Under the pieces are notes generated by a model. That model had not been told where the DNA came from. It was given only the letters and a program-made list of their open reading frames with translations, and did no database searches. The translations under genes were made by a program, and so were the position numbers. From assembly GCA_045594665.1 (NCBI GenBank), contig JAZNYX010000025.1, positions 698-64,697 of the forward strand: a stretch of DNA of 64,000 nt, written 5' to 3'. How positions within the stretch are numbered: the stretch's first letter is position 1; each line of letters opens with the position of its first letter. Below, piece by piece: positions 1 through 64,000 of this stretch. This DNA comes from Clostridia bacterium. Lineage in GTDB: Bacteria > Bacillota > Clostridia > UMGS1883.

Positions 1-32
1 CCCTGCATATTATATAATACCGCTGTAGGCAT
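1..32 (-). CDS. rplD: 50S ribosomal protein L4, first codons only (gene runs off left edge)
   Basis: ATG at 32 preceded by AAAGGAG; reads MPTAVLYNMQG; lies directly downstream of rplC as in S10 operons. Confidence 0.5.
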   Translation of the reverse strand, partial: MPTAVLYNMQ

Positions 33-57
33 TTATAGCATCTCCTTTCCGTATGGC

Positions 58-684
58 TTACGCCTTTACTGTATTCTTGATAGTTACTATACCGCCCTTG
101 GGTCCGGGGATTGCACCCTTAACGAGAATGAGGTTCCTGTCCATATCAACCTTAACAACGTCAAGATTCTGAACTGTAACCTTTTCACAACCCAAATGTC
201 CTGCAAGCTTCTTGCCTTTGAAAACACGTGACGGTGATGAGCAGGCACCCATTGAACCGGGTCCTCTGTGGTAGCCGCTACCGTGAGTCATAGGTCCACG
301 GTGTGTGCCCCATCTCTTAACTGTACCTGCGTAACCCTTACCTTTGCTGATACCGGTTACGTCTACACATTCGCCCTCAGCGAATACGTCAGCCTTTACT
401 TCATCGCCGACATTAAGAGTGATTTCGTCAAGTCTGAATTCCTTGAGAACCTTCTTAACTGCTACACCACTCTTTGCGAAGTGACCCTTGAGAGCCTTTG
501 TTACGTGCTTCTCTTTCACTTCACCAAAGCCCAGCTGAACAGCTTCATAACCGTCTGTCTCAACTGTCTTTCTCTGGATTACGTTGCAGGGGCCGGCTTC
601 AATTACTGTAACCGGTACTACCTTGCCTTCAGCATCGAAAATCTGAGTCATACCGATTTTCTTACCGATGATTGCTTTCTGCAT
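58..684 (-). CDS. rplC: 50S ribosomal protein L3
   Basis: 208 aa, [33 protein letters not shown]... typical L3. Confidence 0.95.
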
Positions 685-728
685 GATTTGTTCCTCCTTG
701 TATGGTTATTGGTTGACTTTCGCCAACA

Positions 729-1058
729 TTACCTTCCACTCTTGTCAATAAGCTTGATATCGATGGATACACCAGCGGGAACATCGAGCTTACCAAGAGC
801 TTCCATGGTCTTGGGGGTGGGATTAAGGATGTCGATCAATCTCTTGTGAGTTCTCTGTTCGAACTGCACACGACTGTCCTTATACTTATGAACTGCGCGA
901 AGGATTGTAACAACCTCTTTCTCTGTGGGCAGAGGAATAGGACCTGAAACTGTGCTTCCTGTTCTCTTGGCAGTATCCACAATTTTTTCTGCGGACTGAT
1001 CAAGAAGAACGTGGTCGTAAGCCTTTACCCTGATTCTGATTTTCTGCTTTGCTGCCAT
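729..1058 (-). CDS. rpsJ: 30S ribosomal protein S10
   Basis: 109 aa, [29 protein letters not shown]...[21 protein letters not shown] typical S10. Confidence 0.95.
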
Positions 1059-1315
1059 TGCTAAGCCTCCTAAAAAAGTATTTTCGCTGACTCATGCGAC
1101 GGACTGTACACGGCGCCGGGCGTTTCGCCTTTTGCCATATTAAAACCCAGAGCTCGACTCCGGGTACTACATGAATGTGGGCGCAGATGCGCAAAGCTTT
1201 ATCATGTTGTACAGTGACTGCCGCCCGGTTTCACGAACCGGACATTCTCCACGGAAAAACCTACCCATATGGTAGCAACCTCCCGCTTCATCGTCTGTCA
1301 TGTCACAGCCTTGCC

Positions 1316-1344
1316 ATTGTACAATAAAAAAGAAAAAATTGCAA
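1316..1344 (-). promoter_or_regulatory. candidate sigmaA promoter of the S10 operon (TTGCAA-17-TACAAT), giving a ~250-nt leader
   Basis: minus strand: -35 at 1339..1344, -10 at 1316..1321, 17-nt spacer. Confidence 0.45.
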
Positions 1345-1754
1345 GTGTTATTTGATAAAAAATTGCAATTTTTTTAAATTTTGTAGACATGCACAATTTA
1401 GTGGTTGATATTTTGTGCAATACATACAAAATATTATTTGGTTTTTCGGTGAAAAACTGCTTTCAAAAAGCATGTTTGTTAAAATAGGTCAGATTAACCC
1501 TATTTTAACAAATAATTTGCTTTATTATGATATCAGAGGATCTTTTTCCTCTCATTTGCAAGAAATTGCAAACTAATTCATCGGTGCCGATGAGGGGCTT
1601 GCCATTTTGAGCGCCAAAATGGCGAAAAGCGTCGGGGGATTCCGAATTTCCCCCGAACCCCTTTAAACGGCCTCGCAGGGGCGGCATAGTTTTAGCGTAA
1701 ACTTGTTTACCTTACTAAGTTATATAATTCCGTTTTGAAGCTTCTGCGACTTTT

Positions 1755-1849
1755 GTGTCACCGAAACAGATTCGGCACTCAGCCTCAGCTGTTTCTAAAT
1801 TCTGTCCACCTGCAAAGGAAACTGATGTGGACAGAATTTTGACAGTCAG
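1755..1849 (+). repeat. dispersed intergenic repeat, family A, copy 1
   Basis: near-identical inverted copy at 18824..18918; internal hairpin tctgtccac...gtggacaga. Confidence 0.85.
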
Positions 1850-1947
1850 CCTTGAAGCTTCTAAAACTACTTTGGCGCACTTGTAGGGACAGATGCCTAC
1901 ATCTGTCCGCTTAACGGGGCGATGTGAGCATCGCCCCCTACATATCG

Positions 1948-2097
1948 GCACAAAAGTCAGGTTTTGAAAAATATTTTGTTGACCGTCAAAAAATCGCTCG
2001 CATCATTTTCTGCTGCAGGCGAGCGATTTTTAGTCCTTGAGGGACTAAGTGTCCCTTTCAAGGACGGTGACGCAAAAGCAAAATATTTTTCAAAACA
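1948..2097 (+). repeat. dispersed intergenic repeat, family B, copy 1
   Basis: about 85-90% identical by eye to the reverse complement of 17874..18024. Confidence 0.85.
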
Positions 2098-2151
2098 AAA
2101 CTCGCTTTGCAGCCATGAAAGGCACATTAATTTTTTTAGCCCTGCTAGGCC

Positions 2152-2231
2152 GGTTTGGGGAATCGGAACCCCAAAACTTTTGCTTCTTTTGGTTGCAAAA
2201 GAAGGGGGAACCTTCCCAAGGTTAAAATTTT
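2152..2231 (+). repeat. dispersed intergenic repeat, family C, copy 1
   Basis: ggtttggggaat..aaccccaaaacttttgcttcttttggtt(g/a)caaaagaagggg recurs at 17716..17813 (-) and 19003..19057 (+). Confidence 0.85.
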
Positions 2232-2371
2232 GCCTTTCGGCAAAGACCCCGTTGCTCCAATGAACCAATTTCCATTTATATTAGAAATATCTAATGTATT
2301 ATTATCACAAGAATTTCTAATATATTTTATTTTTAAGATATATGTTAAAATATCTTTTGAGGTGGCACATA

Positions 2372-2547
2372 TGAATTTCACGTTAAAGAAAACCAAAGAC
2401 AAACAACCTGCTATATATAAAACACTCTACATACAGCAACAGCTTTGCGATAAAATTGATATGATTGCTTCTAAAAATCAAACAAGCTGGAATAATGTTG
2501 TTATTTCTATGATAGAAAGCTGTTTAAAAGAAAATGAACAAGGGTGA
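2372..2547 (+). CDS. small ribbon-helix-helix-like DNA-binding protein (58 aa)
   Basis: GAGGTGG RBS 6 nt upstream of the ATG; MNFTLKKTKDKQPAIYKTLYIQQQLCDKIDMIASKNQTSWNNVVISMIESCL has a strand-helix-helix pattern; the longer ORF-track start at 2155 lies in repeat C. Confidence 0.5.
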
Positions 2548-2552
2548 TTTTT

Positions 2553-2810
2553 ATGAATTTATCCAATAAATCTGATTCTGAAAGTATTGATTCCAATACT
2601 TTCCTCTCCCCTGAGGATATTGCCTATAATAGTGCTTATAATAATGCCTTTGCCACACTTTTTCCCCTGCTTAACAGACTTGAAAGCATCCTTTCCCCCG
2701 ATGGCAAAGCTTTACTAAGTGAGCTATTAAAAAACTTTACTGCTGTTTTGGAGGAACAGGTTCGCAGAAGCTATCGTGCAGGGTTTTCTGACGGCGGGCA
2801 ATCTGAATAA
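2553..2810 (+). CDS. small helical hypothetical protein, translationally coupled to the RHH gene
   Basis: ATG 2553 overlaps the stop region of the upstream gene; C-terminal ...EEQVRRSYRAGFSDG; weak resemblance to the product of 18093..18395. Confidence 0.45.
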   Translation: MNLSNKSDSESIDSNTFLSPEDIAYNSAYNNAFATLFPLLNRLESILSPDGKALLSELLKNFTAVLEEQVRRSYRAGFSDGGQSE

Positions 2811-2824
2811 ATTTAATAAAAATA

Positions 2825-2853
2825 TTGAACTACAACAGAATATGTTATATAAT
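2825..2853 (+). promoter_or_regulatory. sigmaA-type promoter TTGAAC-17-TATAAT upstream of the pseudouridine synthase gene
   Basis: -35 at 2825..2830, -10 at 2848..2853. Confidence 0.5.
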
Positions 2854-2918
2854 GACCCATAGGATAAGACTTAAAACAGTGCAAAAGTTTCAAAATACTA
2901 CAATTTCCGGGTGATTAC

Positions 2919-3812
2919 ATGATAGAATATATAATAGGAAGAAACTCCGCCTCTCTGCGTGCCGACAGATTTCTTTTAAAGGCTACAACAGCACCGTCGT
3001 CACTGATTTACAAAGCCTTTCGCAAAAAGGACGTAAAGATTAACGGCAAGTGGATAAAAGAGGATTATGTTCTTTGCGAGGGGGACGTTCTTCGCATATA
3101 TATAAAAGAAGAATTTCAAAAAGAGAAAGAAGTTACCTCGTGCAATCTGACTGCACCTATAATATATGAGGATGAACATATAATTATATTCAATAAGCCT
3201 GCCGCTCTCCCCTGTCAGCCCGATGCAAACCATCCCGTTGGCACGCTTGCCGATATGCTGAAAAGCTATCTCGTAGAAAAGGGCGAATTTGATCCCGCAA
3301 GTGAAAGTTCTTTCTCTCCTGCTCTTTGCAACCGGCTGGACACAAACACAAGCGGACTTGTAATAGGTGCGAAGAATGCTGCTGCACTTCGTGATATGAA
3401 TGAGCAGATAAGAAAACGCAATGTGTACAAGTATTACTTATGCCGCCTTGAAAATATCCCCGCTGAGAAAAGTGCTTTTGTAAATGCACATATAATAAAG
3501 GAAGAAAGTCAGAACAAGAGCCGCATTGCAGATAGCGGAAAAGAAATTTCAATGGAATACAAGGTGATTGAAGAAGAAAACGGCACTGCACTTTGCGAGG
3601 TGCTTCTGCACACAGGGCGAAGCCATCAGATAAGGGCATACTTTTCTTCTATTGGCTGTCCCCTTGTGGGAGATAAAAAGTACGGAGCAAAAACAGGCGG
3701 AGGTCAGGCACTTTGTGCATATCGTCTGCGGTTCGGCTTCCCCGATGAGTATGACGGAGTGCTTTCATATTTAAAAGACAGTCAAATAAAGCTAGAAGGG
3801 ATTGACATTTGA
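2919..3812 (+). CDS. RluA-family 23S rRNA pseudouridine synthase with N-terminal S4 domain
   Basis: 297 aa; NRLDTNTSGLVIGAK and HTGRSHQIRAYFSSIGCPLVGDKKYG motifs. Confidence 0.85.
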   Translation: MIEYIIGRNSASLRADRFLLKATTAPSSLIYKAFRKKDVKINGKWIKEDYVLCEGDVLRIYIKEEFQKEKEVTSCNLTAPIIYEDEHIIIFNKPAALPCQPDANHPVGTLADMLKSYLVEKGEFDPASESSFSPALCNRLDTNTSGLVIGAKNAAALRDMNEQIRKRNVYKYYLCRLENIPAEKSAFVNAHIIKEESQNKSRIADSGKEISMEYKVIEEENGTALCEVLLHTGRSHQIRAYFSSIGCPLVGDKKYGAKTGGGQALCAYRLRFGFPDEYDGVLSYLKDSQIKLEGIDI

Positions 3813-3866
3813 CAAAATTTGTGGTAATTTTATAATGTAAATTAAATAAAGAAAGGATTTAAACTA

Positions 3867-4289
3867 ATGAAAAAATTTATAGCAGAATTCAAAGAATTTG
3901 CTCTCAAAGGCAATATGATTGACCTTGCTATAGGTATGATTATTGCTACATCTTTCAACGCAGTTGTTAAGTCGATTGTTGACGATCTTCTTATGCCGGC
4001 ATTTGCTTTCATTTTCGGAAAGAGCGACTTTTCACAGCTCGTTGCTTTTGCTGAATATGCAGAGGACGGAACACTTGTTGGCGGTATCAAGTACGGTATG
4101 TTTATTCAGAATATCGTTAACTTCGCAATCATAGCTTTCAGCCTGTTTGTTATGGTTAAGTTAATGAACAAGATGAAAAACACCAAGCCCGCAGAGGAAG
4201 CTCCTGCAGCTCCTGCTCCCAAGAGTGATGACATCGTTCTTTTAGAAGAAATCAGAGACCTTCTTGCAAAGGAAAAAGTTAATCAGTAA
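3867..4289 (+). CDS. mscL: large-conductance mechanosensitive channel
   Basis: 140 aa; EFKEFALKGNMIDLAIGMIIATSFNAVVKSIVDDLLMP. Confidence 0.9.
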   Translation: MKKFIAEFKEFALKGNMIDLAIGMIIATSFNAVVKSIVDDLLMPAFAFIFGKSDFSQLVAFAEYAEDGTLVGGIKYGMFIQNIVNFAIIAFSLFVMVKLMNKMKNTKPAEEAPAAPAPKSDDIVLLEEIRDLLAKEKVNQ

Positions 4290-4299
4290 ATTTCATCAA

Positions 4300-4338
4300 T
4301 AAAACACCGCATCGAAATTCGATGCGGTGTTTGTTGTT
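4300..4338. terminator. bidirectional intrinsic terminator between mscL and the acyl-CoA synthetase gene
   Basis: aaacaccgcatcga/tcgatgcggtgttt stem flanked by A-run and T-run. Confidence 0.8.
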
Positions 4339-6035
4339 TATTGAAGAGTATTTTCCAAATCCTTTTCACGGATTGCGTTACGTCTGATTTTTCCGTTGAA
4401 GGTTTTGGGAAGCTCCGATACATATTCCACGATTCTGGGATATTTATAGGGAGCTGTATTTGTCTTGACATAGGTCTGAAGCTCTTTTGTAAGTGTATCC
4501 GAGGGTTCAAATCCTTTTGCAAGAACAATTGTTGCCTTTACGGCAAAACCACGAATCGGGTCGGGCACACCTGTTACAGCAACCTCACTTACTGCCGCAT
4601 GTTCAAGAAGAACGCTTTCAATTTCAAAAGGTCCGATTCTGTAGCCTGATGACTTGATGACGTCATCATTTCTTCCCACATAGCGGAAAAGTCCTCTTTC
4701 ATCACGATACGCGGTATCACCTGTGTGATAGAAGCCGTCGTGAAGTGCCTTCTTCGTATCTTCCATACTGAAGTTATAAGTATCAAGAAGTCCGCAGCTC
4801 TTTCTGTCACGGCTTAATACACGGATGGAGATTTCGCCCGTTGTACCTCTGGGGCAGGACTGATTATTGTTATCTAAGATATGAACATCAAACCCCGGAA
4901 CGGGAAGTCCTATTGCACCTGGAACAGGCTCTGTCCACGGATAGATAGTTGCTATACAAAGAGTGGTTTCTGTCTGTCCGAAGCCTTCATAGATTTTATG
5001 CCCCGTAGCCTCGAGCCATTTGTTATAGATTTCAGGATTAAGTGCCTCACCTGCTGTACAGCAATGTGTAAGTGACGAAAGGTCGTACTTTGAAACATCG
5101 TTAAGAAGCATCATTCTGTACATTGTGGGAGGAACGCAGAAGGTAGTAACCTTGTAATCCTGCAAAACTCCTAAGATATCTGCACCATCGAACTTGTCAA
5201 AGTCATAGACAAGCACTGCCGATTCCCCAAACCACTGTCCGTAGATTTTACCCCAAAGAGATTTAAGCCAACCTGTGTCGGAGATTGTGAAGTGAAGTCC
5301 GCCGTCCACAACCCTGTGCCAGAACACGCCTGTCATAATATGACCGAGGGGATATTTAAAGTTATGTGTGATGATTTTGGGATAGCCCGTTGTACCGGAA
5401 GAAAATGCCATAAGCATAGTATCATCGGCAGTAGTAGCCTCTTCCCCTGTGGGGCGCTGCCACTGGTCGCTTGCCATTTCGAAGCCTTCTTCGAAATCGT
5501 GCCAGCCTTCGCCTGCCTTCTTATGCTTTGTAACAAACTTGATTATGGGATGGTCATACTGCTCCTTCATTTCGTCGAAGTATTCGGTAGCCTGACCGTC
5601 ACCCGTGATAACTGCCGCCTTGATATTACCCACGTTACAGCGATAAACATAATCCTTACCTTTAAGCATATCCGTTGCCTGAACAACGATAGCACCGATT
5701 TTATGAAGTCCCAGTATGCAATACCAGAAGAAGTAGCTTCTTTTAAGGGTAAGCATTACCTTGTCACCCTTTTTGATGCCCATATACTTAAAGTAGTTTG
5801 CAGCTTTGTTGGAATTGAGCATCATATCACGGAATGTAAGATGCTTAACCTCGCTTTTGTCGTTTGAAATCCAGACCATAGCGAGCTTATCGGGCTTTTC
5901 TGTTCCCAACACATCTATTACATCATATGCAAAGTTAAAATCATCATTATAAGATAGTGTATAGTTTGTCTGTGCATCTTTAAGTGAAAGGAAATCATCT
6001 CTTGATGCACCGACAAATTTTTCGTATATTGCCAT
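4338..6035 (-). CDS. AMP-forming acyl-CoA synthetase (medium-chain/ACSM-like)
   Basis: 565 aa; FSSGTTGYPK, YGQTE, HTGDTAYRDERGLFRYVGRNDDVIKSSGYRIGPFEIE, PKTFNGKIRR adenylate-forming motifs. Confidence 0.85.
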   Translation of the reverse strand: MAIYEKFVGASRDDFLSLKDAQTNYTLSYNDDFNFAYDVIDVLGTEKPDKLAMVWISNDKSEVKHLTFRDMMLNSNKAANYFKYMGIKKGDKVMLTLKRSYFFWYCILGLHKIGAIVVQATDMLKGKDYVYRCNVGNIKAAVITGDGQATEYFDEMKEQYDHPIIKFVTKHKKAGEGWHDFEEGFEMASDQWQRPTGEEATTADDTMLMAFSSGTTGYPKIITHNFKYPLGHIMTGVFWHRVVDGGLHFTISDTGWLKSLWGKIYGQWFGESAVLVYDFDKFDGADILGVLQDYKVTTFCVPPTMYRMMLLNDVSKYDLSSLTHCCTAGEALNPEIYNKWLEATGHKIYEGFGQTETTLCIATIYPWTEPVPGAIGLPVPGFDVHILDNNNQSCPRGTTGEISIRVLSRDRKSCGLLDTYNFSMEDTKKALHDGFYHTGDTAYRDERGLFRYVGRNDDVIKSSGYRIGPFEIESVLLEHAAVSEVAVTGVPDPIRGFAVKATIVLAKGFEPSDTLTKELQTYVKTNTAPYKYPRIVEYVSELPKTFNGKIRRNAIREKDLENTLQ

Positions 6036-6073
6036 AACGGCAACTCCTCCATTTCTAAATCACAAATTCAATA

Positions 6074-6622
6074 TCATTTCATAACTACGGCTATAAACTG
6101 AGCTTCGCCGTCAATCGCCTGCTCTGCGTGAGGAACGCTTGAGTCAAAATAAACGCTGTCACCCTCCTCAAGTTCATAGGAAATGTCTCCTATAAAAAGA
6201 CGCATTTTGCCTGAAATGACATAATTGAATTCCTGACCTTCATGCCCGTGAAGCACAGGTGCATCATCATCGGGATGAATTGTAACCAAGAATGGCTCTG
6301 CTTTTTTGTTTCTGAAGGTATATGCCAGGTGCTTATAGTCGTACTCATGCTCACGCTTAACGCTGTAGCCCTGACCTTTTTTAACCATGCTGCACATAGA
6401 AAGTGTCGGCTGGTCTCCGCTAATCAGGTCAAGAACGTCCACGCCGAGAATTTCCGCAGCATTGTAAATAAAGCTGAAGGAGAAATCCATTTCGCCATTT
6501 TCATATTTTTTATATGTTTCTACGTCTTCACCAAGCTTTTGCGCCATTTCTTCGATGGATATTTCAAAGTCGTCACGAAGCGAAGCAAGACGCATTCCGA
6601 TATCTTTAATCTGTGTGTTCAT
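6074..6622 (-). CDS. XRE-family HTH regulator with C-terminal cupin domain
   Basis: 182 aa; N-terminal HTH (IGMRLASLRDDFEISIEEMAQKLG) and cupin HGHEGQEFNYVISG...VPH. Confidence 0.8.
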   Translation of the reverse strand: MNTQIKDIGMRLASLRDDFEISIEEMAQKLGEDVETYKKYENGEMDFSFSFIYNAAEILGVDVLDLISGDQPTLSMCSMVKKGQGYSVKREHEYDYKHLAYTFRNKKAEPFLVTIHPDDDAPVLHGHEGQEFNYVISGKMRLFIGDISYELEEGDSVYFDSSVPHAEQAIDGEAQFIAVVMK

Positions 6623-6687
6623 AGCTAAACCTCCATTTTAAACTAAGTTTTTCGGGAGGGCACGGAGACCCTCCCCTACATAATTAA

Positions 6688-7224
6688 TTATGCCTTATAC
6701 TCGAAACCAAGTTTAACGGCTTTCATGTTAAGGTCAAACATATTCTGCTTTGTGGGGGGTACAACCTTCTGCATTGCTTTTTCAATATTTTCCTCGGGAA
6801 TGATACCGCTCTTTGCAATCATGTGACCAATCATAATCATGTTTGCAAGACCTGTAAGTCCTTCGTCGGAAGCTATCTTTGTAGCGGGAATGTAGTAGGT
6901 TTCTACATCTGTGCGCTCTACCTTTCTGTCGATAAGAGAGCTGTCGATGAAAATCTGGCCGCCTGCTTTGGTTTCGTTTTCGTACTTGTCAAGAGAAGGA
7001 AGATTCATTGCAATCAAAATGTCGGGATTTGATACAATGGGAGAACCGATTGCATTATCGCTGAGGATAATGCTGCAGTTAGCAGTACCGCCACGCATTT
7101 CGGGGCCGTAAGAAGGAAGCCAGCTTACTTCCTTGCCGTCAATAAGACCTTCGTAGGCAAGAAATTTTCCCGAAAAGAGAATTCCCTGTCCGCCGAATCC
7201 GGCAATCAAAATTTCTTTATTCAT
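6688..7224 (-). CDS. 2-oxoacid:ferredoxin oxidoreductase, gamma subunit
   Basis: 178 aa; ILIAGFGGQGILFSGKFLA...SYGPEMRGGTANCSIILS. Confidence 0.9.
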   Translation of the reverse strand: MNKEILIAGFGGQGILFSGKFLAYEGLIDGKEVSWLPSYGPEMRGGTANCSIILSDNAIGSPIVSNPDILIAMNLPSLDKYENETKAGGQIFIDSSLIDRKVERTDVETYYIPATKIASDEGLTGLANMIMIGHMIAKSGIIPEENIEKAMQKVVPPTKQNMFDLNMKAVKLGFEYKA

Positions 7225-7241
7225 AGTTCTGTTCTCCTTTC

Positions 7242-7988
7242 TTATTTCTCTTCTGCGTACTTATCTTTATATACTCCCAAGGGATAATAGGGAAGCATAT
7301 TTTCTTCAAGCCAGCCTATTGCCTTTTCGGGAGCAAGACCCCAGTTTGTGGGACAGGTTGAAAGCACCTCTACAAGCGAGAAGCCCTTACCCTCAATCTG
7401 GTTCTGGAAAGCTTTCTTGATTGCTGCCTTTGCCTTCTTTACGTTTGCAACATTATTTACCGCAACTCTTTCAAGGTATGTAGCACCGTCAACATTTGAA
7501 AGCATTTCACAAACCTTTACAGGGTAACCAACTGTCTGTACATCACGTCCGTAGGGAGAAGTCTGTGTTTTCTGACCGGGAAGTGTTGTGGGTGCCATCT
7601 GTCCGCCTGTCATACCATAGATTGCGTTGTTTACGAAAATTACTGTGATGTTTTCGCCACGCGCTGCACTATGTACTGTTTCAGCAGTACCGATAGCGGC
7701 AAGGTCACCGTCACCCTGATATGTGAATACAATGTTATTCTTATCGCTTCTCTTAACACCTGTTGCAACTGCCGGAGCACGACCGTGTGCAGCCTGCACC
7801 ATATCGCAGTTAAAATAATTGTATGTGAATACGCTACAGCCTACCGATGCAACACCGATTGTTCTTCCTGTAACGCCAAGCTCGTCAAGTGCTTCAGCTA
7901 CAAGGCGGTGAATAATACCGTGTGTACAACCGGGGCAATAATGGAGAGGTGCCGCCGTAAGCGCATTGGGTTTATCAAATACTACCAT
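7242..7988 (-). CDS. 2-oxoacid:ferredoxin oxidoreductase, beta (TPP-binding) subunit
   Basis: 248 aa; YCPGCTHGI...GDGDLAAIG...NNAIYGMTGGQ. Confidence 0.9.
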   Translation of the reverse strand: MVVFDKPNALTAAPLHYCPGCTHGIIHRLVAEALDELGVTGRTIGVASVGCSVFTYNYFNCDMVQAAHGRAPAVATGVKRSDKNNIVFTYQGDGDLAAIGTAETVHSAARGENITVIFVNNAIYGMTGGQMAPTTLPGQKTQTSPYGRDVQTVGYPVKVCEMLSNVDGATYLERVAVNNVANVKKAKAAIKKAFQNQIEGKGFSLVEVLSTCPTNWGLAPEKAIGWLEENMLPYYPLGVYKDKYAEEK

Positions 7989-9052
7989 TATTCTTTACCT
8001 CCGTTTGCTTCATAAATCTTGTTAAGAACATCTTCTGTTGTGGTAATCATACCGCCTGTACGGTTGCAAAGAAGAACTTCCTTTTTGCAACGGATAGCAA
8101 GCTCGATATCCTCAATCATCTGTCCCATGGAAAGCTCTACGCTGATAAACTTGTTAACCTTATCGGCAGCCTCATTAAGAACCTTCTTGGGGAAAGGCCA
8201 AAGTGTAATAGGTCTTATCATACCAACCTTGATACCCTCTGCTCTTGCCTGATCAATAGCATTTTTCGCTACACGGGATGCAACGCCGTATGCTACGACA
8301 CAAATCTCGGCATCGTCCATAAGATATTCTTCGTACATTGCTTCCTCTTCTTCAATTTTCTTATAACGCTCGTAGCGCTCGAAGTTAAGCTTTTCAAGCT
8401 CGTCGGGCTGAATGAAGAGAGAGTTTACGATGTTGGGCTTTCTCTCACCTTTGGTTCCTGTAAGAGCCCATGACTTGTCGTACTCATTAATTACACCCTT
8501 TTCAAGGCTAACGGGTTCCATCATCTGACCCATGGTACCGTCGGAGAGAATCATTGCAGGCATTCTGTACTTTTCTGCAAGGTCAAAGCCCTTGAACACC
8601 ATATCAACCATTTCCTGAACGCTGTTGGGAGCAAGTACAAGCAGATGGAAGTCACCGTGACCGCCGCCCTTTGTAGCCTGGAAGTAGTCTGCCTGCGAGG
8701 GCTGGATACCGCCCAGTCCGGGGCCGCCACGCTGTACGTTAATAATAAGTGCAGGAAGGTCACAGCCTGCAAGATAGCTGATACCTTCGCTCTTAAGGCT
8801 GATTCCGGGGCTGGAGGAAGAAGTCATAACCCTCTTACCTGTGGAAGCAACACCGATAACCATATTAATTGCCGCGATTTCACTTTCAGCCTGAAGGAAA
8901 ACGCCGCCCTCTGTCTTGGGCATTTTCTTTGCCATATATGCCGCAACTTCTGTCTGCGGAGTAATAGGATAACCAAAGTAATGCTTACAGCCTGCCATTA
9001 TAGCGGCTTCTGCCAAAGCTTCGTTACCTTTCATCAAAACTTTTTCAGACAT
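7988..9052 (-). CDS. 2-oxoacid:ferredoxin oxidoreductase, alpha subunit
   Basis: 354 aa; LMKGNEALAEAAIMAGCKHYFGYPITPQTE. Confidence 0.9.
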   Translation of the reverse strand: MSEKVLMKGNEALAEAAIMAGCKHYFGYPITPQTEVAAYMAKKMPKTEGGVFLQAESEIAAINMVIGVASTGKRVMTSSSSPGISLKSEGISYLAGCDLPALIINVQRGGPGLGGIQPSQADYFQATKGGGHGDFHLLVLAPNSVQEMVDMVFKGFDLAEKYRMPAMILSDGTMGQMMEPVSLEKGVINEYDKSWALTGTKGERKPNIVNSLFIQPDELEKLNFERYERYKKIEEEEAMYEEYLMDDAEICVVAYGVASRVAKNAIDQARAEGIKVGMIRPITLWPFPKKVLNEAADKVNKFISVELSMGQMIEDIELAIRCKKEVLLCNRTGGMITTTEDVLNKIYEANGGKE

Positions 9053-9075
9053 TTATTTTTCATTCCTTTCAATGA

Positions 9076-9279
9076 TTATTTCTCTACTGTGATTACGCAG
9101 TCGGGGCACATTGTTGCACAGAATGCGCAACCGATGCACTTATCCTGCTCTGTTACCTGTGCAGGATGATAGCCACGCTTGTTAAGATCATCGGAAAGTG
9201 CGACAATCTTCTTGGGACAAGCCGTTACACAAAGGCCGCAGCCTTTACACAAATCCTTATCAAAGGTTACCTTTGCCAT
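9076..9279 (-). CDS. 2-oxoacid:ferredoxin oxidoreductase, delta subunit (2x[4Fe-4S] ferredoxin)
   Basis: 67 aa with CKGCGLCVTACP and CIGCAFCATMCP. Confidence 0.9.
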   Translation of the reverse strand: MAKVTFDKDLCKGCGLCVTACPKKIVALSDDLNKRGYHPAQVTEQDKCIGCAFCATMCPDCVITVEK

Positions 9280-9281
9280 AT

Positions 9282-9971
9282 TTATTCATTCCTTTCTGCC
9301 CAGCTTTGTCTTACATAAAGCTCAATAGGCATTAAATTATCAATTTTATCCGAAAGTGATTCGTATAAATCTTTCTTTACAGTGGTCATTTTAATCGGGA
9401 TTCCTGCCTTCTCGGAAACCTCTTTGGCGTAATCCATGGAAGAAATAACATCTTCCGCTGTGGTTTCATCGCCGATATTGGAATCGTTTACTATAGCAGT
9501 AAATTTCATATGGCAGGCATTTTCAATCTCCGCCATAATTTCAAGGGTCATATCTGCGTTACGCGTAAGGGGACGAAATTTGTTGATTACAAACAAAAGT
9601 TCGTAATCGCCGTCCTCTTCTATTGCCTCGCTGTATCTGCCCAATGCGAGTGCACCGCGGTCGTCACCGCCTACATCTATTACGGCGTGAATTTCTTTAT
9701 TCTGAAGCACACCGTAGGTTTCTGCCGGAAGTGCCGGTACGTCAACATTACTGTTGGCAAATTCGGAGGAAATAAGCTGTACGCCATTTTCCTCAAGAAC
9801 TTTCATAGAATCCTTGGTACGGAAATACGGATTTACAATATCAAGGTCCGCAATAGATACCTTTTCTCTGTGCTTTTTAAGCCAGAGTGCGTAGTTTACA
9901 GCCACATTGGTTTTTCCGCTGCCGTAATGACCGCTGAAAATGGTAATACGCTTTATACTTCTACTGTCCAT
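9282..9971 (-). CDS. MinD/ParA/CooC-type P-loop NTPase
   Basis: 229 aa; Walker [16 protein letters not shown]; overlaps ilvE stop by 19 nt. Confidence 0.6.
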
Positions 9972-11020
9972 CCCATATCATCCTCACGTTTACCCCACTG
10001 GATACCTGTAAGGGTATCGTAGAGCTTCTGGCTTACTTCACCGATTTCATTGTTGTTGATAATCATTACATCATCAACGTAACGAAGCTTACCAACGGGA
10101 GAAATAACAGCCGCAGTACCTGTACCGAAGCATTCTTCAAGCTTGCCTGCCTTCTGAGCCTCGATAAGCTCTTCTGCGCTGATGCGGCGTTCTTCAACCT
10201 CATAACCCATCTTTTTGCAAAGTGCAATTACGCTGTTTCTTGTAACACCGGGAAGAATACTTCCGTTTAACATGGGGGTAACAATCTTTCCGTCAATCTT
10301 GAAGAAGATGTTCATAGCGCCAACTTCTTCGATGTACTTTCTTTCAACACCGTCAAGCCACAATACCTGAGAATAACCGTCATCATGTGCCTTTACCTGT
10401 GCGATAAGGCTTGCGGCGTAGTTACCGCCTGTCTTTGCAAAGCCCATACCGCCCTTAACGGCTCTTACATATTCGTCCTCAATCCAGATGCCTACGGGAG
10501 CAAGACCGCTTTCGTAGTATGCACCGCTGGGAGCAAGAATGATTATGAACTTATATGTCTTAGAGGGGGCAACGCCCAAAAATTCATCTGTAGCAATAAT
10601 GAAAGGACGGATGTAAAGAGATGTGCCGTCTTCTGTGGGAATCCAGTCCTCATCAACCTTTACTACTGCCTTAACAGCCTCAACGAAATCCTCTACGGGA
10701 AGCTGAGGAATGCAAAGACGGTCGTTTGTGTCGTTAGTTCTCTTTGCGTTCATGTCGGGGCGGAAAAGTCTTACCTTGCCGTCAACGCCCTTGTACGCCT
10801 TAAGTCCCTCAAACATTTCCTGACCGTAATGGAACACCATTGCGGCAGGTGACATTACAAGGTTCTGAAAGGGAACTATTCTGGGGTCATGCCATCCCGT
10901 TCCCTCGGTGTAGTCCATTACAAACATATGGTCTGTAAAAATTTTACCAAAGCCAAGCTTCTGCCCTTTTGCGGGTTTCTCCTTGGGAGTGGTGGTTTTT
11001 TCAATCTTGATATTAAGCAT
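9953..11020 (-). CDS. ilvE: branched-chain amino acid aminotransferase
   Basis: 355 aa; FTDHMF...[13 protein letters not shown]...[16 protein letters not shown]...[11 protein letters not shown]. Confidence 0.9.
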
Positions 11021-11053
11021 ATCAAAACTTCCTTTCTGAAATATATATAAATT

Positions 11054-13516
11054 TTAATTCTTTTTAAGCCCAAGCATTTCCACGCTTTCATCACGCATTT
11101 TATACTTGAGGATTTTGCCTGCGGCATTCATGGGGAATTCTTTTACAAAAATGAAATATCGTGGTACTTTATGGCGTGCTATTGATGCATTGCCGTATTC
11201 GCGCATTTCATTTTCATCTGCTTCCTCACCCTTGTGGAGTATAATCCATGCACAGCATTCCTCGCCGTATCTTTCATCGGGAACGCCTACTACCTGGACA
11301 TCACGCACCTTGGGATTGGTAAGATAGAATTCCTCGATTTCACGGGGGTAAAGGTTTTCGCCGCCGCGAATAATCATATCCTTGAGTCTGCCCGTTACCT
11401 TAAAGTAACCATCGGCAGTTCTACAGCAGATGTCACCGGAATGAAGCCATCCATCTTTATCGATTGTCTGCGCCGTTGCTTCGGGCATTTTGTAATAGCC
11501 CTTCATTATATTAAAACCGCGGGCTATAAATTCGCCGCTTTCTCCGTCGGGAAGCTCCTCGCCCGTTTCCGGGTCTATAACCTTACACTCAACTCCGGGG
11601 AAAGGACTGCCGACTGTTTCAACACGGTGGTCAATATCCTCATTAACTTCACCCATTGTGCAGCCGGGGGAAGCCTCGGTCTGTCCATAAACGGAAATGA
11701 TTTCTTTCATGTTCATTTCATCTGCCGCACGGCGCATAAGGTCTGCCGGGCAGTTAGCACCTGCCATAATGCCTGTGCGAATGTATGAAAAGTCGGTCTT
11801 TGCAAAATCGGGATGATTGAACATTGCAATAAACATGGTGGGAACGCCGTTAAAGCAGGTAATATGCTCATCATTCACACAAGCGAGTGACGACTTGGGT
11901 GAGAAATACGGCATGGGATAAAGTGTTCCGCCGTGGGTCATGGTAGATGTCATTGAAAGCACCATACCAAAGCAATGGAACATAGGTACCTGAATCATCA
12001 TACGGTCCGCCGTGGAAAGGTCCATTCTGTCACCGATTGTCTTACCGTTATTTACGATGTTTCTGTGAGTAAGCATTACGCCCTTGGGGAAACCTGTAGT
12101 TCCCGATGTGTACTGCATATTGCATACATCGTCGGGTTTTACGAGAGATGCACGACGTCTTACTTCCTCATGAGGAATGAGACTGCTTCGTTGGAGCATC
12201 TGCTCCCATGTGAGACAGCCGTCCATAGAAAAGCCTACCGTTACAACATTACGAAGGAAAGGAAGATTTTTGGAATAAAGAGCGTCTCCCGGAGTCATCC
12301 CCTTAAGTTCGGGGCAAAGCTCCTGGATTATTTCCTTATAGTTAATATCCTTGCAATCCTCAATCATAACAAGGGTATGGGTATCTGACTGCCTGAGGAG
12401 ATATTCAATCTCATGGATTTTATATGCAGTGTTTACAGTTACCAATACTGCACCGATTTTTGTGGTTGCCCAGAAAGTAATGAACCACTGAGGAACGTTG
12501 GTTGCCCATACGGCAACGTGATCCCCTGCCTTTACTCCCATGGAAATAAGTGCCGCCGCACATTCATCAACATCGCGTCTGAACTGTGCATAAGTTCTTG
12601 TATAATCAAGGGTAGTATACTTAAATGCATATTGGTCGGGATATTTTTCTGCCATTGCATCAAGCACATCGGAGAATGTAGCATCAATTACATCATACTT
12701 TTTCCATACAAATGTGCCTGTCCTGCTGCGGTTATAATAAGCCTTGCCTGTTTCTTTCTTTTCTCTGGAAAGGCTTCCTATATAATTGGCAAAGTGAGTA
12801 AGCACGATGTCGGCATCATTCACTTCTTCATTCCATGCTACACAAATATATCCTTCATAGTTAAGAGAAGAAAGGGCGTTTATAAAGCTTGTAACAGGGA
12901 GGTCTCCCTCACCGATGAGAACTGTTTTTCCGTCTTTCATATCGCCCATTCTTGCATATTTTATATATGCACCAAGGCTCTTAATAGTGGTTTCTGCACT
13001 CTCCCCTGCTTTAAAGTAGGTTTCACGCATGTTCCATGATGCACCTATAACCGCCGAGGAAAAGAAATTTATTATATCAATTACGTTTTCCGTTTCGGAA
13101 AGGTAGCCTGCGGTTTCAAAAAGAATCTGAATGTCGGCCTCCTCCGCACGCTTTATGGCCTTTGCAAGCTTTTCGGAAAGCACTTCATTTGAGGTTTTTA
13201 CCTCGTTACGCAAAATGACCCTTTCTATTCCTGCATTACGTGCCATATCTACATATTTTACGATTTCGTCACCGTTTGCTTCTTCGCTTTCAATACTGTA
13301 GGGATATACAAGAGCAGATACAGCTAAGCTCCTGTTCACAAGCTTACGCTTTGAATCAGGGGTACGGTCAGGTCTTAAAATACTGTCGTGATGATGCTTT
13401 CTTTCTTTAAGTGCATCATATATTTCAAAGCCTGCATAACCGTAATCATACGCAAACTTACACGTATCAAGGAAGGAAGCACGGGCAACATGCTTGGTTG
13501 AAAATGTGATTTTCAT
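11054..13516 (-). CDS. fusion protein: xylose-isomerase-like TIM barrel (N, ~260 aa) + AMP-dependent acyl-CoA ligase (C, ~550 aa)
   Basis: 820 aa; C-terminal part has YTSGTTGFPKGVMLTHRN, YGQTE, SGDICCRTADGYFKVTGRLKDMIIRGGENLYPREIE; N-terminal part has an AP-endonuclease-2/TIM-barrel pattern. Confidence 0.75.
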   Translation of the reverse strand: MKITFSTKHVARASFLDTCKFAYDYGYAGFEIYDALKERKHHHDSILRPDRTPDSKRKLVNRSLAVSALVYPYSIESEEANGDEIVKYVDMARNAGIERVILRNEVKTSNEVLSEKLAKAIKRAEEADIQILFETAGYLSETENVIDIINFFSSAVIGASWNMRETYFKAGESAETTIKSLGAYIKYARMGDMKDGKTVLIGEGDLPVTSFINALSSLNYEGYICVAWNEEVNDADIVLTHFANYIGSLSREKKETGKAYYNRSRTGTFVWKKYDVIDATFSDVLDAMAEKYPDQYAFKYTTLDYTRTYAQFRRDVDECAAALISMGVKAGDHVAVWATNVPQWFITFWATTKIGAVLVTVNTAYKIHEIEYLLRQSDTHTLVMIEDCKDINYKEIIQELCPELKGMTPGDALYSKNLPFLRNVVTVGFSMDGCLTWEQMLQRSSLIPHEEVRRRASLVKPDDVCNMQYTSGTTGFPKGVMLTHRNIVNNGKTIGDRMDLSTADRMMIQVPMFHCFGMVLSMTSTMTHGGTLYPMPYFSPKSSLACVNDEHITCFNGVPTMFIAMFNHPDFAKTDFSYIRTGIMAGANCPADLMRRAADEMNMKEIISVYGQTEASPGCTMGEVNEDIDHRVETVGSPFPGVECKVIDPETGEELPDGESGEFIARGFNIMKGYYKMPEATAQTIDKDGWLHSGDICCRTADGYFKVTGRLKDMIIRGGENLYPREIEEFYLTNPKVRDVQVVGVPDERYGEECCAWIILHKGEEADENEMREYGNASIARHKVPRYFIFVKEFPMNAAGKILKYKMRDESVEMLGLKKN

Positions 13517-13517
13517 T

Positions 13518-14903
13518 TTATTCCTCCTCGAATACTATCTTGTTCAGTGCGTTAATATAAGCTCTGATACTTGCCGCTACAATATCTGTTGAAATTCCGT
13601 TGCCGCTGTAGAGCTTGCCATTGTTGCGAAGTCTTACAATCGCATTACCCAAAGCTTCTTTACCATCGGTTACGGCATGAATCTGAAAATCGTCAAGCTC
13701 GTAATGGAAGCCTATGCTCTGCTCAATGGCTCTAAATACCGAGTCAATAGGTCCGTCTCCCGTGCTGACGCCGTTTAAAATTTCATCGCCGGAGCGAAGC
13801 GTTACCTGAGACATGGAGCCTGTGAGATTGGAACAGTTTGTAGTATAGCTCTCAATATGATAGGTTGAGGGGGCTTGCATTGCAAAGCTTGCAATAAGTG
13901 CCTCCAGTTCCTTTGCTCCTACGCTGCCCTTCTTTTCACAAACCTGAGAAAGCGCCCTATAAACCTTGCCCGTATCCTCGTCGGAAAGGTCGTAGCCTAA
14001 TACATTTGCGGCATATGCCACATCTGAAAGGGTGCTGTCTGAATCAAGAATTATTTTCTTCTTTTCACTTACGTCTGCTGTTTCATATGTTTCATGATTT
14101 ATCTTGGAAAGCATCTCATCAATGCTTGCGTATATCTTTGTATTGTCAAGTCCGCTTTCAATACCGATTTTATCTCCCCTTGCCTTGATTACGCCTGCAA
14201 ACGCCCCCATGGAAAGGGCTTCTTTTCCTGCCATGGAGCATTTAAGACCGTCTGCACCTATCTTTACCGCTGAAACTGCACAAGCTACTGCCATGTCAAT
14301 TGCATTGGAAAGCTGAACATAAACGGGGATTGCTACGGCTTCCTTTACCTTTTTAACTATAGAAGCAATTTCTTCGGGAAGAGAGGTTCCTGCATCGTCA
14401 CAAATTGTAACAAGCTTTGCTCCGTTTGCCTCTGCCTCTTTCACTGCCTGAATAAGAAAATCCTCATCTGCACGTGTTGCATCAAGTGCGGCAAATTCCA
14501 CGTCGTCACAAAGCTCTTTTGCTTTCTTTGTAAGAGCGGCAATTTTGGAAAGCATTTTATCTGCTTTCACATGGTAAATGTACTCCATCTGAACAGTGGA
14601 GGTGGGAAGCTCAACCTGAAGCCTTGGGGAAGCCGCCTCTTTAACACATTCCCATGCATTTTCTACATCTTCCTCGGAAAATCCCACAGGGATTGCCACA
14701 GTGCTGTTTTTTACATTGCGGGAAATAGTCTTATATATAATAGTATCTTCGCGGACACTCTTTACAGGAGATAGCTCTACCGCATCAACCCCGAGTGCGT
14801 CGGCACAGGAGGCAATAGTAGTCTTTTCTCTGAACAATAGAGAAACAGCCCTGTCCTGTGACAGCTTTTTAAGTGTAATGTCGGTAATACTGATTTTTCT
14901 CAT
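13518..14903 (-). CDS. degenerate 2-isopropylmalate synthase (LeuA) homologue lacking catalytic motifs but keeping the C-terminal LeuA regulatory domain
   Basis: 461 aa, collinear with LeuA; DTTLRDGEQ replaced by DITLKKLSQ and HCHDDLG by VQLSNAID; C-terminal ...GNGISTDIVAASIRAYINALNKI conserved; stop/start TAAaATG coupling to the next gene. Confidence 0.7.
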   Translation of the reverse strand: MRKISITDITLKKLSQDRAVSLLFREKTTIASCADALGVDAVELSPVKSVREDTIIYKTISRNVKNSTVAIPVGFSEEDVENAWECVKEAASPRLQVELPTSTVQMEYIYHVKADKMLSKIAALTKKAKELCDDVEFAALDATRADEDFLIQAVKEAEANGAKLVTICDDAGTSLPEEIASIVKKVKEAVAIPVYVQLSNAIDMAVACAVSAVKIGADGLKCSMAGKEALSMGAFAGVIKARGDKIGIESGLDNTKIYASIDEMLSKINHETYETADVSEKKKIILDSDSTLSDVAYAANVLGYDLSDEDTGKVYRALSQVCEKKGSVGAKELEALIASFAMQAPSTYHIESYTTNCSNLTGSMSQVTLRSGDEILNGVSTGDGPIDSVFRAIEQSIGFHYELDDFQIHAVTDGKEALGNAIVRLRNNGKLYSGNGISTDIVAASIRAYINALNKIVFEEE

Positions 14904-14926
14904 ATCTAACTCTCCTTGTGATTTTT

Positions 14927-14970
14927 TCGGAAAACAAAATAACCTGCGGCACTACTTGCCGCAGGTTATT
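14927..14970 (-). terminator. intrinsic terminator/attenuator 25-35 nt upstream of the LeuA-like start codon
   Basis: minus strand: aataacctgcggc-aagtagt-gccgcaggttatt followed by TTTTGTTTTCC. Confidence 0.7.
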
Positions 14971-14998
14971 GGTATTCATAATACGAACTCAACCCTTT

Positions 14999-15109
14999 TT
15001 ACTTAAACACACGACAAACAGCGCTATTCTTATCCGGCTTTGTAATTGCTAGAATAATAATAGCGATGAGAAGAAGTATGTTTGCTGTAAAGAAAGATTG
15101 CATATTCAT
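14999..15109 (-). CDS. 36-aa hydrophobic Ile/Leu-rich small ORF (leader peptide or small membrane peptide)
   Basis: GAGG RBS 9 nt upstream; MNMQSFFTANILLLIAIIILAITKPDKNSAVCRVFK; lies between a consensus promoter and the terminator. Confidence 0.45.
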   Translation of the reverse strand: MNMQSFFTANILLLIAIIILAITKPDKNSAVCRVFK

Positions 15110-15137
15110 ACTTAAAACCTCACGTTTCTTACGCTAC

Positions 15138-15166
15138 AGTATAACCATTAGCAAAGCCTTTGTCAA
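15138..15166 (-). promoter_or_regulatory. consensus sigmaA promoter TTGACA-17-TATACT driving the leader ORF and the LeuA-like operon
   Basis: -35 at 15161..15166, -10 at 15138..15143 on the minus strand. Confidence 0.65.
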
Positions 15167-15226
15167 TATTTTTTTGTATCAATGATAATTTTCGTTATAT
15201 TTTTGGTTTTTTTGGGGCAAAAACTA

Positions 15227-15517
15227 TTAAAGCATGGAAGAAATAGCCTTCATTTCTTCCTTTGCTTCGGTAAGTGCCATAAGAAGCTGACTGCTTTTCT
15301 TCTCCTGCTCCAAAACGGTGTTTATGGTAGCCAGTGCATTATATGTACATGCCTCGAAAAGCTCCTTTTCTAAGTCGGACACGCTCTGTTTTTCCCCAAG
15401 GGAAGCCTTGAGTTTTCCCAAAAGCTTAAAGGCTTCATCCTCGTTATAGTTATAATCTATGATTACTTTTTCAAGAAGGGCAACATATTCGCCCAGAATT
15501 TCTTTGGCATTTTTCAT
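15227..15517 (-). CDS. hypothetical helical protein (96 aa) downstream of the DnaC-like gene
   Basis: ORF with 2-nt gap to the upstream gene; no recognisable motif. Confidence 0.5.
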   Translation of the reverse strand: MKNAKEILGEYVALLEKVIIDYNYNEDEAFKLLGKLKASLGEKQSVSDLEKELFEACTYNALATINTVLEQEKKSSQLLMALTEAKEEMKAISSML

Positions 15518-15519
15518 TT

Positions 15520-16515
15520 TTAAAGCTTTCCCTCTAATTTCTTAATACTTCGGATATCATCGCCCAAAAATTCCAGCATGGAAAAACCGCCTGTGATTCT
15601 TGAAGCAATTCTTTCGTTGTAGGTATTTTTAAGCATATTTCTGTTAAGGTTTGTGGAAATAATCATTTTGCGTCCTGCAATGAGGCGGCTGTTAATTATT
15701 CTGAACAGCTCCGCACAGGTAAACTGCGTCACAAACTCGCTTCCCAAATCATCAAGTATAAGAAGGTCGCACTCTCCAAGCTTTTTTACAATATACTGGG
15801 CATTTTGGGAAACCTCCCTGCCGAAATGCATATCCTCCAATATTGGGAAAAGTGCGTTACAGCTTACATACAAAACATCTTTTTCCTTTTTAATAAGCTC
15901 ATTTGCAACAGCGGAGGAAAGAAAGGTTTTTCCAAGTCCGCACGCTCCGCAAAAAAGGAGATTTTCATCCGATGTGTCAAAGTTCTCGGCAAAGCTTCTG
16001 CACTCGGCAAGAATCGCCTGCATATTCTCCCTTGGAGAACAGCCGTATTCAGGGACAAAATCCGCACTGTAGTAGGAAAGCTTGAAATTATCAAAGGTCT
16101 GCTCGGAAAGAAGTGTGGAAAGATTCGCTTCTTTAAGGGCAATCTCTGTAATTTCTTTTTGAAGACAGGAACAAATTTTTCCGCCGTCAAATCCGCTGTC
16201 ATCACATTTAGTGCAATAATGCCCGATACTAAGATAATCCTTATCAAAGCCTGCCTCTGTAAGAAGCCTTTCCCTTTCTTTTACAAACTCCTTATTTTCT
16301 GCGGCAATGGCACTTACTGCCTTTTTCTCGTCATACTCACCGTTTGCAATGAGATTTAACATACGTATTCCGTAGCGATCCAATTCTTCTTCAATTTCTT
16401 TTATTCTCGGTTCTTTAATGAAAACCTCACTGCGGCGACGTAAAAGCTCGTTTTTACGCTTTTCTTTTCTTTCAGCGATGATTCTCGCCGCTTTTTCGTA
16501 AATTGATTCAGCCAA
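15520..16515 (-). CDS. DnaC/DnaI-like replicative helicase loader ATPase
   Basis: 331 aa; Zn-ribbon CTKCDDSG...CSC, Walker A GACGLGKTF, Walker B LLILDDLGSE. Confidence 0.85.
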   Translation of the reverse strand: MAESIYEKAARIIAERKEKRKNELLRRRSEVFIKEPRIKEIEEELDRYGIRMLNLIANGEYDEKKAVSAIAAENKEFVKERERLLTEAGFDKDYLSIGHYCTKCDDSGFDGGKICSCLQKEITEIALKEANLSTLLSEQTFDNFKLSYYSADFVPEYGCSPRENMQAILAECRSFAENFDTSDENLLFCGACGLGKTFLSSAVANELIKKEKDVLYVSCNALFPILEDMHFGREVSQNAQYIVKKLGECDLLILDDLGSEFVTQFTCAELFRIINSRLIAGRKMIISTNLNRNMLKNTYNERIASRITGGFSMLEFLGDDIRSIKKLEGKL

Positions 16516-16529
16516 AAAAGGTCACCCCT

Positions 16530-17525
16530 TTATTTTTTCTGCTTCTCTAATCTGAGTTTTCGTTCAATTGCCGCCATATCATCAAGCTGATACCCGGTAG
16601 AACGGCTCTTTTCCTTTTGTGGAGCCGCCTTTTCTTTCTCGGCAATCTGGGACACTGTTTTGATTCCTTTTTCAAACCAGGATTTAAGGATTGTGTTCAT
16701 GTATGGCATTGAAACCTTGCCTGTGTTTTTAACTGTTTTCTCATAGGCGTTTCTTATCATCGGCTCACTCATGGAAAATTCACTTACCCAGCGGGCGATA
16801 TAATTAATCTCCGTTTGAGAAAATTCCCGTTCCAGACCGAACATTTTCCTGCATTTTTTCTGCATACGCACTTCTTTTATTACACGGTTTAAAATCTTGG
16901 TAGCCTCCTGGATAGTGTTAATACCCTTCTCTTTCCAGCCCTCAGCCACTTTTTCTATGTAAGAAAAATTAGTTTTGTCGATAGTAACACAATATTCCAA
17001 AAGCACCAATACTATTTCCTGCGACATGGAATATTCCTGCATAAATGTATACAGGGAATTTACTTCACGGCGGGAAAGTGTCTTTTTAAGAAGCTGCTCC
17101 GCGAGCGAAACTGTCTCTTTCATTTTGGGATTGATTCCCATTGCCTTGGAAATTTCTTTCATGGAATCCTTATCGGGATTCTCCTTTAAGCTTTGGGGCT
17201 TCACTGCCGTTTTTTCCACAGGCTCTTTCTCGGCGGATTCCTTTGAGGGAGCTTCCGCAATCGCATCAAATACTAAAACCCCTCTGCCCTCACTATGTAC
17301 AAGACCTACCTTTTTCCAATAACGCCATGCCTTACTGACATCGGTTTCCAATATGTCGAGAGCTTCTGCAATCTGTGCGTTTGACACATCCTCCTCGCCC
17401 TCATAGCACTTGGCAAGACCGTACAAATAAACCTTTACATAGGTGGCATTTGCATTAATCATATATTTATTTATAAATTCCATGGGGAGCGGCACTGATT
17501 TATTCGCATGAAAAAAACTTGCCAT
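16530..17525 (-). CDS. DnaD-domain replication initiation/primosome protein
   Basis: 331 aa; N-terminal winged-helix region (YVKVYLYGL...) and C-terminal DnaD repeats (INYIARWVSEF...MIRNAYEKT). Confidence 0.8.
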   Translation of the reverse strand: MASFFHANKSVPLPMEFINKYMINANATYVKVYLYGLAKCYEGEEDVSNAQIAEALDILETDVSKAWRYWKKVGLVHSEGRGVLVFDAIAEAPSKESAEKEPVEKTAVKPQSLKENPDKDSMKEISKAMGINPKMKETVSLAEQLLKKTLSRREVNSLYTFMQEYSMSQEIVLVLLEYCVTIDKTNFSYIEKVAEGWKEKGINTIQEATKILNRVIKEVRMQKKCRKMFGLEREFSQTEINYIARWVSEFSMSEPMIRNAYEKTVKNTGKVSMPYMNTILKSWFEKGIKTVSQIAEKEKAAPQKEKSRSTGYQLDDMAAIERKLRLEKQKK

Positions 17526-17715
17526 ATATTTTCCCTCCGTTATTTTTCTCTGTAAAAATCTTCGCAGATAGAGTCATTATAACATACTTTTTCCCAAATG
17601 TACAGACTTTTTGCGGTTTTTTGAGCAAAAAACCTTTGAAAAAAGCTTATTTGAGTACAAAATTTAACCTTGAGAAGGTAAATCCCAATTCTGCGGAGTC
17701 GCAGGGACTTATGTT

Positions 17716-17813
17716 CTTTTGTAACCAAAAGTACCAAAATTAACCTTGGGAAGGTTGCCCCTTCTTTTGTAACCAAAAGAAGCAAAAGTTTTGGGGTTGC
17801 TATTCCCCAAACC
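17716..17813 (-). repeat. dispersed repeat family C, copy 2 (inverted, with partial internal duplication)
   Basis: reverse complement matches 2152..2231. Confidence 0.85.
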
Positions 17814-17880
17814 CCTAAACGCTCCTGTCGGACTAAGAAATACCCTTACCTAATCTTTTAAGTAGTGGGTTCTGTTTTAA
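17812..17880 (-). repeat. dispersed repeat family D, copy 1
   Basis: reverse complement matches 18935..19003 (aaaagattaggtaagggtatt.cttag.ccgacaggagcgttt). Confidence 0.8.
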
Positions 17881-18024
17881 AAAACATTTCGTCTTTGCGT
17901 CACCGTCTTTGAAAGGAATACGCAACTCCCCAAAGACTAAAAATCGCTCGCCAGCAGTGGAAGATGTTGCGAGCGATTTTTTGACGGCCAACAAAATATT
18001 TTTTAAAACCTGACTTTTGTGCAC
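17874..18024 (-). repeat. dispersed repeat family B, copy 2 (inverted)
   Basis: reverse complement matches 1948..2097. Confidence 0.85.
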
Positions 18025-18092
18025 TCGGAGGGATTCATATCCGCAAAAAATAGAAAAGGACTGTTCCAAAAGAAACAATCCTTTAAATCTAA

Positions 18093-18395
18093 TTAAGCAA
18101 GTTCTTCAAATTTACCTTTAAGTTGAAAACCGATTTTAGCTCCTACAATAAGCCCTATCTCAAAAAATACTTCTTCGTATACTGATGCTTGCTCATAGAA
18201 GTATTCCGATATTCTGTCTTGTTCTTCAATGTCGGGGAAATTTTGTTCAAAAAAAGCATTTGCTTTACTTCTTGCTTCTTGAAGCTGCTGCGAATAAGTT
18301 TTTTCAGAAGTTTTCTCACAAGTTTCCCCACCGTGCCTTAAAAAGTTCTGAAGAGAAATTAATTCCGCACGTTGTAAATAGTCATCAAATTTCAT
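18093..18395 (-). CDS. small helical hypothetical protein (100 aa)
   Basis: GGAGG RBS 7 nt before ATG 18395; MKFDDYLQRAE...ANAFFEQNFP...EEVFFEIGLIVGAKIGFQL; pattern weakly similar to the product of 2553..2810. Confidence 0.5.
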   Translation of the reverse strand: MKFDDYLQRAELISLQNFLRHGGETCEKTSEKTYSQQLQEARSKANAFFEQNFPDIEEQDRISEYFYEQASVYEEVFFEIGLIVGAKIGFQLKGKFEELA

Positions 18396-18515
18396 TAAAA
18401 TACCTCCGTTTTCAATTTGCATTTGACAGAAGTATATAACCGTAGTATAATATTTACAGATAGATACTTCTATCGGGTTATGAGCTTGTTTGTTACCTTG
18501 CTGTGGGCAACAAGC

Positions 18516-18653
18516 TCATTTCTTTATTTCAGACCTTAATTTATCAATACCACGACGGATAGCTTCTGCTTTATCAACATTTTTTTGTTGGCAATAAGCT
18601 TTTAAAACCTGTGCACTTTCATCATCAAGCCTTACAGTTATCCGTTCTTTCAT
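18516..18653 (-). CDS. ribbon-helix-helix (CopG-like) protein, apparently N-terminally frameshifted
   Basis: MKERITVRLDDESAQVLKAYCQQKNVDKAEAIRRGIDKLRSEIKK; an RBS-preceded ATG at 18691 encodes MSPRTGRPKIEIP* in another frame, with its stop overlapping this ATG. Confidence 0.55.
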   Translation of the reverse strand: MKERITVRLDDESAQVLKAYCQQKNVDKAEAIRRGIDKLRSEIKK

Positions 18654-18823
18654 GGGATTTTCAATTTTAGGTCTTCCTGTTCGTGGTGACATTGTATCAC
18701 CTCACTTTTTGTCTGCCACTAATTATATTATAGTTAACGGCAGACAAAAAGTCAATAGTTTTTCTATTTTTTATGAAAAAACTATTAACTCTGCACCAAA
18801 GTATGGTTTTGAAAAATATTGCT

Positions 18824-18918
18824 CTGACTGACAAAATTCTGTCCACATCATTTTCCTTTGCAGGTGGACAGAATTTAGAAACAGCTGAGGCTAAGTGCCG
18901 AATCTGTTTCGGTGGCAC
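18824..18918 (-). repeat. dispersed repeat family A, copy 2 (inverted)
   Basis: reverse complement matches 1755..1849. Confidence 0.85.
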
Positions 18919-18934
18919 AAAAGAGTAATATTTT

Positions 18935-19003
18935 TCAAAACAAACTTACTATCTAAAAGATTAGGTAAGGGTATTCCTTAGCCCGACAGGAGCGTTTTAA
19001 GGG
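18935..19003 (+). repeat. dispersed repeat family D, copy 2
   Basis: inverted relative to 17812..17880. Confidence 0.8.
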
Positions 19004-19057
19004 TCCGGGAAATCGCAATCCCGGAACTTTTGCTTCTTTTGGTTACAAAAGAAGGGG
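19003..19057 (+). repeat. dispersed repeat family C, copy 3 (partial)
   Basis: gtccgggaaatcgcaatcccggaacttttgcttcttttggttacaaaagaagggg. Confidence 0.8.
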
Positions 19058-19178
19058 TATGTTAAATTTATTTCTTTAATAAAGAAAATATGTTTGCAAT
19101 TTCTTGCATCAAAACCATTGAAAAGATTTTTTCCATATGTTAAAATAAACATATCCCCTAAAGAAAGGTTATGAAAAA

Positions 19179-20063
19179 ATGAATTTTAAGGAAGAGCTTT
19201 CACGCATTAAAGCCTCAAACTTTATACTTCTCACAATAGCGGGTCTTATAAATGCTTTTGGAATAACGGTGTTTTTGTCACCCGTAAAGCTTTACGACAG
19301 CGGAATTTCAGGCACTTCCATGCTTCTATCACAGATCACACCTGAATATATGACGCTTTCTTTATTCCTCCTGCTTTTGAATATTCCTCTGTTTTTATAC
19401 GGTCTCAGGAAGCAGGGCGCTTCTTTTACAATATACTCGTTGTATGCCGTTACTGTATATTCCTTAGGTGCATGGCTTATTACCGACGTTCTTCCCATTG
19501 ATGTGAGCATGGCATCTCCCCTTGCAGGAAATGATTTGCTCTTATGCGCCATATTCGGCGGACTCATTTCGGGTATAGGAAGCGGTCTTACCATTCGATA
19601 CGGCGGTGCCATTGACGGAATTGAGGTAATGGCTGTAATATTCGCAAAGAAGCTTAATTTAACCGTAGGTTCTTTTGTGATGATGTATAATGTGCTTCTC
19701 TATATAATCTGCGGAGCTGTAATAAACAGTTGGATTCTCCCCCTCTACTCCATTGTGACATACGGTGCCGCACTTAAAACGGTAGACTTTATTGTAGAAG
19801 GTCTTGACCGTTCAAAGGCTGTTATGATAATAACCGAAAGGCCCTCTGAAATCAGCAGTGCCCTTATAGAAGAATTTGAATGCGGAACAACCAATATGCC
19901 TGCAAAGGGCGGTTTTTCAGGTAAGGATAAATCGGTGGTCTACTTCGTTGTAAACCGTTTCCAGATTGCAAAAATGAAAACAATTGTTCATGCAATTGAC
20001 CCTGCGGCGTTTATGACAATTACCGAAGTAGCCGACGTTTTCACAAGCCCTGTCTTGAACTAA
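19179..20063 (+). CDS. YitT-family membrane protein (C-terminal DUF2179-like domain)
   Basis: 294 aa, multiple TM segments, C-terminal soluble domain ...VVYFVVNRFQIAKMKTIVHAIDPAAFMTITEV. Confidence 0.75.
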   Translation: MNFKEELSRIKASNFILLTIAGLINAFGITVFLSPVKLYDSGISGTSMLLSQITPEYMTLSLFLLLLNIPLFLYGLRKQGASFTIYSLYAVTVYSLGAWLITDVLPIDVSMASPLAGNDLLLCAIFGGLISGIGSGLTIRYGGAIDGIEVMAVIFAKKLNLTVGSFVMMYNVLLYIICGAVINSWILPLYSIVTYGAALKTVDFIVEGLDRSKAVMIITERPSEISSALIEEFECGTTNMPAKGGFSGKDKSVVYFVVNRFQIAKMKTIVHAIDPAAFMTITEVADVFTSPVLN

Positions 20064-20128
20064 TTATACTTGCTTTTTTTCGTGCTTTATGCTACAATAC
20101 CTGTAATGACTTTTTTGGAGGGAAATCC

Positions 20129-20497
20129 ATGCAGATAAAAGAATCAGCGGAAAATTACCTTGAAACCATATATATGTTAGGAAATAAAAAAGATTTTGTA
20201 CGCAGTATTGACGTGGCAAACGAGCTGGGCTACTCGAAAGCAAGTGTTTCCGTGGCGATGAAATCCTTTCGCGAAGAAGGATATATCGTAATAAACGGGG
20301 ACGGCGGAATAACTCTGACGGAAAAAGGACTTAAGATTGCCGAAAAAATGAGCGAAAGGCATAATATCATCGCAAAGGCACTGATGTTTTTGGGTGTGAG
20401 CGAGGAGATTGCCTACGCCGACAGTTGTAAGATCGAGCACGATATCAGTCAGGAAAGTTTTGACAAGATAAAAGAATTTTTGCAAAACCGCAACTGA
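20129..20497 (+). CDS. DtxR/MntR-family metal-dependent transcriptional repressor (DNA-binding + dimerisation domains only)
   Basis: 122 aa; ENYLETIYML...SIDVANELGYSKASVSVAMKSFREEGYI...RHNIIAKAL. Confidence 0.85.
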   Translation: MQIKESAENYLETIYMLGNKKDFVRSIDVANELGYSKASVSVAMKSFREEGYIVINGDGGITLTEKGLKIAEKMSERHNIIAKALMFLGVSEEIAYADSCKIEHDISQESFDKIKEFLQNRN

Positions 20498-20601
20498 AAA
20501 TTAATGTTATATAACGGTAGTGTTAAAATTGTGTTACTGCTATTGCAAATACACATTATGTAGTATATTATGTAATCAGATAATAAAAAGGGGTGACCGA
20601 C

Positions 20602-20853
20602 ATGGCAATAAATCAGACCACACATATTAACATCGGAAAATCTCATGATGCAGAGATTGAAAACATCATTTGCAGCGTTCACGAGGCATTGGTTGAAAAA
20701 GGATATAATCCCATCAGCCAGCTTGTGGGCTATATTATGTCGGGCGATCCTACCTATATCACAGGGCATAAGGGTGCAAGAAGCCTTATAACCAAGGTTG
20801 AGCGTGATGAAATATTAGAGGTTGTATTCCGCAAATATTTAGCTGAAAAGTAA
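20602..20853 (+). CDS. IreB-family regulatory phosphoprotein (UPF0297)
   Basis: AGGGG RBS before ATG 20602; ...VHEALVEKGYNPISQLVGYIMSGDPTYITGHKGARSLI. Confidence 0.8.
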   Translation: MAINQTTHINIGKSHDAEIENIICSVHEALVEKGYNPISQLVGYIMSGDPTYITGHKGARSLITKVERDEILEVVFRKYLAEK

Positions 20854-20894
20854 AACTTTTCAAGCTCAAAATTTATAATAATTAAGAAAAACCG

Positions 20895-20931
20895 AAAAAT
20901 CTTGCCGTGCAATTACACGGCAAGATTTTTT
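20895..20931. terminator. bidirectional intrinsic terminator
   Basis: aaaaatcttgccgtg-caatta-cacggcaagatttttt. Confidence 0.8.
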
Positions 20932-20947
20932 ACATCTCTTTAATTTG

Positions 20948-21820
20948 TTATTTTATCAGATTTAAAAACATCTGTGCCGCAGGGGAAAGGGGGGCATTGT
21001 GCATATATGCACAGCCGATGCTTCTTGGAGGAAGCGGAGGATTAAGGGGCATGTGGACAATACTTCCGTTTTTCAGGCTTTCTTTTGAAAATTCTTCTAT
21101 CACGCAGGAAACGCCAAGGTCAATGGAGGCAAAACGTATCAATAAATCGTGGGCGGCAATTTCAAATACGGGACTCAGGTCTATTCCCTTTTTTTGAAAT
21201 TGCTTATCAAGAAACCTTCGTGAAGATGAATTTTCTTCAAGAAGAATCAGCGGTTCCTGGGCAATTTCTTTCCACGAATAGCTTTCCTTTACGCCGTGTT
21301 TCGGACTGCACACAAAAATATCATGTACCTCAAAGCAGGGCTCTATGCAAAGCTCATCATCCTTGACAGGCATATTCACAAAGGCAAGCTCGGCTTTCCC
21401 TTCCTTGACAAGGTGAAGCATCTGGTCGGAATAGGAATTTGCCATTTCGATATGAATACCGGGATAGGTTGCGTGAAACTGCTCAAGATAAGGAAGCAGA
21501 TAATGGCTGGTAATGGAGTCGCCGGCGGCAATAATCAGCGAGCCGCCCTCTAAATGATGAAGCCTTTCAAGAAGCATTTCCCCTTGTTCTATGGTTTGCA
21601 TGGCACTTTCTATTTTTTGAAGCAGCAGCTCGCCTTCTTTGGTTAAAGTTACACCTCGGCGAGTACGAACAAAAAGGACGGTATTTAAATCGTTTTCCAA
21701 CTGACGAATGCTCTGGGAAATTGCCGATTGCGATATATACAGCTCTTTCGCCGCTGTGGAAAAAGACGAATGCCGTGCTGTCTCATAAAAAATCCTGTAG
21801 TAATCAAGCTTTGTTTTCAT
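20948..21820 (-). CDS. LysR-family transcriptional regulator
   Basis: 290 aa; N-terminal HTH FYETARHSSFSTAAKELYISQSAISQSIRQLE. Confidence 0.9.
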   Translation of the reverse strand: MKTKLDYYRIFYETARHSSFSTAAKELYISQSAISQSIRQLENDLNTVLFVRTRRGVTLTKEGELLLQKIESAMQTIEQGEMLLERLHHLEGGSLIIAAGDSITSHYLLPYLEQFHATYPGIHIEMANSYSDQMLHLVKEGKAELAFVNMPVKDDELCIEPCFEVHDIFVCSPKHGVKESYSWKEIAQEPLILLEENSSSRRFLDKQFQKKGIDLSPVFEIAAHDLLIRFASIDLGVSCVIEEFSKESLKNGSIVHMPLNPPLPPRSIGCAYMHNAPLSPAAQMFLNLIK

Positions 21821-21927
21821 ATAAGCGCTCCTTATTACTGCGATAAGTATTATCTGCTTTACTAATAACTATATTTGTATTATAATAATAGTGAAGTAAA
21901 AAGTCAAGTTTTTTGGAGGGATTTTAG

Positions 21928-23127
21928 ATGGCTAAAAAGGAAAGACGAGTAGGTACTGTTTCAAGAGGTATTCGTTGCCCTATCATCAGAGAAGGCGATG
22001 ACCTTGCAACAATCGTTACAAACAGCGTTCTTGAAGCTGCCGAATATGAAGAATTTGCTATTCGTGACCGCGATGTAATTGCTATGACAGAATCAATCGT
22101 GGCAAGAGCACAGGGTAACTATGTTACTGTTGACAATATAGCTCAGGATGTTAAGGAAAAACTTGGTGGAGGCACCGTAGGTGTTATTTTCCCCATTCTT
22201 TCCCGAAATCGTTTTTCAATCTGCTTACGAGGCATTGCAAAAGGTGCGAAGAAAGTTGTTCTTATGCTTAGTTATCCTTCTGATGAAGTAGGAAACAAGC
22301 TCGTAACAGACGATCAGATTGATGCATCGGGAATTAACCCCTATTCTGATGTTCTTTCGCTTGAGCAGTACCGCGAAGCATTTGGTTATAACAAGCACGA
22401 GTTCACCGGTGTTGACTACGTTGAGTATTACGGTGACCTTGTACGTGAATGTGGAGCAGAGGTTGAGTTTGTATTTGCAAATCAGGCAAAAGCAATTCTT
22501 GACTATGCTGATTGTATCATTAACTGTGATATTCACACAAGAAAAAGAACAAAGCGTATTCTTAAGGAAAACGGTGCTAAAATCGTTTGCAGTTTTGATG
22601 AAATTATGAATAAGCCCATCGACGGCAGCGGATACAACGAAAAGTATGGTCTGCTCGGTTCAAACAAATCAACTGAAGAGAAAGTTAAGCTTTTCCCCAG
22701 AGAATGTAAGGACCTTGTTTTAGATGTTCAGAAGAAAATTCTTGACGCTACCGGCAAGCACGTAGAAGTTATGGTATACGGTGACGGTGCGTTCAAAGAT
22801 CCTCAGGGAAAAATCTGGGAACTTGCTGACCCGGTTGTTTCTCCCGCATTTACCGATGGTCTTATCGGTACACCCAACGAAATCAAGCTTAAATATCTTG
22901 CAGATAATGATTTCAAAGACCTTACAGGCGAGGCTTTGAAAGAAGCAATTGCAGACAGAATAAAGTCAAAGGCTGACAATCTTGTCGGAAACATGGCATC
23001 ACAGGGTACAACACCCCGTCAGCTTACAGACCTTATCGGTTCTCTTTGCGACCTGACAAGCGGTAGCGGCGACAAGGGTACTCCTGTTGTTCTTGTACAG
23101 GGATATTTTGATAATTTAACTGATTGA
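21928..23127 (+). CDS. CofE-like (F420-0:gamma-glutamyl ligase family) protein
   Basis: 399 aa; the N-terminal pattern GIRCPIIREGDDLATIV...VIAMTESIVARAQG resembles the CofE fold; assignment made by eye only. Confidence 0.45.
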   Translation: MAKKERRVGTVSRGIRCPIIREGDDLATIVTNSVLEAAEYEEFAIRDRDVIAMTESIVARAQGNYVTVDNIAQDVKEKLGGGTVGVIFPILSRNRFSICLRGIAKGAKKVVLMLSYPSDEVGNKLVTDDQIDASGINPYSDVLSLEQYREAFGYNKHEFTGVDYVEYYGDLVRECGAEVEFVFANQAKAILDYADCIINCDIHTRKRTKRILKENGAKIVCSFDEIMNKPIDGSGYNEKYGLLGSNKSTEEKVKLFPRECKDLVLDVQKKILDATGKHVEVMVYGDGAFKDPQGKIWELADPVVSPAFTDGLIGTPNEIKLKYLADNDFKDLTGEALKEAIADRIKSKADNLVGNMASQGTTPRQLTDLIGSLCDLTSGSGDKGTPVVLVQGYFDNLTD

Positions 23128-23153
23128 TCAAAGCAACTAATTTAAGAGAACGC

Positions 23154-23194
23154 AAAAAGGCGGTGTAAAAACTCGTTTTTACACCGCCTTTTTT
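23154..23194. terminator. bidirectional intrinsic terminator (end of his operon / end of the CofE-like gene)
   Basis: aaaaaggcggtgtaaaaa-ctcg-tttttacaccgcctttttt. Confidence 0.85.
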
Positions 23195-23210
23195 ACGTAT
23201 TCTTTTAATT

Positions 23211-23861
23211 TCAGGAAGTCATCTTCTCCTGCTTAACTTTTTTATCTATAACGTGGCGTGATGCAAGCTCCTTCAATACTTCATCAACATCAATTCCCAT
23301 TTCTACCATCATTACCATTACATGGTAGTAGAGGTCAGCGATTTCATAGATTGTTTCTTTCCTGTCATTATCCTTGGAGGCAATGATAACCTCGGTACAC
23401 TCCTCGCCCACTTTTTTAAGGATTTTATCAATACCCTTTTCAAAGAGGTAGGTGGTGTAGCTACCTTCCTTTTTCTCTGTTTTTCTTCCTTTTATCATTT
23501 CAAAGAGTGCTTCGGGAGAGAATACGCCCTCCTCGTCGCTTTCAAAAACAATATCGTTAAAACAGCTCTCGCTACCTGTATGGCAAGCGGGACCGTCCTT
23601 TTTTACATATACCAAAAGTGCGTCGTTGTCACAATCGGCAACGATTTTTATTATGTGCTGATAGTTGCCGCTTGTTTCACCCTTAAGCCACAGCTCCTGC
23701 CGTGACCTGCTCCAGAAGCAGGTCAGCTTTTTCTCAAGGGAGATTTTAAGGCTTTCCTCGTTCATATAGGCAAGGGTTAAAACCTTGTTTGTAGCTGCAT
23801 CTATTACTATAGCAGGGATAAGTCCTTTTTCATCAAATTTAAGTTTACTTATATCTATCAT
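23211..23861 (-). CDS. hisIE: bifunctional phosphoribosyl-AMP cyclohydrolase / phosphoribosyl-ATP pyrophosphatase
   Basis: 216 aa; ...[18 protein letters not shown]...CDNDALL...ACHTG plus a C-terminal HisE helix bundle. Confidence 0.9.
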
Positions 23862-23862
23862 T

Positions 23863-24624
23863 TCAAACTCTCCTTACAGGAATATTATTCTTTTCAAGTT
23901 CGTCTTTAAGGTCTTTTATGGCAACCTCACCAAAGTGGAATATTGATGCCGCAAGACCTGCTGACATTTTGGGAATTTCATTGAACAAGGTTACAAAGTC
24001 ATCGATTTTCCCCGCACCGCCTGATGCAATTACAGGAACATTTACAACGCTTTGTACAGCCTTAAGCATTTCAATGTCAAAGCCGCGTTTAACGCCGTCG
24101 GTATCAATGGAATTTACTACAATTTCGCCTGCGCCACGCTCTACTCCCTGCTTTATCCACTCAATGGCTTCTATTCCCGTGTCCTCTCTTCCGCCTTTTG
24201 CAAAAACGTGGAACTGCCCGCCCACACGCTTTATATCAACGGACAGGACAACGCACTGATTTCCGTAAATCTGTGCCGCTTCGTTTATTAGATTGGGGTT
24301 TTTGATTGCCCCCGAATTCACACTGACCTTATCTGCTCCGCATTTTAAAACGCGGTCAAAATCCTCTACCGTGTTTATACCTCCGCCCACAGTCAAGGGA
24401 ATGAATATCGTGGAGGCTACTTCCCGAAGCACATCGGTAAAGAGCTTTCTCCCCTCAAAAGAGGCGGTTATATCATAAAATACAAGCTCGTCTGCCCCTT
24501 GCTCCCAATACATTCTTGCAAGTTCCACAGGGGAGGAAACATCGGAAAGCCCCTCAAAATTTACGCCCTTAACAACTCTTCCGTTTTTCACATCAAGGCA
24601 GGGGATAATTCTTTTTGTAATCAT
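23863..24624 (-). CDS. hisF: imidazole glycerol phosphate synthase cyclase subunit
   Basis: 253 aa; [17 protein letters not shown]. Confidence 0.95.
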
Positions 24625-25334
24625 CGTGCCACCTCGATTGCTTCGCTAAGATCTATGTCACCGGTGTATATTGCCTTACCCACAATTGCACCATAAAGAT
24701 TCATACTGCGAAGTGCTTTTATATCATCAATTGTTGATACACCGCCCGATGCCACAATATCCATTGAGAACTTTTCGGAAAGCTCGCGATATAGCTCACG
24801 ATTTGTTCCTCTCATGGCACCGTCACGGGAAATGTCGGTACATATAACGGTTTTTACGCCCAAATCCTGCATCTTAGAAAGGAAATCCATGCCTGAAACA
24901 TCGCTTGTCTCAAGCCAACCCTTTATGGCTACCTGTCCGTCCTTAAGGTCGGCACCTACGGCAATTTTGTCACCGTATTTTTTGCATACTCTTTCGAGAA
25001 ATTCAGGGTCGTTTAGTGCCGCCGTTCCCAATATCACACGCATTACGCCTGCCTCAATATATTTTTTTACGGTTTCCTCGTCTCGGATTCCTCCGCCGAT
25101 TTCCACCTTTAATCCGCTTTCTTTTGCAACTGTCGCAACCACTTCAAAATTGGGAGTAGTGCCGTCCTTTGCCCCCTCAAGGTCAACCATGTGGATATAT
25201 TCGGCACCTTGTGCCTTAAATCCCTTTGCCACCTCTAAGGGGTTTTCGCTATAAACTGTCATTTGGTTATAATCGCCCTTGTATAAACGAACAGCCTTTT
25301 TATCATATAAATCTATCGCCGGAAAAATTAACAT
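24621..25334 (-). CDS. hisA: ProFAR isomerase
   Basis: 237 aa; [20 protein letters not shown]. Confidence 0.95.
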
Positions 25335-25385
25335 AATTTTGTTTCCTTTCGCTATCCATTTGGCTCCCCTTTCAGGGGAGGCTAT

Positions 25386-25994
25386 CTACATTTCCGCAAA
25401 TGCTTTGAGGATACTAAGTCCTGCCTTGCCGCTTTTTTCGGGGTGAAACTGGCATCCGTACACATTGCCTTCCTCCGCTGAAGCGGTTAGCTCACAGCCA
25501 TATTCTGCTGTAGCTGTTACGCTTTCAGGGCAGTTTGCCGCATAGTAGGAATGTACAAAATACACACAGTCACCGTCTTTAAGATATTTAAAGAGAGGTG
25601 TTTCCTTTTTAAATATAAGGGGATTCCAGCCTATATGGGGAATACTCAGCCCCTCGCCTATTACATCGGCAATAGGGCGGATTTCACCCTTTATCAGTCC
25701 TAATCCCTCATACTCTCCATACTCATAGCCCTTGTCAAAAAGAAGCTGCATGCCAAGGCATATTCCTAAGATAGGCTTGCCTTTTTTTGCTTCCTCAATT
25801 ATAACTTTATCAAGTCCGCTCTGGGAAAGCTTTCTTCGTGCATCACGAAAAGCTCCTACTCCGGGAAGAATAATTTTGTCCGCAGTGCGTAAAATATTTT
25901 CATCGCTTGTTACAACGCTCCGGGCTCCTATCACATCCAAGGAGCTTTTAATGGAAAACAAATTTCCTACTCCGTAATCGGTTATTGCTATCAT
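25386..25994 (-). CDS. hisH: imidazole glycerol phosphate synthase glutaminase subunit
   Basis: 202 aa; ILPGVGAF...GICLGMQLL...FVHSY. Confidence 0.95.
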   Translation of the reverse strand: MIAITDYGVGNLFSIKSSLDVIGARSVVTSDENILRTADKIILPGVGAFRDARRKLSQSGLDKVIIEEAKKGKPILGICLGMQLLFDKGYEYGEYEGLGLIKGEIRPIADVIGEGLSIPHIGWNPLIFKKETPLFKYLKDGDCVYFVHSYYAANCPESVTATAEYGCELTASAEEGNVYGCQFHPEKSGKAGLSILKAFAEM

Positions 25995-26578
25995 AATACT
26001 CCTTTTGTGGACGGTATAGCGTCCTTTGCCTCCGCATCAATTTTAACTGCGCCGCGTATTACACGGGCAACTGCTTTGAACGCACCCTCAATTATATGAT
26101 GCGAGTTTTTGCCTGCAAGCTCTCTTATGTGCAGAGTAATCCCTGCATTTTTTGCAAATGCCTCAAAAAATTCATACACAAGCTCCGTATCGAAATCTCC
26201 CACCTTGTATGCAGGAATCGGAAGTTCACAGCAAAGCATACCTCTGCCGGAAATATCAACTGCCGCTAAAATGAGTGCCTCATCCATGGGAAGTGTAATA
26301 TCGGAGTATCTTGTGACGCCTCGGCAATCGCCGAGAGCCTCTCTGAGTGCCTGACCGAGTGCAATTCCTATATCCTCGGTGGTGTGGTGATAGTCTACAT
26401 ACGTATCACCCTGACAAAGCACGGAAAGTGTAAGATTACCATGCTTTGCAAAAAGGGTCAGCATGTGGTCGAGGAATCCGCACCCTGTCTGAATTACGCC
26501 CTTTTCGCACACATCAAGATTGAGATTGAGTTTAATCTGGGTTTCTGCCGTTTTTCTGTTAATTGTAGAATTTCTCAT
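25991..26578 (-). CDS. hisB: imidazoleglycerol-phosphate dehydratase (monofunctional)
   Basis: 195 aa; RKTAETQIKLNLNLD...GFLDHML...HHTTEDIGI. Confidence 0.95.
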   Translation of the reverse strand: MRNSTINRKTAETQIKLNLNLDVCEKGVIQTGCGFLDHMLTLFAKHGNLTLSVLCQGDTYVDYHHTTEDIGIALGQALREALGDCRGVTRYSDITLPMDEALILAAVDISGRGMLCCELPIPAYKVGDFDTELVYEFFEAFAKNAGITLHIRELAGKNSHHIIEGAFKAVARVIRGAVKIDAEAKDAIPSTKGVL

Positions 26579-26590
26579 ATTATCAGTCCT

Positions 26591-27646
26591 TTATGATAAA
26601 ATGTTTTTTACAGCATCAATAAAGATTTCCATTTCCTTAGGCGTTCCTATGGTGATGCGGTTGTATTCACGTATACGCTCCCCCGTAAAATGACGTACAA
26701 GGATTCCTTTTTCACGAAGCTTTTTATAAAGCTCCTCGCCGCTGATGCACTCACTCTTTGCAAAAAGGAAATTGGTTTTGGAGGGAAGAACTATAAATCC
26801 CATCTCTATAAGTGCTTGTGCGGTTTTCTCACGTGTCTTTATAATTTCCTGTCTGTTACGTTCAAAATATTCCCTGTCCCTGATTGCACCTGAGCCTGCC
26901 GCCATTGTCATTCGGTTTATGTTATAGGGATTTATGCTGTAGCGGATTGTGTTAAGGTCACGGCAAAGCTCCTTTGATGCCACACAAAAGCCCAGCCTTG
27001 CCCCTGCCATGGAGCGTGATTTTGAAAACGTCTGCACAACAATTAAGTTATCATACTTTTTGGTAAGGGGGATTGCCGTTTCTCCGCCGAAATCAATATA
27101 CGCTTCATCAACAATTACGATGTTTTCAGGATTCGAGCTTACCACTCTTTCAATTTCGGAAAGAGGTGCAAAAATACCCGTGGGGGCATTGGGGTTTGCA
27201 ATAACAATGTTTTTATTGATGCATGTGTAACGGTCAAAATCAATTGTAAAATCATCCTCAAGGGGAATTTCCTCATAAGGAATATTATTAACCTCGGCAA
27301 ACACGCTGTAAAATCCGTATGTAATATCGGGAAATACAAAGGGATGCTCCTTATCTCCGTATGCAATAAAGGCAAAATTCAGTATTTCATCCGAGCCGTT
27401 TGAGAGTACCACGTTTTCCTTTTCCAAACCGTAGTATGCTGCAATATCTTCCCTTAAAGTACTGCATTCGGGGTCAGGGTAAAGCCTTAAAATCTCCGCT
27501 TGATACGATGCTTCTTCTATTGCTTTTTTTGACGGCGGATAGGGTGATTCATTTGTATTAAGCTTGATATATTTCATATCCCTGGGCTGTTCACCGGGAG
27601 TATATGGAATAAGTCTGCTGTGTTTTTGGCTGAAAAATTTACTCAT
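26591..27646 (-). CDS. hisC: histidinol-phosphate aminotransferase
   Basis: 351 aa class II aminotransferase; LNTNESPYPPS, FSKSRSMAGARLG. Confidence 0.9.
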   Translation of the reverse strand: MSKFFSQKHSRLIPYTPGEQPRDMKYIKLNTNESPYPPSKKAIEEASYQAEILRLYPDPECSTLREDIAAYYGLEKENVVLSNGSDEILNFAFIAYGDKEHPFVFPDITYGFYSVFAEVNNIPYEEIPLEDDFTIDFDRYTCINKNIVIANPNAPTGIFAPLSEIERVVSSNPENIVIVDEAYIDFGGETAIPLTKKYDNLIVVQTFSKSRSMAGARLGFCVASKELCRDLNTIRYSINPYNINRMTMAAGSGAIRDREYFERNRQEIIKTREKTAQALIEMGFIVLPSKTNFLFAKSECISGEELYKKLREKGILVRHFTGERIREYNRITIGTPKEMEIFIDAVKNILS

Positions 27647-28931
27647 TGGTATTTTCCTTTTCTTTAAATCTGCTTACTGCACTCTTTGCATGAGCCTCAA
27701 GTCCCTCTGCCATGGCAAATTTATATATATCGTCACTTACTTTTCTCAGGGCATTTTCCGTAAAATAAGTATATTGGGTCTTTTTTATAAAGTCATCCAC
27801 GGAAAGAGGACTTGAAAAACGTGCCGTACCGCTTGTGGGAAGCGTATGGTTTGGTCCTGCAAAATAATCGCCCAATGCTTCGGGGCAGTATCTGCCCATA
27901 AATATACTTCCTGCGTGCTTTACACGGTCAAGGTAATCAAAGGGATTATCCATGCAAAGCTCCAAATGCTCGGGAGCAATTTCATTTGCCGCCTCCACCG
28001 CAGTTTCAATATCCTTTACTATAATAATTTTACCGTTGTTATCAATGGAGGTACGTGCAATTTCCTCCCTTTGAAGAAGGGGAATCTGTCTTTCAAGCTC
28101 CTCGCTGACCTTCTCTGCAAGCTCACGGCTCTCCGTTACCAGAACGGCACTTGCCATCTTGTCATGTTCCGCCTGGGAAAGAAGATCTGCCGCAACAAAC
28201 TGAGGGTTGCTTTTTGAGTCGGCAATAACAAGGATTTCACTGGGGCCTGCAATCATATCAATGGAAACTTTGCCGAAAACCTGTTTTTTGGCTTCTGCCA
28301 CAAAAGCGTTTCCGGGGCCTACAATCTTGTCAACCTTGGGGATTGTCTCGGTTCCGTAAGCAAGGGCTGCAATAGCCTGAGCACCGCCTGTTTTAAACAC
28401 CTTTGTAACTCCGCCGATTTTCGCCGCCGCTAAAATCACGGGATTCACCTTACCTGCCTTTGCAGGGGTGGTAATCACGATTTCACTGCAGCCTGCAAGC
28501 TTTGCAGGGATACAGTTCATAAGAACGCTGGAGGGATATGCCGCTGTACCGCCGGGAACATAAAGACCTGCTTTTTCAATGGGAATAATCTTCTGCCCCG
28601 TTACAACGCCCTCATCTTCGTTTATAATAAAGCTCTGTCTTACCTGTCTTTTATGGAAGTTCTCAATATTTTTTGCCGCTTTTTTGAGAATTTCAATAAG
28701 CTCGGGAGAAACGCTATTCATAGCTTCCTCATATTCCTCCTCGCTTACAAGAAGGCTTTCTGGAGCACCGCCGTCAAACTTATCGGCATATTCCAAAAGT
28801 GCCTTATCACCGTTTTTCTTCACATTTTCTATGATTTCGGTAACCGTCTTTTCAATAGAGGAGGTATCCTCAATATCACGGGCAAAGATTTCATCTATGC
28901 TGATTTCTTCATAATTATATATTTTAATCAT
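27639..28931 (-). CDS. hisD: histidinol dehydrogenase
   Basis: start moved to MIKIYNYEE (ATG 28931, overlapping hisG stop by 8 nt); ...SQAEHD..., [11 protein letters not shown]. Confidence 0.9.
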
Positions 28932-29574
28932 TTTTGTTCTCCTTTTCGGAAACGTATTCCTCAATGGCATTTGCAATTTTTGAGATAACATCATTTCTGA
29001 ATTTGTAGCTGACCTTGTTGGAAATAAGGCGGGCACTTATGGGAACAACCGTTTCATAAGGACGAAGGTTATTTTCCTTAAGCGTTGTACCCGTTTCCAC
29101 AATATCCACAATCACATCGGAAAGCCCCAGTATGGGAGCAATCTCAATAGATCCGTTAAGCTTAATTATATCAATTTCACGGCTTAATGAGCTGTAATAC
29201 TTCTTTGTGATGTTGGGGAATTTTGTTGCCACACGGAGGGTTTTCTCGGGATTGTCCACAAAATCATTTTTTGCGGCTACCGCCATACGGCAGACCCCCA
29301 TTTTAAGGTCACAAAGCTCATAGACATCCGGGTTATATTCCAAGAGTATATCCTTTCCTGCCACGCCGATATCCGCCGCACCTCTTTCAACATAGATTGC
29401 CACGTCAGAGGGCTTCACCCAAAAATATCTTACGCCTGTTTCTTCATTTTCAAATATGAGCTTACGGTTATTTTCGCGAATTGAAGGACAGCCGTAGCCT
29501 GCTTTTTCAAAAATGTCATAAACCTTTTCTCCCAGTCTTCCTTTTGGGAGAGCTATGTTAAGCATATTATCCAT
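28924..29574 (-). CDS. hisG: ATP phosphoribosyltransferase, short form
   Basis: 216 aa; LNIALPKGRL... Confidence 0.9.
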   Translation of the reverse strand: MDNMLNIALPKGRLGEKVYDIFEKAGYGCPSIRENNRKLIFENEETGVRYFWVKPSDVAIYVERGAADIGVAGKDILLEYNPDVYELCDLKMGVCRMAVAAKNDFVDNPEKTLRVATKFPNITKKYYSSLSREIDIIKLNGSIEIAPILGLSDVIVDIVETGTTLKENNLRPYETVVPISARLISNKVSYKFRNDVISKIANAIEEYVSEKENKND

Positions 29575-30685
29575 TTACGATTTCGCCGCCTTTCAACACC
29601 TTGCAAAGCCTTTTGTAACGGATTACGCCGCTGTCTGCCTTTTGAATGTTTACGCTTTCCCCGTTATTTTTAAGGCTGTCTGCCGCTTTTTTAATAAGGT
29701 CGTATGATACACCGTCCTCATAGGTTAAAAGCACATCGCAGTCATACTGCTTGTTGGTGGTATCAATTCTTTCCAGCATATCGGAATACACTGCAAAGCC
29801 GATTGCACCCCCGGCCTTTCCCATTCCTTTTAAAAGGTTATCATATCTTCCCCCTGAAAGCACGCTTTTGGGGAGCTTATCCACATAACCGCGGAAAACT
29901 ATTCCGTTATAATACTTTGTATCTCCTATAATTGAAAAATCAATGAAGATATTATCTGCCATATTACAAAGGGAGAGGTTTTCAACAAGTCTTTTAAGCT
30001 CTGCCGCAGAATCAATCATTTCACGGTTGATGCAAAGCTTTTCAAGCTTTGATATAACCTCGGTTGCCTTTCCCGAAAGCTCGCAAAGGCTTACCGCAAT
30101 ATCACATACTGCACTGCCTACGGAGTTTTCCTCACAAAGAGTACGCAGGGCAAAGCTGTTTTTATCACCAAAAAGGGATATAATCTTCTTTTCTGTTTCA
30201 TCATCTACACCTGCCGCACCTAAAAGCCCCTTGATAATGCCCACGGAGGAAATATCCAAAATGAAATTATCGCTTAAGGTTTCAAGGCTCTTTATGGCAA
30301 GAGCTACAACCTCGCACTCATCAATTTCGCTGATTTCTCCCATGCACTCTATGCCTGACTGCATGATTTCCTTGATTTCGTGAGTTGTCTTGTCGGGGCG
30401 GTAAACATTTTCATTATAATAAACCTTGCTTACTCCGCCCTCTGCCCCTTTATAATTCTTTATAATCGAAAGGGTTACATCGGGCTTAAGAGCGAGAAGC
30501 CTGCCGCTTAAATCCGTAAAGGAAACAATATTTTCGCTTCCCACGAAATTGCGGTTTTTTACATACATATCGTATTCCTCAAAACGGCTCATCTTAAAAG
30601 GCATATATCCGCTTTCGTGATAGAGGGCTCTTAAGGCATACATGATTTTTTCTTCAGTTTTTAAAATGTTATCATTCAGTGTCAT
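29567..30685 (-). CDS. hisZ: ATP phosphoribosyltransferase regulatory subunit (HisRS paralogue)
   Basis: 372 aa class-II aaRS-like protein immediately upstream of short-form hisG. Confidence 0.85.
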   Translation of the reverse strand: MTLNDNILKTEEKIMYALRALYHESGYMPFKMSRFEEYDMYVKNRNFVGSENIVSFTDLSGRLLALKPDVTLSIIKNYKGAEGGVSKVYYNENVYRPDKTTHEIKEIMQSGIECMGEISEIDECEVVALAIKSLETLSDNFILDISSVGIIKGLLGAAGVDDETEKKIISLFGDKNSFALRTLCEENSVGSAVCDIAVSLCELSGKATEVISKLEKLCINREMIDSAAELKRLVENLSLCNMADNIFIDFSIIGDTKYYNGIVFRGYVDKLPKSVLSGGRYDNLLKGMGKAGGAIGFAVYSDMLERIDTTNKQYDCDVLLTYEDGVSYDLIKKAADSLKNNGESVNIQKADSGVIRYKRLCKVLKGGEIVNG

Positions 30686-30783
30686 TTCGGTTCATTCCTT
30701 GTTTTGGGGACGGGCCTGTTTTGGCATCCTACAGTATGCCAAAAGCTACGCTGTCAGGACCGTCCCCTTATTTTTACTTTAGC

Positions 30784-30812
30784 ATTTTACCACGGTAAAG
30801 TGATAAAGTCAA
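30784..30812 (-). promoter_or_regulatory. his operon promoter TTGACT-17-TAAAAT
   Basis: -35 at 30807..30812, -10 at 30784..30789 on the minus strand. Confidence 0.6.
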
Positions 30813-30890
30813 CCCTTATTTTTAAATTATCCGTTTAATTTTAGCACAAATATGGAATATAATCAAGTTTTTCGTTGAATATTCTTTACG

Positions 30891-30936
30891 TAAAAGCCAA
30901 AATGACACAAATGGGCTCATTTCCCATTTGTGCCAT
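30891..30936 (-). terminator. intrinsic terminator after dpaB
   Basis: minus strand: atggcacaaatggg-aaatgag-cccatttgtgtcat followed by TTTGGCTTTT. Confidence 0.75.
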
Positions 30937-30946
30937 TTTTCATAAT

Positions 30947-31525
30947 TTACATAATGATCGGCTGATACTGCACTCCCCTAAGTGCACTTTCCACCGCAGG
31001 GATAAGATAATCCCACTTTGCCACAAGGGAGTCGTTCTTTCCGATAGGGTCATCCTGTCCGAAAGGAACAAAGAAAAATCCTTTTGAATTTAAAAGTGTT
31101 CCTATATTCCTTGCCGACATACTGAGTCCGTCATTTGTAGACGGTGCAATTATAACGGGGCGGTTGTTCCGAAGAGTTGCCTTTGCCGCAAGAGGAACGC
31201 ACCCGTCGTAAATTCCGTTTGCTATTTTTCCCAATGTATTTCCCGTACAAGGAGCAATCACAAGAGCATCGATAAGCTTTTTGGGGCCTATAGGCTCTGC
31301 CTCGGTTACGGTTGAAATTATTTTGCGTTTACATATATCTTCAATTTCCGAAATATAGTCTTTGCATTTGCCGAAACGGGTATCGGTTGAATACACCGTT
31401 TCACTCATGATGGGGAAAATATCGTAGCCTTCTTCTTTTACTTTACGTAAGGCATCGGTTACTTTCCGCATCGTGCAGAATGAGCCGGTAAATGCAAATC
31501 CCAACTTCGTATTTTTTGCATCCAT
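30947..31525 (-). CDS. dpaB: dipicolinate synthase subunit B (flavoprotein)
   Basis: 192 aa; GFAFTGSFCT...PIMS...APCTGNTLGKIANGI. Confidence 0.9.
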   Translation of the reverse strand: MDAKNTKLGFAFTGSFCTMRKVTDALRKVKEEGYDIFPIMSETVYSTDTRFGKCKDYISEIEDICKRKIISTVTEAEPIGPKKLIDALVIAPCTGNTLGKIANGIYDGCVPLAAKATLRNNRPVIIAPSTNDGLSMSARNIGTLLNSKGFFFVPFGQDDPIGKNDSLVAKWDYLIPAVESALRGVQYQPIIM

Positions 31526-31528
31526 AAA

Positions 31529-32365
31529 CTATTCACCTAACTCACCAAATATATTGCAGATGGTTTCTTTTATGATATTACCCGCAGTTATCGGTGCTAC
31601 CTTCCCCGGAAGACCCAATGCCCATATTACCTTTACGCCAAGGTCCTTTGCCGCTTCCATATCTACGCCGCCGGGCTTTGATGCCAGATCTATAATAAGG
31701 CTTTCCTTGCTACCTATCAGCACTTCACGGTCTATGACACATTGAGGAACGGTATTAAAGATAACGTCCGCATCCGAGACACACTGGGGAAGATATGAAA
31801 AATCAACCGCTTGAAGTCCCATGATGCGTGCTTTCGCCCTTTGAGATGGGCGGCGTGCACAAACGGTCACATTTGCACCCATTTTTTTGAGCATGGCACC
31901 AAGAGGCTCGCCTACTTTTCCGAAGCCCGTGATAACAACGTTAGAACCGAAAACCGTTTTCGGAAGCTCCTCCATCATTATCTGAATTGCTCCCTCATAG
32001 GTGGGAACGGAATTTAAAATTTCAAGCTCTTCACGCTGAAAATAATCTACCCACTTCACATTGAATACATCTGCTACCGCTTTTACACCTTCAGACATTT
32101 TTCCTGCAAGAAGAAGCTTGTTTTTCCCGATAAGATGAAACAAATCCTTGAGGAGAACCCCCTCGGAAAGGGATGGTGCTTCAACCGTTTTGTCATCACG
32201 GCTGCATGGAAGCGGAAGAATCACCGCATCGGAATTTTCCACCGCACTTTTAAGGGGAATACTTTCATCAAAGAAATTAACATCAAAGCCTTCCTCCACA
32301 AGAGCCTTCCCCAGATACTCGGTCCTTGAATCGCCGCCGATAATTAAAATTCGTTTAATATTCAT
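31529..32365 (-). CDS. dpaA: dipicolinate synthase subunit A
   Basis: 278 aa; Rossmann motif VVITGFGKVG; paired with dpaB. Confidence 0.9.
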   Translation of the reverse strand: MNIKRILIIGGDSRTEYLGKALVEEGFDVNFFDESIPLKSAVENSDAVILPLPCSRDDKTVEAPSLSEGVLLKDLFHLIGKNKLLLAGKMSEGVKAVADVFNVKWVDYFQREELEILNSVPTYEGAIQIMMEELPKTVFGSNVVITGFGKVGEPLGAMLKKMGANVTVCARRPSQRAKARIMGLQAVDFSYLPQCVSDADVIFNTVPQCVIDREVLIGSKESLIIDLASKPGGVDMEAAKDLGVKVIWALGLPGKVAPITAGNIIKETICNIFGELGE

Positions 32366-32369
32366 AATG

Positions 32370-32409
32370 AAAACACCTCTCTATATATTATTACAGAGAG
32401 GTGTTTTTT
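32370..32409. terminator. intrinsic terminator between the histidine kinase gene and dpaA
   Basis: aaaacacctctct...agagaggtgtttttt. Confidence 0.8.
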
Positions 32410-32410
32410 G

Positions 32411-33664
32411 TTAAAATGTTATTATAAATTCTGTTCCGTTTTCCTGCGTGCTTTTTACGCTGATTTTACCTTTGTGGATTTTTACAATTTCTTTTGCCAT
32501 AGAAAGCCCCAGTCCGTAGCCGGAGGTACTTCTTGACTCGTCCACACGGTAGAAACGGTCAAATATTTTTTCCAATTCCTCTTTCGGAATGACGCTTCCT
32601 TCATTGCGTACGCGAAGTTCTGTATGGTCTCGTCCCTGCTTTTTAAGCGAAACATAGACAGTTTCATTCTTTGGCGAATACTTAATGGCATTATCCATTA
32701 AGATAAGGACAAGTCTTGTTATATGAGAAGAAGATACTTCGCCGAAGATGTCCGGTTCGATGTCGGCATCAATCTTCACGCCTTTTTCAAAGGCTACTGC
32801 TTCAACATTTAAAACGGTGGACTCCACAATTTCCGAAAGTGAGGCTTTCGTCTTTTCAATGGGAACGTCCGTATCTATTTTCGCCATAAAAAGGAGATTT
32901 CCCGTAAGCTCACTAAGCCGCTCAGCCTCCGTTTTAACATAGCGAAGCCATTTTTCCTCGTCTTTTATTTTGTTTTCACTCTTAGATAGAAGCACATCAA
33001 TATTGGCATTTATTGCCGTAAGGGGTGTTTTCAGTTCGTGGGAAGCATCTGCCACAAACTGCTTCTGCTTGTCCCAAGCCTCTGACACGGGCCGCATAGC
33101 ACGGTTTGAAAACAAAAGGCTGATAAAAAATATTATTGCCAGCAGAACAAATGCACTGGCACCAAAGCTTATGATAAGCTGACGGAGCATACCTTTTTCT
33201 GCGGTTATATCCACAAGTGCAATAATTTTTGCACCGTCTTTTATTTCCCTTGTCTGAAATCTCCAGATTACATCCTCACTGGCAAATTCTCCTGCCAGGG
33301 CATTTTGCCGCAGAGCTTCTTTTGCAACATTCTCATAATGCTCGCTGTTTTCTCCCAGCATAGAATCCGTATGAACATTTCCCTCGCTGTCGACAAGCAC
33401 CGAGAAATTGCTTATATCCCTAAGCTCACGACGCATATCCTCCGGTCTTTTTTCGTTCTCATCCCTAAGGTCGGGAGCCGGAAGTCTGAATCTTCCCGGG
33501 CGGTGAAAGGAATATGTACGCTCAAGTGCCGCCTGTATATTATGCTCCATATGGTTGTATGTTATTGCATAAATAGCCGAAAATGCCACAACGATGAGAC
33601 AAAAAATACTTATCATACTCATCAGGAGCATTTTATTTCTCATTTTCTTAATCATTTGCTTCAC
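32411..33664 (-). CDS. sensor histidine kinase (two TM segments, ~130-aa extracytoplasmic loop)
   Basis: 417 aa; H-box FVADASHELKTPLT; N, G1 and G2 boxes. Confidence 0.9.
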   Translation of the reverse strand: MKQMIKKMRNKMLLMSMISIFCLIVVAFSAIYAITYNHMEHNIQAALERTYSFHRPGRFRLPAPDLRDENEKRPEDMRRELRDISNFSVLVDSEGNVHTDSMLGENSEHYENVAKEALRQNALAGEFASEDVIWRFQTREIKDGAKIIALVDITAEKGMLRQLIISFGASAFVLLAIIFFISLLFSNRAMRPVSEAWDKQKQFVADASHELKTPLTAINANIDVLLSKSENKIKDEEKWLRYVKTEAERLSELTGNLLFMAKIDTDVPIEKTKASLSEIVESTVLNVEAVAFEKGVKIDADIEPDIFGEVSSSHITRLVLILMDNAIKYSPKNETVYVSLKKQGRDHTELRVRNEGSVIPKEELEKIFDRFYRVDESRSTSGYGLGLSMAKEIVKIHKGKISVKSTQENGTEFIITF

Positions 33665-34353
33665 TCCGCACTTTCTGCTATTTTATAGCCAATACCGCGT
33701 ATGGTTGAAATTGTTACATTCTTTGACACAAACGCCAGCTTTTTACGTAAAAAGGAAATATATACTTCAACATAATTCCCCTCCGCTTCTGATTCAAAGC
33801 CCCAGAGCTTTTCTATTATCTGTTCCTTGGAAATTACCATGGATTTATTGATAATAAGGTACTCAAGAAGCTCAAATTCCTTTTTTGTAAGAGAGGTTTC
33901 CCTGTGTGTACCATATAGCTGCATATTGCTTGTGTCAAGAGTTATATCACCGATTTTCAGCTCATTATTATTTACTATAACCTCACTTCCCCGACGGGTA
34001 AGTGCACGAAGTCTTGCCAAAAGCTCGCCAGTGTCAAAAGGCTTGGGCAAATAATCGTCTGCCCCTGAGTCAAGTCCGCGAATACGGTCTTTTACATCGC
34101 TTTTCGCAGTCAGAAGTATAACGGGGGTAGATATTTTTTCCTTCCTCAGTGTTTTAACAATATCAAATCCGTTTATTCCCGGAAGCATCACGTCCAGTAC
34201 TATGGCATCGTAAATCCCCGTAAGTGCGTTGTCAAGACCTTCCTCACCGTCGTTAAAGGTGTCTACGGTATAATTTTGCTGTGTAAGAAGCTGCGAAAGT
34301 GCTTCAGCTAAATATTTTTCATCTTCTACTATCAAAACACGCATTTTCTTCAC
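33661..34353 (-). CDS. OmpR-family response regulator
   Basis: 230 aa; receiver domain VLIVEDE...LDVMLPG plus winged-helix IRGIGYK. Confidence 0.9.
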   Translation of the reverse strand: MKKMRVLIVEDEKYLAEALSQLLTQQNYTVDTFNDGEEGLDNALTGIYDAIVLDVMLPGINGFDIVKTLRKEKISTPVILLTAKSDVKDRIRGLDSGADDYLPKPFDTGELLARLRALTRRGSEVIVNNNELKIGDITLDTSNMQLYGTHRETSLTKKEFELLEYLIINKSMVISKEQIIEKLWGFESEAEGNYVEVYISFLRKKLAFVSKNVTISTIRGIGYKIAESAE

Positions 34354-34402
34354 GCTCCTTAGGCAGATAATACCTAATAAAGCTTAAATCTGCCTTAAAA
34401 AG

Positions 34403-35950
34403 TTAGCTGAATTCCCACAGACTGATGTTTCTGTAGGGATTATTTAGACCCGGCTTAATGCTGCCCGTCAGGTTTTCTGCCGTCATCAGGTTTTCCGTTT
34501 TAAAAGCAATTCCGCATATGGGCTGTTCTCTAAGAAAAATTTCTTCAAAATTAAGAAGCGCACTTACTCGGGATTCATCCGAAGGTGCAGAGGAAATGGC
34601 TTTCAGCACAGCCTCCATTTGTTCGCTGTCATACCCATAATTATTAAGCACTCCGTCCTTTGAGAGCAAAAACTCAAAATCATACAGATTAAGAATACGC
34701 GTTCCTCCTATATATGCATCAAACTCTCCCCTTTTGATGAGAGCCTCATATTCATCAAAATCCGCTTCCTTTACCACCACATTTATTCCTGCGGCAAAAA
34801 GCTGACGGCTGATTAAGTTTGCACTTTTTATACGGCTTTGATTTTCGCTGTTAACAAGAAGCTTAAACGTAAACTCTTTTGAGTTTTTATCACGTAATAC
34901 TCCCGACTTTTCATCTTTTACAAAGCCCTCCATAAAGAGAAGCTCGTTTGTATTGGCAAGGCTATACCCTGATGCATTTGACGAAGCCTCTGTCCCCCTT
35001 GCCATAGGATGAAGCGGCAGATTCGTTATCGCCGCATTTTGTGCATAGCAATCCTTTACAATGGCTTCGCGGTCAATGGCAGAAGAAATCGCATTTCTCA
35101 CAATCTGGGAATCAAAAGGCTTTTTATTATGATTAAAAGCTAAATATTCGTACTGTGTATGCGGATATGGGGTAATCAGAGTCTTATCCTTGGGAACATT
35201 GTTCTCGCTGTCAAAGGTTTCACTGGTTATAGCGTTTATAAGCCCCGTATTAAAGGAGGTTGTTGCCGTCTGCGCATCGCGTATCACAGTTATATTTACT
35301 TTAGGAATTTTCGCCTCGCCCCCATGCCATCTGTCAAAGCTTTTAAGTTCAATCATTGTGGCAGGATTATACTTTTCAAAACAGTATGCACCCGTGCCGA
35401 TAATATTTTCATCAAGTTCATTATTATGTGCCGCTACAATGGGGAAAGTAAGGGAATAGGCAATTTGTCCATAGGGACGCTTCAATGTTATTTGGAGTGA
35501 AAGAGGGTCAATGGTCTGTACGCTCTCAATGTTTTTTATACATTGATAATATTCCCACGAGGGGTTTTCTTTCAGAAGATTTACCGTATGTGCAACGTCT
35601 GATGAGGTGAAGCTTACCCCATCGTGCCACAAAACGGAATCTTTTAGCGTAACCACGGCACTCGTGCAATCGTCCGATACCTCGATATTTCTGGCAAGGA
35701 CACCCTCTGTGTTCATATCCTCTCCGATCTCAAAAAGCGGCTCATAACACAGGGAAAGGCCGTCACGTATACTGTGGTTGTCGGCGGCAAGCGGATTAAG
35801 GCTTTGCGGCTCACGCATTTGGATTGAAATGACATCCGCCCGGCTTTCTTTTGGTTTTTCGCTCTCCTCTTTTGCACAAGAGCAACCAAAAGCTGCCGAT
35901 GCTAATATTAAAGTAAACAGCAATAAGTGTTTTTGAAGTTTCTTCATCAT
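34403..35950 (-). CDS. family-5 (peptide/nickel type) ABC substrate-binding lipoprotein, no cognate permease in the window
   Basis: 515 aa; lipobox LASAAFGC; SBP_bac_5-like body. Confidence 0.8.
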   Translation of the reverse strand: MMKKLQKHLLLFTLILASAAFGCSCAKEESEKPKESRADVISIQMREPQSLNPLAADNHSIRDGLSLCYEPLFEIGEDMNTEGVLARNIEVSDDCTSAVVTLKDSVLWHDGVSFTSSDVAHTVNLLKENPSWEYYQCIKNIESVQTIDPLSLQITLKRPYGQIAYSLTFPIVAAHNNELDENIIGTGAYCFEKYNPATMIELKSFDRWHGGEAKIPKVNITVIRDAQTATTSFNTGLINAITSETFDSENNVPKDKTLITPYPHTQYEYLAFNHNKKPFDSQIVRNAISSAIDREAIVKDCYAQNAAITNLPLHPMARGTEASSNASGYSLANTNELLFMEGFVKDEKSGVLRDKNSKEFTFKLLVNSENQSRIKSANLISRQLFAAGINVVVKEADFDEYEALIKRGEFDAYIGGTRILNLYDFEFLLSKDGVLNNYGYDSEQMEAVLKAISSAPSDESRVSALLNFEEIFLREQPICGIAFKTENLMTAENLTGSIKPGLNNPYRNISLWEFS

Positions 35951-35959
35951 AAAAACATT

Positions 35960-36745
35960 TCACTCTTTCATACAAATAATTCCGGCCAGTGTTCCGCTTT
36001 TACCATTTTGTTTGCGGTGGGAAAAGAATAAATCATTGTTGCAGGAGGTGCATATTCCCGAAAGGGAAATATTCTCCTTGGGAACAAGACATTCTCTTAT
36101 TAAAGAGTAGTTTACCATGCCCAAATCCAGCATATATTTCCCATTTTCCTTAGCTGTATAAAATTCAGGCGAAAACCTTGATGCCACATCCTCGCTGACC
36201 TCATAGCAGCATTTTCCGATTGAGGGCCCTATGGCAACAAAAATATTTCGAGGCTCCGCCCCTATACCTATAAGCTTTTCCACGGTTTTTTTACTGATAG
36301 AGAGGGCGCTGCCCTTCCACCCCGAATGAACTGCCGCTATTGCCTCAATATCGCTGGCGTACATAAGGATGGGAACGCAGTCTGCACTGTAGCAAAGAAT
36401 GGGAACGTTTTTTTCCAAGGTTATACATGCGTCCACGCCTTTTCCCCAGTCACTCGTTACCCCTATACCGATATTTTTCTCGTCAATGATTTCAATATTA
36501 TCGGTATGCTCCTGCCTTGTTGAGGACAGGCGGTTTATCTGAAGCCCCAATTCCGAGCATAAAATTTCCTCGTTTTTCCTCACGCAGGAAATATCATCTC
36601 CACGCCTGGGGCTCATGGAAAGGCTTTCATATTCTCCTTTGCTGACACCACCCTTACGAGTGGTGAATCCGTGTACAATATTTTTAAAATTACAAAGTAC
36701 TTCACTTTGGTAAAGAGCAATTTTTCCTATCTGCACAATCTGCAT
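35960..36745 (-). CDS. pgeF: PgeF/YfiH-family (laccase-domain, purine nucleoside processing) protein
   Basis: 261 aa; ...DACITLE...SADCVPIL...HSGWKG...FFSHR. Confidence 0.85.
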   Translation of the reverse strand: MQIVQIGKIALYQSEVLCNFKNIVHGFTTRKGGVSKGEYESLSMSPRRGDDISCVRKNEEILCSELGLQINRLSSTRQEHTDNIEIIDEKNIGIGVTSDWGKGVDACITLEKNVPILCYSADCVPILMYASDIEAIAAVHSGWKGSALSISKKTVEKLIGIGAEPRNIFVAIGPSIGKCCYEVSEDVASRFSPEFYTAKENGKYMLDLGMVNYSLIRECLVPKENISLSGICTSCNNDLFFSHRKQNGKSGTLAGIICMKE

Positions 36746-37518
36746 ATTCTTATAATCTCCTCTGCCTTCCCTGTTGCTTCATTTATTTTTATCACTGCTG
36801 CACAAAGCTGTCCTTTTCCCGTCGCAACTTTAAAGGGCGGCTTTTTCGTGTCGGGCGGAAGGGTAAATCTTGCTATGGATGCATCCTTATCAAGACCTAA
36901 GACCGCATCACGGGCACCCGTTCTTCCCACATCTGTAATATATGCACTGCCGCATGGCAAAATACGCTCGTCAGCCGTTTGTATATGGGTATGTGTACCT
37001 AAGATTGCACTTACCTTGCCGTCAAGATAGTAGCCCAAAGCTTCCTTTTCGCTTGTTGCCTCCGCATGAAAGTCAATTATTATATTGGGAGTTCTTTCCT
37101 TGGCTTTAGTTATAAGCTCATCCGCCGCAGTAAAGGGCGAAAGATGATTTTCATTAATATAAATTCTTCCAATGAGGTTTATTATGGCAAGCTTACTTTC
37201 TCCCACGTTCACTATTGCCATACCTTCCCCCGGATTATTACCCTCAAGGTTTGCAGGACGGACAATGTTTTCCCCGTCATTTAAAAGCGTAATAATCTCC
37301 TTTTTGGAAAAGGTGTGGTTTCCCATGGTGAAAAAGTCAATACCTGCCCGGCACAGCTCTTCATAACCGCGTCTGTTCATACCAAGCCCTCCGGAGGCAT
37401 TTTCCCCGTTGGCAATGATGTAATCTATGTTAAATTCATCCTTTATTTCGGGAAGAAGCTCAAACACTGCATCTCTGCCGCATCTTCCCATAATATCACC
37501 GATAAATAAAATGTTCAT
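36727..37518 (-). CDS. ymdB: YmdB-family metallophosphoesterase (2',3'-cNMP phosphodiesterase)
   Basis: 263 aa; MNILFIGDIMGRCGRDAV...ANGENASGG...GNHTF...DFHAEATSEK...GTHTHIQTAD. Confidence 0.9.
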   Translation of the reverse strand: MNILFIGDIMGRCGRDAVFELLPEIKDEFNIDYIIANGENASGGLGMNRRGYEELCRAGIDFFTMGNHTFSKKEIITLLNDGENIVRPANLEGNNPGEGMAIVNVGESKLAIINLIGRIYINENHLSPFTAADELITKAKERTPNIIIDFHAEATSEKEALGYYLDGKVSAILGTHTHIQTADERILPCGSAYITDVGRTGARDAVLGLDKDASIARFTLPPDTKKPPFKVATGKGQLCAAVIKINEATGKAEEIIRICRLCR

Positions 37519-37538
37519 AATACTGCCTTTCTAAAGGG

Positions 37539-37576
37539 AAAACAAAAGGGCATTTTGTAAATGCCCTTTTGTTTGT
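37539..37576. terminator. bidirectional intrinsic terminator immediately upstream of ymdB
   Basis: aaaacaaaagggcat-tttgtaa-atgcccttttgttt. Confidence 0.75.
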
Positions 37577-37818
37577 TGAATTAATGCAAGTGATTTTGCA
37601 AACAGAAAATGTTGCAGAGGAAACGAACTGAATCCCGAAGGTGTACAAAAGTACATCGAGAGGTGAAGTTCGTTTTCAATAAAAAGCGGTTATTCCGAAT
37701 TCGCGAATGCGAATTCTTCCTATAACTGTGAGAGTTACCTTGTCTTTTAAGTTTTTAAGAGTAACCCTCCTATAAAACACACGCTTTTTATGTTCTGTGC
37801 ATTTTATGGAAGCAAAAT

Positions 37819-39378
37819 TTATTTTGCGTAATCTGTTGTGCGAGTTTCACGGATGAGATTGATTTTAATCTGACCGGGATATTCAAGCTCGCTTTCGATT
37901 TTCTTGACAATTTCTCTTGCCACAAATTCCATATCACCGTCACCGATTTCTTCCGGTTTAACCATAATACGGATTTCACGGCCTGCCTGAATAGCATAAG
38001 ATTTTTCAACGCCTGCGAATGATGTTGCAATTTCTTCAAGCTGCTGGAGCCTCTTTATGTAGGCTTCAATGTTTTCACGTCTTGCACCGGGGCGAGCCGC
38101 ACTGACAGCGTCTGCCGCCTGGACAAGGCAGGCAATAATCGTCTTTGCCTCAACATCACCATGATGTGCTTCTATTGCATGGATAACTTCTTTGTTTTCG
38201 TTATACTTCTTAGCAAGGTCAACACCGATGGAAATATGACTGCCTTCGATTTCATGGTCAACTGCTTTACCAAGATCATGAAGCAGACCTGCTCTCTTCG
38301 CAGTTGCCACATCTACGCCAAGCTCCCCTGCCATAATTCCGGCAACATGGGACACCTCAATAGAATGTTTAAGAACATTCTGACCATAGCTTGTTCTGAA
38401 TTTAAGCTTACCCAAAAGCTTAATAACTTCGGGATGAAGACCATGCACACCCGTATCGAATGTAGCCTGTTCACCCTCCTGTTTAATGGTAGCGTCAACT
38501 TCTTTTCTTGCACGTTCAACCATTTCCTCAATTCTTGAGGGATGGATACGTCCGTCCACGATGAGTTTTTCAAGAGCAACTCTGGCAACCTCTCGTCTTA
38601 TGGGGTCAAATCCCGAAAGGATAACCGCTTCGGGCGTATCATCTATAATAAGATCAATACCCGTGAGAGTTTCAAGTGTTCTTATGTTTCGACCTTCACG
38701 GCCGATAATTCTTCCCTTCATTTCATCATTGGGAAGGGAAACAACAGAAACGGTTGTTTCTGCAACGTGATCAGCGGCACAGCGCTGAATTCCTGCGCTT
38801 ATAATGTTCTTCGCGCGCTTGTCGGCTTCTTCTTTAGCCTGTGTTTCAATTTCCTTAATCATGATTGCAGCTTCGTGACGAACCTCGTCCTCCACATTTT
38901 TAAGCAAATATTCCTTTGCCTCCTCCGCGGTAAGTCCGGAGAGACGTTCAAGAAGTTCCATCTGCGCCTTGTGGATGCCGGCAATCTTTTCCTTTTCATC
39001 ATCGGCTTCTTTGATTTTGCGGTTTAAGGTTTCATCCTTTTTTTCCATAGCTTCCGCTTTTTTATCAAGAGCCTCTTCCTTTTGCTGTAATCTGCGTTCC
39101 TGCCTGGAGATTTCTCCGCGGCGTTCCTTCAGCTCTCTTTCGGCTTCGTTACGATTTTTAATTATCTCTTCCTTAGCGCTGAGAAGCGATTCGCGCTTTT
39201 TGCTTTCAGCTGTTTTAACAGCTTCTTCAACAAGCCTCTTAGCTTCTGCTTCAGCACTGCCTATCTGAGCTTCGGCAATCTTTTTTCTGTGAGATATGCC
39301 GAGTCGAAAACAAATCGTACCGGAGATGACTGCAAGAACTACTGCAACTACAGCAGCAATGGCAATGTGTACCACCAT
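37819..39378 (-). CDS. rny: ribonuclease Y
   Basis: 519 aa; N-terminal TM, coiled coil, KH ([10 protein letters not shown]) and HD (LLHDLGKA) domains. Confidence 0.95.
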
Positions 39379-39563
39379 TGTAACACCTCCTTATATATAT
39401 TAAGTGGTATAAACGCGGCATAAACACATCATATTGAGCATGCCATGCCTACAAAACCACATATATATTATATATATGTTTACTAAAACTGTCAAGAAAT
39501 TTTCTCAGGTTTTGGTGTTTTTTTGTATTTTCGAAGCTTATGAGAAAATTTTCAAAAAAATAG

Positions 39564-39592
39564 TTGCAATCATAAAAATTATGTGTTATAAT
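39564..39592 (+). promoter_or_regulatory. rpmE promoter TTGCAA-17-TATAAT with extended -10 TG
   Basis: -35 at 39564..39569, -10 at 39587..39592. Confidence 0.6.
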
Positions 39593-39659
39593 AGCTTTCG
39601 CTGAATTGGTGTTTAATTTTTTTTAATATATCTCATTTTTTTGGAAAGAGGTGAATGTC

Positions 39660-39863
39660 GTGAGAGAAGGTATCCATCCCGATTATAAGCAGACTGTTAT
39701 TAAGTGTGCATGCGGCAATGTAATAGAAACAGGTTCTACAAAGGAAAACATCTTCGTTGAAATTTGTGCTAAGTGCCATCCTTTCTTTACAGGAAAGCAG
39801 AAGCTTGTTGATACAGGCGGTCGTGTTGAAAAGTTCAGAAAGAAGTTCAATATGGACAAATAA
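39660..39863 (+). CDS. rpmE: 50S ribosomal protein L31 (Zn-ribbon type A)
   Basis: GTG start after AAGAGGTG; [20 protein letters not shown]...[12 protein letters not shown]. Confidence 0.9.
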
Positions 39864-39867
39864 TTGC

Positions 39868-39899
39868 AAAGGCAGCCTGCAGGGGCTGTCTTTTGTTTT
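39868..39899 (+). terminator. intrinsic terminator after rpmE
   Basis: ggcagcc-tgcagg-ggctgtc followed by TTTTGTTTT. Confidence 0.8.
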
Positions 39900-39911
39900 G
39901 GAGCTGATTTT

Positions 39912-40625
39912 ATGAATACCCATATGTACAAATATAAGTATGATTTGCATGTTCACACCTCTCCCGCAAGCAAATGCGGAGACTTTTCTCCCAGGGAAGT
40001 GATTGACAGATATTCGGACGCAGGTTTTCATGGGATAGTTATTACCAACCATTTTTCGCTTGTCGCCATGAATCCCCTTAAATCAAAAGAGGAATATCTT
40101 AATTTCTACCTCTCTGATTATAATGAAGCTCTCTCTTACGGCAAGGAAAAAGGGTTAGACGTCCTTCTCGGTGCGGAAATGCGTTTTCCCGAAAATGACA
40201 ATGATTACCTTGTATACGGAATTGATGAAAAGGATTTATATACTGCATATGATTACCTTTTCACAGAGTATGAAAAATTCTATCGTGAATTTAAAAATGG
40301 GCATAATATAATTATTCAGGCACATCCCTTCCGTTCTTCATGCACTCTTCAAAGCCTTGATATAATTGACGGCATCGAGGTTTTCAATATGCACCCCGGT
40401 CACAACTCCCGTGTAGCGGTTGCAGCAAAGACGGCACATGAGAATCCGCATCTTTTGATAACAGGCGGCAGCGATTTTCACCACGAAAATCATCAGGGAA
40501 TGTGCGGAGTCTGCCTTAAAGAGAGAATTACCGATTCTTTCTCTATGGCAAAGGTTATTAAATCCCGTGACTATATTTTTGACATATGGGGAAATAAAAT
40601 AATACCTTCAAACAGCAATCTTTAA
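39912..40625 (+). CDS. PHP-domain metal-dependent phosphoesterase
   Basis: start set at ATG 39912 (GGAG RBS, downstream of the terminator); YDLHVHTSPAS...ITNHF...QAHPFR...GGSDFHH. Confidence 0.75.
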   Translation: MNTHMYKYKYDLHVHTSPASKCGDFSPREVIDRYSDAGFHGIVITNHFSLVAMNPLKSKEEYLNFYLSDYNEALSYGKEKGLDVLLGAEMRFPENDNDYLVYGIDEKDLYTAYDYLFTEYEKFYREFKNGHNIIIQAHPFRSSCTLQSLDIIDGIEVFNMHPGHNSRVAVAAKTAHENPHLLITGGSDFHHENHQGMCGVCLKERITDSFSMAKVIKSRDYIFDIWGNKIIPSNSNL

Positions 40626-40693
40626 ATTCTTTTATTGATTTCTTTGTCGGTATATGGTAAAATATGTATAAATTCTTTTAAGGAGCTTTGTCT

Positions 40694-41806
40694 ATGCGTG
40701 TACTGATGCTGACCTGCAACACAGGTGAAGGCCATAATTCGGCTGCAAGAGCAATAAAAGAACATTTTGATAATGCAGGCATTCATTGCGAAACGGCAGA
40801 TTCTCTGGCTTTTCTGTCGCAGAAAGCATCTAATTTTATCTGCAAGTGGAACATACGCCTTTACAAGCGTGCCCCCATGCTTTTCGGATTTGGTTATAAG
40901 ACAGCCGAAAAAACAGATATAAGGCACAAGAAATCCATGATTTACGAAATTGTGGGAAAAGGTGCAAGAAAGCTTATAAAAAAAATTCAAAGCGGAAATT
41001 TCGACACTGTAATCTGCACGCATCCCTTTGCGGCAATGACGCTTACACGTGCCATTGTAAAATATAAGCTTTCCATAAAAAAATCATATTTTGTTGCAAC
41101 GGATTATACCTGCAGCCCCGGTGTCAGCACCAGTAAGCTTGACCATTATATGATAGCTCACGAAAGCCTTATTGACGAATTTATCGAGCATGACATTCCC
41201 AAGGAGAAGATTTTCCCGGCAGGTATCCCTGTCAGCAATAAAATCCTCTCCCCGCTTTCTTCGGAAGAATGTAAAAAAGAGCTTGCCATAGCAAAGGACA
41301 AGCGTGTGATTCTCCTTATGTGCGGAAGCATCGGCTGCGGTCCCATGAAAGTAATCGCAAGGAGACTTTCGGAGCTTCTTCGGGAAGATGAAATGCTTGT
41401 TGTAATATGCGGAACAAATTACAGCCTGTATAATAAGCTAAAAGAGCTTGAAAATCCACGCTCTGTCCGCATCCTTGGGTACACAAATAAAATTCCTCTG
41501 TATCTTAACTGTGCATCTTTGATTATCACTAAGCCGGGAGGGCTTTCTTCTACGGAGGCGGCGGCAAGCCATCTTCCCATGATTCTGATAGATGCCGTGG
41601 CAGGGGTTGAAACCCACAATATGAACTTCTGGGTTAATAACTCTATGGCAAAAACTGCCCAGACCCCCGAAGAAATCACTACTCTCGCCCGCTACCTTAT
41701 GGATAATGAGGACGAGCTTTCAAAAATGAAAAATAAGCTTTTAGAAAATTTCAAGGAAAGCTCTTCCGAGAAGATTTTCCGATTTGTTTTAGAAAACGAC
41801 AAATAA
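40694..41806 (+). CDS. MGDG-synthase/UgtP-like diacylglycerol glycosyltransferase (GT28 family)
   Basis: MRVLMLTCNTGEGHNSAARAIKEHF...; C-terminal ITKPGGLSSTEA. Confidence 0.8.
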   Translation: MRVLMLTCNTGEGHNSAARAIKEHFDNAGIHCETADSLAFLSQKASNFICKWNIRLYKRAPMLFGFGYKTAEKTDIRHKKSMIYEIVGKGARKLIKKIQSGNFDTVICTHPFAAMTLTRAIVKYKLSIKKSYFVATDYTCSPGVSTSKLDHYMIAHESLIDEFIEHDIPKEKIFPAGIPVSNKILSPLSSEECKKELAIAKDKRVILLMCGSIGCGPMKVIARRLSELLREDEMLVVICGTNYSLYNKLKELENPRSVRILGYTNKIPLYLNCASLIITKPGGLSSTEAAASHLPMILIDAVAGVETHNMNFWVNNSMAKTAQTPEEITTLARYLMDNEDELSKMKNKLLENFKESSSEKIFRFVLENDK

Positions 41807-41905
41807 ATTTATTAAATTACCGTTAAGATTTCCTCCGTTTTATTGACATAAAGACGGAGGAATGATATTATATATAGGATTAGCCGAAACGGAGGAAAAT
41901 ATATT

Positions 41906-44644
41906 ATGGCAGGTTTACTTGAAAAGCTCTTTGGGACCTATTCACAAAGAGAACTTAAAAAAATTCAGCCACTTGTTGACAAGGTTCTTTCTTATGAGGA
42001 AGAATTTAAGGCACTTTCCGACAATGAATTGAAAATGAAAACAGATGAGTTTAAAACCCGTCTTAAAAACGGGGAAACTCTTGATGATATTTTACCCGAA
42101 GCTTTTGCAACCGTACGTGAGGCTTCGTGGCGTGTTCTGGAAATGCGTCACTTCCCCGTTCAGATTATAGGCGGTATTGTGCTTCATCAGGGCAGAATTG
42201 CCGAAATGAAAACAGGTGAAGGTAAAACCTTGGTTGCTACGCTTCCTGCCTATCTTAATGCTCTTACGGGCGAAGGCGTTCATATTGTAACGGTTAATGA
42301 CTATCTTGCACGCCGAGACAGTGAGTGGATGGGTAAGCTTTACAGATTTTTGGGACTTAGCGTAGGACTTGCGGTAAGTCAGATGCCCCCCGAGGAAAAG
42401 CAGAAGGCTTACAATGCCGACATTACCTACGGCACAAATAACGAGATGGGCTTTGACTATCTTCGTGATAACATGGTTATCTACAAGCAGAACATGGTAC
42501 AGAGAGGACATGCTTTTGCCATAGTGGATGAGGTTGACTCCATCTTGATTGACGAAGCACGTACCCCCCTTATTATCAGCGGCGCAGGGGAAGAATCCAC
42601 CCAGCTTTACACCATTGCCGACAGATTTGTACGCACGCTTTCCTCCCTTAAATTTAAAGAGCTTGATTCCAAAGAGGAAACAGACGATATTGATGCAGAT
42701 TATATTATTGATGAGAAAGCCAAAACCGTCACCCTTACAAAAAGAGGTGTGGAAAAGGCTGAACGTGCATTTAACGTAGAAAACCTTTCCGACCCCGAAA
42801 ATATGACCTTGATGCACCATATCAATCAGGCAATGCGTGCCCACGGCACAATGCACAGAGATGTGAATTACGTTGTTAAGGACGGCGAGGTTCTTATTGT
42901 CGATGAATTTACAGGGCGCATCATGATTGGCAGACGTTACAGTGACGGTCTTCATCAGGCAATAGAAGCCAAGGAAAATGTAAAGGTTGAGAGGGAGAAC
43001 AGAACTCTTGCTACAATTACTTTCCAGAACTATTTCCGTCTTTACAAGAAATTAAGCGGTATGACTGGTACTGCAAAGACAGAGGAAGAAGAATTCCGGG
43101 GAATATACTCACTTGACGTTATTGAGATTCCCACAAATAAACCTCTTGCAAGAATTGACGAGAACGACCGCGTATATTTAAATCACCGCGGCAAGATAAA
43201 GGCTATTGCCGACGAAATTGCCCGTGTTCACGCTACAGGTCAGCCCATATTGGTGGGTACTGTCACCATTGACAAGTCCGAAGAACTCAGTGCAGTTTTA
43301 AAGGCACGGGGAATAAAGCATCAGGTGCTTAATGCAAAGCATCACGATAAAGAAGCCTTGATAGTTGCACAGGCGGGTAAAAAAGGTGCGGTAACAATTG
43401 CCACGAACATGGCAGGCCGCGGTACGGATATTATGCTGGGCGGTAATGCCGAGTACATGGCAAAAACCGACATGGCAAAGCAGGGATACAGTGACGAATT
43501 GATTTCTGAGGCAACAGGCTTTGCCGACACGGAAGATGAGGCAATTTTAGAGGCTCGTGCAAAGTATAGTGAGCTTTATGCAAAATATAAATCGGAAATA
43601 GAATCCGAGGCACAGGAGGTTCGCTCTCTTGGCGGACTTTACATTATGGGTACGGAGCGTCATGAATCACGCCGAATAGACAATCAGCTCCGAGGCAGAA
43701 GCGGAAGACAGGGAGACCCCGGAAACTCCAGATTCTTCCTTGGTCTTGATGATGACCTGATGCGTCTTTTCGGAGGCGAGCGTATAGAAAGAATGATAGG
43801 TGCTCTTAAGCTCCCGGAAGATGAGCCTATTGAGCAGGGAATCCTTACAAGCGTAATCGAAAATTCCCAGAAGAAGGTAGAGGGCAAAAACTTTGCCGCA
43901 AGAAAGTACGTTCTCCAGTATGATGACGTTATGAATCAGCAGCGTAATACCATATACGCTGACCGCCGCAGAGTGCTTAATGGCGAGGACGTCAGCGATT
44001 ATGTTATGATGATGATTGGGGAAATCATTGACGGAGCTTTTGAAACCTATGCAAGTGCCGAATACCCCGACGATTGGAATATGGCAGGGCTTATCGATTA
44101 CCTTGAAAGCATGTTCTTTGGCAAAGGAACGTTGGATTTTGAAAGCCGTGACTATAACAATATGGACAAAAAATCTGTCCGCAATGAAGTTTATGATATG
44201 GCAATGAAGGCATACGAGGAACAGAAAGAACTGTTCGGAGAAGCCTTTGGTGAAGTACAGAGAGTTGTTCTTTTAAGAAGTGTTGACAGCCACTGGATGA
44301 ATCATATTGATGATATGGACCATTTAAAAGAGGGCATTAACCTGCGTGCCTACGGTCAGCATGACCCCGTTAAAGAATATACCATTATGGGATTTGATAT
44401 GTTCAACGAAATGAAAATGCGTATCCACGAGGATACCGTGCGGAATCTTTTCCACGCACGACCTCAGGCACCCATCGAAAGAAAAATGGTGGCTACACCG
44501 CTTTCAACCTCCCACGGGGATGGCAGTGATACCAAAAAGCCCGTTAAGAAAACGGCAGAGGAAAAAGTCGGCAGAAACGATCCTTGCCCCTGCGGAAGTG
44601 GTAAAAAGTACAAAGCATGTTGTATGAATAAAAACGGTGAGTGA
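41906..44644 (+). CDS. secA: preprotein translocase ATPase SecA
   Basis: 912 aa; [40 protein letters not shown]-terminal [13 protein letters not shown]. Confidence 0.97.
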
Positions 44645-44685
44645 TAACATCACTTAGTTTTAGTTCTCTGAAAGGAAGAAGATAA

Positions 44686-45810
44686 ATGATAGTTGAATAC
44701 GAACAGATACGTCTTGACCTTGTCGCTATGGAAAAGCCCATCCAGGAACTTGGTATTGCACTTGATATTGACGGTGCAAAGGACACAATTGCAAAATTAG
44801 AACAGGAAACCCTTGCTCCCGATTTTTATAATGACATGAAGAACAGTCAGAAGGTGTTGCAGAAAATCAAGGAGCAGTCAAATAAAATCGAAAGATTCAA
44901 ATCACTCCAAGGTGATTGGGAGGACATGACAACATTGGTTGAGCTTGCAATTGCCGAAGATGACGAAACTCTTTTGGAAGAAATTCAGACGGGATTTAAC
45001 ACCCTTGCCGAAAAAATTGAGAATATGAAGCTTGAAACACTTCTCTCAGGTCCTTACGACAAGAGTAATGCCATTATTACTCTCCACGCAGGAGCAGGCG
45101 GAACAGAGGCACAGGACTGGTGCCAGATGCTCTACAGAATGTATCAGATGTGGGCAGAGTCAAGAGGATATAAGGTATCGGTGCTTGACATTCTTGACGG
45201 AGATGAAGCAGGTCTCAAGGGTGCAAGTATTCTCCTTGAAGGACTTAATGCATACGGCTTTGCTAAATGTGAAAAGGGTATTCACCGCTTAGTCAGAATT
45301 TCCCCCTTTGATTCCGCAGGAAGAAGACACACCTCCTTTGCCTCTGTTGAGGTAATGCCTGATATTGAGGACGATATCGAAATCAATATCAATCCCGATG
45401 ACCTTCGTATAGATACTTATCGTGCAAGCGGTGCGGGCGGTCAGCACGTAAATAAAACAAGCTCGGCTATCCGTATCACACATATTCCCACAGGCGTTGT
45501 TGTTGCCTGTCAGAACGAACGCAGTCAGTTCCAGAATAAGGACACTGCCATGAAGATGCTTAAGGCTAAGCTTATGGAGCTTGCAGAAGCCGAGCAGAAA
45601 GAAAAGATTGAAGATATTAAGGGTGTGCAAAAGGAAATTGCATGGGGCAGTCAGATTCGTTCCTATGTATTCCACCCCTATAACATGGTTAAAGACCACA
45701 GAACAAACTACGAAGTGGGTAATATCGGTGCCGTAATGGACGGCGGTCTTGACGGTTTCATCAACGACTACCTTAAAAAAGCAAGTTTAGGTCAATTAAA
45801 TCTAAAATAA
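44686..45810 (+). CDS. prfB: peptide chain release factor 2 (single uninterrupted ORF)
   Basis: 374 aa; SPF motif (RISPFDSAGRRHTSF) and GGQ (ASGAGGQHVNKT). Confidence 0.95.
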   Translation: MIVEYEQIRLDLVAMEKPIQELGIALDIDGAKDTIAKLEQETLAPDFYNDMKNSQKVLQKIKEQSNKIERFKSLQGDWEDMTTLVELAIAEDDETLLEEIQTGFNTLAEKIENMKLETLLSGPYDKSNAIITLHAGAGGTEAQDWCQMLYRMYQMWAESRGYKVSVLDILDGDEAGLKGASILLEGLNAYGFAKCEKGIHRLVRISPFDSAGRRHTSFASVEVMPDIEDDIEININPDDLRIDTYRASGAGGQHVNKTSSAIRITHIPTGVVVACQNERSQFQNKDTAMKMLKAKLMELAEAEQKEKIEDIKGVQKEIAWGSQIRSYVFHPYNMVKDHRTNYEVGNIGAVMDGGLDGFINDYLKKASLGQLNLK

Positions 45811-45845
45811 GCAAAGAATCTCGCCGAAAGGCGAGATTCTTTGCT
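45811..45845. terminator. bidirectional terminator between prfB and queT
   Basis: gcaaagaatctcgcc-gaaa-ggcgagattctttgc. Confidence 0.8.
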
Positions 45846-46321
45846 TATTTAAACATCTTTGTTTTATCTATTGCCCTTGCCAGCATTACACCCAGTATTC
45901 CGCAGGATATGAGTTCGCCTATAAATACCGTCATAAATATAAACCAATATCCCTCGCTTACTCCATATGCCAGCTTTAACACAAAGGGAATTATAATCGA
46001 ATTTGCCGCTATAGGGAACACCGCCGCCATATAGCGGTTTTTTCCTAAATAGTACGTCCCCAACGCTCCCAAAAGAGTAGCCGCAGAGCCGAATATTATA
46101 TCCCACAAAGCCGCCCCCGTCAAAAGGTTTGCCGCAATGCACCCTGCAAAAAGCCCCGGCACTGCCGAAAAAGTAAGCATGGGAAGAATCGTCAGTGCTT
46201 CCGAAATACGCACCTGAATTACTCCGCTTGCCAGCCCCAAAAGATTGCTTATATATGTCAGTACCACATATAAAGCCGCTATTAATGCACCTTGGGTTAA
46301 AAACTGTGTTTTCTTTCTCAT
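45845..46321 (-). CDS. queT: queuosine-precursor transporter QueT (ECF S-component type)
   Basis: 158 aa; five or six TM segments; ...IQVRISEALTILP...FGSAATLLGAL... Confidence 0.8.
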   Translation of the reverse strand: MRKKTQFLTQGALIAALYVVLTYISNLLGLASGVIQVRISEALTILPMLTFSAVPGLFAGCIAANLLTGAALWDIIFGSAATLLGALGTYYLGKNRYMAAVFPIAANSIIIPFVLKLAYGVSEGYWFIFMTVFIGELISCGILGVMLARAIDKTKMFK

Positions 46322-46330
46322 TTTTTATTT

Positions 46331-46390
46331 CTCCTTAGTTTTGATTTTCTGTATCTCTATACAGAGGCGAGGATGGTTTCGAACTCGCCA
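46331..46390 (-). promoter_or_regulatory. candidate preQ1-I-like riboswitch aptamer overlapping the queT Shine-Dalgarno sequence
   Basis: minus strand: GGCGAG-UUCGAAACCAUC-CUCGCC, then a hairpin, then AAAAUCAAAACUAAGGAG; loop and tail resemble preQ1-I; the queT context fits. Confidence 0.4.
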
Positions 46391-46528
46391 TAGCCTCCCT
46401 TGCCTAAAGGGTTGATTTCCCCGTTGGGGAAAATGTCCGAAGGACAAAAGGGGCACGCTCGGGAGAGGGGGACCGTCACAGACGGTGGAGGGATTTGTAA
46501 ATATTCCATCACCGGCTATTCCTTAATT

Positions 46529-47683
46529 TTAACCTTTCTTTCCTGATAAATCCTCTGTCAGGGTAAGATTCACGGTTTTCTGTTTTCCATCACGGATAAA
46601 TGTAACGGTTACCTTATCCCCTGCCTTGTATTTATCACGGATTTTATTCATCTGAGTAGCTGTAGTGACTGCTTCTCCCTGCATTTTTATAATAATATCG
46701 CCACGGGTAAGTCCTGCCTTGTACGCACCGCTTCCCTCAGACACACTCATTATATAAAGACCGCTCTCAACGGGAAGATTGTTATAATAAGCAATTTCCT
46801 TTGTTATCTCACGCACAGATACGCCAATAATGGGTCTGCCCTTCACGTACCCGTATTTAACCAAATCCTGAACAATGGGGACAGCCTCATTCATGGGAAT
46901 GGCAAAGCCCAGTCCCTCTGCGGAATTATCCACTAACTTTACACTGTTGATTCCGATAACCTCGCCGTACTTATTTATAAGTGCACCGCCGCTGTTACCG
47001 GGAGAAATAGCGGCATCGGTCTGAATAAGTGTCATTTCACGCTCATCTACAACCATGCTTCTGTTCACTCCGCTGATAACACCTGCGGTTACGGTTCCGA
47101 AAAGCTCGCTTGCCATGGGATTTCCTATTGCAACTGCCAAAGAACCCACTTCCACTTCGTCGGAATTTCCTATAACCGCAACGTGAAGCTCTTCTTTTGC
47201 ATCTATTTTAAGTACAGCTATATCGGTTTTTTCATCTCCGCCTATAACCTTTGCCTCGTATTTACCGCCGCTTGTAAGATTTACGGTGATGGTCTGTGCG
47301 CCGTTGATTACGTGGTAATTGGTCACAATCTGACCGTCCTTGCCTATGATTATTCCGCTGCCGATAGACTCTGAATTCTGAGTTCCGTAAAATGTACGTA
47401 CAGGCGTAGTACAGGAAATACCCACAATTGAGGGTCCCACCTGCTTTGCAATTTCTTCAACGCTCAAAACCTTTTTCTCGGTATCGGTGGATATTACGGA
47501 AAAGCCCTCTCCCTCACTGCCAAAAGGTATGCTTTGGGATAATACAATTTCCCTGTCCGCCGAATCTGCCTTGGGGTTATCAAAATAACCCACAAAGCTT
47601 AAAGTCATAACAGAGGCTATCATACTTCCTGCGACAGCACCTGAAATGGTGCTGATTATTGTTTTTTTACTCATTTTCCTCAT
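46529..47683 (-). CDS. htrA: HtrA/DegP-family serine protease with PDZ domain, membrane anchored
   Basis: 384 aa; TNYHV, D...AVLKI, GNSGGAL catalytic triad context; C-terminal PDZ. Confidence 0.9.
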   Translation of the reverse strand: MRKMSKKTIISTISGAVAGSMIASVMTLSFVGYFDNPKADSADREIVLSQSIPFGSEGEGFSVISTDTEKKVLSVEEIAKQVGPSIVGISCTTPVRTFYGTQNSESIGSGIIIGKDGQIVTNYHVINGAQTITVNLTSGGKYEAKVIGGDEKTDIAVLKIDAKEELHVAVIGNSDEVEVGSLAVAIGNPMASELFGTVTAGVISGVNRSMVVDEREMTLIQTDAAISPGNSGGALINKYGEVIGINSVKLVDNSAEGLGFAIPMNEAVPIVQDLVKYGYVKGRPIIGVSVREITKEIAYYNNLPVESGLYIMSVSEGSGAYKAGLTRGDIIIKMQGEAVTTATQMNKIRDKYKAGDKVTVTFIRDGKQKTVNLTLTEDLSGKKG

Positions 47684-49125
47684 CCTTTCTTGTTCTGACT
47701 TCCTTCATCCAATATGAAAGTAAAGCGTGCAAAGCTTCCTTCTTCACTTTCGGCATATATTTCTCCGCCATGCTGAGAAATTATGGTTTTTACTATATGA
47801 AGTCCCAATCCGACTCCCTTTTTATCAAAGCTTCGGCTCTTGTCCGATTTATAAAATCTCTCCCAAATATGCCTTAGCTCGTCCTCCGATATGCCTTCAC
47901 CGCTGTTTTTTACCGAAACCTTAACTTTTCCGTTAACTTTTTCGGTTGTAACCTCTATATCGCCGCCCTCGGGGGTAAACTTTATCGCATTGTCAATAAG
48001 GTTTATCATAACTCTTTTTATTGCATCCTTATCGGCAAGGGCAAAGCATTCTTCCTCATCAAGCTCAAGATTAACATTAATTTTCTTATCTGTCAAGCTT
48101 TTCTCATATGTGATAACGCACTCTGCCGCAATACGGTTTATATCCACATTGGTTTTTTCGATTTTGATTTTTCCCTGCTCCAGCCTTGATGACTCCAAAA
48201 GGTCGTTTACCAGGCGACTGAGCCGCTTTATCTCGCTTAGCACAATGTCTAAGTACTTCGCTTTTTGTTCTTCGGCAATGGTTCCGTCCAGAATCCCCTC
48301 CACGAAACCGCCGATAATAGTCATGGGAGTCCGCAATTCATGGGAAACGTCGGAAATGAACGATGCCCTCATCTTTTCAAGCTCATCAAGGGACTGTATC
48401 ATCGAATTAAAGGTCTGTGCGAGCTGTCCTATTTCGTCAGCGGAAGTAACGGGAATACGCTCCCGGAAATTCCCCGAAGCTATGCTCCTTGCCGCAGTAC
48501 GCATTTTTTTAATAGGCTTAAGTATCTGCCTCGTCAGCAAAAATGATACCACAAATGCAAGCACCCATGCGGTTATCTGTGCCATCATAACTATGGTAAT
48601 AATCCTGTTGCGAAGCGACTGAATCTGTGGCATCGGCCTTAGTGCAATGGATGCACCTAAGAATTTTACCTTTCCGGAAACAGCGTCCACATCCTCGATG
48701 GGAGCTATCGCAACAAGGGTTTGCTCATCAAAAGTATCATCCTTATAATAGACCTTTACCACACTTTCTCCGCCCCGTACAAGATCAACATATTCTTTCC
48801 CTATATGTGAAATATTAATCCCTGTCGGATTTTCCGGGCCGGATAAAATCTTACCCTCAGCATTTAAAACTACCATTATACTCTGGCTTCCTGCAAACTC
48901 TATCCCTTTTTCAAAAATTTTCCATGCGTCTGCACCAATCTCATACTCCGATATATGCTCTGTCAATTGGGCAACACGGACAGCATCCTGCAATATAAGC
49001 TCCTCCTGCTCGGATATGAAGTAATCTCCTATAAGCAGAAAAAGTGTGGGGACTACCAAAAATATTATAGTGAGTGACACAAGAAGCTGTGTAATGAAGA
49101 TTTTGGAGAAAAGCGACTTCCGCAT
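47680..49125 (-). CDS. sensor histidine kinase (HAMP + HisKA + HATPase)
   Basis: 481 aa; H-box FISDVSHELRTPMT. Confidence 0.9.
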   Translation of the reverse strand: MRKSLFSKIFITQLLVSLTIIFLVVPTLFLLIGDYFISEQEELILQDAVRVAQLTEHISEYEIGADAWKIFEKGIEFAGSQSIMVVLNAEGKILSGPENPTGINISHIGKEYVDLVRGGESVVKVYYKDDTFDEQTLVAIAPIEDVDAVSGKVKFLGASIALRPMPQIQSLRNRIITIVMMAQITAWVLAFVVSFLLTRQILKPIKKMRTAARSIASGNFRERIPVTSADEIGQLAQTFNSMIQSLDELEKMRASFISDVSHELRTPMTIIGGFVEGILDGTIAEEQKAKYLDIVLSEIKRLSRLVNDLLESSRLEQGKIKIEKTNVDINRIAAECVITYEKSLTDKKINVNLELDEEECFALADKDAIKRVMINLIDNAIKFTPEGGDIEVTTEKVNGKVKVSVKNSGEGISEDELRHIWERFYKSDKSRSFDKKGVGLGLHIVKTIISQHGGEIYAESEEGSFARFTFILDEGSQNKKG

Positions 49126-49821
49126 TTACTTCACCTCAAATTTATATCCTACGCTCCATACGGTCTTAAGCTGCCACTTATCATTGATTCCCTCAATTTT
49201 TTCCCTGATGCGTTTAACATGGACATCAACTGTTCTTGAATCTCCGTAATAATCAAATCCCCATACGTCCTCCAAAAGCTGTTCACGGGTGAACACACGG
49301 TTGGGATGAGATGCAAGGTAATATAAAAGTTCTAACTCTTTCGGGGGAATATCCATGCTTTTTCCGCACAGAATAAGCTCATAGTTACTAAGATTAACCG
49401 TTATATCGTCATATGAAACAATTTTTTCTTCCTCCTGCTGTTTTTCAGCAGGAGCACTCCTTCGAAGCACCGCTTTGACACGTGCCGCAAGCTCCTTCCC
49501 CTCAAAAGGCTTGACCACATAATCATCAGCACCAAGCTCAAGGCAAAGAACCTTGTCAAAGGTTTCTCCCTTTGCCGTCAGCATAATAATAGGCATCTTG
49601 CTCTCCTTGCGGATTTCACGGCACACGGACACGCCGTCCATCTTGGGCATCATAATGTCAAGTATTGCCAAATCTATATTTCCGCCGCGGAAAATCTCCA
49701 TTGCCTTTTCCCCGTTAAAGCAGATAACGGTTTCAAACCCCTCTTTCTCCAGATAAAGACGGACAAGCTCACAGATATTTGCATCATCGTCTGCGATAAG
49801 TATGGTCTGCGGATTTTTCAT
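49126..49821 (-). CDS. OmpR-family response regulator
   Basis: 231 aa; ILIADDD...LDIMMPKMDG; winged-helix VWSVGYK. Confidence 0.9.
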   Translation of the reverse strand: MKNPQTILIADDDANICELVRLYLEKEGFETVICFNGEKAMEIFRGGNIDLAILDIMMPKMDGVSVCREIRKESKMPIIMLTAKGETFDKVLCLELGADDYVVKPFEGKELAARVKAVLRRSAPAEKQQEEEKIVSYDDITVNLSNYELILCGKSMDIPPKELELLYYLASHPNRVFTREQLLEDVWGFDYYGDSRTVDVHVKRIREKIEGINDKWQLKTVWSVGYKFEVK

Positions 49822-50013
49822 AGCTTTCCCCTGCCTTTCAAAAGCTTCTATGTATATTCTAAAAGTTCCTTCTTAATTTTTCCTTAAATTATTATACCAC
49901 AAAAATCAGAATATGAAATACTTTTTTTCTAACTTTACATTAGCATATACTTATTGTAGATTTATGTACCCTATGTTAATATTTTATGAACGCAAAATAA
50001 GGATATATTAAAT

Positions 50014-50042
50014 AGTAAAAAAACACTCGTAATCGAGTGTTT
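50014..50042 (-). terminator. minus-strand intrinsic terminator (probable 3' end of the toxin mRNA)
   Basis: minus strand: aaacactcga-tta-cgagtgttt followed by TTTTTTT. Confidence 0.6.
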
Positions 50043-50054
50043 CAAAAATCGGTA

Positions 50055-50083
50055 TTGACATTTGTAAAACAATTTGGTATAAT
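50055..50083 (+). promoter_or_regulatory. perfect consensus promoter TTGACA-17-TATAAT for a small plus-strand RNA
   Basis: -35 at 50055..50060, -10 at 50078..50083. Confidence 0.7.
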
Positions 50084-50089
50084 ACGTAT

Positions 50090-50203
50090 AGAAAAAGTGG
50101 AAACCCAAGACGGTTGCCACTACGATACACTGACAATATTGTGAGATTAAATCTCAAACTGTGAGCCTATCTGTTGCAGCAGACGGCTCACTTTTCCTTT
50201 TTA
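50090..50203 (+). ncRNA. candidate type I antitoxin sRNA (~110 nt), convergent with and overlapping the 3' end of the toxin ORF
   Basis: consensus promoter, no RBS-preceded ORF, terminator gtgagcc...ggctcac + CTTTTCCTTTTT at 50161..50202. Confidence 0.55.
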
Positions 50204-50283
50204 TTAGGATTAACATATATGTAGATTGTGAACAACATTCCAACAATACTGCATACACTCCCAATAACAGTCAAAGCGTGCAT
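50188..50283 (-). CDS. 31-aa hydrophobic peptide, candidate type I toxin (Hol-Tox/Fst-like architecture)
   Basis: AAAGGAGG RBS 8 nt upstream of the ATG; MHALTVIGSVCSIVGMLFTIYIYVNPNKKEK = one TM helix plus a Lys-rich tail. Confidence 0.6.
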   Translation of the reverse strand: MHALTVIGSVCSIVGMLFTIYIYVNPNKKEK

Positions 50284-50448
50284 GTATCAGCCTCCTTTCG
50301 GGACATATTTCCCGCATAAAAAGCTGTGCACTCACCTCACCTTTCCGCTTTTATGCGGCATGACAAGGCAACCGTCTTTGTTAACCGTCACACCGTTTAC
50401 AAGGAGGATTAAAAATCAACTGTATAACGGTGGATTTCCACAACGAGC

Positions 50449-50477
50449 ATTATACCATACTTGTCGAATATTGTCAA
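50449..50477 (-). promoter_or_regulatory. perfect consensus promoter TTGACA-17-TATAAT for the toxin mRNA (~160-nt 5' UTR)
   Basis: -35 at 50472..50477, -10 at 50449..50454 on the minus strand. Confidence 0.7.
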
Positions 50478-50480
50478 TTT

Positions 50481-50507
50481 AAAAGGCACCAACCGGTGTC
50501 TTTTTTT
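50481..50507. terminator. hairpin with flanking A-run and T-run (insulating terminator)
   Basis: aaaaggcacc-aa-ccggtgtcttttttt. Confidence 0.5.
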
Positions 50508-50536
50508 ATGCCTGCAAAATAATTTTTTAAAAACCA

Positions 50537-50565
50537 TTGTAAAAGGTGAATTGTGGTGATATAAT
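50537..50565 (+). promoter_or_regulatory. promoter TTGTAA-17-TATAAT with extended -10 (TGaTATAAT)
   Basis: -35 at 50537..50542, -10 at 50560..50565. Confidence 0.6.
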
Positions 50566-50571
50566 AATTAT

Positions 50572-50778
50572 GCTACACAAACTTAATATGGAATAGTAGG
50601 GATATACTTTCATTAGGAATACTATACCCTTTTTTGGGAATACAGTATAAATAGTAAATTTGTTAAAAACGCAAATTTCGGCTTATACTGTATTGAGGTT
50701 TATCCCCCAGTTAAGTTTGTGTAGCAACAATCGGAGTTTGCGTTTTTAGTGCGTCGGCTTCGGTTGGCGCACTTTTTT
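50572..50778 (+). ncRNA. unclassified ~205-nt structured RNA (6S-like rod or cis-regulatory leader) ending in a UUCG-capped terminator
   Basis: 15-bp closing stem 50572..50586/50711..50725; 12-bp stem 50639..50650/50683..50694; 7-bp apical stem; terminator 50749..50778. Confidence 0.5.
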
Positions 50779-50795
50779 AATTTAGGGGATTTTTT

Positions 50796-51239
50796 ATGAT
50801 TAAGACAGTTACCTTTTGCGGACACAGCACTCTTTCATCTGAGGAAAAGGAGTCACTTTTTCCGCTTATCTGCACAGAGGCGGAAAAGCTTATAAAAAAC
50901 GGTGCAGATACCTTTCTGCTTGGCGGTTACGGAAGCTTTGATTACCTTTGTGCCCAAGCCGTAAAAAAGTTAAAGGTAAAATATCCCTTTATTACCTCAA
51001 TTTTCGTTATCCCCTATCTGAACCGCACCTATAATGACGACTTGTATGATTTAACCGAATATCCTCCCCTTGAAAAAGTTCCTCCCCGCTTTGCCATATC
51101 AAAGCGTAACGAATACATGGTACAAAAAGCCGATGTTGTTATCGCCTACGTAAAATATGGCTTTGGCGGCGCAAGCACCACACTTAGCTATGCACAAAGA
51201 AAGAAAAAGGAGATTATTCAGCTATTTCATTCGGTCTAG
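50796..51239 (+). CDS. SLOG-fold (YpsA/DUF1273-like) protein
   Basis: 147 aa; TFCGH...FLLGGYGSFD...ADVVIAY pattern of SLOG/LOG-like Rossmann proteins; assignment by eye. Confidence 0.45.
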   Translation: MIKTVTFCGHSTLSSEEKESLFPLICTEAEKLIKNGADTFLLGGYGSFDYLCAQAVKKLKVKYPFITSIFVIPYLNRTYNDDLYDLTEYPPLEKVPPRFAISKRNEYMVQKADVVIAYVKYGFGGASTTLSYAQRKKKEIIQLFHSV

Positions 51240-51415
51240 AAGATATGTTCATGCATATCTTCTTTTTTTTCTTTAATTTTTGGAATCAAAAATACATTTT
51301 ACCCCAAACGGAAACATTTTATAACATTTTTATTGATAATTCGCCGTTTCTATGGTATGATAAGATATATAAATATGTATTTTTAATGACAGAAAACCAA
51401 GGAGATGTAAAAATT

Positions 51416-52513
51416 ATGAAATTAGGTATAGTAGGACTTCCCAATGTTGGAAAAAGCACCCTTTTTAATGCGATTACAAAGGCAGGTGCAGAGAGTGCAA
51501 ACTATCCTTTTTGTACGATAGAGCCTAATGTGGGCGTTGTAGCCGTTCCCGATGAAAGGCTGGACGTTCTCTCTAAAATGTATAACCCTGAAAAGGTTAC
51601 TCCCGCAATAGTGGAATTTGTGGATATTGCAGGGCTTGTTCGCGGTGCCAGCCGTGGCGAGGGCTTGGGAAATAAATTCCTTGCACATATCCGTGAGGTG
51701 GATGCAATTGTTCACGTGGTAAGATGCTTTGAGGATGCAAATATCGTTCACGTTGACGGAAGCGTGGATCCTCAGCGTGATATTGAAACGATTAATCTAG
51801 AGCTTGTATTTGCCGACCTTGAAAGCGTGGACAAGCGTATTGACAGAACCATGAAAATGATGAAGTCGGGCGATAAGAAATATCAGGCAGAGCTTGAACT
51901 TTGGAAAAGATTCAAGGAAGCGCTTGAAAGCGGAAAGAGTGCAAGAAGCGTGGAAATCACCGACGACGAAGCAGAGATTGTAAAAGAGCTTTCGCTTCTT
52001 ACAATGAAGCCCGTGCTTTATGCCGCTAATGTGGCAGAGGGCGATTTTGCCGCAGGTATCGAAAATAACGAATTCGTGAAAAAGGTAGAGGAAATTGCCG
52101 CATCGGAAAATGCACAGGTACTTCCCATTTCTGCACAGATTGAGGAAGAAATCAGTTCCCTTGACGGCGAAGAAAAGCAGATGTTCTTAGAAGAAATGGG
52201 GCTTAACGAATCAGGTCTTGACAGATTGGTTAAGAAAAGCTACGCACTCCTCGGGCTTATCAGCTATCTTACCGCAGGTACTCCCGAAGTAAGGGCATGG
52301 ACTATTACCCGCGGTACAAAAGCACCTCAGGCGGCAGGAAAAATTCATACCGATTTTGAAAAGGGCTTTATCCGTGCAGAGGTTGTTGCATATAAAGACC
52401 TTATCGAGTGCGGAAGCCACAGTGCCGCAAAGGAAAAAGGACTTGTCCGCAGCGAGGGTAAGGAATATGTAATGCAGGACGGAGACATCGTTCTTTTCAG
52501 ATTTAATGTTTGA
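51416..52513 (+). CDS. ychF: redox-regulated ribosome-binding ATPase YchF
   Basis: start set at [19 protein letters not shown] (AAGGAG RBS); 365 aa; C-terminal TGS-like domain. Confidence 0.95.
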
Positions 52514-52553
52514 TTCCTATACCCTACATATGATAAAAGAAAGGAGAAATACT

Positions 52554-53756
52554 ATGAACAAAAAAGCACTTTGCCTATTACTTACCTGCGTTATAATGTT
52601 CACAGCATTTATCCCTTTTTCGGAGGCTGAAAACGTGACCATGTACGCCTCCGACGGAAGAACAAGAATAGTTGAAGCAAAGGATATTGCCGCATGGAAG
52701 GCAGTGGGCTGGTTTGAAACTGCCGAGGATGCAAAAATTGTCACGCTGTATTCCATGGACGGCAGAACGCTGGATATTCCGCAGTTTTACCGTGCTGACT
52801 ACAATGCAGTGGGTTGGTACAACACCCGTGAGGAAGTGACCATCACCATGTATTCCATGGACGGCAGGTCGTTGGAGGTATTCAGGGATGCCGCCGAAGC
52901 ACATAACAAGGTAGGCTGGTATTATAATATAAGCGATGTCACCGTGAAAATGTACGACAAGGACGGCAACGAATATACTATTTACAGAGATTTCATAGAA
53001 AGCGAAAAAGAAAAAGGGCTTTCCGACAATAAAAATGACGTTATGCAGCTTATGTTTTCCGCTGACGGAAGATTTATGCACGTCCCCTTTGACAAAGTGG
53101 ATGCTCATAATAAAGTAGGCTGGTTTACTTCGGGCGGAAAAATTGATGCATCAAAGCCTATGGTGGCAATTACTTTTGATGACGGTCCCGGTGCTCCCAC
53201 GGCAAGGGTTTTGGATATTTTGGAAAAGTACAATGTCCCTGCTACGTTTTTTGTACAGGGCAAGAATGTATCACGTTATCCAAACGAAATGGTGCGAGCA
53301 GTCAACATGGGCTGTGAAATCGGAAACCACACTTACAGCCACGTGAATTTATCTGCCTCGTCTACAGGCACTATTGCCCAGCAGATTAATGCCACAAACA
53401 CAGCCGTATACAATGCTACGGGTGTATACCCAAAGATTTACCGTCCTCCATACGGGGCGTACAACAAAGCCGTTCTTAACACAATTGCAATGCCTGCAAT
53501 TATGTGGTCGGTGGATACGCTGGACTGGAAAACCCGCAACCCGGCAAAAACTTTAGCAAGCGTTAAGAGAGATACCAAGGACGGTGCAATCATTCTGATG
53601 CACGATATACATTCTCCCACGGCCGATGCGGTAGAGCCTGTGGTAAAGCATCTTTTGATGCAGGGCTTTCAGCTTGTTACCGTAAGTGACCTTATTAAAT
53701 ATCGTCAAGGTCACGCCGTAAGCGGAAAGGTTTACAACAGCCTTGCTCCCCGATAA
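52554..53756 (+). CDS. secreted polysaccharide deacetylase (NodB domain) with five N-terminal ~34-aa repeats
   Basis: signal peptide MNKKALCLLLTCVIMFTAF; NodB motifs TFDDGP, HTYSH, ILMHD. Confidence 0.85.
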   Translation: MNKKALCLLLTCVIMFTAFIPFSEAENVTMYASDGRTRIVEAKDIAAWKAVGWFETAEDAKIVTLYSMDGRTLDIPQFYRADYNAVGWYNTREEVTITMYSMDGRSLEVFRDAAEAHNKVGWYYNISDVTVKMYDKDGNEYTIYRDFIESEKEKGLSDNKNDVMQLMFSADGRFMHVPFDKVDAHNKVGWFTSGGKIDASKPMVAITFDDGPGAPTARVLDILEKYNVPATFFVQGKNVSRYPNEMVRAVNMGCEIGNHTYSHVNLSASSTGTIAQQINATNTAVYNATGVYPKIYRPPYGAYNKAVLNTIAMPAIMWSVDTLDWKTRNPAKTLASVKRDTKDGAIILMHDIHSPTADAVEPVVKHLLMQGFQLVTVSDLIKYRQGHAVSGKVYNSLAPR

Positions 53757-53810
53757 TTGAATAAACCACTCCTTGACGGGTATACTGAAAGTATCATGTA
53801 CAAGGAGTGA

Positions 53811-55088
<1,278 letters not shown>

Positions 55089-55089
55089 T

Positions 55090-55130
55090 CACCAAAAGGA
55101 CTCAAGCCGGTTGCTTGAGTCCTTTTGGTG
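55090..55130. terminator. bidirectional terminator after eno
   Basis: caccaaaaggactcaagc-cggt-tgcttgagtccttttggtg. Confidence 0.8.
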
Positions 55131-55150
55131 ATTAATAATATGAAAGCACT

Positions 55151-56098
55151 TTAGAAAATTACAATTTCAAGAGTGGGCATCTGAGGAGGAATGCTCATTG
55201 TAGCCATACCGTTTGTACGAGCCTTGAGAGCTGTGCCGACAGCAATATCCTCCAGTGTCCTTTCGTTACCGTCAGCATGTTTTATAACAGTTTCGGCTGC
55301 TACATTAAGCGCAACCTCGTTTTCACCTATGATAAGCTGTGCTACGTTACCCTCTTCATCATTGATGATTTCAGTTACTGTACCTTCCTTAACGATCTGC
55401 GCAATTTCGTCTGTAACAGCAATTTTTACTGCATTTGTCTGCGCAGGGATAGATGCTGTCATTGCTTCATCGTAGATAACATTAAGTTGCATAGCGGAAT
55501 CTATGGCAGAAAGCGCAATTGTTTTACCCTCTGCATCAAGGATTTCTGTTTCCTCTGTTACATTAAGGATAACCTCCCCAAGAACAAAGTCCACTACTGT
55601 AAGAGTGTTTTCGCTAATTTCCGTAGCATAAACGCTTGCTGTAGGGTTCTGCTGAGCTACTTCTTCATTCTCCGAAGTCTCATCAGGAACAAGAATCGCG
55701 TAAGGATTTTCCCACGGATAAAGTCTTCCGCCGAGAATTTCGGGGATAAAGCTTTCAGGAACGTAAGTCGTTCCGTCTATAAGCATAGGAGCTTTACCAA
55801 GAGGCTGATGTGCCATTCTGGAAAATGCATATCCGTCAAAGTCGGGAGAGCAGGTAATAAATATTGCGCCCTTGATAAGTTCAATTGTTCTTGTTTCTTC
55901 AATCCATTTTACTTCAAAGCCGAGTTCTTCGCATACTGCGCGAAGAGGAATCATTACTGTGCCGTCTTCCGCTTTTATGTACTGAGCTTCAATTTTGTTG
56001 TTGTTGACCACAAGTTCATTCTTTTCTTCCTGTGCAAATACACTTAATGCCGAAAGCATCATTATACCTGCAAGCATAATCCCTAAAATTCTCTTCAT
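55151..56098 (-). CDS. secreted protein with copper-amine-oxidase N-terminal-like (stalk) domain
   Basis: start set at MKRILGIML (AAGAGG RBS); ...MIPLRAVCEELGFEVKWIEETRTIEL... Confidence 0.7.
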   Translation of the reverse strand: MKRILGIMLAGIMMLSALSVFAQEEKNELVVNNNKIEAQYIKAEDGTVMIPLRAVCEELGFEVKWIEETRTIELIKGAIFITCSPDFDGYAFSRMAHQPLGKAPMLIDGTTYVPESFIPEILGGRLYPWENPYAILVPDETSENEEVAQQNPTASVYATEISENTLTVVDFVLGEVILNVTEETEILDAEGKTIALSAIDSAMQLNVIYDEAMTASIPAQTNAVKIAVTDEIAQIVKEGTVTEIINDEEGNVAQLIIGENEVALNVAAETVIKHADGNERTLEDIAVGTALKARTNGMATMSIPPQMPTLEIVIF

Positions 56099-56225
56099 TT
56101 TAAACCTCTTTCCACTGTCTTTTGACAGCACTTTTATTTTTCATCAGTTATACGCCACAATTAATGGAAAGGTTCAGAACTTTTTGAAAAATTTTCCGAA
56201 CATTTCTACTTATTCTGAATTTTTT

Positions 56226-56585
56226 CTATTCAAACAATTTTCCTAATGCTTTTTTCTCGATTCTGGAAACATAACTGCGGCTGATACCAAGGATTTTTGC
56301 AACCTCTCTTTGGGGCAGCGGCTCCATGCCGCAAAGCCCGTACCGAAGGCGTATAATCTGCTGTTCACGCTCCGCAAGTGAGCTTCTGATTTTTTTATAA
56401 AGCCGTGAGATTAAATTATCACGGTCGATTTTTTCGCAAATATCCTCATTTTCACTTTGAAGTACATCCATAAGGGAAACCTCGTTTCCGTCACCGTCAA
56501 AGCCTATAGGTTCATTAAGCGAAACCTGGTTTGCAAATTTTTTATCGTGACGGATAGACATAAGGATTTCGTTCGCTATCCCCTC
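56226..56585 (-). CDS. sigK: 3' segment of sporulation sigma factor SigK (regions 3-4; spoIIIC-like); 5' half not in window
   Basis: IANEILMSIRHDKK...PIGFDGDGNEVSLMDVLQSENEDI...QREVAKILGISRSYVSRIEKKALGKLFE; homology to sigma factors stops at ~56580. Confidence 0.8.
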   Translation of the reverse strand, partial: EGIANEILMSIRHDKKFANQVSLNEPIGFDGDGNEVSLMDVLQSENEDICEKIDRDNLISRLYKKIRSSLAEREQQIIRLRYGLCGMEPLPQREVAKILGISRSYVSRIEKKALGKLFE

Positions 56586-58251
56586 TTGACGGCTCTCCGA
56601 AAACATCATCTTCCTCGCTTCCGTAGAGGTACATATGAATGTTTTCGCCGTCCCATACAATTCTTTTTACAAATGTTCTTATAGCTGCTCTCTTTTGCTC
56701 TATATTCATTGTATCGAATGAGCTTGCAAAAGAAGATAATACATCTCGAAGAACATCAAACTCATTATCCGACAATACATTTTCCTCAGTCAGATTTTTT
56801 AAATCGGCAAGCCTTTGTTCTGATGCTTTAATTTCCTTATCTAATTCCTCAATGCGCTGGTTTATATAATCGGTTGCTGCTTCGCCTTTGGCAATGCTTG
56901 TAACAAGATTTTCAATTTGCTTTTTCTTGTCAGCTATGCTATTTTCAAGACTTTCAATCTGTATATCAAGTTCTTCACTGTTAGACTTTATCTTTGTTTT
57001 TGTATTTTCCAACTGTCTGACAAACTCACTGCTGTTTTCGGACAGCTTTTTTATTTCCTCGCAAATTGCTCTGTCTAATACATTTCCGTTAGGATTTTTA
57101 ATCTTGCATTTATGTTGCTGACTTTTCTCTTTAGTTTCACAAAGATAACTGAATCGTCTTTCTCCGTCTTCATAATCTTTGTTATACATTTTAGGTCGCA
57201 TAAAACTGCCGCAATTACCGCACACCAAAAGTCCCGATAATAATGCAGTATGGCTTCTTGGCTTCCTATATGATTTTGATGTGTTCTGTTCAAGGAGCAT
57301 TTGTGCCTTAACCCAGTCTGCACCCGATATAATTCCCTGATGCTTTCCTACTGCTATTATCCATTCGTCTATACTACGCATTACATTGGTTTTTCCTGAC
57401 CTCTGCAGAGTTTTGTTATATCCTATAAGTCCGTGTTTTCCGTCAAACTGTTCCTTTTCGGAATATATATCTACTCCCTTACTTTCAAAATACTTCCAAG
57501 CAGCATTATCAGCAATCATATAAACGGGATTTTGTAGAATTGCTTTAAATGTAAACCTTGTAAAGTCTTTTCCGTTCTTTGTTTTGATGTTATTCTGCAG
57601 AAAATATGTCTCTGTTTTGCTCAAACTGTTGTATTCAAGGAACCTCTCGAAAACAAGTTTGACAATCTCCGCTTCTTCGGGAATAAGCTCCAGCTTATAC
57701 GCTGTCATATCCTTACCGTTTACATTCACTCTTTCAACTATCTTTTTACTTTCATACCCCGTAGGTGTAGCACCGCCAAGCCATCTGCCTGTCTTAGCAA
57801 GCTCGTGCATATTATCCCTTATTCTTTCAGCAATCGTTTCTCGTTCCAACTGTGCAAAGATTGAACAAATATACATCATTGCTTTTCCCATTGGTGTAGA
57901 TGTGTCAAACTTTTCATTGATTGATTCAAAGGTCATATTATAATTATTAAGCTCGTCTATAAGTATTGAGAAATCTCCAACATTACGGCTGATACGGTCT
58001 AATCGGTAACAGACAATACCGCTCAGTTTCTTTTCCTTAGCAGCCTTCATCATTAACTGAAACTGAGGTCTGTTCATATTCTTACCCGAATATCCCTCGT
58101 CCTCAAAAACCAAAATATCTTCGTCTTTTATTTCAGGATTTCTGTTTTTAATATAAGTCTTGCATAACTCAATCTGATTTTCTATGCTTTCACCTTTGCC
58201 TGTAAATTTTGATTTACGTGAATAAATTGCAATTTTTCTGTTATCCATCAT
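56542..58251 (-). CDS. large serine recombinase (SpoIVCA-like)
   Basis: 569 aa; resolvase catalytic domain IAIYSRKSKF...; recombinase domain; Zn-ribbon CGNCGS...C...HKC; C-terminal coiled coil. Confidence 0.9.
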   Translation of the reverse strand: MMDNRKIAIYSRKSKFTGKGESIENQIELCKTYIKNRNPEIKDEDILVFEDEGYSGKNMNRPQFQLMMKAAKEKKLSGIVCYRLDRISRNVGDFSILIDELNNYNMTFESINEKFDTSTPMGKAMMYICSIFAQLERETIAERIRDNMHELAKTGRWLGGATPTGYESKKIVERVNVNGKDMTAYKLELIPEEAEIVKLVFERFLEYNSLSKTETYFLQNNIKTKNGKDFTRFTFKAILQNPVYMIADNAAWKYFESKGVDIYSEKEQFDGKHGLIGYNKTLQRSGKTNVMRSIDEWIIAVGKHQGIISGADWVKAQMLLEQNTSKSYRKPRSHTALLSGLLVCGNCGSFMRPKMYNKDYEDGERRFSYLCETKEKSQQHKCKIKNPNGNVLDRAICEEIKKLSENSSEFVRQLENTKTKIKSNSEELDIQIESLENSIADKKKQIENLVTSIAKGEAATDYINQRIEELDKEIKASEQRLADLKNLTEENVLSDNEFDVLRDVLSSFASSFDTMNIEQKRAAIRTFVKRIVWDGENIHMYLYGSEEDDVFGEPSRGDSERNPYVYPSR

Positions 58252-58359
58252 TCAACAACTCCCATAACAATTATCATAGCGCAACACTAACATTATGGCT
58301 CCCAAACTTATTATGCCTCAAAATTCACGAAAAAGCAAAACCTTTTTTCTAAAAATATG

Positions 58360-58403
58360 AAAAAAGACTGATATAGAGAGCAAATTCGCATCTATACCAG
58401 TCT
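58360..58403 (-). terminator. intrinsic terminator ending the cohesin operon
   Basis: minus strand: agactggtataga...tctatatcagtct followed by TTTTTT. Confidence 0.7.
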
Positions 58404-58431
58404 TTATTTGGGAGTTGTCAAGATTTATTAT

Positions 58432-58608
58432 TTATCTTTGTTTTCTTCTTATCCGTCTTTTAAGCTCTTCCAACCGTATAATAACTTCTTCTTTTTGTGG
58501 CTCTTCCCTCATTAGGTCTACGAGCTTATCAATATACATTACCATTTTATTATCTCTGTCTACATTTCTTTCTTGTATATCTAATACATCTTCAAATATT
58601 CTTATCAA
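58432..58608 (-). CDS. small charged helical hypothetical protein (~58 aa)
   Basis: TTG 58608 preceded by GGAGGTG; ...DKLVDLMREEPQKEEVIIRLEELKRRIRRKQR; start uncertain. Confidence 0.3.
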   Translation of the reverse strand: MIRIFEDVLDIQERNVDRDNKMVMYIDKLVDLMREEPQKEEVIIRLEELKRRIRRKQR

Positions 58609-58667
58609 TATTTTCACCTCCCGAACTCCCAACAATTCAGGTGGTGACTTTCTTCTTTTTAGAATAA

Positions 58668-59450
58668 TTATATGTCTATTTTTACTGCATCTGTAAATGG
58701 AACTAATGTACTCATATTCCACCACATTACTTTAATATATTTTCCGTCAGCAGAATCAAGAGTTACATTGACTGTTGATTTAGCAGGGTATAGCTTTACT
58801 GTTTCCATAGAGCCATCATTTTTATATAGTACAGCAATTATTGTTCCTGTTAATTCATTAGTTGATGATACATAAACATCAAACTTAATATCATTTGTTG
58901 TCTTTGTATATGTACCTACAGAAATTGTAGGTTTTGTAACATCAGGCTCTTCCTCACCACCTGATGATGTAACTTCTATACTTCCATTTACAATAGCTAT
59001 ATCTATATCATTCATATCATTGTCATATATTTCTCCTGCGTTATAGGAAAGATTTATATTAAATTTACCTGTCGTATTTGCAGGAGCTAAAAACTTTAGA
59101 ATAATAATTGTACCATTTGAGGTATCTGCATCTAATCCGTCAAGCAGTATAGTACACGGATTGGCAGAAAAATCCTTTATAGGAGTAAGGTCTAATGTAG
59201 ATAATGCTTCTCCCTGTTCTATACTTGTGAATGTAAGTCTGCTATCATAGGATAATGAGAGTTGCATTGCTAACACCCCTGTGGTATTTCCCGATAAGAC
59301 TATGGGGACTGCAACCTCTTCACCTGCTTCCGCTGTTACATTTGATACAGTTAATGTAGCTTTTGATGAAGCTGAAACAGGTGATATATTCATTATTATT
59401 AAAAGTAATGTAACACACAACGCTATTAATCTTTTAATATTTATTTTCAT
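58668..59450 (-). CDS. secreted cohesin-domain protein with C-terminal beta-sandwich-like domain
   Basis: signal peptide MKINIKRLIALCVTLLLIIMNISPVSA; cohesin pattern LTVSNVTAEAGEEVAVPIVLSGN..GVLAMQLSLSYD...GEIYDNDMNDIDIAIVNGSIEV. Confidence 0.75.
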   Translation of the reverse strand: MKINIKRLIALCVTLLLIIMNISPVSASSKATLTVSNVTAEAGEEVAVPIVLSGNTTGVLAMQLSLSYDSRLTFTSIEQGEALSTLDLTPIKDFSANPCTILLDGLDADTSNGTIIILKFLAPANTTGKFNINLSYNAGEIYDNDMNDIDIAIVNGSIEVTSSGGEEEPDVTKPTISVGTYTKTTNDIKFDVYVSSTNELTGTIIAVLYKNDGSMETVKLYPAKSTVNVTLDSADGKYIKVMWWNMSTLVPFTDAVKIDI

Positions 59451-59467
59451 CTTATGCCATCTCCTCA

Positions 59468-61921
59468 TTACTTGCCAAGTGTTACGCCATAGCCACCAAT
59501 AACATATCTACGCAGTATCGTTATATCTTTTATATTTGTAATTCCGTCACAATTAACATCTGCTGCTTCATTTAAGGTTACACCATATCCACCAACTACA
59601 CCTCTGCGAAGTAATGTAATATCTTTAATATTAATTATGCCATCATCGTTGATATCTCCTATTGTATAACTTTTAACAGTAACACTACCATCAACGATTT
59701 CAATGTCAATATCATTCATATCATTGTCATAAACTTCACCTTTTGTATAGGAAGCAGAAATATCGTAAACAGTACCATCTTCTGCATCTTCGGGAATTAT
59801 AAATGTCATATTGAGAATTTTACCATTTGTACTATCTGCATCAAGACCTTCCCACGCCATATTTAGAGGAATTAAAGCCAAATCTCCCGAAACAGTAAAG
59901 TCAAGAGTTTCTAATGCACTATCTTCCTCTCCTGTGCTTTGCACAACTGACGAGAGCGCTAGTCTTTCATCATATGTGAGTTTTAACATCATACCTAAAA
60001 TTCCTGGGTTGTTTTCAATATTTAAAGCTACTGTAACTGTTTCACCTGCTTTGCCTGTAACTGATTCTATTCTTAATGTAGGTGTATCCTCAGCATCAGG
60101 TTCAGTAGGTTCACTTGGCTCTGTAGGTTCACTTGTTTCAGTTACTACAACTGAACACAATGCATTATAGTTTCCATCTTCTGTTGTAACAGTAATTGTA
60201 GCATTACCTGCACCAACAGCCGTTACAGTTCCTGAAACAACAGTTGCAACTGATGTATCAGACGATGCCCATGATACATTTTTATTTGTTGCATTATCGG
60301 GAGTTATATTCACTTCTAAAGTCGCTGTTTCTCCAATTTCCAAAGTAATTTCATCTTCAGACATAGTAATTGCTGACACGCTTACAATTTCTTCAGGGAC
60401 TTCTACTTCAGACTCCCAAAGCAAATATGGATACCCGTCATTTCTTTCGCTACAAATTCCCCATACTGTTCCAAAGTCCCAACCTTCATACATTGTTTGC
60501 ATCTTCATTGCAGAACTTAAAAGAGGTGTTCCACAATTTGTATCATCTTCAAAAGGATTGTCAGACAGATAATAACTATTCTCTATTGTTCCGTCACCAC
60601 ACCCAATTTTAATTCTCGAAAATTCAACATCATCATATACCGTTCCTATATTCAAAGAAGTAGCTTGTTTATATGTACCGTTTATGAGAATATCTCCACC
60701 CGTGTAATAGCAGTTCTTTATATGACTGTTTCCAGCAATACCAAAAGCATCCTCCTCCATATTAACATACGTGCTACCCTCACGAGAAGTTGCCTTTATA
60801 TACATATTTGAATAACAGTTTTCAACCTCTCCACACTGAGCTACTATACCACCCACATATAAGTACGGGTATAATGTCATAGTATTAGTATTGCAAGACA
60901 CTACAAATGTTGCATTTATTTCCCCTTTTGTATAAGAGGTCTTTACTGTTCCCGAATTATATCCAGCTATTCCTCCAACATAGCTGTTATACGCACCATC
61001 TTTAATTTCACTGCTGGTGGATAAGCTACAACTGATTTTTCCATTATAATAACTTCTGGATATTGTTCCGCTGTTATCACTTGCAAGACCACCAACCTTA
61101 AAATTTAAACGTTTTTGAGTGGTTCGCGGTTGTCTATCATAATGTAAAATATTCAAATCTGAATAAGACAAATCTATTGTTCCTGAGTTTGAAATTACAA
61201 AGGCTGTGCTTGCATCTAATAATTCATCACCTGTAGTATAACAGCTCTTTATTGTACCTTTATTAGAAGATACTAAATATGAATTTACAGAAAATGAATT
61301 TGTAATTACTCCACTGTTTTCATTTGCGAGAATATCTCCAACAGTTGAGCACATTTCTATTAGTCCGGAGTTAGTATCTGCTATATGTAAACAATCAGTA
61401 CACTTTGAGATTATTCCTTCGCTATTATTATCTGTTACTATATATCCTGAGGTTGATACACAAGCTCTAATTGTTCCGTTGTTATACTTAACTATAGCAC
61501 CTGTATATTTAGATTCACAATTACTTACTACACCATTATTCGTTGTAACAAGTTCCGCATTTGAAATACTACTATTTTCTATTTTTCCACTTGCATTATT
61601 AGTAATAGCAATCTTACCACCACTTATTGACAAATTCATAATATTTCCCGAATTATTTAAGAAAACATACTCTTTTGTTGTTGTTATTTTAAAACTATTT
61701 CCATCTAAGACACCATTAAAACTTTCTAATGTCGTATCTACAGATATATCTGACATAAGCTTAAAATGTTGTGATGGGAAATACCCTATCATTAAAAAAT
61801 CATCTGTATTTTCAATCAGATACGGACTTATCTCCGTTCCCTCTCCTGTCATAGCACTTACTGATATTGCTCCTACTAACAGCACTATGATTGTTGAAAT
61901 AACCACAACAAGTTTTTTCAT
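59468..61921 (-). CDS. secreted multidomain surface protein: GLUG-motif beta-helix + Big_2 + cohesin + C-terminal dockerin
   Basis: 817 aa; GLUG repeats (YVGGIAGYNSGTVKTSY, KVGGLASDNSGTISRSY); Big_2 (VSWASSDTSVATVVSGTVTAVGAGNATITV); cohesin; dockerin GDINDDGIINIKDITLL...DVNCDGITNIKDITIL. Confidence 0.8.
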   Translation of the reverse strand: MKKLVVVISTIIVLLVGAISVSAMTGEGTEISPYLIENTDDFLMIGYFPSQHFKLMSDISVDTTLESFNGVLDGNSFKITTTKEYVFLNNSGNIMNLSISGGKIAITNNASGKIENSSISNAELVTTNNGVVSNCESKYTGAIVKYNNGTIRACVSTSGYIVTDNNSEGIISKCTDCLHIADTNSGLIEMCSTVGDILANENSGVITNSFSVNSYLVSSNKGTIKSCYTTGDELLDASTAFVISNSGTIDLSYSDLNILHYDRQPRTTQKRLNFKVGGLASDNSGTISRSYYNGKISCSLSTSSEIKDGAYNSYVGGIAGYNSGTVKTSYTKGEINATFVVSCNTNTMTLYPYLYVGGIVAQCGEVENCYSNMYIKATSREGSTYVNMEEDAFGIAGNSHIKNCYYTGGDILINGTYKQATSLNIGTVYDDVEFSRIKIGCGDGTIENSYYLSDNPFEDDTNCGTPLLSSAMKMQTMYEGWDFGTVWGICSERNDGYPYLLWESEVEVPEEIVSVSAITMSEDEITLEIGETATLEVNITPDNATNKNVSWASSDTSVATVVSGTVTAVGAGNATITVTTEDGNYNALCSVVVTETSEPTEPSEPTEPDAEDTPTLRIESVTGKAGETVTVALNIENNPGILGMMLKLTYDERLALSSVVQSTGEEDSALETLDFTVSGDLALIPLNMAWEGLDADSTNGKILNMTFIIPEDAEDGTVYDISASYTKGEVYDNDMNDIDIEIVDGSVTVKSYTIGDINDDGIINIKDITLLRRGVVGGYGVTLNEAADVNCDGITNIKDITILRRYVIGGYGVTLGK

Positions 61922-62087
61922 CTTTCAATTACAACCCTTTCTAACAGTCGATTTTAAAGATACATCAACCTTAAATTTTTTCATATTATATCACACGCTT
62001 TTTCTTTTGTCAATATACGCATCTTTTAATGTTGTGTATACTTACAGAATTATAATGTAAAATTATATTTAGAAAGGGCGGATATTA

Positions 62088-62375
62088 ATGATACACGAAA
62101 GAATTAAAATGTTAAGAGAACAATATAATTATAGTCAGGCAGACTTAGCAAAAAAGCTCGGAATTGCAAGAACAAGTGTATTGGCATGGGAAAACCAAAC
62201 CTCTGTTCCTGCTATGAAGCATATCATATCTATGGCAAAACTTTTCAGAATTTCAACTGATTATCTTTTAGAAGTCGATAATAAACGCACATTATCATTA
62301 GAAGGACTTAGCGAAGAGGAAATCGCTATAATTTGTAACTTGCTTAATTATTTTGACAAAAGCGAAAAATCGTAA
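62088..62375 (+). CDS. XRE-family HTH regulator (Cro/CI type)
   Basis: 95 aa; IKMLREQYNYSQADLAKKLGIARTSVLAWE. Confidence 0.85.
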   Translation: MIHERIKMLREQYNYSQADLAKKLGIARTSVLAWENQTSVPAMKHIISMAKLFRISTDYLLEVDNKRTLSLEGLSEEEIAIICNLLNYFDKSEKS

Positions 62376-62494
62376 TTTCTCTTTTAAGCCTTTAAACTTC
62401 TTCACCCGCAACCGTTCCCACCAAAATATTTTAAACCTGTTTATGAGCCGTTAAGAGTTTCTTAACAACAAAATAACTGAAAAGAAACAAAACG

Positions 62495-62536
62495 AAAAAT
62501 CACATTGTCACTAATTAAAGTGGTAATGTGATTTTT
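62495..62536. terminator. bidirectional terminator between the two XRE genes
   Basis: aaaaatcacatt...aatgtgattttt. Confidence 0.6.
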
Positions 62537-62563
62537 GCATTTACTTTATTATTATAGATACCC

Positions 62564-62995
62564 TTAAAAATGTTTTATCACTTGATTCATTACATCAAAT
62601 ACACAGTCAAACAACTTTTGCTTATGTGATAACAAATTAAGTATCTTAATAAATCTATGGTTGCTACGATTTAAAGTTATTAGCCAATGGATTGTTTCTA
62701 TACTTAATCCAGTTCTATTATCACAATAGACTTCATTAATTCTAACATTGAAAAATAATGCTAATACAGAAACTTGCAACACCTCACAAATTCTCAGCAT
62801 TTCACCTGAAGTAGGTTCTACTTGATTATTTTCAATTTTACTTATCCTCCGTACATTCATAAATAAATTTTCTGCAAATTTTTCTTGTGTCATATTTTGA
62901 CTTTCACGCAACATCTTAATGTTTTCTCCTACCGTTTTTTGTACGTTGATTTTACAATCATATTTTTCCTGTACAATTTTAATTTTCTCCGACAT
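62564..62995 (-). CDS. XRE-family HTH regulator with C-terminal extension
   Basis: 143 aa; IKMLRESQNMTQEKFAENLFMNVRRISKIENN. Confidence 0.8.
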   Translation of the reverse strand: MSEKIKIVQEKYDCKINVQKTVGENIKMLRESQNMTQEKFAENLFMNVRRISKIENNQVEPTSGEMLRICEVLQVSVLALFFNVRINEVYCDNRTGLSIETIHWLITLNRSNHRFIKILNLLSHKQKLFDCVFDVMNQVIKHF

Positions 62996-63240
62996 CTAAA
63001 TACCTCCTTTATAATTCGCCTCTAAACATAGGGGCATCTTATATAACGGAGTTGAGCCTAAAAAACATCTTAATTATCACAAAAATGTTGGAAATTTTTT
63101 ATCCTACACACAAAGCGACATATTATATTTACATGTGTTTGGATTGATGTCACAATATAAACACAGCTTTTGCAAAACGCTATGTTTAATTTATTAATTT
63201 ATTACTTTACGCTTCAATAGCGGTTAAGGAGGTAACAAAT

Positions 63241-64000
63241 ATGAAGAAAATAACCACTTCCAGTATAGTCAACATTGATGATAGCAAAATCAGTACTGTT
63301 TATAAGACAGGTAATATAACTGAGATTATTACGCCTCATCATAGGAACGAGTGTTTAAAGAAAATTCGTAAACTTAGCAAAACTCAATATGTAGACTTGG
63401 GCACTGGTGAAATTAAGGAATATAAGCAAAGCACAGACAAAAGCGACAACGTACACAACGTTCAACGTTCTTTAGCTAATCTAAGGCGTATCATTAACCT
63501 AAATTTTACTGGCGAAGATTCCGAAAGATTTTTGACTTTAACTTATTCAACCTTGATGACAGACACAAACAAGCTCTACCGTGATTTTAAAAACTTTATT
63601 AGCAAGCTAAGAAAACTTTATCCCGTTGAATATGTTGTCGTGGCCGAACCACAACAATCTGGCAGCTGGCATTTGCACGTGTTATTAAAATCTATGGCAA
63701 TTAAAAGGTTGCATATCCCTATTGAAGTTTTGAGCGAGTTATGGAATCACGGTTATTTCCACATTGAAAAGGTACCATTCGCTGATAATTTTGGAGCTTA
63801 TTTTGCGGTTAGAGTTACTGACCTTTATTCAGAAGACTCTGATATCAATAATATTAATGCTCCAAAATCAGTAGTTAAAGGCGGAAGATTACATTTCTAT
63901 CCTCCAAATTTTAAAATATATCGATGCTCTAAATGCATAAAAAGACCTCAACCTATACAACTGACGTATGGAGAGGCAAAGAAATTAACAGATGGTATGA
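63241..64000 (+). CDS. HUH-type rolling-circle replication initiator (Rep), 3' end outside the window
   Basis: own translation; AAGGAGG RBS; motif 1 FLTLTY, motif 2 SWHLHVLL (HUH); open frame to the window edge, absent from the ORF track because it has no stop. Confidence 0.7.
   Translation, partial: MKKITTSSIVNIDDSKISTVYKTGNITEIITPHHRNECLKKIRKLSKTQYVDLGTGEIKEYKQSTDKSDNVHNVQRSLANLRRIINLNFTGEDSERFLTLTYSTLMTDTNKLYRDFKNFISKLRKLYPVEYVVVAEPQQSGSWHLHVLLKSMAIKRLHIPIEVLSELWNHGYFHIEKVPFADNFGAYFAVRVTDLYSEDSDINNINAPKSVVKGGRLHFYPPNFKIYRCSKCIKRPQPIQLTYGEAKKLTDGM

Follow-up and report, generated by a model that had tools for sequence, protein, structure and literature searches.

A ten-gene operon on the minus strand of the window (the entire 64,000-nucleotide stretch of DNA analyzed here) probably encodes a branched-chain amino acid salvage system that is turned on by starvation for isoleucine and leucine; we assign this reading a probability of about 0.8. 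In the proposed route, a TIM-barrel/AMP-ligase fusion would convert isovalerate, and a Macs-type ligase 2-methylbutyrate, to their CoA esters at the cost of ATP to AMP. A four-subunit oxidoreductase, VorDABG, would combine these acyl-CoAs with reduced ferredoxin and CO2 to give 2-oxoisocaproate and 3-methyl-2-oxovalerate, from which IlvE would form leucine and isoleucine. The substrates and the direction of the oxidoreductase are those we infer. The original prediction had described the same path from acid through acyl-CoA and 2-oxoacid to amino acid, and it gained support from the T-box specifiers of related loci, the missing de novo pathway, the complementary distribution of the fusion and IlvD, and the match of the last ligase to MacsMa. 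The predicted product range of leucine, valine, and isoleucine had to be narrowed: leucine and isoleucine are attributed to the operon itself, and valine requires a third ligase, whose gene lies outside the operon on contig C31. Valine would be made from isobutyrate by the same oxidoreductase and IlvE, using a fused HTH-cupin-ligase on C31 that lies behind a Val T-box.

Operon layout and the leader region

All ten minus-strand genes of the original prediction were recovered by domain profile search, with the coordinates and domains it had given. They are closely packed, with intergenic distances ranging from overlaps of 1 to 19 nt to gaps of no more than 65 nt, and extend from a promoter at 15166 to a terminator (4302–4332, minus strand, as are all features described below) that lies right after the last stop codon and forms a bidirectional hairpin. 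The ten genes are predicted to be co-transcribed as one operon. The neighbors are unrelated, with a DnaD/DnaI-like gene upstream and genes for MscL and a pseudouridine synthase downstream. The organism is a member of an uncultured gut Clostridia lineage and not a Ruminococcus.

The region ahead of the first gene has a leader-attenuator architecture, comprising a promoter, a short ORF with regulatory codons, and an intrinsic terminator. The sigma-70-type promoter (15138–15166; TTGACA-17-TATACT) matches the consensus at 11 of 12 positions and is followed by a leader ORF of 36 codons (14999–15109) with a GAGG ribosome-binding site ahead of it. Codons 11–22 read I L L L I A I I I L A I, giving six Ile and four Leu codons in 12 and no Val. 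The terminator and its U-tract (14927–14970) include a hairpin with a 14-bp stem and a 5-nt loop (14970–14938). An Ile/Leu-rich leader with a terminator had been expected here and was found, together with its promoter; in six related loci (L001–L004, L018, and L054), the leader ORF, the Ile/Leu run, the stretch that follows, the terminator, and both promoter hexamers are conserved. A search with RF00230 found no T-box in the window; the leader sits at the position occupied by a Leu T-box in other lineages.

Co-transcriptional folds suggested a candidate antiterminator strand in leader codons 30–34 (15010–15022), which can pair with 14952–14964, the second half of the terminator 5′ arm plus the loop. 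The antiterminator intermediate has 12 pairs, including G-U, and a predicted energy of approximately −13.8 kcal/mol versus −22.6 for the terminator hairpin. It was seen in the co-transcriptional folds only, whereas in full-length minimum-energy folds the terminator forms at every ribosome position. The antiterminator nucleotides are conserved in the relatives, with no clear covariation. A ribosome at the leader stop codon would mask the antiterminator strand; stalling in the Ile/Leu run would free it and thereby permit read-through past the terminator. Attenuation by this mechanism is a prediction from modeled folds, and the leader ORF could alternatively encode a small membrane peptide.

The encoded enzymes and their accessory modules

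Judged by its motifs and domain scores, the product of the first gene (13518–14903; HMGL-like and LeuA_dimer domains) is a pseudoenzyme, with a barrel that would lack catalytic and metal residues and a well-kept allosteric domain. It is collinear with LeuA (3RMJ) across the HMGL-like barrel and the LeuA allosteric domain, but the substrate and metal motifs differ: in the alignment, RDGEQ is replaced by KKLSQ and HxH by QxS. The best LeuA model reached 264.6 bits against a cut-off of 532, and all LeuA models fell far under their cut-offs. A function as 2-isopropylmalate synthase was rejected given the replaced catalytic and metal motifs and these scores, in keeping with the earlier description of a degenerate LeuA. 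The LeuA_dimer domain (PF08502) scored 103.9 bits against a cut-off of 24.9, and this C-terminal allosteric domain is the most conserved region of pseudo-LeuA among 41 orthologues.

Pseudo-LeuA invariably adjoins the fusion in approximately 75 related loci. The fusion gene (11054–13516) carries an AP_endonuc_2 barrel (residues 1–250; 43.9 bits, cut-off 31.1) and an AMP-forming acyl-CoA ligase, as the original prediction had it. The model of the TIM barrel has a pLDDT of 90.9 and TM scores of 0.70 to 0.76 to ketose 3-epimerases and UlaE. At its metal site, read by motif position alone, the canonical Glu/Asp/His/Glu set appears as E134, N162, R189, and a variable last residue. No characterized close relative of the ligase domain was found. 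The fusion is proposed to be an isovalerate-CoA ligase solely because its orthologues lie under Leu T-boxes, and pseudo-LeuA may be a leucine-binding partner of its TIM domain.

At the other end of the operon are an HTH(XRE)-cupin protein (6074–6622; HTH_3 and Cupin_2) and a Macs/ACSM-type ligase (4338–6035; AMP-binding and AMP-binding_C). The former had been called an XRE-cupin regulator, but a role as a stand-alone operon regulator was set aside: in 48/48 T-box-controlled units, HTH-cupin and ligase form a single in-frame polypeptide, and the window's protein is the detached N-terminal module of the ligase that follows it. The same fusion occurs in the genome's own C31 copy, and the split form with its own ribosome-binding site was seen only in the window's lineage. 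As such a module, HTH-cupin may regulate the Ile and Val ligases.

The last ligase aligned with MacsMa (PDB 3ETC), the 2-methylbutyryl-CoA synthetase of Methanosarcina acetivorans, at 624.6 bits over residues 10–560, and all three Macs-type groups showed similarly near full-length similarity (606–625 bits). This match and the presence of both AMP-binding domains bear out its description as an ACSM-like acyl-CoA synthetase. MacsMa prefers 2-methylbutyrate as its substrate (PMC10455477). Among NCBIfam families, the last ligase scored best against MbcS (NF047394), but its assignment as an MbcS equivalog was rejected at 405.1 bits against a cut-off of 850. On the ligase tree it forms a long separate branch that falls in neither the Ile nor the Val clade. 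The genome holds exactly three candidate ligases, namely the fusion, the in-operon ligase, and the C31 ligase; the in-operon ligase was placed on the isoleucine branch because of elimination and the Ile/Leu codons of the leader, and it is proposed to be a 2-methylbutyrate-CoA ligase.

Between the two ligases lie the genes for the remaining steps. IlvE (9953–11020), a class IV type II aminotransferase, exceeded two curated cut-offs, NF009897 (503.6 bits, cut-off 307) and TIGR01123 (411, cut-off 250), confirming its earlier naming. The four subunits of a VOR-type 2-oxoacid:ferredoxin oxidoreductase (OFOR) are encoded together with the expected domains, and the four-subunit enzyme that had been proposed could thus be identified subunit by subunit: delta (9076–9279; two CxxCxxCxxxCP motifs), alpha (7988–9052; POR_N and PFOR_II), beta (7242–7988; TPP-binding and TPP_enzyme_C), and gamma (6688–7224; POR domain). 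Alpha matched NF005507 "VorB" at 545.9 bits (cut-off 399), and beta, gamma, and delta fell below NCBIfam cut-offs. From the name of this homolog and the T-box context, we infer that the enzyme acts on branched-chain 2-oxoacids and acyl-CoAs.

The P-loop ATPase of the original prediction is present (9282–9971), but its place in the scheme was amended: it belongs with the oxidoreductase, since in related loci it travels with vorD, always directly upstream. Rare natural fusions join it to VorD (P0119) or to Fer4 and TPP domains (P0137). Domain search and structure modeling describe an orphan SIMIBI-class P-loop NTPase with the Walker A sequence GHYGSGKT and a single Cys. The Pfam ParA match was borderline (27.8, cut-off 27.1), and the model gave TM scores of only 0.5 to 0.58 to SRP GTPases and ATPase-type HypB. 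A MinD/ParA/Mrp-type assignment was rejected, the protein having neither the signature lysine of KGGxGK[ST] nor a CxxC. The NTPase may be an assembly factor or a subunit of the oxidoreductase.

Related loci, genome context, and direction of the pathway

The comparison set consisted of 80 related loci. T-boxes ahead of the pseudo-LeuA/fusion pair have CUC or CUG (Leu) specifiers in 49/53 cases, and those ahead of HTH-cupin-ligase units have AUC (Ile) in 31/52 and GUA (Val) in 20/52; the Leu, Ile, and Val calls were checked by cmscan alignments. RF00230 gave 13 hits at 93.6–143.8 bits, and the Ile/Val-type T-boxes scored 86.6–92.8 bits, slightly under the gathering score (lowest E-value, 1e-17). 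Ligases labeled Val group together on the tree, with 3 label changes versus 21 expected by shuffling. The specifiers link every ligase to a single branched-chain amino acid. Typically, the Leu unit comes first, the Ile and Val units follow in that order, and ilvE, the P-loop gene, and vorDABG come last. Compared with these relatives, the window has a leader-peptide attenuator instead of a Leu T-box, its units are merged into one operon, and the gene for its Val ligase is found outside the operon, on contig C31, where a Val T-box precedes it.

The genome, which is 90% complete, yielded neither IlvD nor IlvC, and neither an acetolactate synthase nor a true LeuA/LeuB; its other HMGL-like and Iso_dh genes belong only to a citrate-synthase-like/aconitase/IDH cluster and an oxaloacetate decarboxylase. 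Because the assembly is in 71 contigs, these absences are not proof. Within the order, the fusion and IlvD seldom coexist: among 58 genomes, 36 have the fusion without IlvD, 16 have IlvD without the fusion, 4 have both, and 2 have neither, counts that stand for few evolutionary events because related genomes are not independent.

The original prediction allowed that the genes could equally run catabolically. In that case, IlvE and the oxidoreductase would break branched-chain amino acids into acyl-CoAs and then branched acids to gain energy or balance redox. 2-Oxoacid:ferredoxin oxidoreductases can work both ways, and their oxidative reaction is the better known one. However, the orthologous units would be induced by uncharged tRNA-Leu, -Ile, or -Val and the window's operon by stalling in an Ile/Leu leader, the opposite of what catabolism needs. 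AMP-forming ligases run from acid to CoA ester; because the cluster encodes these rather than a phosphotransacylase/kinase pair or an ADP-forming synthetase, a catabolic run would conserve no ATP. The organism also has no other source of leucine, isoleucine, or valine in its 90% complete genome. Induction by uncharged tRNA or by stalling at Ile/Leu codons, together with AMP-forming ligases, therefore points to synthesis, and we regard net breakdown as highly improbable.

Two further explanations were weighed. The ligases could feed branched acyl-CoA to the branched-chain fatty acids of the membrane, as MbcS does in Staphylococcus aureus, while IlvE and the oxidoreductase fill the same pool from amino acids. 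MbcS provides FabH with primers by activating 2-methylbutyrate and isobutyrate (PMC10026030), and it is the best-scoring NCBIfam family for the last ligase (405 bits), but its cut-off of 850 bits is unmet. Neither FabH nor a FabF/B-type ketoacyl synthase was found in the genome, and a ketoacyl synthase is absent from 18/22 genomes of the genus, yet the fusion is present in 20/21. Lipid priming is disfavored because the genus is mostly without fatty-acid synthase. It also fits poorly with T-box or leader control, which tracks tRNA charging and hence the needs of translation, and with the substitution of the cluster for IlvD across the order; we consider it very unlikely. Slightly less remote, though still improbable, is that the pseudo-LeuA/fusion pair produces or detects a different compound from isovaleryl-CoA, such as another leucine-related acid or a signaling acyl-adenylate, with salvage left to the Macs-type ligases. 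The lack of a characterized close relative for the fusion's ligase domain, the non-canonical look of both TIM barrels, and the frequent occurrence of the pair without an oxidoreductase nearby would suit such a role. Against this, the pair is under Leu T-box control in approximately 50 loci, is followed directly by ilvE, the P-loop gene, and vorDABG in L071, L075, and L080, and offers the only candidate for a third ligase, one being needed for each of the three amino acids.

Within the preferred salvage reading, a more elaborate scheme is offered tentatively, as a possibility we would not bet on. Every salvage ligase would have acquired an end-product sensor of its own from another source. A dead LeuA that kept its leucine-binding allosteric domain would bind to the isovalerate ligase at the latter's degenerate TIM barrel, so that salvage would inherit the feedback control of the lost de novo pathway. 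HTH-cupin would be the equivalent for the Ile and Val ligases, perhaps with BirA-like DNA binding, and the NTPase would be a dedicated partner of an oxidoreductase running reductively. In the window's lineage, the merger of the Leu and Ile units would have been accompanied by replacement of a T-box for one amino acid with the Ile/Leu-codon leader.

Relation to known systems and significance

The need of rumen and gut anaerobes for branched short-chain acids has been known for about 60 years, and these "isoacids" serve as ruminant feed additives. In labeling work of the 1960s, Allison, Bryant, and Robinson reportedly showed that rumen anaerobes reductively carboxylate isovalerate, 2-methylbutyrate, and isobutyrate to leucine, isoleucine, and valine. 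The proposed pathway shares its three-step chemistry and its habitat with that system, its carriers coming from ruminant and other animal guts. The earlier work was physiological, and its classical ruminococci contrast with the uncultured Clostridia lineages that carry the present genes. A literature search found no published gene or regulation assignment for rumen branched-acid carboxylation.

Individual components have familiar counterparts. Four-subunit 2-ketoisovalerate:ferredoxin oxidoreductases (VOR) occur in archaea and anaerobic bacteria and share their subunit composition and domain content with the enzyme here, which differs in its proposed reductive direction and in the dedicated P-loop NTPase gene always ahead of it, which to our knowledge no described VOR has. 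Unlike MacsMa and MbcS, the present ligases mostly come with an HTH-cupin module at the N terminus, are gated by T-boxes, and are linked to an oxidoreductase and IlvE. Indolepyruvate oxidoreductase acts with aryl-acid CoA ligases in the salvage of aromatic amino acids, the same logic with another enzyme family and other substrates. The genome also encodes IorA and IorB. The Bacillus subtilis ilv-leu operon is controlled by a Leu T-box, and the Escherichia coli ilvGMEDA and leu operons by leader-peptide attenuators; attenuation that reports tRNA charging is shared with the system here, but those operons control de novo genes, whereas here salvage enzymes are controlled and the antiterminator is predicted only. 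Orthologous operons of the present system use either a T-box or a leader peptide, so the two devices have been exchanged at orthologous positions.

The cluster provides testable gene candidates for every step of a known rumen pathway and offers a regulatory logic for it, in which each acid-activating enzyme has its own tRNA-sensing leader. Pseudoenzyme or HTH-cupin modules joined to metabolic ligases are a further feature. The fusion in a genome that lacks IlvD may serve as a marker for dependence on cross-fed branched acids in uncultured gut bacteria.

Operon organization and a predicted attenuating leader

The operon consists of ten co-directional minus-strand genes between 15166 and 4302, with neighbors that overlap by 1–19 nt or are separated by gaps of ≤65 nt. 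Pfam and NCBIfam searches confirmed every domain call of the original prediction. The products are a LeuA-like protein (pseudo-LeuA; 13518–14903) that scores far under all LeuA cut-offs, a xylose isomerase-like TIM barrel fused to an AMP-forming ligase (the fusion; 11054–13516), an IlvE that exceeds the NCBIfam equivalog cut-off, a small P-loop NTPase (9282–9971), the delta, alpha, beta, and gamma subunits of a 2-oxoacid:ferredoxin oxidoreductase (vorDABG; the alpha subunit exceeds the "VorB" cut-off), an HTH-cupin protein (6074–6622), and a second AMP-forming ligase (4338–6035). A second terminator lies immediately 3′ of the last gene, and the flanks are unrelated to the operon, with replication proteins upstream and MscL downstream. 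Within the 65 nt that separate vorG from the HTH-cupin gene is a GC-rich hairpin (6654–6676, minus strand; GGGGAGGG, an 8-nt loop, and CCCTCCC) with no U-tract, which could have a role in processing or stability or terminate weakly within the operon, separating its last two genes. The S10 operon is preceded by an ordinary ribosomal protein leader of the S10-Clostridia type (RF03136; 58.9 bits; 1218–1300, minus strand).

Upstream of the operon, a near-consensus promoter is followed by a 36-codon ORF with a GAGG ribosome-binding site and then by a 14-bp terminator (14938–14970) with a U-tract. Codons 11–22 of this leader specify Ile, Leu, or Ala throughout (6 Ile, 4 Leu, and no Val), and an Rfam search found no T-box or any other riboswitch ahead of the operon. 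Full-length minimum-energy folds of the leader retained the terminator in every ribosome-masked state. When folding was modeled co-transcriptionally, before the 3′ arm exists, leader codons 30–34 (15010–15022) paired with 14952–14964, which span the latter half of the terminator's 5′ arm together with its loop; this antiterminator was seen solely in co-transcriptional and not in full-length folds. The strand at 15010–15022 is conserved at the nucleotide level in 7/7 leader sequences. A ribosome at the leader stop codon would cover this strand and one stalled in the Ile/Leu run would leave it uncovered, a predicted mechanism that agrees with the classical attenuation model.

T-box specifiers and ligases in related loci

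Species-representative genomes were scanned with the fusion protein, giving at least 589 relatives, and the best 80 loci were examined. Among these best 80 of at least 589, all originate from uncultured gut and rumen Clostridia and gene order is modular: pseudo-LeuA and the fusion are always neighbors, a Macs-type ligase always follows the HTH-cupin gene, vorD is always preceded by the P-loop gene, and the IlvE gene usually adjoins the P-loop–vor block. Within the same 80 loci, the full ten-gene merger with an Ile/Leu leader is confined to the closest relatives of the window (L001–L004, L018, and L054), and all others have T-box riboswitches ahead of the units. Full-text literature searches found no description of this gene cluster.

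Specifiers were read by a fixed-offset rule and checked against cmscan alignments. The T-boxes upstream of pseudo-LeuA carry CUC or CUG (Leu) in 49 of 53 cases; in two related genomes, two T-box motifs occur in tandem at this position (L074:2042–2445 and L075:8299–8547). Upstream of HTH-cupin–ligase units (n = 52), the specifier is AUC (Ile) in 31 and GUA (Val) in 20. Covariance-model alignments confirmed the specifier column in examples of the Leu, Ile, and Val types, and the Ile and Val T-boxes are missed by Rfam at the gathering threshold. The Val-gated ligases group together on a tree, and the units most often run Leu, Ile, Val, followed by ilvE, the P-loop gene, and vorDABG. The specifiers and unit order thus indicate three enzymes for acid activation, each under the control of the charging state of a single branched-chain tRNA, followed by an oxidoreductase and an aminotransferase common to all three. 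Three features are particular to the window: a leader peptide replaces the Leu T-box, the ten genes are merged into one operon, and the HTH-cupin is split from the ligase.

Exactly three candidate ligases were identified in the window's own genome. The third lies outside the window on another contig (C31:20066–22351; L091:2775–5351) and is a single 761-residue HTH-cupin–AMP-ligase ORF, situated downstream of a T-box with a specifier aligned as GUA (Val) and followed by an unrelated SLH-domain gene. The presence of Ile and Leu codons and the lack of a Val codon in the leader therefore match an operon that contains the Leu and Ile ligases, with the Val ligase controlled separately. Almost full-length alignments (606–625 bits) with PDB 3ETC, which is MacsMa of Methanosarcina acetivorans, were obtained for the in-operon ligase encoded by the last gene, for the C31 ligase, and for an Ile-gated example. 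MacsMa prefers 2-methylbutyrate, with which it completes both half-reactions to 2-methylbutyryl-CoA (PMC10455477). The top NCBIfam match of the ligase, under the cut-off, is MbcS, the Staphylococcus aureus enzyme for 2-methylbutyrate/isobutyrate (PMC10026030). The in-operon ligase formed a long separate branch in a quick tree and could be placed in neither the Ile nor the Val clade; we link it to isoleucine on the basis of elimination and the leader codons. Searches found no close characterized relative of the ligase domain of the fusion, for which we infer isovalerate as the substrate from the Leu T-box.

Accessory proteins

Alignment of pseudo-LeuA with Neisseria LeuA (3RMJ) revealed KKLSQ in place of RDGEQ and Q-x-S in place of the H-x-H metal site. 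The allosteric domain is preserved intact, and conservation across 41 orthologues is highest in this part of the protein. The pseudo-LeuA stop codon overlaps the start codon of the fusion. The TIM domain of the fusion gave a confident model (pLDDT 90.9) that is similar to ketose 3-epimerases and UlaE (TM 0.70–0.76, 12–17% identity); a PDB sequence search with this domain found nothing. Motif positions suggest that two or three of the four usual metal ligands have been substituted. A predicted complex of pseudo-LeuA and the TIM domain was weakly supported, with a score of 0.45 against 0.00 for the best control; in calibration, 58 of 80 solved complexes and 2 of 110 mismatched pairs reached the mark, and scores ≤0.60 included just 7 of those 80 solved complexes and both mismatches that passed. 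At least 78% of the contacts were shared between runs, with a partner pLDDT of ≥85. Such a complex is plausible, given the prediction and the invariable adjacency of the two genes.

The XRE-cupin protein was originally called a regulator. A role as a free-standing operon regulator was not upheld, because the HTH-cupin and the ligase form one in-frame fusion in 48/48 T-box-gated units, and only in the window's lineage does the HTH-cupin have a gene and a ribosome-binding site of its own; it is thus a module of the ligase. The P-loop protein is an orphan SIMIBI-class NTPase with a GHYGSGKT Walker A motif and one cysteine, and its structural matches are SRP GTPases and ATPase-type HypB at TM values of only 0.5–0.58. 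A role as a NifH-like ATP-driven electron donor was rejected because of the single cysteine and the absence of cluster ligands and of a close structural relative. Rare natural fusions (P0119, P0137, and P0127) join the NTPase to VorD, to ferredoxin and a TPP domain, or to an AMP-ligase; longer forms are mostly singletons from short contigs, and some are possibly gene-calling artefacts. Our best guess is that the P-loop protein is an assembly factor or subunit of the oxidoreductase.

Probable need for the route and its likely direction

The genome assembly (1.82 Mb in 71 contigs, 90% complete) contains no match to IlvD or the IlvC C-terminal domain. Acetolactate synthase is also absent from this assembly, where the TPP_enzyme_C matches are only IorA, the Vor beta subunit, and PFOR. 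Among 58 genomes of the order, each ≥85% complete, IlvD is absent from 36 and present in 4 of those with the fusion, and absent from 2 and present in 16 of those without it, in related genomes that reflect a handful of evolutionary events and not 58 independent ones. The genome probably needs a branched-acid salvage route.

Other HMGL-like and Iso_dh genes were considered as a hidden leuA/leuB and rejected, being accounted for by a citrate-synthase-like/aconitase/isocitrate dehydrogenase cluster and oxaloacetate decarboxylase. On contig C9 (L088:3731–8911), an HMGL-like protein without the LeuA domain is encoded together with a fused aconitase, an isocitrate/isopropylmalate dehydrogenase, and a GntR/FCD regulator, an arrangement suggestive of a citrate-synthase-like route to 2-oxoglutarate and not of leuABCD. 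A further contig (C29:1628–3939; L090) carries IorA and IorB (indolepyruvate:ferredoxin oxidoreductase) with an ORF of ~435 aa on either side, and may represent an aromatic counterpart of the same salvage logic.

Two other roles for the operon were weighed. Provision of primers for lipid synthesis is weakened by the failure to find FabH and FabF/B in the 71-contig, 90% complete assembly and by the absence of ketoacyl synthase from 18 of 22 genomes of the genus. Type II fatty-acid synthesis may be missing from the lineage, which would then rely on an outside supply of fatty acids. The suggestion that the genes could equally run in the catabolic direction was not borne out, since gating by tRNA charging is contrary to the needs of a catabolic operon and the AMP-forming ligases also conflict with this direction. 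The anabolic route of the original prediction, from acid to acyl-CoA, 2-oxoacid, and amino acid, agrees with the finding of one tRNA-gated ligase per branched-chain amino acid and a shared oxidoreductase and aminotransferase. The chemistry of converting branched acids to amino acids is classical, reportedly from Allison, Bryant, and co-workers. The gating pattern is the one predicted for conversion of isovalerate, 2-methylbutyrate, and isobutyrate into Leu, Ile, and Val by this route.

What the first reader, a model, noticed from the sequence alone, without database searches (positions are those of the whole stretch)
13518..14903. LeuA homologue with every catalytic/metal motif replaced but the leucine-binding regulatory domain retained
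The 461-aa protein aligns collinearly with short-form 2-isopropylmalate synthase. However, DTTLRDGEQ is DITLKKLSQ, EAGFP is ELSPV, the HxH metal site (HCHDDLG) is VQLSNAID, and GIGERAGN is AGKEALSM. The HESGIHQDG region appears reduced. The C-terminal LeuA allosteric domain (...LDDFQIHAVTDGKEALGNAIVRLRNNGKLYSGNGISTDIVAASIRAYINALNKI) is well preserved. The gene is translationally coupled (TAAaATG) to the TIM-barrel/ligase fusion. This points to a pseudoenzyme reused as a branched-chain amino acid sensing or regulatory subunit, rather than a synthase.
Basis: partly seen in the sequence, partly recalled or inferred. Interest (0 to 1): 0.6.

Follow-up and report, generated by a model that had tools for sequence, protein, structure and literature searches.

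The report
Dead LeuA copy partnering leucine-controlled acid ligase
This gene encodes a conserved copy of the leucine-pathway enzyme LeuA that has lost its catalytic machinery but kept its leucine-binding domain; it always sits directly in front of an acyl-CoA ligase and probably acts as the leucine sensor of a gut-bacterial route that makes leucine from isovalerate.

Summary
The gene is on the minus strand (13518-14903). It encodes a 461-aa short-form LeuA homologue. The substrate Arg, the metal-binding Asp and both His ligands are replaced. The GIGERAGN loop is shortened, and about 35-40 residues holding the catalytic-His motif are deleted. The C-terminal LeuA regulatory domain is the best conserved part.

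This is a family trait. None of 105 diverse members keeps the ligand quartet, yet dN/dS is about 0.07.

In 78 of 78 related loci with enough DNA, the gene is followed within 5-66 nt (5-16 in 76) by a TIM-barrel/acyl-CoA-ligase fusion. In most relatives the pair sits behind a T-box riboswitch with a leucine codon (CUC). In this genus an Ile/Leu-rich leader peptide plus terminator takes its place, and the pair heads one operon with a branched-chain aminotransferase and a 2-oxoacid:ferredoxin oxidoreductase. No canonical leuA, leuB, ilvC or ilvD was found in this 90%-complete genome.

Best reading (about 0.55): a leucine-sensing, non-catalytic partner of an isovalerate-type CoA ligase, analogous to HisZ with HisG. 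Leucine binding and contact with the ligase are inferred, not shown.

The scan has met this family before in other genomes, with the same reading. I found no published description.

The parts
13518..14903 (-). LeuA-like pseudoenzyme CDS (461 aa plus stop)
   Evidence: ORF and translation; Pfam HMGL-like plus LeuA_dimer; AF2 model with pLDDT 89.9
14100..14903 (-). Residues 1-268: (beta/alpha)8 barrel of the IPMS type, lacking the Arg/Asp/His/His ligands
   Evidence: Superposes on IPMS N-domains 3ewb and 3eeg at 1.7-1.8 A, TM 0.91-0.92. K12, K13, Q197 and S199 sit at the ligand columns. dN/dS 0.08-0.11.
13869..14099 (-). Residues 269-345: truncated linker (subdomain I mostly deleted; low-confidence loop 271-279) and helical subdomain II
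   Evidence: Alignment gap opposite the canonical HESGIHQDG segment; pLDDT below 50 at 271-279
13518..13868 (-). Residues 346-461 and stop: LeuA allosteric (regulatory) domain, two beta-beta-beta-alpha repeats
   Evidence: LeuA_dimer 103.9 bits. GDGPIDA, GxxAxG, GxGxSTDI and AYxxAxNK are invariant or nearly so in 105-109 members. dN/dS 0.02-0.05.
11054..13516 (-). Partner gene: 820-aa fusion of a xylose-isomerase-like TIM barrel (residues 1-265, nt 12722-13516) and an AMP-forming acyl-CoA ligase (residues 271-820)
   Evidence: Pfam AP_endonuc_2, AMP-binding and AMP-binding_C; NCBIfam PRK12583 677 bits; directly downstream of the LeuA-like gene in 78/78 loci
14931..14967 (-). Intrinsic terminator: perfect 10-bp stem, 7-nt loop, U-run, 28 nt before the LeuA-like start
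   Evidence: Read directly from the sequence
14999..15109 (-). 36-codon leader ORF in which 10 of 12 consecutive codons are Ile or Leu
   Evidence: Sequence. The same peptide occurs in the closest orthologous loci. A related Ile/Val-rich leader ending in NSA(V/F)CR occurs in the divergent clade.
15138..15166 (-). Sigma-70-type promoter TTGACA-17-TATACT
   Evidence: Read from the sequence
9953..11020 (-). Class IV (branched-chain) aminotransferase
   Evidence: Pfam Aminotran_4, E 1.4e-29
9282..9971 (-). ParA/CbiA-type P-loop protein
   Evidence: Weak Pfam hits; conserved position next to the ferredoxin/OFOR genes in relatives
6688..9279 (-). Four-subunit 2-oxoacid:ferredoxin oxidoreductase: ferredoxin 9076-9279, alpha 7988-9052, beta 7242-7988, gamma 6688-7224
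   Evidence: Pfam POR_N/PFOR_II, TPP_enzyme_C and POR; 2x[4Fe-4S]-type Cys pattern in the 67-aa ORF
4338..6622 (-). HTH-cupin protein (6074-6622) and a second AMP-forming ligase (4338-6035)
   Evidence: Pfam. Homologous units in relatives lie behind Ile- or Val-specifier T-boxes.

Best explanation
The gene encodes a non-catalytic descendant of short-form 2-isopropylmalate synthase. It works together with the acyl-CoA ligase encoded immediately downstream.

Proposed pathway (inferred): the ligase activates isovalerate to isovaleryl-CoA. The 2-oxoacid:ferredoxin oxidoreductase of the same operon carboxylates this reductively to 2-oxoisocaproate. The class IV aminotransferase then makes leucine.

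Proposed role (inferred): the LeuA-like protein keeps the LeuA regulatory domain. It most likely dimerises through that domain, binds leucine at the dimer interface, and passes this signal to the ligase as feedback control. The dead barrel would serve as the docking scaffold, possibly against the ligase's own degenerate N-terminal TIM barrel. The logic is that of HisZ with HisG or IlvN with IlvB: a separate regulatory subunit built from a protein that already recognised the end product.

Shown here: loss of the catalytic apparatus, conservation and purifying selection, invariable gene adjacency, and leucine-specific transcriptional control in relatives.

Inferred only: leucine binding, physical contact with the ligase, isovalerate as the substrate, and whether the effect is inhibition or activation.
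For: 1. Catalytic loss. R12K, D13K, H197Q and H199S against solved IPMS. These columns vary across 105 family representatives and none keeps the quartet. The GIGERAGN loop is shortened and the catalytic-His segment deleted. The best LeuA equivalog model scores 265 bits against a cut-off of 532.

2. Not decaying. More than 7000 database relatives were found, and the best 120 all share the same Pfam architecture. At least 105 clusters at 50% identity exist. dN/dS is 0.05-0.08 overall, 0.08-0.11 in the barrel and 0.02-0.05 in the regulatory domain.

3. Regulatory domain intact. Six of the 8 invariant columns lie in it, as do 37 of the 53 columns that are at least 90% conserved (residues 303-456). 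These include the Gly-rich caps before both helices, G382-x-G384-P and G434-x-G436-x-S-T-D. PMC11057210 states that in M. tuberculosis IPMS the leucine carboxylate sits between the N-termini of two helices, in a pocket at the regulatory-domain dimer interface.

4. Partner. The TIM-ligase gene follows within 5-66 nt (5-16 nt in 76) in 78 of 78 loci that extend far enough.

5. Rate covariation. LeuA-like and TIM-domain distances correlate at r 0.94, partial 0.79 given the ligase domain. LeuA-like against the ligase domain, given TIM, is 0.12.

6. Leucine link. T-box leaders lie upstream of the pair in 17 of 21 loci scanned with Rfam. CUC sits at the specifier position in all 10 printed alignments of leaders that precede the pair. 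A structural parse gives 58 CUC and 1 CUG of 60. Neighbouring HTH-cupin/ligase units carry AUC (Ile) or GUA (Val) specifiers.

7. Ligases without it. A third clade of TIM-ligases has no LeuA-like gene within the roughly 6 kb searched on either side, and all but one are still behind a Leu T-box. In one relative the TIM-ligase is the last gene of a leuA-leuC-leuD-leuB operon. The LeuA-like protein is therefore an add-on, not an obligatory catalytic part.

8. Need for the pathway. The own genome (1.82 Mb, 90% complete) has no canonical leuA, no ilvC, no ilvD and no leuB above cut-off. Closely related genomes that are 92-96% complete also lack ilvC.

9. Established physiology. Rumen bacteria make leucine by carboxylation of isovalerate followed by amination (PMC7356843).
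Against: No result here shows leucine binding or a protein-protein contact.

The most conserved barrel residues (D8, T10, S102, E107, Y108, K113, D141, R144, D169) lie mostly at or just after the C-terminal ends of the strands, which is the old active-site face. That face may still bind a small molecule rather than a protein.

The regulatory domain is also the dimerisation domain of LeuA, so its conservation could reflect dimerisation alone.

T-box control already provides a leucine signal, so a second sensor is not logically required.

No fused LeuA-like/ligase protein was found, although that search is weak.

The ligase's substrate is not established. In the relative with leuABCD it could equally be isobutyrate, feeding 2-oxoisovalerate into the pathway.
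Confidence: 0.55

Rival explanations
1. A structural or activating subunit without leucine sensing. The dead LeuA is needed for folding, oligomerisation or activity of the TIM-ligase, or to tether it to the oxidoreductase. The regulatory domain would be conserved only because it makes the dimer.
For: Strict adjacency. Rate covariation with the TIM domain. In this clade the TIM domain has itself lost its putative metal ligands, which suggests a structural role for both barrels. LeuA_dimer is a dimerisation domain by definition.
Against: The residues that are invariant in the regulatory domain are exactly the Gly-rich helix caps that hold the ligand carboxylate in IPMS, not only interface residues. 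This accessory protein accompanies only the Leu-controlled ligase, whereas the Ile- and Val-controlled ligases use a different accessory (HTH-cupin). Solo TIM-ligases exist without it.
Confidence: 0.2
2. The barrel still binds a metabolite or carries out a new metal-independent reaction. It might hold 2-oxoisocaproate, isovalerate or isovaleryl-CoA and hand it between the ligase and the oxidoreductase, as the related DmpG aldolase channels its product to DmpF.
For: The conserved barrel residues lie at or just after the C-terminal strand ends, the old active-site face, and include D8, T10, S102, D141, R144 and D169, which are shared with LeuA. Barrel dN/dS is only about 0.1. DmpG-type aldolase/dehydrogenase complexes appear among the fold matches.
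Against: The former ligand positions are not replaced by a new fixed set. They vary freely (R/K/C at position 12; E/Q/K at 13; E/Q/S at 197). The lid that closes the LeuA active site and carries the catalytic His is deleted. Ligases of the solo clade manage without this protein.
Confidence: 0.12
3. A leucine-responsive RNA- or DNA-binding regulator. It would be an enzyme homologue turned attenuation protein, as PyrR is, and would act on the leader of its own operon.
For: It is the first gene behind a regulatory leader in all the loci examined. It retains a putative amino-acid-binding domain.
Against: No nucleic-acid-binding domain was found. The leaders are complete T-boxes or a leader-peptide attenuator, and neither needs a protein factor. 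The protein persists unchanged when the T-box is exchanged for a leader peptide. Tight coupling to the ligase points to a protein partner.
Confidence: 0.04
4. A decaying remnant of leuA, left over after loss of the ilv/leu pathway and without function.
For: The genome lacks the rest of the pathway, and the catalytic residues are gone.
Against: The frame is intact in the best 120 listed relatives. Identity across bacterial families is 51-95%. dN/dS is about 0.07. Position and coupling to the ligase are conserved in 78/78 loci.
Confidence: 0.01

Closest known systems
2-isopropylmalate synthase, short bacterial form (LeuA/IPMS; DRE-TIM metallolyase; e.g. PDB 3rmj, 3ewb, 3eeg; M. tuberculosis 1sr9/3fig for the full-length architecture)
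   Same: Homologous over its whole length. It has the same barrel (rmsd 1.7-1.8 A), the same helical subdomain II and the same two-repeat regulatory domain with all its hallmark motifs.
   Different: The substrate Arg, metal Asp and both His are lost. The GIGERAGN loop is shortened and the subdomain I catalytic-His segment is deleted. It scores far below every curated LeuA cut-off. It is not in an ilv/leu context but in front of an acyl-CoA ligase.
HisZ, the regulatory subunit of short-form ATP phosphoribosyltransferase HisG (a catalytically inactive histidyl-tRNA synthetase paralogue; from established knowledge)
   Same: The same proposed logic: a dead paralogue of an enzyme that recognises the pathway's end product, encoded next to the catalytic subunit and giving it end-product control.
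   Different: Unrelated fold and pathway. For HisZ, binding and regulation are experimentally established. Here they are inferred.
IlvN/IlvH, the small regulatory subunit of acetohydroxyacid synthase (from established knowledge)
   Same: A separate polypeptide with a small beta-alpha-beta-type amino-acid-binding domain that dimerises, binds a branched-chain amino acid at the interface and modulates an adjacent-gene enzyme.
   Different: An ACT-domain protein with no dead catalytic domain. It regulates the de novo pathway, not fatty-acid activation.
Citramalate synthase CimA and methylthioalkylmalate synthase (LeuA relatives; PDB 3ble, 3f6g, 6e1j)
   Same: The same superfamily and barrel. CimA shares the regulatory domain, which there binds isoleucine.
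   Different: Both are active enzymes with the full ligand set. MAM has lost the regulatory domain, the opposite of what happened here.

Membership tests
2-isopropylmalate synthase (LeuA, DRE-TIM metallolyase) | HMGL-like (beta/alpha)8 barrel fold | tested here: met
   Pfam PF00682, E 4.5e-31. The AF2 barrel superposes on 3ewb and 3eeg at 1.7-1.8 A.
2-isopropylmalate synthase (LeuA, DRE-TIM metallolyase) | Arg (2-oxoacid binding) and Asp (metal ligand) after strand 1 (LRDGxQ) | tested here: not met
   K12-K13 in the window protein. The columns are variable in the family, and 0 of 105 members keep R-D together with H-H.
2-isopropylmalate synthase (LeuA, DRE-TIM metallolyase) | HxH metal ligands after strand 7 | tested here: not met
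   Q197 and S199. The family has E/Q/S at the first position and mostly S at the second. Even the members nearest canonical LeuA in the tree lack them.
2-isopropylmalate synthase (LeuA, DRE-TIM metallolyase) | Subdomain I segment with the catalytic His (HxSGIHQDG), and the GIGERAGN loop | tested here: not met
   The segment is absent and the loop is shortened by 4 residues in all family members shown.
2-isopropylmalate synthase (LeuA, DRE-TIM metallolyase) | C-terminal LeuA allosteric/dimerisation domain | tested here: met
   PF08502, 103.9 bits, covering 4-130 of 131 positions. Hallmark motifs are invariant.
2-isopropylmalate synthase (LeuA, DRE-TIM metallolyase) | Score above the curated NCBIfam equivalog cut-off | tested here: not met
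   Best results are 264.6 bits against cut-off 532 (NF002086) and 242.4 against 598.7 (TIGR00973).
2-isopropylmalate synthase (LeuA, DRE-TIM metallolyase) | Condensation of acetyl-CoA with 2-oxoisovalerate | not testable with these tools
   Needs an enzyme assay. The sequence predicts none.
Pseudoenzyme regulatory subunit (HisZ/IlvN-type logic) | Catalytic residues lost while the gene stays under purifying selection | tested here: met
   dN/dS 0.05-0.08 in unsaturated pairs; family-wide ligand loss.
Pseudoenzyme regulatory subunit (HisZ/IlvN-type logic) | Constant genomic association with one catalytic partner | tested here: met
   78/78 loci have the TIM-ligase directly downstream, with a gap of 5-66 nt, 5-16 in 76 of them. 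All 27 relatives' genomes with a strong LeuA-like match also have a TIM-domain match.
Pseudoenzyme regulatory subunit (HisZ/IlvN-type logic) | Physical complex with the catalytic subunit | not testable with these tools
   Needs co-purification or a structure. Only indirect rate covariation is available.
Pseudoenzyme regulatory subunit (HisZ/IlvN-type logic) | Binds the pathway end product and changes the partner's activity | not testable with these tools
   Needs ITC or DSF and kinetics. The conserved helix-cap motifs are compatible with it.
Leucine T-box regulon | T-box leader with a Leu specifier upstream of the gene | tested here: not met
   The window has no T-box. An Ile/Leu-rich leader ORF and terminator stand in its place. 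In relatives the feature is met: 17 of 21 loci by Rfam, with CUC in all 10 printed alignments of leaders preceding the pair, and 59 of 60 parsed leaders carry a Leu codon.

The most novel reading that the evidence does not exclude
The LeuA-like protein and the ligase's N-terminal TIM barrel are two dead barrels. In this clade the TIM barrel has also lost its putative metal ligands. Together they would form a leucine-gated allosteric module on an isovalerate-CoA ligase, possibly within a larger ligase/oxidoreductase/aminotransferase assembly. This would be a previously undescribed type of feedback control. It would act on fatty-acid activation rather than on a de novo pathway enzyme, and it would be the missing genetic basis for the long-known synthesis of leucine from isovalerate in rumen and gut anaerobes.
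Probability: 0.3. Interest if true: 0.75.

Novelty: new variant of a known kind. Interest (0 to 1): 0.62.

Why it matters
Rumen and gut anaerobes have been known for decades to need branched short-chain fatty acids and to turn isovalerate into leucine. The genes for this route, and its regulation, are poorly defined.

This family is found in Acutalibacteraceae, Oscillospiraceae, Christensenellaceae and Ruminococcaceae from animal guts, and NCBI labels it only 'hypothetical protein'. It marks a leucine-controlled module that appears to be that route.

If the dead LeuA is the leucine sensor of the ligase, three things follow:
- It would be a clear bacterial example of a pseudoenzyme reused as an allosteric subunit.
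- It would explain how organisms with no detectable ilv/leu pathway balance leucine supply.
- It would offer a ready-made leucine-binding module for biosensor work.

The proposal is directly testable with two recombinant proteins.

Tried and rejected
Complex prediction (LeuA-like alignment A3 with TIM-domain alignment A2): no verdict. The score was 0.21 against a mark of 0.32, and the controls were not run. It is not used either way.

Search for fused, longer forms of the protein: none found. The tool itself rates this as weak evidence.

RNA evidence: no RNA holder listed. One bovine-gut run labelled RNA-Seq (the label is a guess) holds contigs of a roughly 90-94% identical relative. One of these spans the LeuA-like/ligase junction. 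Contigs cannot show transcripts, so this is not used.

Papers that would give the exact leucine-contact residues of M. tuberculosis LeuA (Koon 2004, de Carvalho 2009, Casey 2014) are not held. Pocket conservation is therefore argued at motif level only, supported by PMC11057210.

In-situ decay of an operonic leuA: the leuA that shares an operon with a TIM-ligase in one relative is the long form (NF002991, 778 bits). The pseudoenzyme resembles the short form. That origin is therefore not supported.

Anti-correlation with the de novo pathway: 27 of 28 genomes with the pair lack ilvC, but so do 10 of 13 genomes without it. This is uninformative, and related genomes are not independent samples.

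Typing the window's second ligase as Ile-type or Val-type by identity: 48-54% against 44-51%, not decisive.

Literature searches for a prior description found nothing on this family.

A maximum-likelihood tree did not finish in time, so a FastTree was used instead.
Full report
**What is there.** The ORF at 13518-14903 lies on the minus strand and encodes 461 aa. Pfam finds an HMGL-like barrel (residues 4-227, E 4.5e-31) and the LeuA allosteric/dimerisation domain (330-456, E 7.9e-30). Every NCBIfam 2-isopropylmalate synthase model matches, but far below its curated cut-off. The best is 264.6 bits against 532.

In HMMER alignments to solved IPMS catalytic domains (3rmj, 3ewb, 3eeg), K12-K13 stand where LeuA has the substrate Arg and the metal Asp. 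Q197 and S199 stand where it has the two His of HxH. The stop of this gene and the start of the next read TAA-A-ATG, with a GAGGAGG ribosome site inside the last codons.

**A family trait, not an accident.** An exhaustive profile-free search returned 292 representatives (50%-identity clusters) at E<=1e-30. More than 100 of these are full-length proteins of 450-500 aa down to about 34% identity, ranking ahead of canonical LeuAs of about 500 aa. I aligned 105 family members with six canonical short LeuAs.
- The four ligand columns are variable (R/K/C; E/Q/K; E/Q/S; mostly S), and no member keeps the quartet.
- The GIGERAGN loop is 4 residues shorter.
- The segment of about 35-40 residues that carries the catalytic His of subdomain I is missing in all members shown.
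- In a FastTree the six canonical enzymes form one clade (support 100). The family members nearest to them still lack the Asp and the HxH.

**The regulatory domain is the best conserved part.** Six of 8 invariant columns lie in the C-terminal third, as do 37 of the 53 columns that are at least 90% conserved. The motifs GDGPIDA, GxxAxG, GxGxSTDI and AYxxAxNK are identical to canonical LeuA.

In the AlphaFold2 model (pLDDT 89.9) the two Gly-rich motifs cap the N-termini of the two helices of the beta-beta-beta-alpha repeats. According to PMC11057210, that is where the leucine carboxylate sits in M. tuberculosis IPMS, in a pocket at the regulatory-domain dimer interface.

The modelled barrel superposes on IPMS N-domains at 1.7-1.8 A.

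The gene is under strong purifying selection. dN/dS is 0.05-0.08 overall in unsaturated pairs, 0.08-0.11 in the barrel and 0.02-0.05 in the regulatory domain. A decaying pseudogene is therefore excluded.

The conserved barrel residues (D8, T10, P100, S102, E107, Y108, K113, D141, R144, D169) lie mostly at or just after the C-terminal ends of the strands, the former active-site face. That face is still used for something.

**Context in the window.** Reading the minus strand 5' to 3':
- a TTGACA-17-TATACT promoter;
- a 36-codon leader ORF with 10 Ile/Leu in 12 consecutive codons;
- a perfect 10-bp terminator hairpin with a U-run;
- the LeuA-like gene;
- an 820-aa fusion of a xylose-isomerase-like TIM barrel and an AMP-forming acyl-CoA ligase (PRK12583-type, 677 bits);
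- a class IV aminotransferase;
- a ParA/CbiA-type P-loop protein;
- a ferredoxin and the alpha, beta and gamma subunits of a 2-oxoacid:ferredoxin oxidoreductase;
- an HTH-cupin protein;
- a second ligase.

The assembly (1.82 Mb, 90% complete) holds only three HMGL-like genes: this one; an oxaloacetate decarboxylase alpha subunit; and a 472-aa synthase with intact RDGQQ/HGH/GIGERTGN motifs but no regulatory domain, which reaches no LeuA or NifV cut-off. PF08502 hits only this gene. There is no ilvC, no ilvD, and no leuB above cut-off. Closely related genomes that are 92-96% complete also lack ilvC.

**Context elsewhere.** More than 590 loci in species-representative genomes encode relatives. 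Among the 80 best loci, the named taxa are Acutalibacteraceae, Oscillospiraceae, Christensenellaceae and Ruminococcaceae, and the named hosts are sheep, goat, deer and water buffalo. NCBI calls the protein 'hypothetical'.
- In 78 of the 80 best loci the TIM-ligase follows directly, with a gap of 5-66 nt (5-16 nt in 76). The other two contigs end too early to tell.
- The ligase domain is much more conserved (77-98% identity to the window) than the LeuA-like protein and the TIM domain (51-96% each).
- Pairwise distances of the LeuA-like protein track those of the TIM domain (r 0.94; partial 0.79 given the ligase domain). They do not track the ligase domain once TIM is accounted for (0.12). This is compatible with co-evolution, but it is weak evidence because the domains differ in rate.
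- Frequent further neighbours are the aminotransferase/P-loop/ferredoxin/oxidoreductase block and one or two HTH-cupin-plus-ligase units.

**The leucine link.** Outside this genus the pair is preceded by a T-box riboswitch. Rfam finds one directly upstream in 17 of 21 loci scanned. In all 10 printed alignments of leaders that precede the pair, CUC (Leu) lies at the specifier position.

I also parsed the leaders with a structural rule: the codon is taken as the triplet just before the 3' strand of the basal Stem I helix, and a T-box sequence must lie downstream. This gives 58 CUC and 1 CUG among 60 leaders in front of the LeuA-like gene. The HTH-cupin/ligase units carry AUC (Ile, 13) or GUA (Val, 13). 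The locus therefore holds amino-acid-specific ligase modules, and the dead LeuA belongs to the leucine one.

In the window's genus the T-box is replaced by the Ile/Leu-rich leader peptide. A related Ile/Val-rich peptide with the same NSA(V/F)CR ending occurs in a divergent clade of the same genus that has the same operon.

**A third clade without the LeuA-like gene.** In 11 relatives without the pair, a more distant TIM-ligase (TIM 30-34% identical, ligase 66-68%) has no LeuA-like gene within the roughly 6 kb searched on either side in the eight loci fetched. Seven of these eight are again behind a CUC T-box by my structural rule, and Rfam confirms six above gathering score. In the eighth, it is the last gene of a leuA(long form)-leuC-leuD-leuB operon, with all four above or at curated cut-offs.

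Three conclusions follow:
- The ligase itself is tied to leucine supply.
- The LeuA-like protein is an add-on, not an obligatory catalytic part.
- It did not arise by decay of that long-form leuA, because it resembles short-form LeuA.

In the solo and divergent clades the TIM domain keeps an E...D-HH...HxH-KD...LEW pattern. By its order this matches the E-D-H-E metal ligands of xylose-isomerase-like barrels. That assignment is from my own knowledge and was not tested structurally. In the window's clade three of the four positions are replaced. This clade therefore appears to carry two dead barrels on one live ligase.

**Interpretation.** Rumen bacteria are known to make leucine by carboxylation of isovalerate followed by amination (PMC7356843). 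Ligase, oxidoreductase and aminotransferase are the three activities this route needs. Their placement under leucine-specific control, in a genome without detectable ilv/leu genes, makes it the likely function of the operon (inference).

Within that route, the most economical role for a LeuA derivative that keeps only scaffold and regulatory domain is a leucine-sensing partner of the ligase. This is the HisZ/HisG or IlvN/IlvB logic. I put it at about 0.55.

The main rivals are:
- a structural or activating subunit that does not sense leucine (0.2);
- a barrel that still binds or channels a metabolite (0.12);
- a leucine-responsive nucleic-acid-binding regulator (0.04).

Neither leucine binding nor protein contact was shown. 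The one complex prediction gave no verdict.

**Novelty.** I found no paper describing this family. The scan's own records show it was met before in at least seven other genomes, with five follow-ups that reached the same reading. I consulted these only after obtaining the results above, and they are not independent evidence.

What this window adds:
- a T-box exchanged for a leader-peptide attenuator;
- the whole route fused into one operon;
- no ilv/leu genes detected in the genome;
- the comparison of three clades, which shows the LeuA-like protein is an accessory and that the TIM domain degenerated after it was acquired.

Noticed in passing
window 12722-13516 (-); L018, L019, L021; L109-L116: The ligase's N-terminal TIM barrel keeps an E / D-HH / HxH-KD / LEW pattern in the 'solo' and divergent clades. 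In the window's clade it reads E / N-R / Y-R-GD / AW. By motif order, three of four putative metal ligands are therefore lost, and this domain looks like a second pseudoenzyme.
   Followed up: partly
L109-L116 (relatives G026-G038): A third clade of TIM-ligase fusions (842-887 aa) has no LeuA-like gene in the surrounding DNA searched, and all but one are directly behind a Leu (CUC) T-box. In G032 (L112) the fusion is the last gene of a leuA(long)-leuC-leuD-leuB operon.
   Followed up: yes
L036, L039, L040, L097, L110 and others; window 4338-6622 (-): HTH-cupin plus AMP-ligase units (separate or fused) carry their own T-boxes, with Ile (AUC, 13) or Val (GUA, 13) specifiers. This suggests one dedicated ligase module per branched-chain amino acid. 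The window's single unit could not be typed by identity.
   Followed up: partly
window 14999-15109 (-); L018, L020, L022, L028-L032, L102: The leader peptides that replace the T-box in this genus share a hydrophobic Ile/Leu/Val run and a conserved C-terminal NSA(V/F)CR motif across two clades whose LeuA-like proteins are only 41-46% identical. The motif may reflect an arrest peptide or an overlapping RNA structure.
   Followed up: partly
own genome contig C9 (L002 1291-2709 +): A 472-aa HMGL-like synthase with intact RDGQQ, HGH and GIGERTGN motifs but no LeuA_dimer domain, below all LeuA/NifV cut-offs. It sits next to a GntR-type regulator, and an isocitrate-dehydrogenase-like gene lies about 3 kb away. 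It is possibly a Re-citrate-synthase-type enzyme (from memory, untested).
   Followed up: partly
window 9282-9971 (-): A ParA/CbiA-type P-loop gene is conserved between the aminotransferase (or ligase) and the ferredoxin/oxidoreductase genes in many relatives. It could be an Fe-S cluster carrier for the oxidoreductase.
   Followed up: no
L074 10798-10969; L066 3634-3718; L100 12267-12343: In relatives, a lysine riboswitch lies directly after the TIM-ligase gene. A c-di-GMP-I riboswitch and a Gut-1 RNA lie nearby in other loci.
   Followed up: no
window 1218-1300 (-): An S10-Clostridia ribosomal protein leader (Rfam RF03136, 58.9 bits) is the only Rfam family above gathering score in the window.
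   Followed up: no
window 13221-13751: A 539-nt contig from a bovine-gut run labelled RNA-Seq spans the LeuA-like/ligase junction in a roughly 94% identical relative. The run's RNA status is a guess, so this says nothing firm about co-transcription.
   Followed up: partly

Follow-up and report, generated by a model that had tools for sequence, protein, structure and literature searches.

[quoted passage not shown] The array is made of two converging promoters, a 31-codon ORF, an antisense RNA gene and two terminators, and a preliminary description had assigned it to the type I systems in which the two transcripts overlap at their 3' ends. The observation itself is confirmed and the type I TA interpretation is supported by the comparative analysis presented here. 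We estimate at roughly 0.78 the probability that the locus is a type I TA module of the 3'-overlap class, either functional today or functional until recently. The coordinates of its features are collected in Table 1.

Table 1. Features of the intergenic array in window coordinates (start sites, transcripts and RNA structures are predicted).
Feature	Position	Strand	Details
Toxin mRNA intrinsic terminator	50013..50043	minus	hairpin 50043..50020, 10-bp stem and T-run
Antitoxin sRNA promoter, TTGACA-17-TATAAT	50055..50083	plus	-35 50055..50060; -10 50078..50083; 12/12 match; extended -10 TG at 50075-50076; start site ~50090
Antitoxin sRNA, ~105-113 nt	50090..50202	plus	SL1 50097-50120; SL2 50143-50155; terminator SL3 50161-50191 (stem 50161-50167 / 50185-50191) and U-run (T-run 50192-50202)
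3' arm of long-distance helices, GGCAACCGUCUUGGGUUUCCAC	50097..50118	minus	toxin 3' UTR; complement of sRNA SL1
Toxin ORF, 31 codons and TGA, MHALTVIGSVCSIVGMLFTIYIYVNPNKKEK	50188..50283	minus	start ATG 50283; stop TGA 50190..50188
Shine-Dalgarno (SD), AAAGGAGG	50291..50298	minus	7 nt upstream of ATG 50283
Leader segment, AAGACGGUUGCC	50367..50378	minus	helix 2 5' arm, partner 50118..50107
Anti-SD-like leader stretch, AAUCCUCCUU	50401..50410	minus	sequence
Toxin mRNA 5' end, GUGGAAAUCCA (nt 1-11)	50431..50441	minus	helix 1 5' arm, partner 50107..50097
Toxin promoter, TTGACA-17-TATAAT	50449..50477	minus	-35 50477..50472; -10 50454..50449; 12/12 match; extended -10 TG at 50457-50456; start site ~50441/50442
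Bidirectional terminator-like hairpin, GGCACC-AACC-GGTGTC	50481..50507	both	A/T runs either side; just upstream of toxin promoter

The two promoters had been reported as perfect, and both are. They converge at a distance of 366 bp. The 64-kb window contains six perfect TTGACA-N16-18-TATAAT sequences, where shuffled sequences predict 0.03, and two of these six are the pair that converges here. AT-rich intergenic DNA does give many weak promoter-like matches (15 observed at 9/12 or better against 10 expected), which could favor a chance constellation of promoter- and terminator-like motifs around a spurious ORF. Such an explanation is refuted by the comparative data and deserves practically no credence: 0.03 perfect promoters are expected per window, and the arrangement is conserved at more than 100 loci in different hosts. 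A layout repeated in dozens of independent genomes is far beyond chance. Toxin promoters of the relatives match the consensus at 11-12 of 12 positions in nearly all full-length modules, and their sRNA promoters at 10-12 of 12 in nearly all relatives, including those that have lost the toxin.

From its promoter, the toxin gene would be transcribed into an mRNA of ~430 nt (~50441 to ~50013) with a 5' UTR of ~158 nt, close to the ~160 nt of the first estimate. The promoter and terminator coordinates of the plus strand predict an sRNA whose length brackets the ~110 nt initially proposed. A toxin-sense terminator had been placed beyond the sRNA promoter; it is found there, so that the toxin 3' UTR spans the entire sRNA gene. 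Transcription is convergent, the sRNA gene lies wholly inside the predicted toxin transcript and the two RNAs overlap at their 3' ends, consistent with the claim that the toxin 3' UTR is fully complementary to the sRNA. The complementarity of the sRNA extends without mismatch over the last toxin codons as well as the 3' UTR, and the toxin stop codon does lie, as reported, inside the sRNA terminator stem, in its 3' arm. Toxin-sense terminators occur at the equivalent place in loci L026, L029, L035-L037 and L043. The bidirectional hairpin probably insulates the toxin promoter against read-through, and counterpart hairpins precede the toxin promoter in G009, G022, G031 and G004. The module is single-copy, with no paralogues elsewhere in the 1.8-Mb MAG, and sits in a core-like intergenic site with no obvious mobile element around it, a setting that weighs against the TA reading.

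The ribosome binding site and the ORF encoding one hydrophobic helix followed by a Lys-rich tail are present as claimed, the best 19-residue Kyte-Doolittle window of the peptide scoring 2.12. The family peptides show the same profile (best 19-residue hydropathy 1.4-2.7, tail net charge +2 to +4), and the ORFs measure 27-33 codons and are always open in the modules. One subfamily is devoid of the stop and reads through to 47-48 aa; the stop codon is otherwise fixed within the arm of the sRNA terminator, as part of the motif AAGTGAGCCGTCTG. Peptide sequences diverge strongly among subgroups; common to them are M/I-T-L/F at the N-terminus, (I/V)-C-(S/T/N)-I in the middle, a hydrophobic core, and an end rich in K/R. 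Throughout the family, the ORF is preceded by a strong, conserved SD whose spacing is fixed. In the window subgroup, substitutions at codon positions 1, 2 and 3 number 154, 44 and 173, and pN/pS among close relatives is 0.3-0.85. The codon-position pattern and pN/pS indicate that the ORF is a real coding sequence selected to remain hydrophobic.

These signatures bear on a different view of the locus, in which the functional product is the sRNA, or a structured long RNA, acting in trans and the ORF is an untranslated relic. The nucleotide conservation of the UTRs and sRNA is much higher than that of the ORF, orphan sRNA genes persist without toxin, and ATT, ATA or ATC replaces ATG in many members, three observations that would fit an RNA product. 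Against them stand an ORF that remains open, at fixed length and frame, across very divergent peptide groups, the strong SD conserved at fixed spacing, and a depletion of substitutions at codon position 2 or an excess at position 3 with pN/pS of 0.3-0.5, ATT- and ATA-start groups included. A trans-acting RNA accompanied by a relic ORF is thus a very unlikely account of the family.

The start codons deserve attention in their own right. The window toxin gene starts with ATG, and only 12 of 41 unique modules have ATG at the equivalent place, 7-10 nt downstream of GGAGG. ATT is found in at least 17 of them and the rest carry ATA, ATC or GTG; ATA and ATT predominate at the toxin start on IMG/VR contigs. 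Variants starting with ATG and with ATH share the same peptide subgroups, e.g. MTFS/ITFS and MTLQD/ITLQD/ISLQD. The ATT- and ATA-start ORFs are constrained (pooled pN/pS 0.40; 104, 105 and 190 substitutions at the three codon positions). Attenuation through weak start codons is known among type I toxins (PMC8167048). Literature searches returned no report of AUU, AUA or AUC starts in type I toxins. If near-cognate starts gate toxin synthesis, they would represent a new layer of control for these toxins.

The peptide had been likened to Fst, TxpA and Hol-Tox toxins. The likeness stands for the general type of peptide and fails at the level of sequence, since the window peptide and 28 relatives match none of the corresponding HMMs. 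Pfam and NCBIfam searches with the window peptide and ~28-29 relatives gave no toxin family, Fst/Ldr, TxpA and the other curated type I toxin families included, and returned only sub-threshold matches to unrelated transmembrane (TM) families. For Hol_Tox (PF16935, threshold 23.3 bits), the window peptide has no match at E<=10 and the ~28-29 family members none at E<=1. We take BsrE and BsrH to belong to this Hol_Tox family; a literature search on that link yielded nothing usable. A PDB profile search with the peptide retrieved chance TM matches only. Exact look-up of ten family peptides in a collection of 15 billion proteins found none of them on record, and among 1.84 billion cluster representatives a profile search picked out only ~25 clusters, several of which had been called from wrong upstream starts.

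At the nucleotide level, the sRNA is better conserved than the ORF. It is predicted to fold into three hairpins (-35.2 kcal/mol, z -4.7 against shuffled sequences), and 45 unique sRNA genes were collected. RNAalifold detected covariation in SL2 and in the terminator hairpin, with 2-9 double changes per pair in the small hairpin. A covariance model of the sRNA, R1, scores 100.9 bits at the window locus. Among Rfam covariance models run over the region, none reached its gathering score; the sole match at E<=1 was STnc50 (E 0.72), located outside the module.

How widespread is the family? BLAST against relatives of the window genome identified homologues in two congeners, G004 and G009. A pattern built on the best conserved part of the 3' UTR matched 19 Clostridia genomes; the MAGs concerned are labelled Oscillospiraceae, Ruminococcus, Faecousia, Scatosoma, Ructibacterium and others, and were obtained from the gut of human, goat, sheep and cattle. 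With a two-part pattern, 37 metagenome contigs and 19 IMG/VR contigs were added. The sRNA-anchored searches combined amount to 76 loci; 61 are unique, and 41 of the unique ones are full-length modules. A pattern anchored on the toxin leader retrieved 96 further IMG/VR stretches, corresponding to ~44 genuine unique modules. In total, MAGs of gut Clostridia, metagenomes and IMG/VR contigs yielded more than 100 related modules. Three Arthrobacter/Paenarthrobacter matches and seven matches in GC-rich phages fell inside coding genes and were discarded as chance. The preliminary description had called for a search for relatives in other Clostridia and for co-occurrence of the antisense promoter: the latter accompanies the modules almost throughout, and the small ORF is open in all full-length modules, a separate set of toxin-less loci being discussed below. 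Model R1 matches 5 of 87 genomes of the window's order and 9 of 401 genomes sampled evenly over the class (about 2%), in 8 genera and 6 families. Such rates depict a sparse and patchy family, as expected of a mobile module. The family is also frequent on phage contigs; the L129 module, for example, lies on a siphovirus-like contig between the gene for the major tail protein and the Sie-like and tape-measure genes.

The predicted fold of the toxin mRNA (430 nt) is stable, at -140.3 kcal/mol (z -5.9 against shuffled sequences). Its most characteristic element is a long-distance helix in which the 5' end GUGGAAAUCCA pairs with UGGGUUUCCAC in the 3' UTR (helix 1) and the leader segment AAGACGGUUGCC with the adjoining GGCAACCGUCUU (helix 2). 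Helix 1 is present in the MFE and centroid folds and in the RNAalifold consensus. The latter, computed on 30 diverse modules (alignment A2), contains the terminator hairpin, SL2 and the bipartite 5'-3' helix, and 18 of its pairs show double changes. Pairing holds in 97.1% of the cells of the 22-bp bipartite helix, compared with 31-50% after sliding of the partners. Compensatory changes affect 3 of the 10 pairs of helix 1. Altogether, four pairs of the bipartite helix have changed on both sides in a compensatory way. At pair 1 G-C is replaced by A-U and at pair 7 A-U by G-C; the C-G of alignment column 11 becomes A-U or U-A, and a C-G of helix 2 becomes U-A (L026 and L045). Nine compensatory cells were counted in the helix, a number reached by none of 500 shuffles, which ignore phylogeny. 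The search patterns fixed part of the 3' arm and the filter demanded the leader motif, and therefore the conservation of helix 2 is partly by construction. Support independent of these patterns comes from the sister families B (G022/G031) and C (L075/L068), unrelated in sequence, which repeat the same 5'-3' relation: the first ~12 nt of their toxin mRNA are identical to the first nucleotides of the sRNA and hence complement the mRNA's own 3' region. In the window family, the leader segment of helix 2 reproduces the sequence of the SL1 loop and 3' arm of the sRNA.

A second predicted obstacle to translation is the pairing of the SD with an upstream GCUUUU/GUGCA segment. RNAalifold gave no stable consensus fold for the leader/SD region, and for that reason SD pairing was assessed by per-sequence pairing probabilities. 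The probability of being unpaired is 0.11 in the window; for the SD core it lies below 0.3 in 32 of 33 distinct relatives, with a median of 0.15 against 0.31 overall. Modelling of the sRNA-bound state leaves the predicted SD accessibility unchanged, and an SR4-like inhibition of translation through refolding is unsupported by this model. An anti-SD-like CTCCTT is encountered only in some relatives (L033, L041, L046, L125); the window stretch 50410..50401, which is not conserved across the family, was dropped as a defining part and its role is unsure.

Gene loss in the family is asymmetric. Within the sRNA-anchored set, at least nine independent loci have a deleted, truncated or insertion-split toxin next to an intact sRNA gene. 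The 5' part of the toxin gene is deleted or replaced in L040, L049, L054, L062, L073, L082 and L075, and in L066, L089 and L099 an inserted element interrupts the ORF. The toxin-less loci keep the terminator and an sRNA promoter matching the consensus at 11-12 of 12 positions. The reciprocal situation was sought among the ~44 unique IMG/VR hits anchored on the toxin leader: 42 contain the sRNA region, two are insertion-split, and an intact toxin without the sRNA region was encountered in none. In these sequences, toxin loss thus appears tolerated and antitoxin loss was unseen, which is the prediction for a TA pair, on modest numbers.

The main rival reading makes the product a small membrane protein that is not toxic and is controlled by a cis-antisense RNA, whether a regulator, an accessory subunit of a membrane complex or the product of a phage moron. 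It would explain why the peptides match no toxin HMM and why many relatives use very weak start codons; YhzE-2 and BsrE show, besides, that such peptides can be weakly toxic or non-toxic. It accounts poorly for three predicted layers of repression (paired SD, long-distance helix and an antisense RNA expressed from a perfect promoter), for recurrent toxin-less loci that retain the sRNA when no sRNA-less toxin was found, and for sister modules encoding Hol_Tox peptides. Layered repression, asymmetric loss and Hol_Tox sisters are together hallmarks of a product that needs to stay off. We regard a harmless membrane protein as improbable and retain a toxin as the preferred reading.

One sister module occurs in metagenome contigs L075 and L068, beside orphan sRNA genes of the window family; its peptide MVTYSDLFEFGLLIIAVISFCFNINKKN matches Hol_Tox with 29.2 bits for a threshold of 23.3, and its layout is that of the window family. 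In the congener G022, the corresponding chromosomal site lies in synteny; its flanks are 87-90% identical to the window, and both promoter/terminator blocks are 98-99% identical. The interior is an unrelated cassette consisting of a 21-aa MNYDFYYVIIVTLVLLIMATR ORF, a different sRNA and a bidirectional terminator, and the similarity between window and G022 stops within a few nucleotides of both start sites. Other genomes, too, have similar promoter spacers in different families. These sequence comparisons suggest either cassette exchange by recombination between promoters or the presence of operators in the spacers (TTCGACAA / TTGTCGAA).

Among characterized systems, bsrG/SR4 of the Bacillus subtilis SPbeta prophage is among the closest in design. 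In both, converging genes give an sRNA-toxin overlap of ~100-120 nt at the 3' ends, a single hydrophobic helix with a terminal KKK forms the toxin, the SD is part of a duplex (predicted here) and the 5' end of the mRNA is paired to its 3' part. In the bsrG mRNA, nt 1-35 pair with nt 232-262 to form helix P1, which is opened by SR4 binding at the 3' end, and the SD lies in a short double-stranded region (PMC3834814). The peptide and RNA sequences of the two systems bear no similarity, however, and BsrG counts 38 aa against 31 aa in the window. In contrast with bsrG, the 5' arm of the window helix is split by a ~55-nt hairpin, each half copying the first stem-loop of the sRNA; the toxin 3' UTR crosses the antitoxin promoter to reach its own terminator; and the SD refolding that accompanies sRNA binding is absent from the model. 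The bsrE/SR5 and bsrH/as-bsrH systems likewise associate short toxins (29-30 aa) with a 3'-overlapping antitoxin (PMC6562991). In B. subtilis, all type I antitoxins pair with the toxin mRNA at its 3' end, along 100-140 nt, and favor a decay that RNase III initiates (PMC6562991). In txpA/RatA (B. subtilis skin element; Enterococcus faecalis EF3263), an antisense RNA of ~110 nt covers the toxin 3' UTR in the same 3'-3' overlap, and the RNase III-dependent degradation is analogous to that proposed for the window, but TxpA (59 aa) is not homologous to the window peptide. The 3'-overlap layout of txpA/RatA and bsrG/SR4, initially put forward from the arrangement of the features, is now backed by the conserved architecture, the coding signature, the covariation, the bsrG-like helix and the asymmetric loss.

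Closure of the toxin mRNA by its own ends is known from hok/Sok and aapA1/IsoA1, whose full-length mRNA is kept inert by 5'-3' pairing (PMC8167048), and it resembles the helix predicted in the window. In these two systems it is the 5' or translation-initiation region that the antisense RNA binds, and the mRNA becomes active once its 3' end is trimmed, whereas the window antisense RNA is directed at the helix, namely at its 3' arm. The type I TAs of Clostridioides difficile (CD0956.2/RCd10 etc.) belong to the same class Clostridia, are often prophage-borne and encode one TM helix with a charged C-terminus. [quoted passage not shown] Type I TAs of B. subtilis and C. difficile reside in prophages, and one member of the window family was likewise found among phage tail genes. 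The locus departs from the par (fst/RNAII) layout, in which both genes share a bidirectional terminator and direct repeats make the 5' ends complementary: here the sRNA terminator hairpin is devoid of a U-run in the toxin sense. The repeat between leader and sRNA is inverted in the DNA, which implies that both RNAs share the sequence and do not engage in par-type pairing through it. Overall, the description that fits the module best is that of a new family, so far without annotation, in the bsrG/bsrE/txpA architectural class, present in gut Clostridia and their phages and distinct by sequence from Hol_Tox, Fst and TxpA.

Public RNA data are suggestive only, and concern relatives. No RNA run contained the window locus, a query with the sRNA likewise retrieved none, and no clear run was obtained for the rumen relative L041. 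The four runs examined out of ten listed contained contigs of relatives only (90-95% identity). Gut and bovine metatranscriptome contigs span the ORF and leader, with no strand information and possible DNA carry-over, and one contig of 328 nt ends a few nucleotides from the predicted toxin start site. Where short contigs cover the terminator/stop region, their depth is 48-128 against 3-9 for other pieces, contig depth being a poor measure of expression.

A working scheme can be proposed by analogy with bsrG/SR4, bsrE/SR5 and txpA/RatA; for the window locus, we only infer transcription, toxicity of the peptide and dependence on RNase III. The sigma-A-type consensus promoter would drive the ~430-nt minus-strand mRNA encoding the single-helix membrane peptide, and the converging consensus promoter the ~110-nt three-hairpin plus-strand sRNA (~50090 to ~50200). 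The free mRNA would be poorly translatable, its SD being paired and its 5' end and leader clamping its own 3' UTR in the 22-bp helix. The sRNA would bind the toxin 3' UTR and displace the leader, which may refold too, and the resulting long duplex would be cut by RNase III. Upon loss of the unstable sRNA, the peptide would be made and damage the membrane. By analogy with phage-borne relatives, the module could stabilise its locus or a prophage, or exclude phages.

A broader and tentative view, which we consider unlikely as a whole, makes of the family a modular, phage-spread TA system with cassettes swapped in a promoter-terminator platform, AUU/AUA/AUC-gated synthesis and a split leader copying antitoxin SL1. 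The terminator-promoter blocks on both sides would form a conserved expression platform for unrelated toxin/sRNA cassettes. With near-cognate starts in most members, whose ORFs remain under selection at the protein level, toxin synthesis would need relaxed start discrimination (e.g. low IF3, translation stress), a trigger besides sRNA loss. As the toxin leader is a split copy of antitoxin SL1, leader and antitoxin would compete for one site in the 3' UTR.

The near absence of the family peptides from protein databases illustrates how type I TAs are systematically missed by annotation. To our knowledge, such systems have been documented within Clostridia only for C. difficile. Scattered in gut Clostridia and frequent on phage contigs, the family is relevant to prophage maintenance, to phage-host conflict and to MAG annotation. 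Its compact RNA logic, which combines two consensus promoters, a 5'-3' clamp, a 3' antisense RNA and tunable near-cognate starts, could serve as a portable regulatory device.

In most family members the toxin ORF lacks an ATG start and has ATT, ATA or ATC in its place, with position and spacing from the SD sequence unchanged. Coding constraint still acts on these ORFs; in public data, gene callers have extended them to spurious upstream starts (protein clusters P0004, P0007, P0010 and P0011). The ORF itself is altered in two groups of loci. In L066, L089 and L099, which are IMG/VR and metagenome contigs, it is split after codon ~22 by an insertion longer than 1 kb, and beyond the insert lie the final 12 toxin codons and the sRNA gene, intact. 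In a subfamily comprising L026 (162-514), L103 and L116, the TGA stop is replaced by TTA and the ORF continues through the sRNA terminator stem, giving conserved peptides of 47-48 residues (...RKKVSHLLQQMANKLRNLSKR).

The sRNA gene can also stand next to a further module or sRNA gene. A sister module sharing the family layout precedes orphan family sRNA genes, i.e. those kept where the toxin is lost, in L075 and L068. It encodes the peptides MVTYSDLFEFGLLIIAVISFCFNINKKN and MVTYDGLFIFTTLIVGIIGLCYTIFSKKK, the former scoring above the Pfam Hol_Tox threshold. Contig 8 of genome G375 (L111) bears an intact module and, ~80 nt downstream of it, another sRNA gene that is an orphan, a tandem arrangement typical of type I toxin-antitoxin loci.

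Features of the family and of the neighboring RNA
Feature	Location	Strand	Remarks
Separate promoter and structured RNA	window 50537-50795	+	TTGTAA-17-TATAAT with TG
Terminator of the structured RNA	window 50748-50773	+	3' end of that RNA
ATT/ATA/ATC toxin starts, example loci	L030 7396-7738; L051 10617-10957; L125; L126; L058
Sister module, family layout	L075 5180-5720; L068 1-404		directly upstream of orphan family sRNA

At the chromosomal site corresponding to window 50000-50490, the congener G022 carries a different cassette (L020, 2010-2540). Both promoter/terminator blocks are 98-99% identical to those of the window while the flanking genes reach only 87-90%, and the similarity breaks at the two start sites. 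The enclosed cassette is unrelated to that of the window and consists of a 21-residue ORF (MNYDFYYVIIVTLVLLIMATR), another sRNA and a bidirectional terminator. The same cassette type is found at a different place in genome G031 (L021).

The spacer of the toxin promoter holds TTCGACAA or its reverse complement TTGTCGAA, adjoining the -35 box (e.g. window 50471-50455; L112, L114, L116). Together with TTGACA, either version forms a direct or inverted repeat that may be an operator.

Beside the module, upstream of SLOG-like and ychF genes, lies a highly structured RNA of ~200 nt with a 15-bp closing stem (gctacacaaacttaa / ttaagtttgtgtagc), driven by the separate promoter. It is syntenic in the congeners G009 and G022 and has no match in Rfam.

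The family is also phage-borne. On a siphovirus-like contig (L129, 108-9949), one member is a moron, flanked on one side by the gene for the major tail protein and on the other by the Sie-like and tape-measure genes.

Follow-up and report, generated by a model that had tools for sequence, protein, structure and literature searches.

Two adjacent genes for secreted proteins inside a sigK-intervening element appear to form a self-contained, horizontally mobile and self-anchoring surface-adhesin cassette, with a layout like that of Amy4/Sca2 of Ruminococcus bromii, a reading that we hold with moderate confidence. The domain identities and folds, the operon layout, the location in the element, the recent horizontal sharing, the occurrence of split as well as fused forms and the co-variation of the modules are established directly. 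All positions refer to the window, i.e. the whole 64-kb stretch of DNA that was analyzed (Table 1). The interpretation of an earlier sequence-only reading of this DNA is partly supported by our results.

Table 1 Features of the cassette and of the element that carries it.
Feature	Position	Strand	Basis or remark
sigK C-terminal half (host DNA), junction codons I-A-N-E-I-L-M to stop	56226..56579	-	SigK profiles
Large serine recombinase, SpoIVCA-like, 569 aa	56542..58251	-	Pfam Resolvase, Recombinase, Zn_ribbon_recom
Element/sigK junction, attR side, GATAGCGAAC	56572..56582	-	Identity step vs L001
Terminator-like hairpin and U-run	58363..58405	-	Between cassette operon and recombinase gene
58-aa ORF, TTG start after GGAGGTG	58432..58608	-	Conserved; helical, basic C-terminus
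Small secreted protein, 266 aa (260 aa from alternative Met)	58668..59468	-	ORF call
CTD of small protein (residues ~178-266)	58671..58937	-	Unannotated 7-strand beta-sandwich, AlphaFold2
Cohesin 2 (small protein)	58971..59357	-	Pfam Cohesin, residues 38-166, 46.9 bits (cutoff 24.1)
817-aa secreted protein gene	59468..61921	-	ORF call
Dockerin, two near-identical 22-residue segments DINDDGIINIKDITLLRRGVVG and DVNCDGITNIKDITILRRYVIG	59471..59659	-	Pfam Dockerin_1
Cohesin 1 (within 817-aa protein)	59675..60079	-	Pfam Cohesin, residues 615-749, 42.4 bits (cutoff 24.1)
Big_2 Ig-like domain	60155..60379	-	Pfam, residues 515-589, 53 bits (cutoff 22.8)
Variable GLUG-like beta-solenoid head (residues ~24-505)	60407..61852	-	AlphaFold2 model, repeat count
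Signal peptide of 817-aa protein	61853..61921	-	Hydrophobic N-terminus ending VSA
Sigma-70-type promoter TTGACA-17-TATAAT, extended -10 TG	61985..62013	-	Predicted, consensus match only
Xre-type HTH regulator, 95 aa, divergent	62088..62375	+	Pfam HTH_3; PHROG transcriptional regulator or repressor
Second HTH protein, 143 aa, element backbone	62564..62995	-	Pfam HTH_3; 69% identical to L004 orthologue
Rolling-circle-type Rep gene, 5' part (REP_ORF2-G2P family)	63241..64000	+	Leaves window at its end

Results

The genes are cargo of a sigK-intervening element

The sigK C-terminal half matches NCBIfam NF004471 and TIGR02846 at profile positions 111-225 of 235 (E = 1e-43), with SigK models scoring about 40 bits higher than SigE. 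It is directly abutted by the gene of the large serine recombinase, whose last ~12 codons extend over the junction into sigK DNA; the recombinase matches the PHROG 95 integrase with 397 bits and is 96% and 85% identical in amino acids to its counterparts in the related loci L001 and L004. In L001, which belongs to a second genome, an element of 12 kb that also carries the cassette is located between the two sigK halves, which when rejoined give a full SigK reading frame. DNA identity between the window and L001 drops from 90.6% to 76.0% at the junction, and a putative crossover core is suggested by L001, where both junctions have ATAGAAAA. The element is also lower in G+C, about 33% against about 44% outside it. 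The N-terminal half of sigK was not found in the 64-kb window, so the element continues beyond the right end; the Rep gene cut off there is 75% identical to the Rep of L004 over 253 aa (tblastn). From the recombinase abutting the sigK C-terminal half we conclude that the cohesin-dockerin genes sit within a sigK-intervening element, as the sequence-only reading had claimed, and are not core genes.

The cassette is a single operon, as indicated by its promoter, tight gene spacing and a terminator. The predicted promoter, 64 nt ahead of the ORF for the 817-aa protein, agrees with the consensus at 12/12 positions and was the top site in an 8-kb scan, and the hairpin at the other end (dG = -21.3 kcal/mol, z = -5.5) was equalled by none of 200 shuffles (RNA fold). 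All related loci (L001, L002, L004 and L103/L104) likewise have an HTH gene ahead of the adhesin gene and divergent from it. The 58-aa ORF, which had no match in Pfam or PHROG, has orthologues of 58-60 aa in L001, L004 and L103/L104, always downstream of the adhesin gene(s).

Module composition of the two proteins

The 817-aa protein begins with a signal peptide, which is followed by a beta-solenoid rich in repeats, the Big_2 domain, a cohesin and, at the C terminus, a dockerin of two repeats. The cohesin, dockerin and Big_2 assignments made from the letters alone all exceeded the curated cutoffs in Pfam profile searches (for Dockerin_1, residues 755-807 with 32 bits vs a cutoff of 22.9), and the module boundaries proposed at that time lie within about 25 nt of those of Pfam. 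The GLUG assignment did not hold as it had been made, since the Pfam GLUG score of the head is sub-threshold (14.4 bits, E = 0.052, cutoff 20.5). However, the AlphaFold2 model of the head is a short-strand solenoid, nine [NS]G.[IV]..[CS] repeats are present and PF07581 occurs in many homologues of the protein, and the label GLUG-like is therefore reasonable. No recognized ligand or catalytic site was found in the head.

The dockerin contains two D-x-N-x-D-G-x-x-N-x-x-D loops, which are canonical calcium loops, and in the AlphaFold2 model two helices (residues 765-775 and 797-807). It is symmetric, both repeats being identical at positions 10, 11, 17 and 18 (I-K and R-R), and no further match to the calcium-loop pattern turned up when the entire window was translated in all six frames. 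Neither a CAZyme nor a CBM was detected, and an LPXTG motif or a further transmembrane-like segment besides the signal sequence is absent from both proteins. The AlphaFold2 model of cohesin 1 matches the type I cohesins 3ul4, 5nrk and 6kge with Foldseek target TM-scores of 0.76-0.83, and that of cohesin 2 matches the solved cohesins 2xdh, 3ul4 and 5n5p with about 0.8.

The small protein probably starts at 59450, i.e. at the Met used by the L001 orthologue, which gives the 260-aa form, and begins like the 817-aa protein with a hydrophobic signal sequence ending VSA. Its C-terminal domain (CTD) of ~85 aa, with the motif G..I.ALYD...YIKxMWW...P, was modelled by AlphaFold2 with a pLDDT > 90, and its sequence had no match in Pfam, NCBIfam or the PDB and no recognized wall-binding signature. 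In a search of 1.84 billion representatives the CTD was present in 399 protein clusters; it forms the extreme C-terminus in 150/165 proteins and accompanies cohesin, LRR_5, Big_2, GLUG and lectins, which are typical surface-protein modules. Secreted proteins ending in this domain number in the hundreds. Judged from its position and partner domains, the CTD is a candidate surface-retention or anchoring module; it might instead serve as a spacer, in sorting or in the binding of a ligand.

Both cohesins co-vary with the dockerin

As the sequence-only reading had it, the second cohesin is a paralogue of the first (43% identity, BLASTP E = 1e-29), and both motifs that it had pointed out, GLDAD(S/T)(T/S)NG and GE(I/V)YDNDMNDIDI, are common to the pair. 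The identical 23-nt stretch that it had also reported, ATATCATTCATATCATTGTCATA, does occur in exactly two copies (59005 and 59709; shuffles expect 0), but it is weak evidence for more than a conserved peptide: since the shared peptide YDNDMND and A+T-biased codon usage give identical codons a probability of roughly 0.03-0.07, the repeat mainly reflects protein conservation, and gene conversion is not clear from it.

In the window, the cohesins are identical at 25/46 positions of the 8-3-6-5 sheet (11/13 in strand 8 alone) and at 16/46 of the other sheet, the strands of the dockerin-binding sheet being assigned from predicted secondary structure in canonical cohesin order and not by superposition. 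In eight cassettes, cohesins of the window type (GE[IV]YDNDMNDI) pair with INIKDITLLRR..GGYG dockerins. A different set is seen in L012 and L013, where YYKG..GNYTDG.DVNYDEN takes the place of this motif in the two cohesins and the dockerin switches to VNNKDATALLRYLAGW. Cohesins 1 and 2 from one and the same cassette share 59% identity (L003, L012, L013), and between the L012 and L013 orthologues identity is only 42% for cohesin 1 and 54% for cohesin 2. Both cohesins and the dockerin thus co-vary from cassette to cassette, although the co-variation of the cohesins could stem from gene conversion instead of shared specificity.

Split and fused forms of the adhesin

A close relative encodes a single chain of 676 aa (P0001, L103/L104), which comprises a head 72% identical to that of the window, Big_2 and the CTD. 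Its DNA is colinear with window positions 61859-60143 and then jumps to 58883-58587, and the missing block is exactly cohesin 1, the dockerin, the stop, the signal peptide and cohesin 2. The same head-CTD fusion is found in P0003/L002, whose head is 53% identical to that of the window, and in L015. The split and fused forms represent Rosetta-stone evidence, drawn from sequence comparison, which suggests a two-protein assembly.

The cassette was shared horizontally

Between the window and L001, DNA identity is 90.6-99.1% in the element segment, 76.0% in sigK-C and 69-76% in the other host flanks. The cassette ORFs are intact and show 98-99% conservation relative to L001, the DNA of cohesin 1 being 98.0% identical, but the head is only 31% identical to its L001 orthologue. 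The blastn match stops at 60301, which places a recombination breakpoint inside Big_2 at about this position, and the head has been exchanged between otherwise near-identical cassettes. From the comparison of the window with L001 we conclude that the cassette has recently been shared horizontally.

The cassette is located beside the recombinase in three sigK elements (window, L001, L004), occurs in SCC-like elements adjoining rnr/smpB (L003, L009) and is chromosomal in L012, a distant relative. Its association with sigK elements is not obligate, since L023, a closely related sigK element with an 82%-identical recombinase, is devoid of it. The element backbones encode a rolling-circle Rep or a D5-type primase and Xre regulators, in L001 also a NACHT NTPase, and relatives span about 3 kb (L024) to 12 kb.

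Discussion

In our model, display at the surface through the CTD, the pairing of cohesin and dockerin, adhesion by the head and excision of the element are inferred. The sigma-70-type promoter would drive the single operon for two Sec-secreted proteins and the 58-aa protein, which the divergent Xre-type regulator probably restrains. The dockerin of the 817-aa protein would plug into cohesin 2, and the joint would re-create, without a covalent link, the order of head, Big_2 and CTD that close relatives have in one chain; the CTD would keep the complex on the cell surface. Cohesin 1 probably binds the dockerin of a second copy, because the presumed dockerin-binding strands are common to both cohesins, and this may result in chains or clusters of heads, whose function would be adhesion. 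The cassette itself is an accessory load of integrative elements that rely on large serine recombinases. The present element interrupts sigK and, by analogy with skin, would leave the mother-cell chromosome during sporulation and restore the gene.

The closest parallel is found in R. bromii, where the Amy4 cohesin binds the dockerin of Amy4 itself and this dockerin binds the anchoring protein Sca2 (PMC4611034). Like Amy4 (Sca1), the 817-aa protein carries a functional head, a cohesin and then a C-terminal dockerin, and like Sca2 the small protein has one cohesin and a C-terminal anchor, here a candidate one; both R. bromii and the uncultured window organism are gut Clostridia. In Amy4/Sca2, dockerin-cohesin binding allows anchoring and multimerisation, whereas the cassette is compared from sequence and models. 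Its head is a GLUG-like solenoid with Big_2 instead of a GH13 amylase, its candidate anchor is the CTD, an unannotated beta-sandwich, and not a sortase signal, and its genes are adjacent in one operon carried by mobile elements. Small single-cohesin proteins are also known from R. flavefaciens (ScaE), C. thermocellum (OlpA/OlpC) and the Limousia mucinolysome (cSca5; PMC12997984), anchoring scaffoldins that tether dockerin-bearing components to the cell surface, and the modelled window cohesins resemble type I cohesins including OlpA (3ul4), with a TM-score of about 0.8. Known anchoring scaffoldins use LPXTG/sortase or SLH, neither of which the cassette proteins have, and known cellulosome-like systems gather many enzymes, whereas the cassette appears to be a closed two-protein set.

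That the cassette plugs into a cellulosome-, amylosome- or mucinolysome-like system of the host, its dockerin binding a host scaffoldin and its cohesins recruiting host enzymes, is rather unlikely in our view. Many homologues in related Clostridia combine dockerins or cohesins with GLUG, LRR and Big_2, so that host partners are plausible; a distant locus (L005-L007) encodes a three-part system with an SLH-cohesin anchor, and R. bromii cohesins take several different dockerins (PMC4611034). However, both partners come with the cassette and co-vary as a set, and the fused single-chain relatives require no host partner; the window also holds no other cohesin or dockerin in its 56 kb of host sequence, which is weak evidence because this is a small fraction of the genome. 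Display through the host scaffold, which the sequence-only reading had offered as an alternative, is thus weakened and not needed for a cassette that looks self-contained, with a CTD of its own and cohesins that co-vary with its own dockerin. An aggregation factor, i.e. an adhesin that aids cell-cell contact and element transfer like the aggregation substances of conjugative plasmids, is improbable as the role of the cassette, even though the backbone, with its Rep or D5-type primase, has no visible transfer machinery, so that the element would rely on contact-based mobilisation, the operon is controlled by an element-encoded Xre-type regulator, the element passed recently between hosts about 24% apart in flanking DNA and heads were swapped among near-identical cassettes. 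The head has no recognized ligand, neither a relaxase nor an oriT was identified, and chromosomal copies occur. This reading is compatible with the adhesin-cassette reading and not exclusive of it.

We give even less credence to a sporulation-linked role, in the mother cell, on the spore surface or as an influence on excision, which the place of the genes on a sigK-intervening element might suggest. The genes do lie directly upstream of the recombinase and sigK-C in the same orientation, and the 58-aa ORF might, by analogy with CD1234 of C. difficile, be a recombination directionality factor. Nevertheless, developmental excision gives no hint of such a role: the predicted promoter fits the sigma-70-type consensus at every position, a strong terminator lies between the operon and the recombinase gene, the cassette is also found in non-sigK elements and at one chromosomal site, and L023 does without it. 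Largely refuted is the idea that the genes are a prophage remnant encoding degenerate phage tail or receptor-binding proteins. It could appeal to PHROG tail and Ig-domain families matched by the 817-aa protein and to classical skin elements being defective prophages, but every PHROG match is limited to the Big_2 region (residues ~505-630), each of the two proteins has a signal peptide, phage structural genes are missing from the window, L001 and L004, the small protein is found on no viral contig of IMG/VR, and the ORFs are intact and conserved.

The element that carries the adhesin cassette resembles skin of Bacillus subtilis and Clostridioides difficile in its insertion in sigK with a large serine recombinase at one junction, and likewise the sigK-integrated phages of C. 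perfringens and Alicyclobacillus in its insertion in the sigK coding region (PMC5025042, PMC3442830, PMC13141910), but its backbone is not prophage-like. A comparable small non-phage element with a serine recombinase that interrupts a sporulation gene is reported from Bacillus cereus, namely gin in gerE (PMC5595907), with another target gene and other cargo. In the literature searched, cohesin-dockerin cargo was not found for skin elements or sigK phages, nor were sigK or other mobile elements linked to bacterial cohesin-dockerin genes, in line with the earlier view that such cargo is unusual. Cohesins and dockerins are familiar parts, but here they are met in a setting from which they were not previously known, as the cargo of mobile elements.

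Domain composition of the two cassette proteins

According to the sequence-only reading, the two adjacent minus-strand genes within the sigK-intervening element, which we refer to as the cassette, encode secreted proteins with one cohesin each, and the larger one additionally a Big_2 domain, a dockerin and a GLUG beta-helix. Apart from GLUG, all of these domains were recovered in Pfam above the curated cutoffs, and both proteins start with a signal-peptide-like N-terminus, while a second hydrophobic segment or an LPXTG motif is absent from either. No GH or CBM family matched either protein in Pfam or NCBIfam, and the sole NCBIfam match was the dockerin region of CelK. AlphaFold2 models of the two proteins reached mean pLDDT values of 84 and 79, and Foldseek searches against viral structures returned generic beta-sandwich matches only.

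Features of the cassette and its surroundings (window positions unless residues are indicated; bits are Pfam scores unless stated otherwise).
Feature	Position	Strand	Description
Ribosomal protein S10 leader, Clostridia type (RF03136)	1218..1300	-	58.9 bits; only Rfam match in the window
326-aa secreted protein, Cu_amine_oxidN1	55151..56131	-	between enolase and sigK-C
Large serine recombinase (SpoIVCA type), 569 aa	56542..58251	-	Resolvase, Recombinase, Zn_ribbon_recom; abuts sigK-C
Hairpin + U-run	between 58-aa ORF and recombinase gene		dG = -21.3 kcal/mol, z = -5.5
58-aa ORF	58432..58608	-	after the two cassette genes; conserved
Small-protein ORF	58668..59468	-	266 aa; 260 aa from the Met used in an orthologue
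C-terminal domain (CTD) of small protein	58671..58937	-	~85 aa; motif G..I.ALYD...YIKxMWW...P
Cohesin 2 (PF00963)	small protein residues 38-166		46.9 bits, cutoff 24.1
817-aa ORF	59468..61921	-	
Head	817-aa protein residues ~24-505		series of short strands, solenoid-typical (AlphaFold2 model)
Big_2 (PF02368)	817-aa protein residues 515-589		53.3 bits, curated cutoff 22.8
Cohesin 1 (PF00963)	817-aa protein residues 615-749		42.4 bits, cutoff 24.1
Dockerin_1 (PF00404)	817-aa protein residues 755-807		32 bits, cutoff 22.9
Sigma-70-type promoter	62013..61985		12/12 consensus, extended -10; 64 nt upstream of 817-aa gene
Xre-type regulator gene	62088..62375		divergent from cassette promoter
Partial rolling-circle-type Rep gene, REP_ORF2-G2P family	63241..64000	+	75% identical to that of L004; runs off window end

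The proposed GLUG beta-helix can be maintained in part. The modelled head is solenoid-like and its sequence contains nine repeats of the pattern [NS]G.[IV]..[CS], which was derived from this head itself. The Pfam match to GLUG (PF07581) is sub-threshold (14.4 bits, E = 0.052, cutoff 20.5), but the orthologue in the related locus L012 reaches 121 bits on PF07581 and many homologues carry this family; therefore, we use "GLUG-like" for the head without counting it among the GLUG members. A PDB sequence search with the head gave nothing and the Foldseek matches of the whole 817-aa chain were dominated by cohesin, which leaves the solenoid without a structural neighbour on record here.

The two cohesins are 43% identical to each other (E = 1e-29). 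Both show the nine-stranded beta-sandwich (jelly-roll) fold in the AlphaFold2 models, with a pLDDT of ~90 in these regions and Foldseek target TM-scores of 0.74-0.83 against the solved cohesins 3ul4, 5nrk, 2xdh and 5n5p. The dockerin comprises two ~22-residue segments, DINDDGIINIKD and DVNCDGITNIKD, each with the Ca-loop D-x-N-x-D-G-x-x-N-x-x-D, and in the model the loops are followed by helices at residues 765-775 and 797-807. A dockerin-bearing subunit and a cohesin-bearing partner are thus both encoded, in adjacent genes.

Proposed pairing of the dockerin with the cohesins

We compared the modules of eight cassettes for co-variation. Window-type cassettes pair GE[IV]YDNDMNDI cohesins with INIKDITLLRR..GGYG dockerins, and the cassettes of L012 and L013 have YYKG..GNYTDG.DVNYDEN in both cohesins and VNNKDATALLRYLAGW in the dockerin. 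Between the two window cohesins, the strands of the 8-3-6-5 sheet, assigned by canonical cohesin order, are identical at 25/46 positions vs 16/46 in the other sheet, with strand 8 reaching 11/13. The putative recognition positions of the dockerin are the same in both repeats (I-K and R-R), and in solved cohesin-dockerin systems such repeat symmetry accompanies a dual binding mode. Taken together, co-variation, sheet conservation and dockerin symmetry suggest that both cohesins may recognise the dockerin of their own cassette. Gene conversion from one cohesin to the other could alternatively cause the co-variation. In each of L003, L012 and L013, the two cohesins of the cassette share 59% identity, and the orthologues of L012 and L013 are 42% (cohesin 1) and 54% (cohesin 2) identical. 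The sequence motifs quoted in the earlier reading are indeed present in both cohesins, and the 23-nt stretch common to both genes occurs exactly twice; gene conversion as its source was discarded as unproven, with identical codons at 36/60 of the shared residues vs 26.8 expected, and the 23-nt identity is largely accounted for by an identical peptide and A+T-biased codons (P roughly 0.03-0.07).

For a pairing of the dockerin with cohesin 2, the strongest indirect evidence comes from relatives in which the two proteins are one. P0001 (676 aa, in L103/L104) is a single chain with a head 72% identical to that of the window, followed by Big_2 and the CTD, and its gene, like the cassette, is flanked by the divergent HTH gene on one side and the small ORF on the other. 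Its DNA aligns with window positions 61859-60143 and then resumes at 58883-58587, so that exactly a ~1.26-kb block is absent, which comprises cohesin 1, the dockerin, the stop codon, the second signal peptide and cohesin 2. The same fusion is also present in P0003 of L002 and in L015. If the dockerin binds cohesin 2, the two-protein form restores the single-chain architecture. We propose that the dockerin of the 817-aa protein would bind cohesin 2 and thereby rebuild the fused head-Big_2-CTD layout, whereby the cohesin 2 route would serve anchoring and the cohesin 1 route head-to-tail multimerisation. This assembly and anchoring mechanism, which we infer throughout, appears to us slightly better than an even bet.

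A C-terminal domain shared by many secreted proteins

Residues ~178-266 of the small protein, the CTD, were modelled confidently as a 7-strand beta-sandwich. Searches against Pfam, NCBIfam and PDB sequences gave no match beyond one weak PDB match (E = 2e-4) to the C-terminal beta-sandwich of pancreatic lipases, a likeness that we judged uninformative. While a word-indexed search with the CTD alignment found only 2 matches, an exhaustive profile search of 1.84 billion representatives retrieved 399 protein clusters at E <= 1e-3. The domain ends at most 10 residues from the C-terminus in 150 of the 165 retrieved proteins. About half of a sample of 75 CTD proteins are ~250-aa cohesin-CTD proteins like the one in the window, and the remainder, all of them large, contain modules such as LRR_5, LRR_8, Big_2, Flg_new, GLUG and lectin; both the ~250-aa family and the large secreted proteins are found in uncultured Clostridia. 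The cassette proteins lack SLH (Pfam), LPXTG and a C-terminal hydrophobic segment, and the CTD occupies the position of an anchor. Such a distribution of the CTD among proteins is what one would expect if it were a C-terminal module for surface retention or sorting.

Functionally, the nearest precedent is the Amy4/Sca2 pair of Ruminococcus bromii. Amy4 consists of a head, a cohesin and a dockerin, Sca2 of a single cohesin and a sortase signal, and the Amy4 dockerin binds Sca2 as well as the cohesin of Amy4 itself (PMC4611034); the Limousia mucinolysome with its small sortase-anchored cSca5 is described similarly (PMC12997984). In contrast to both systems, the cassette contains neither an enzyme nor a CBM, has the unannotated CTD in place of a sortase or SLH anchor, and consists of two tightly linked genes located on mobile elements. 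The sequence-only reading, which had considered the genes as surface-display cargo of the element, possibly presented through a scaffold of the host, was right in substance, but a host scaffold would not be needed.

Organisation of the sigK-intervening element

The recombinase gene adjoins the C-terminal half of the split sigK (sigK-C), which matches positions 111-225 of the 235 positions of the SigK profile, and from 57 kb onward the G+C content drops from ~42-45% in host DNA to ~30-36%. Since the N-terminal half (sigK-N) is absent from the 64-kb window, the element extends past position 64000. The whole arrangement, i.e. sigK-N, a ~12-kb element and sigK-C, is present in the related locus L001 (GCA_054295485.1), with the order HTH protein, D5-type primase, DUF6076, NACHT NTPase, second HTH protein, cassette, small ORF and recombinase. 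Joined in silico, the L001 sigK halves score 305.9 bits on NF004471 (cutoff 252), which is ~80 bits above SigE, and 298.3 bits on TIGR02846 (cutoff 298.65).

The sequence ATAGAAAA is found at both L001 junctions; the window contains one junction only. In the window as in L001, the recombinase ORF reads past the element boundary (56542..56582, minus strand), and its last ~12 codons (ending in DSERNPYVYPSR and the stop) are sigK DNA, so that excision would change the C-terminus of the recombinase on the circular element. At the window junction (56572..56580, minus strand) we found ATAGCGAAC (I-A-N in the sigK frame), whereas L001 has ATAGAAAAC (I-E-N), which yields the motif C-I-E-N-E-I-L-M in the rejoined SigK; retention of this Glu in the window's rejoined sigK would hinge on where the crossover takes place and on the far junction outside the window.

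The backbone of the window element is mosaic, its right end (62406-64000) with the partial Rep gene resembling L004 at 76%, and the backbone looks more like an integrative mobilisable element than like a prophage. The D5_N/DUF5906 primase and the 858-aa NACHT NTPase of L001 (4087..9361), the latter a possible anti-phage defence gene, are not in the visible part of the window element. In another locus, L024 (8290..12056), sigK is interrupted by a ~3-kb element, in which a serine recombinase of 55% identity is accompanied by two small ORFs (N-terminal half at 8290-8577, C-terminal half from ~11595), which looks like a minimal sigK-intervening element. On the host side, L001 has no gene at the site of the 326-aa protein, its match jumping from sigK-C to enolase. 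The S10 leader is consistent with a Clostridia host; the organism is known from metagenome assemblies only, as a Clostridia or Oscillospiraceae-like MAG.

As far as consensus matches tell, the layout of promoter, regulator gene and terminator makes the cassette a separate operon, probably vegetatively expressed and repressor-controlled, and it does not resemble a segment of a sporulation transcript. We rejected co-transcription with the recombinase on account of this promoter and this terminator, and we see no sign in the sequence of a developmental role of the cassette. The 58-aa ORF had no family match in Pfam or PHROG. In split and fused versions alike, the adhesin gene or genes are invariably followed by the gene of a helical 58-60-aa protein whose C-terminus is basic; this protein may act as a recombination directionality factor or be a part of the adhesin module.

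Mobility and distribution of the cassette

Cohesin-dockerin systems are treated as chromosomal polysaccharide-degrading machines, and the literature that we searched contains no report of such genes on sigK or other mobile elements. That the two genes belong to the element and are not core genes, as previously proposed, is borne out by the comparison with L001. DNA identity amounts to 90.6% for the recombinase, 98.0% for cohesin 1 and 99.1% for the small-protein gene, but drops to 76.0% in sigK-C beyond the junction and is likewise 69-76% in other host genes. This contrast indicates that the element segment was recently shared between well-diverged hosts. A further, sharp breakpoint vs L001 lies at ~60301, inside Big_2: DNA identity is 93-99% on its downstream side but ~40% on its upstream side, and protein identity between the heads is 31%, which indicates that the head was swapped onto a conserved stalk-cohesin-dockerin module.

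The proposed link to sigK holds for the window, L001 and L004, in which the cassette lies beside a sigK-type recombinase, but it is not obligate. In L004 the recombinase is 85% identical to that of the window, the small protein only 42%, and the host flanks are different, so that the association would be either old or repeated. L003 and L009 carry the cassette in another element type beside RNase R/smpB, with an SCC-like gene set (DUF3846, Mor, DUF1643, a DUF927 (Cch-like) protein and two large serine recombinases), and in L012 the cassette is simply chromosomal, with purCBA on one side and trkHA/rpoB on the other. Conversely, a set of 80 metagenomic loci with related recombinases contained 4 that directly adjoin sigK, and in these four no cohesins or dockerins lie upstream; L024 with its ~3-kb element is one of them, and another, L023, combines a recombinase of 82% identity with different cargo. 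Occurring in several contexts and missing from other sigK elements, the cassette is thus accessory, exchangeable cargo. We did not find it in IMG/VR viral contigs or in the metagenome scan.

Two cassette copies (L009 and L010) are located ~23 kb apart on one contig (JAZQIO010000095.1), one with a 680-aa first gene in the SCC-like element, the other with a 2665-aa first gene and an extra upstream cohesin gene. A distant three-gene cohesin-dockerin set adjoining a tyrosine integrase (L005 to L007, e.g. L005 8821..17555) was seen on 24 contigs; it encodes a 393-aa dockerin and cohesin protein with two cohesin-like stretches (tblastn), a 1626-aa dockerin-LRR_5-Flg_new protein and an SLH-cohesin anchor.

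Implications

Our confidence in the domains, the context and the mobility of the cassette is high, and the most valuable leads, in our view, are the CTD, which lacks annotation, and an adhesin that exists naturally in both split and fused form. A joint reading would combine three propositions: in the CTD, uncultured gut Clostridia would have an undescribed module for cell-surface anchoring or sorting, present in hundreds of adhesin-like proteins; the cassette would be a natural "split adhesin", in which the segment running from cohesin 1 through dockerin, stop and signal peptide to cohesin 2 was inserted between stalk and anchor and made a single-chain adhesin into a modular self-polymerising fibre; and mobile elements would carry the cassette from species to species and exchange its heads, which may aid their own transfer or host colonisation. 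As a whole we consider this reading tentative and rather improbable.

The cassette represents a minimal two-gene cohesin-dockerin set without an enzyme, which is carried on integrative elements, was shared recently between diverged hosts and has an exchangeable head. If the proposals hold true, mobile elements can alter the surface of gut Clostridia by the assembly principle of cellulosomes, a single adhesin existing in split and in fused form constitutes a natural experiment on the reasons for joining proteins non-covalently, and a bacterial group without cultured members may have in the CTD, which recurs in hundreds of secreted proteins, a new surface-anchoring module. Protein display could profit as well from such a compact, orthogonal cohesin-dockerin pair. 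For sporulation biology, the findings add a family of sigK-intervening elements that is not prophage-like, carries modular cargo and spans sizes from ~3 kb up to 12 kb or more.
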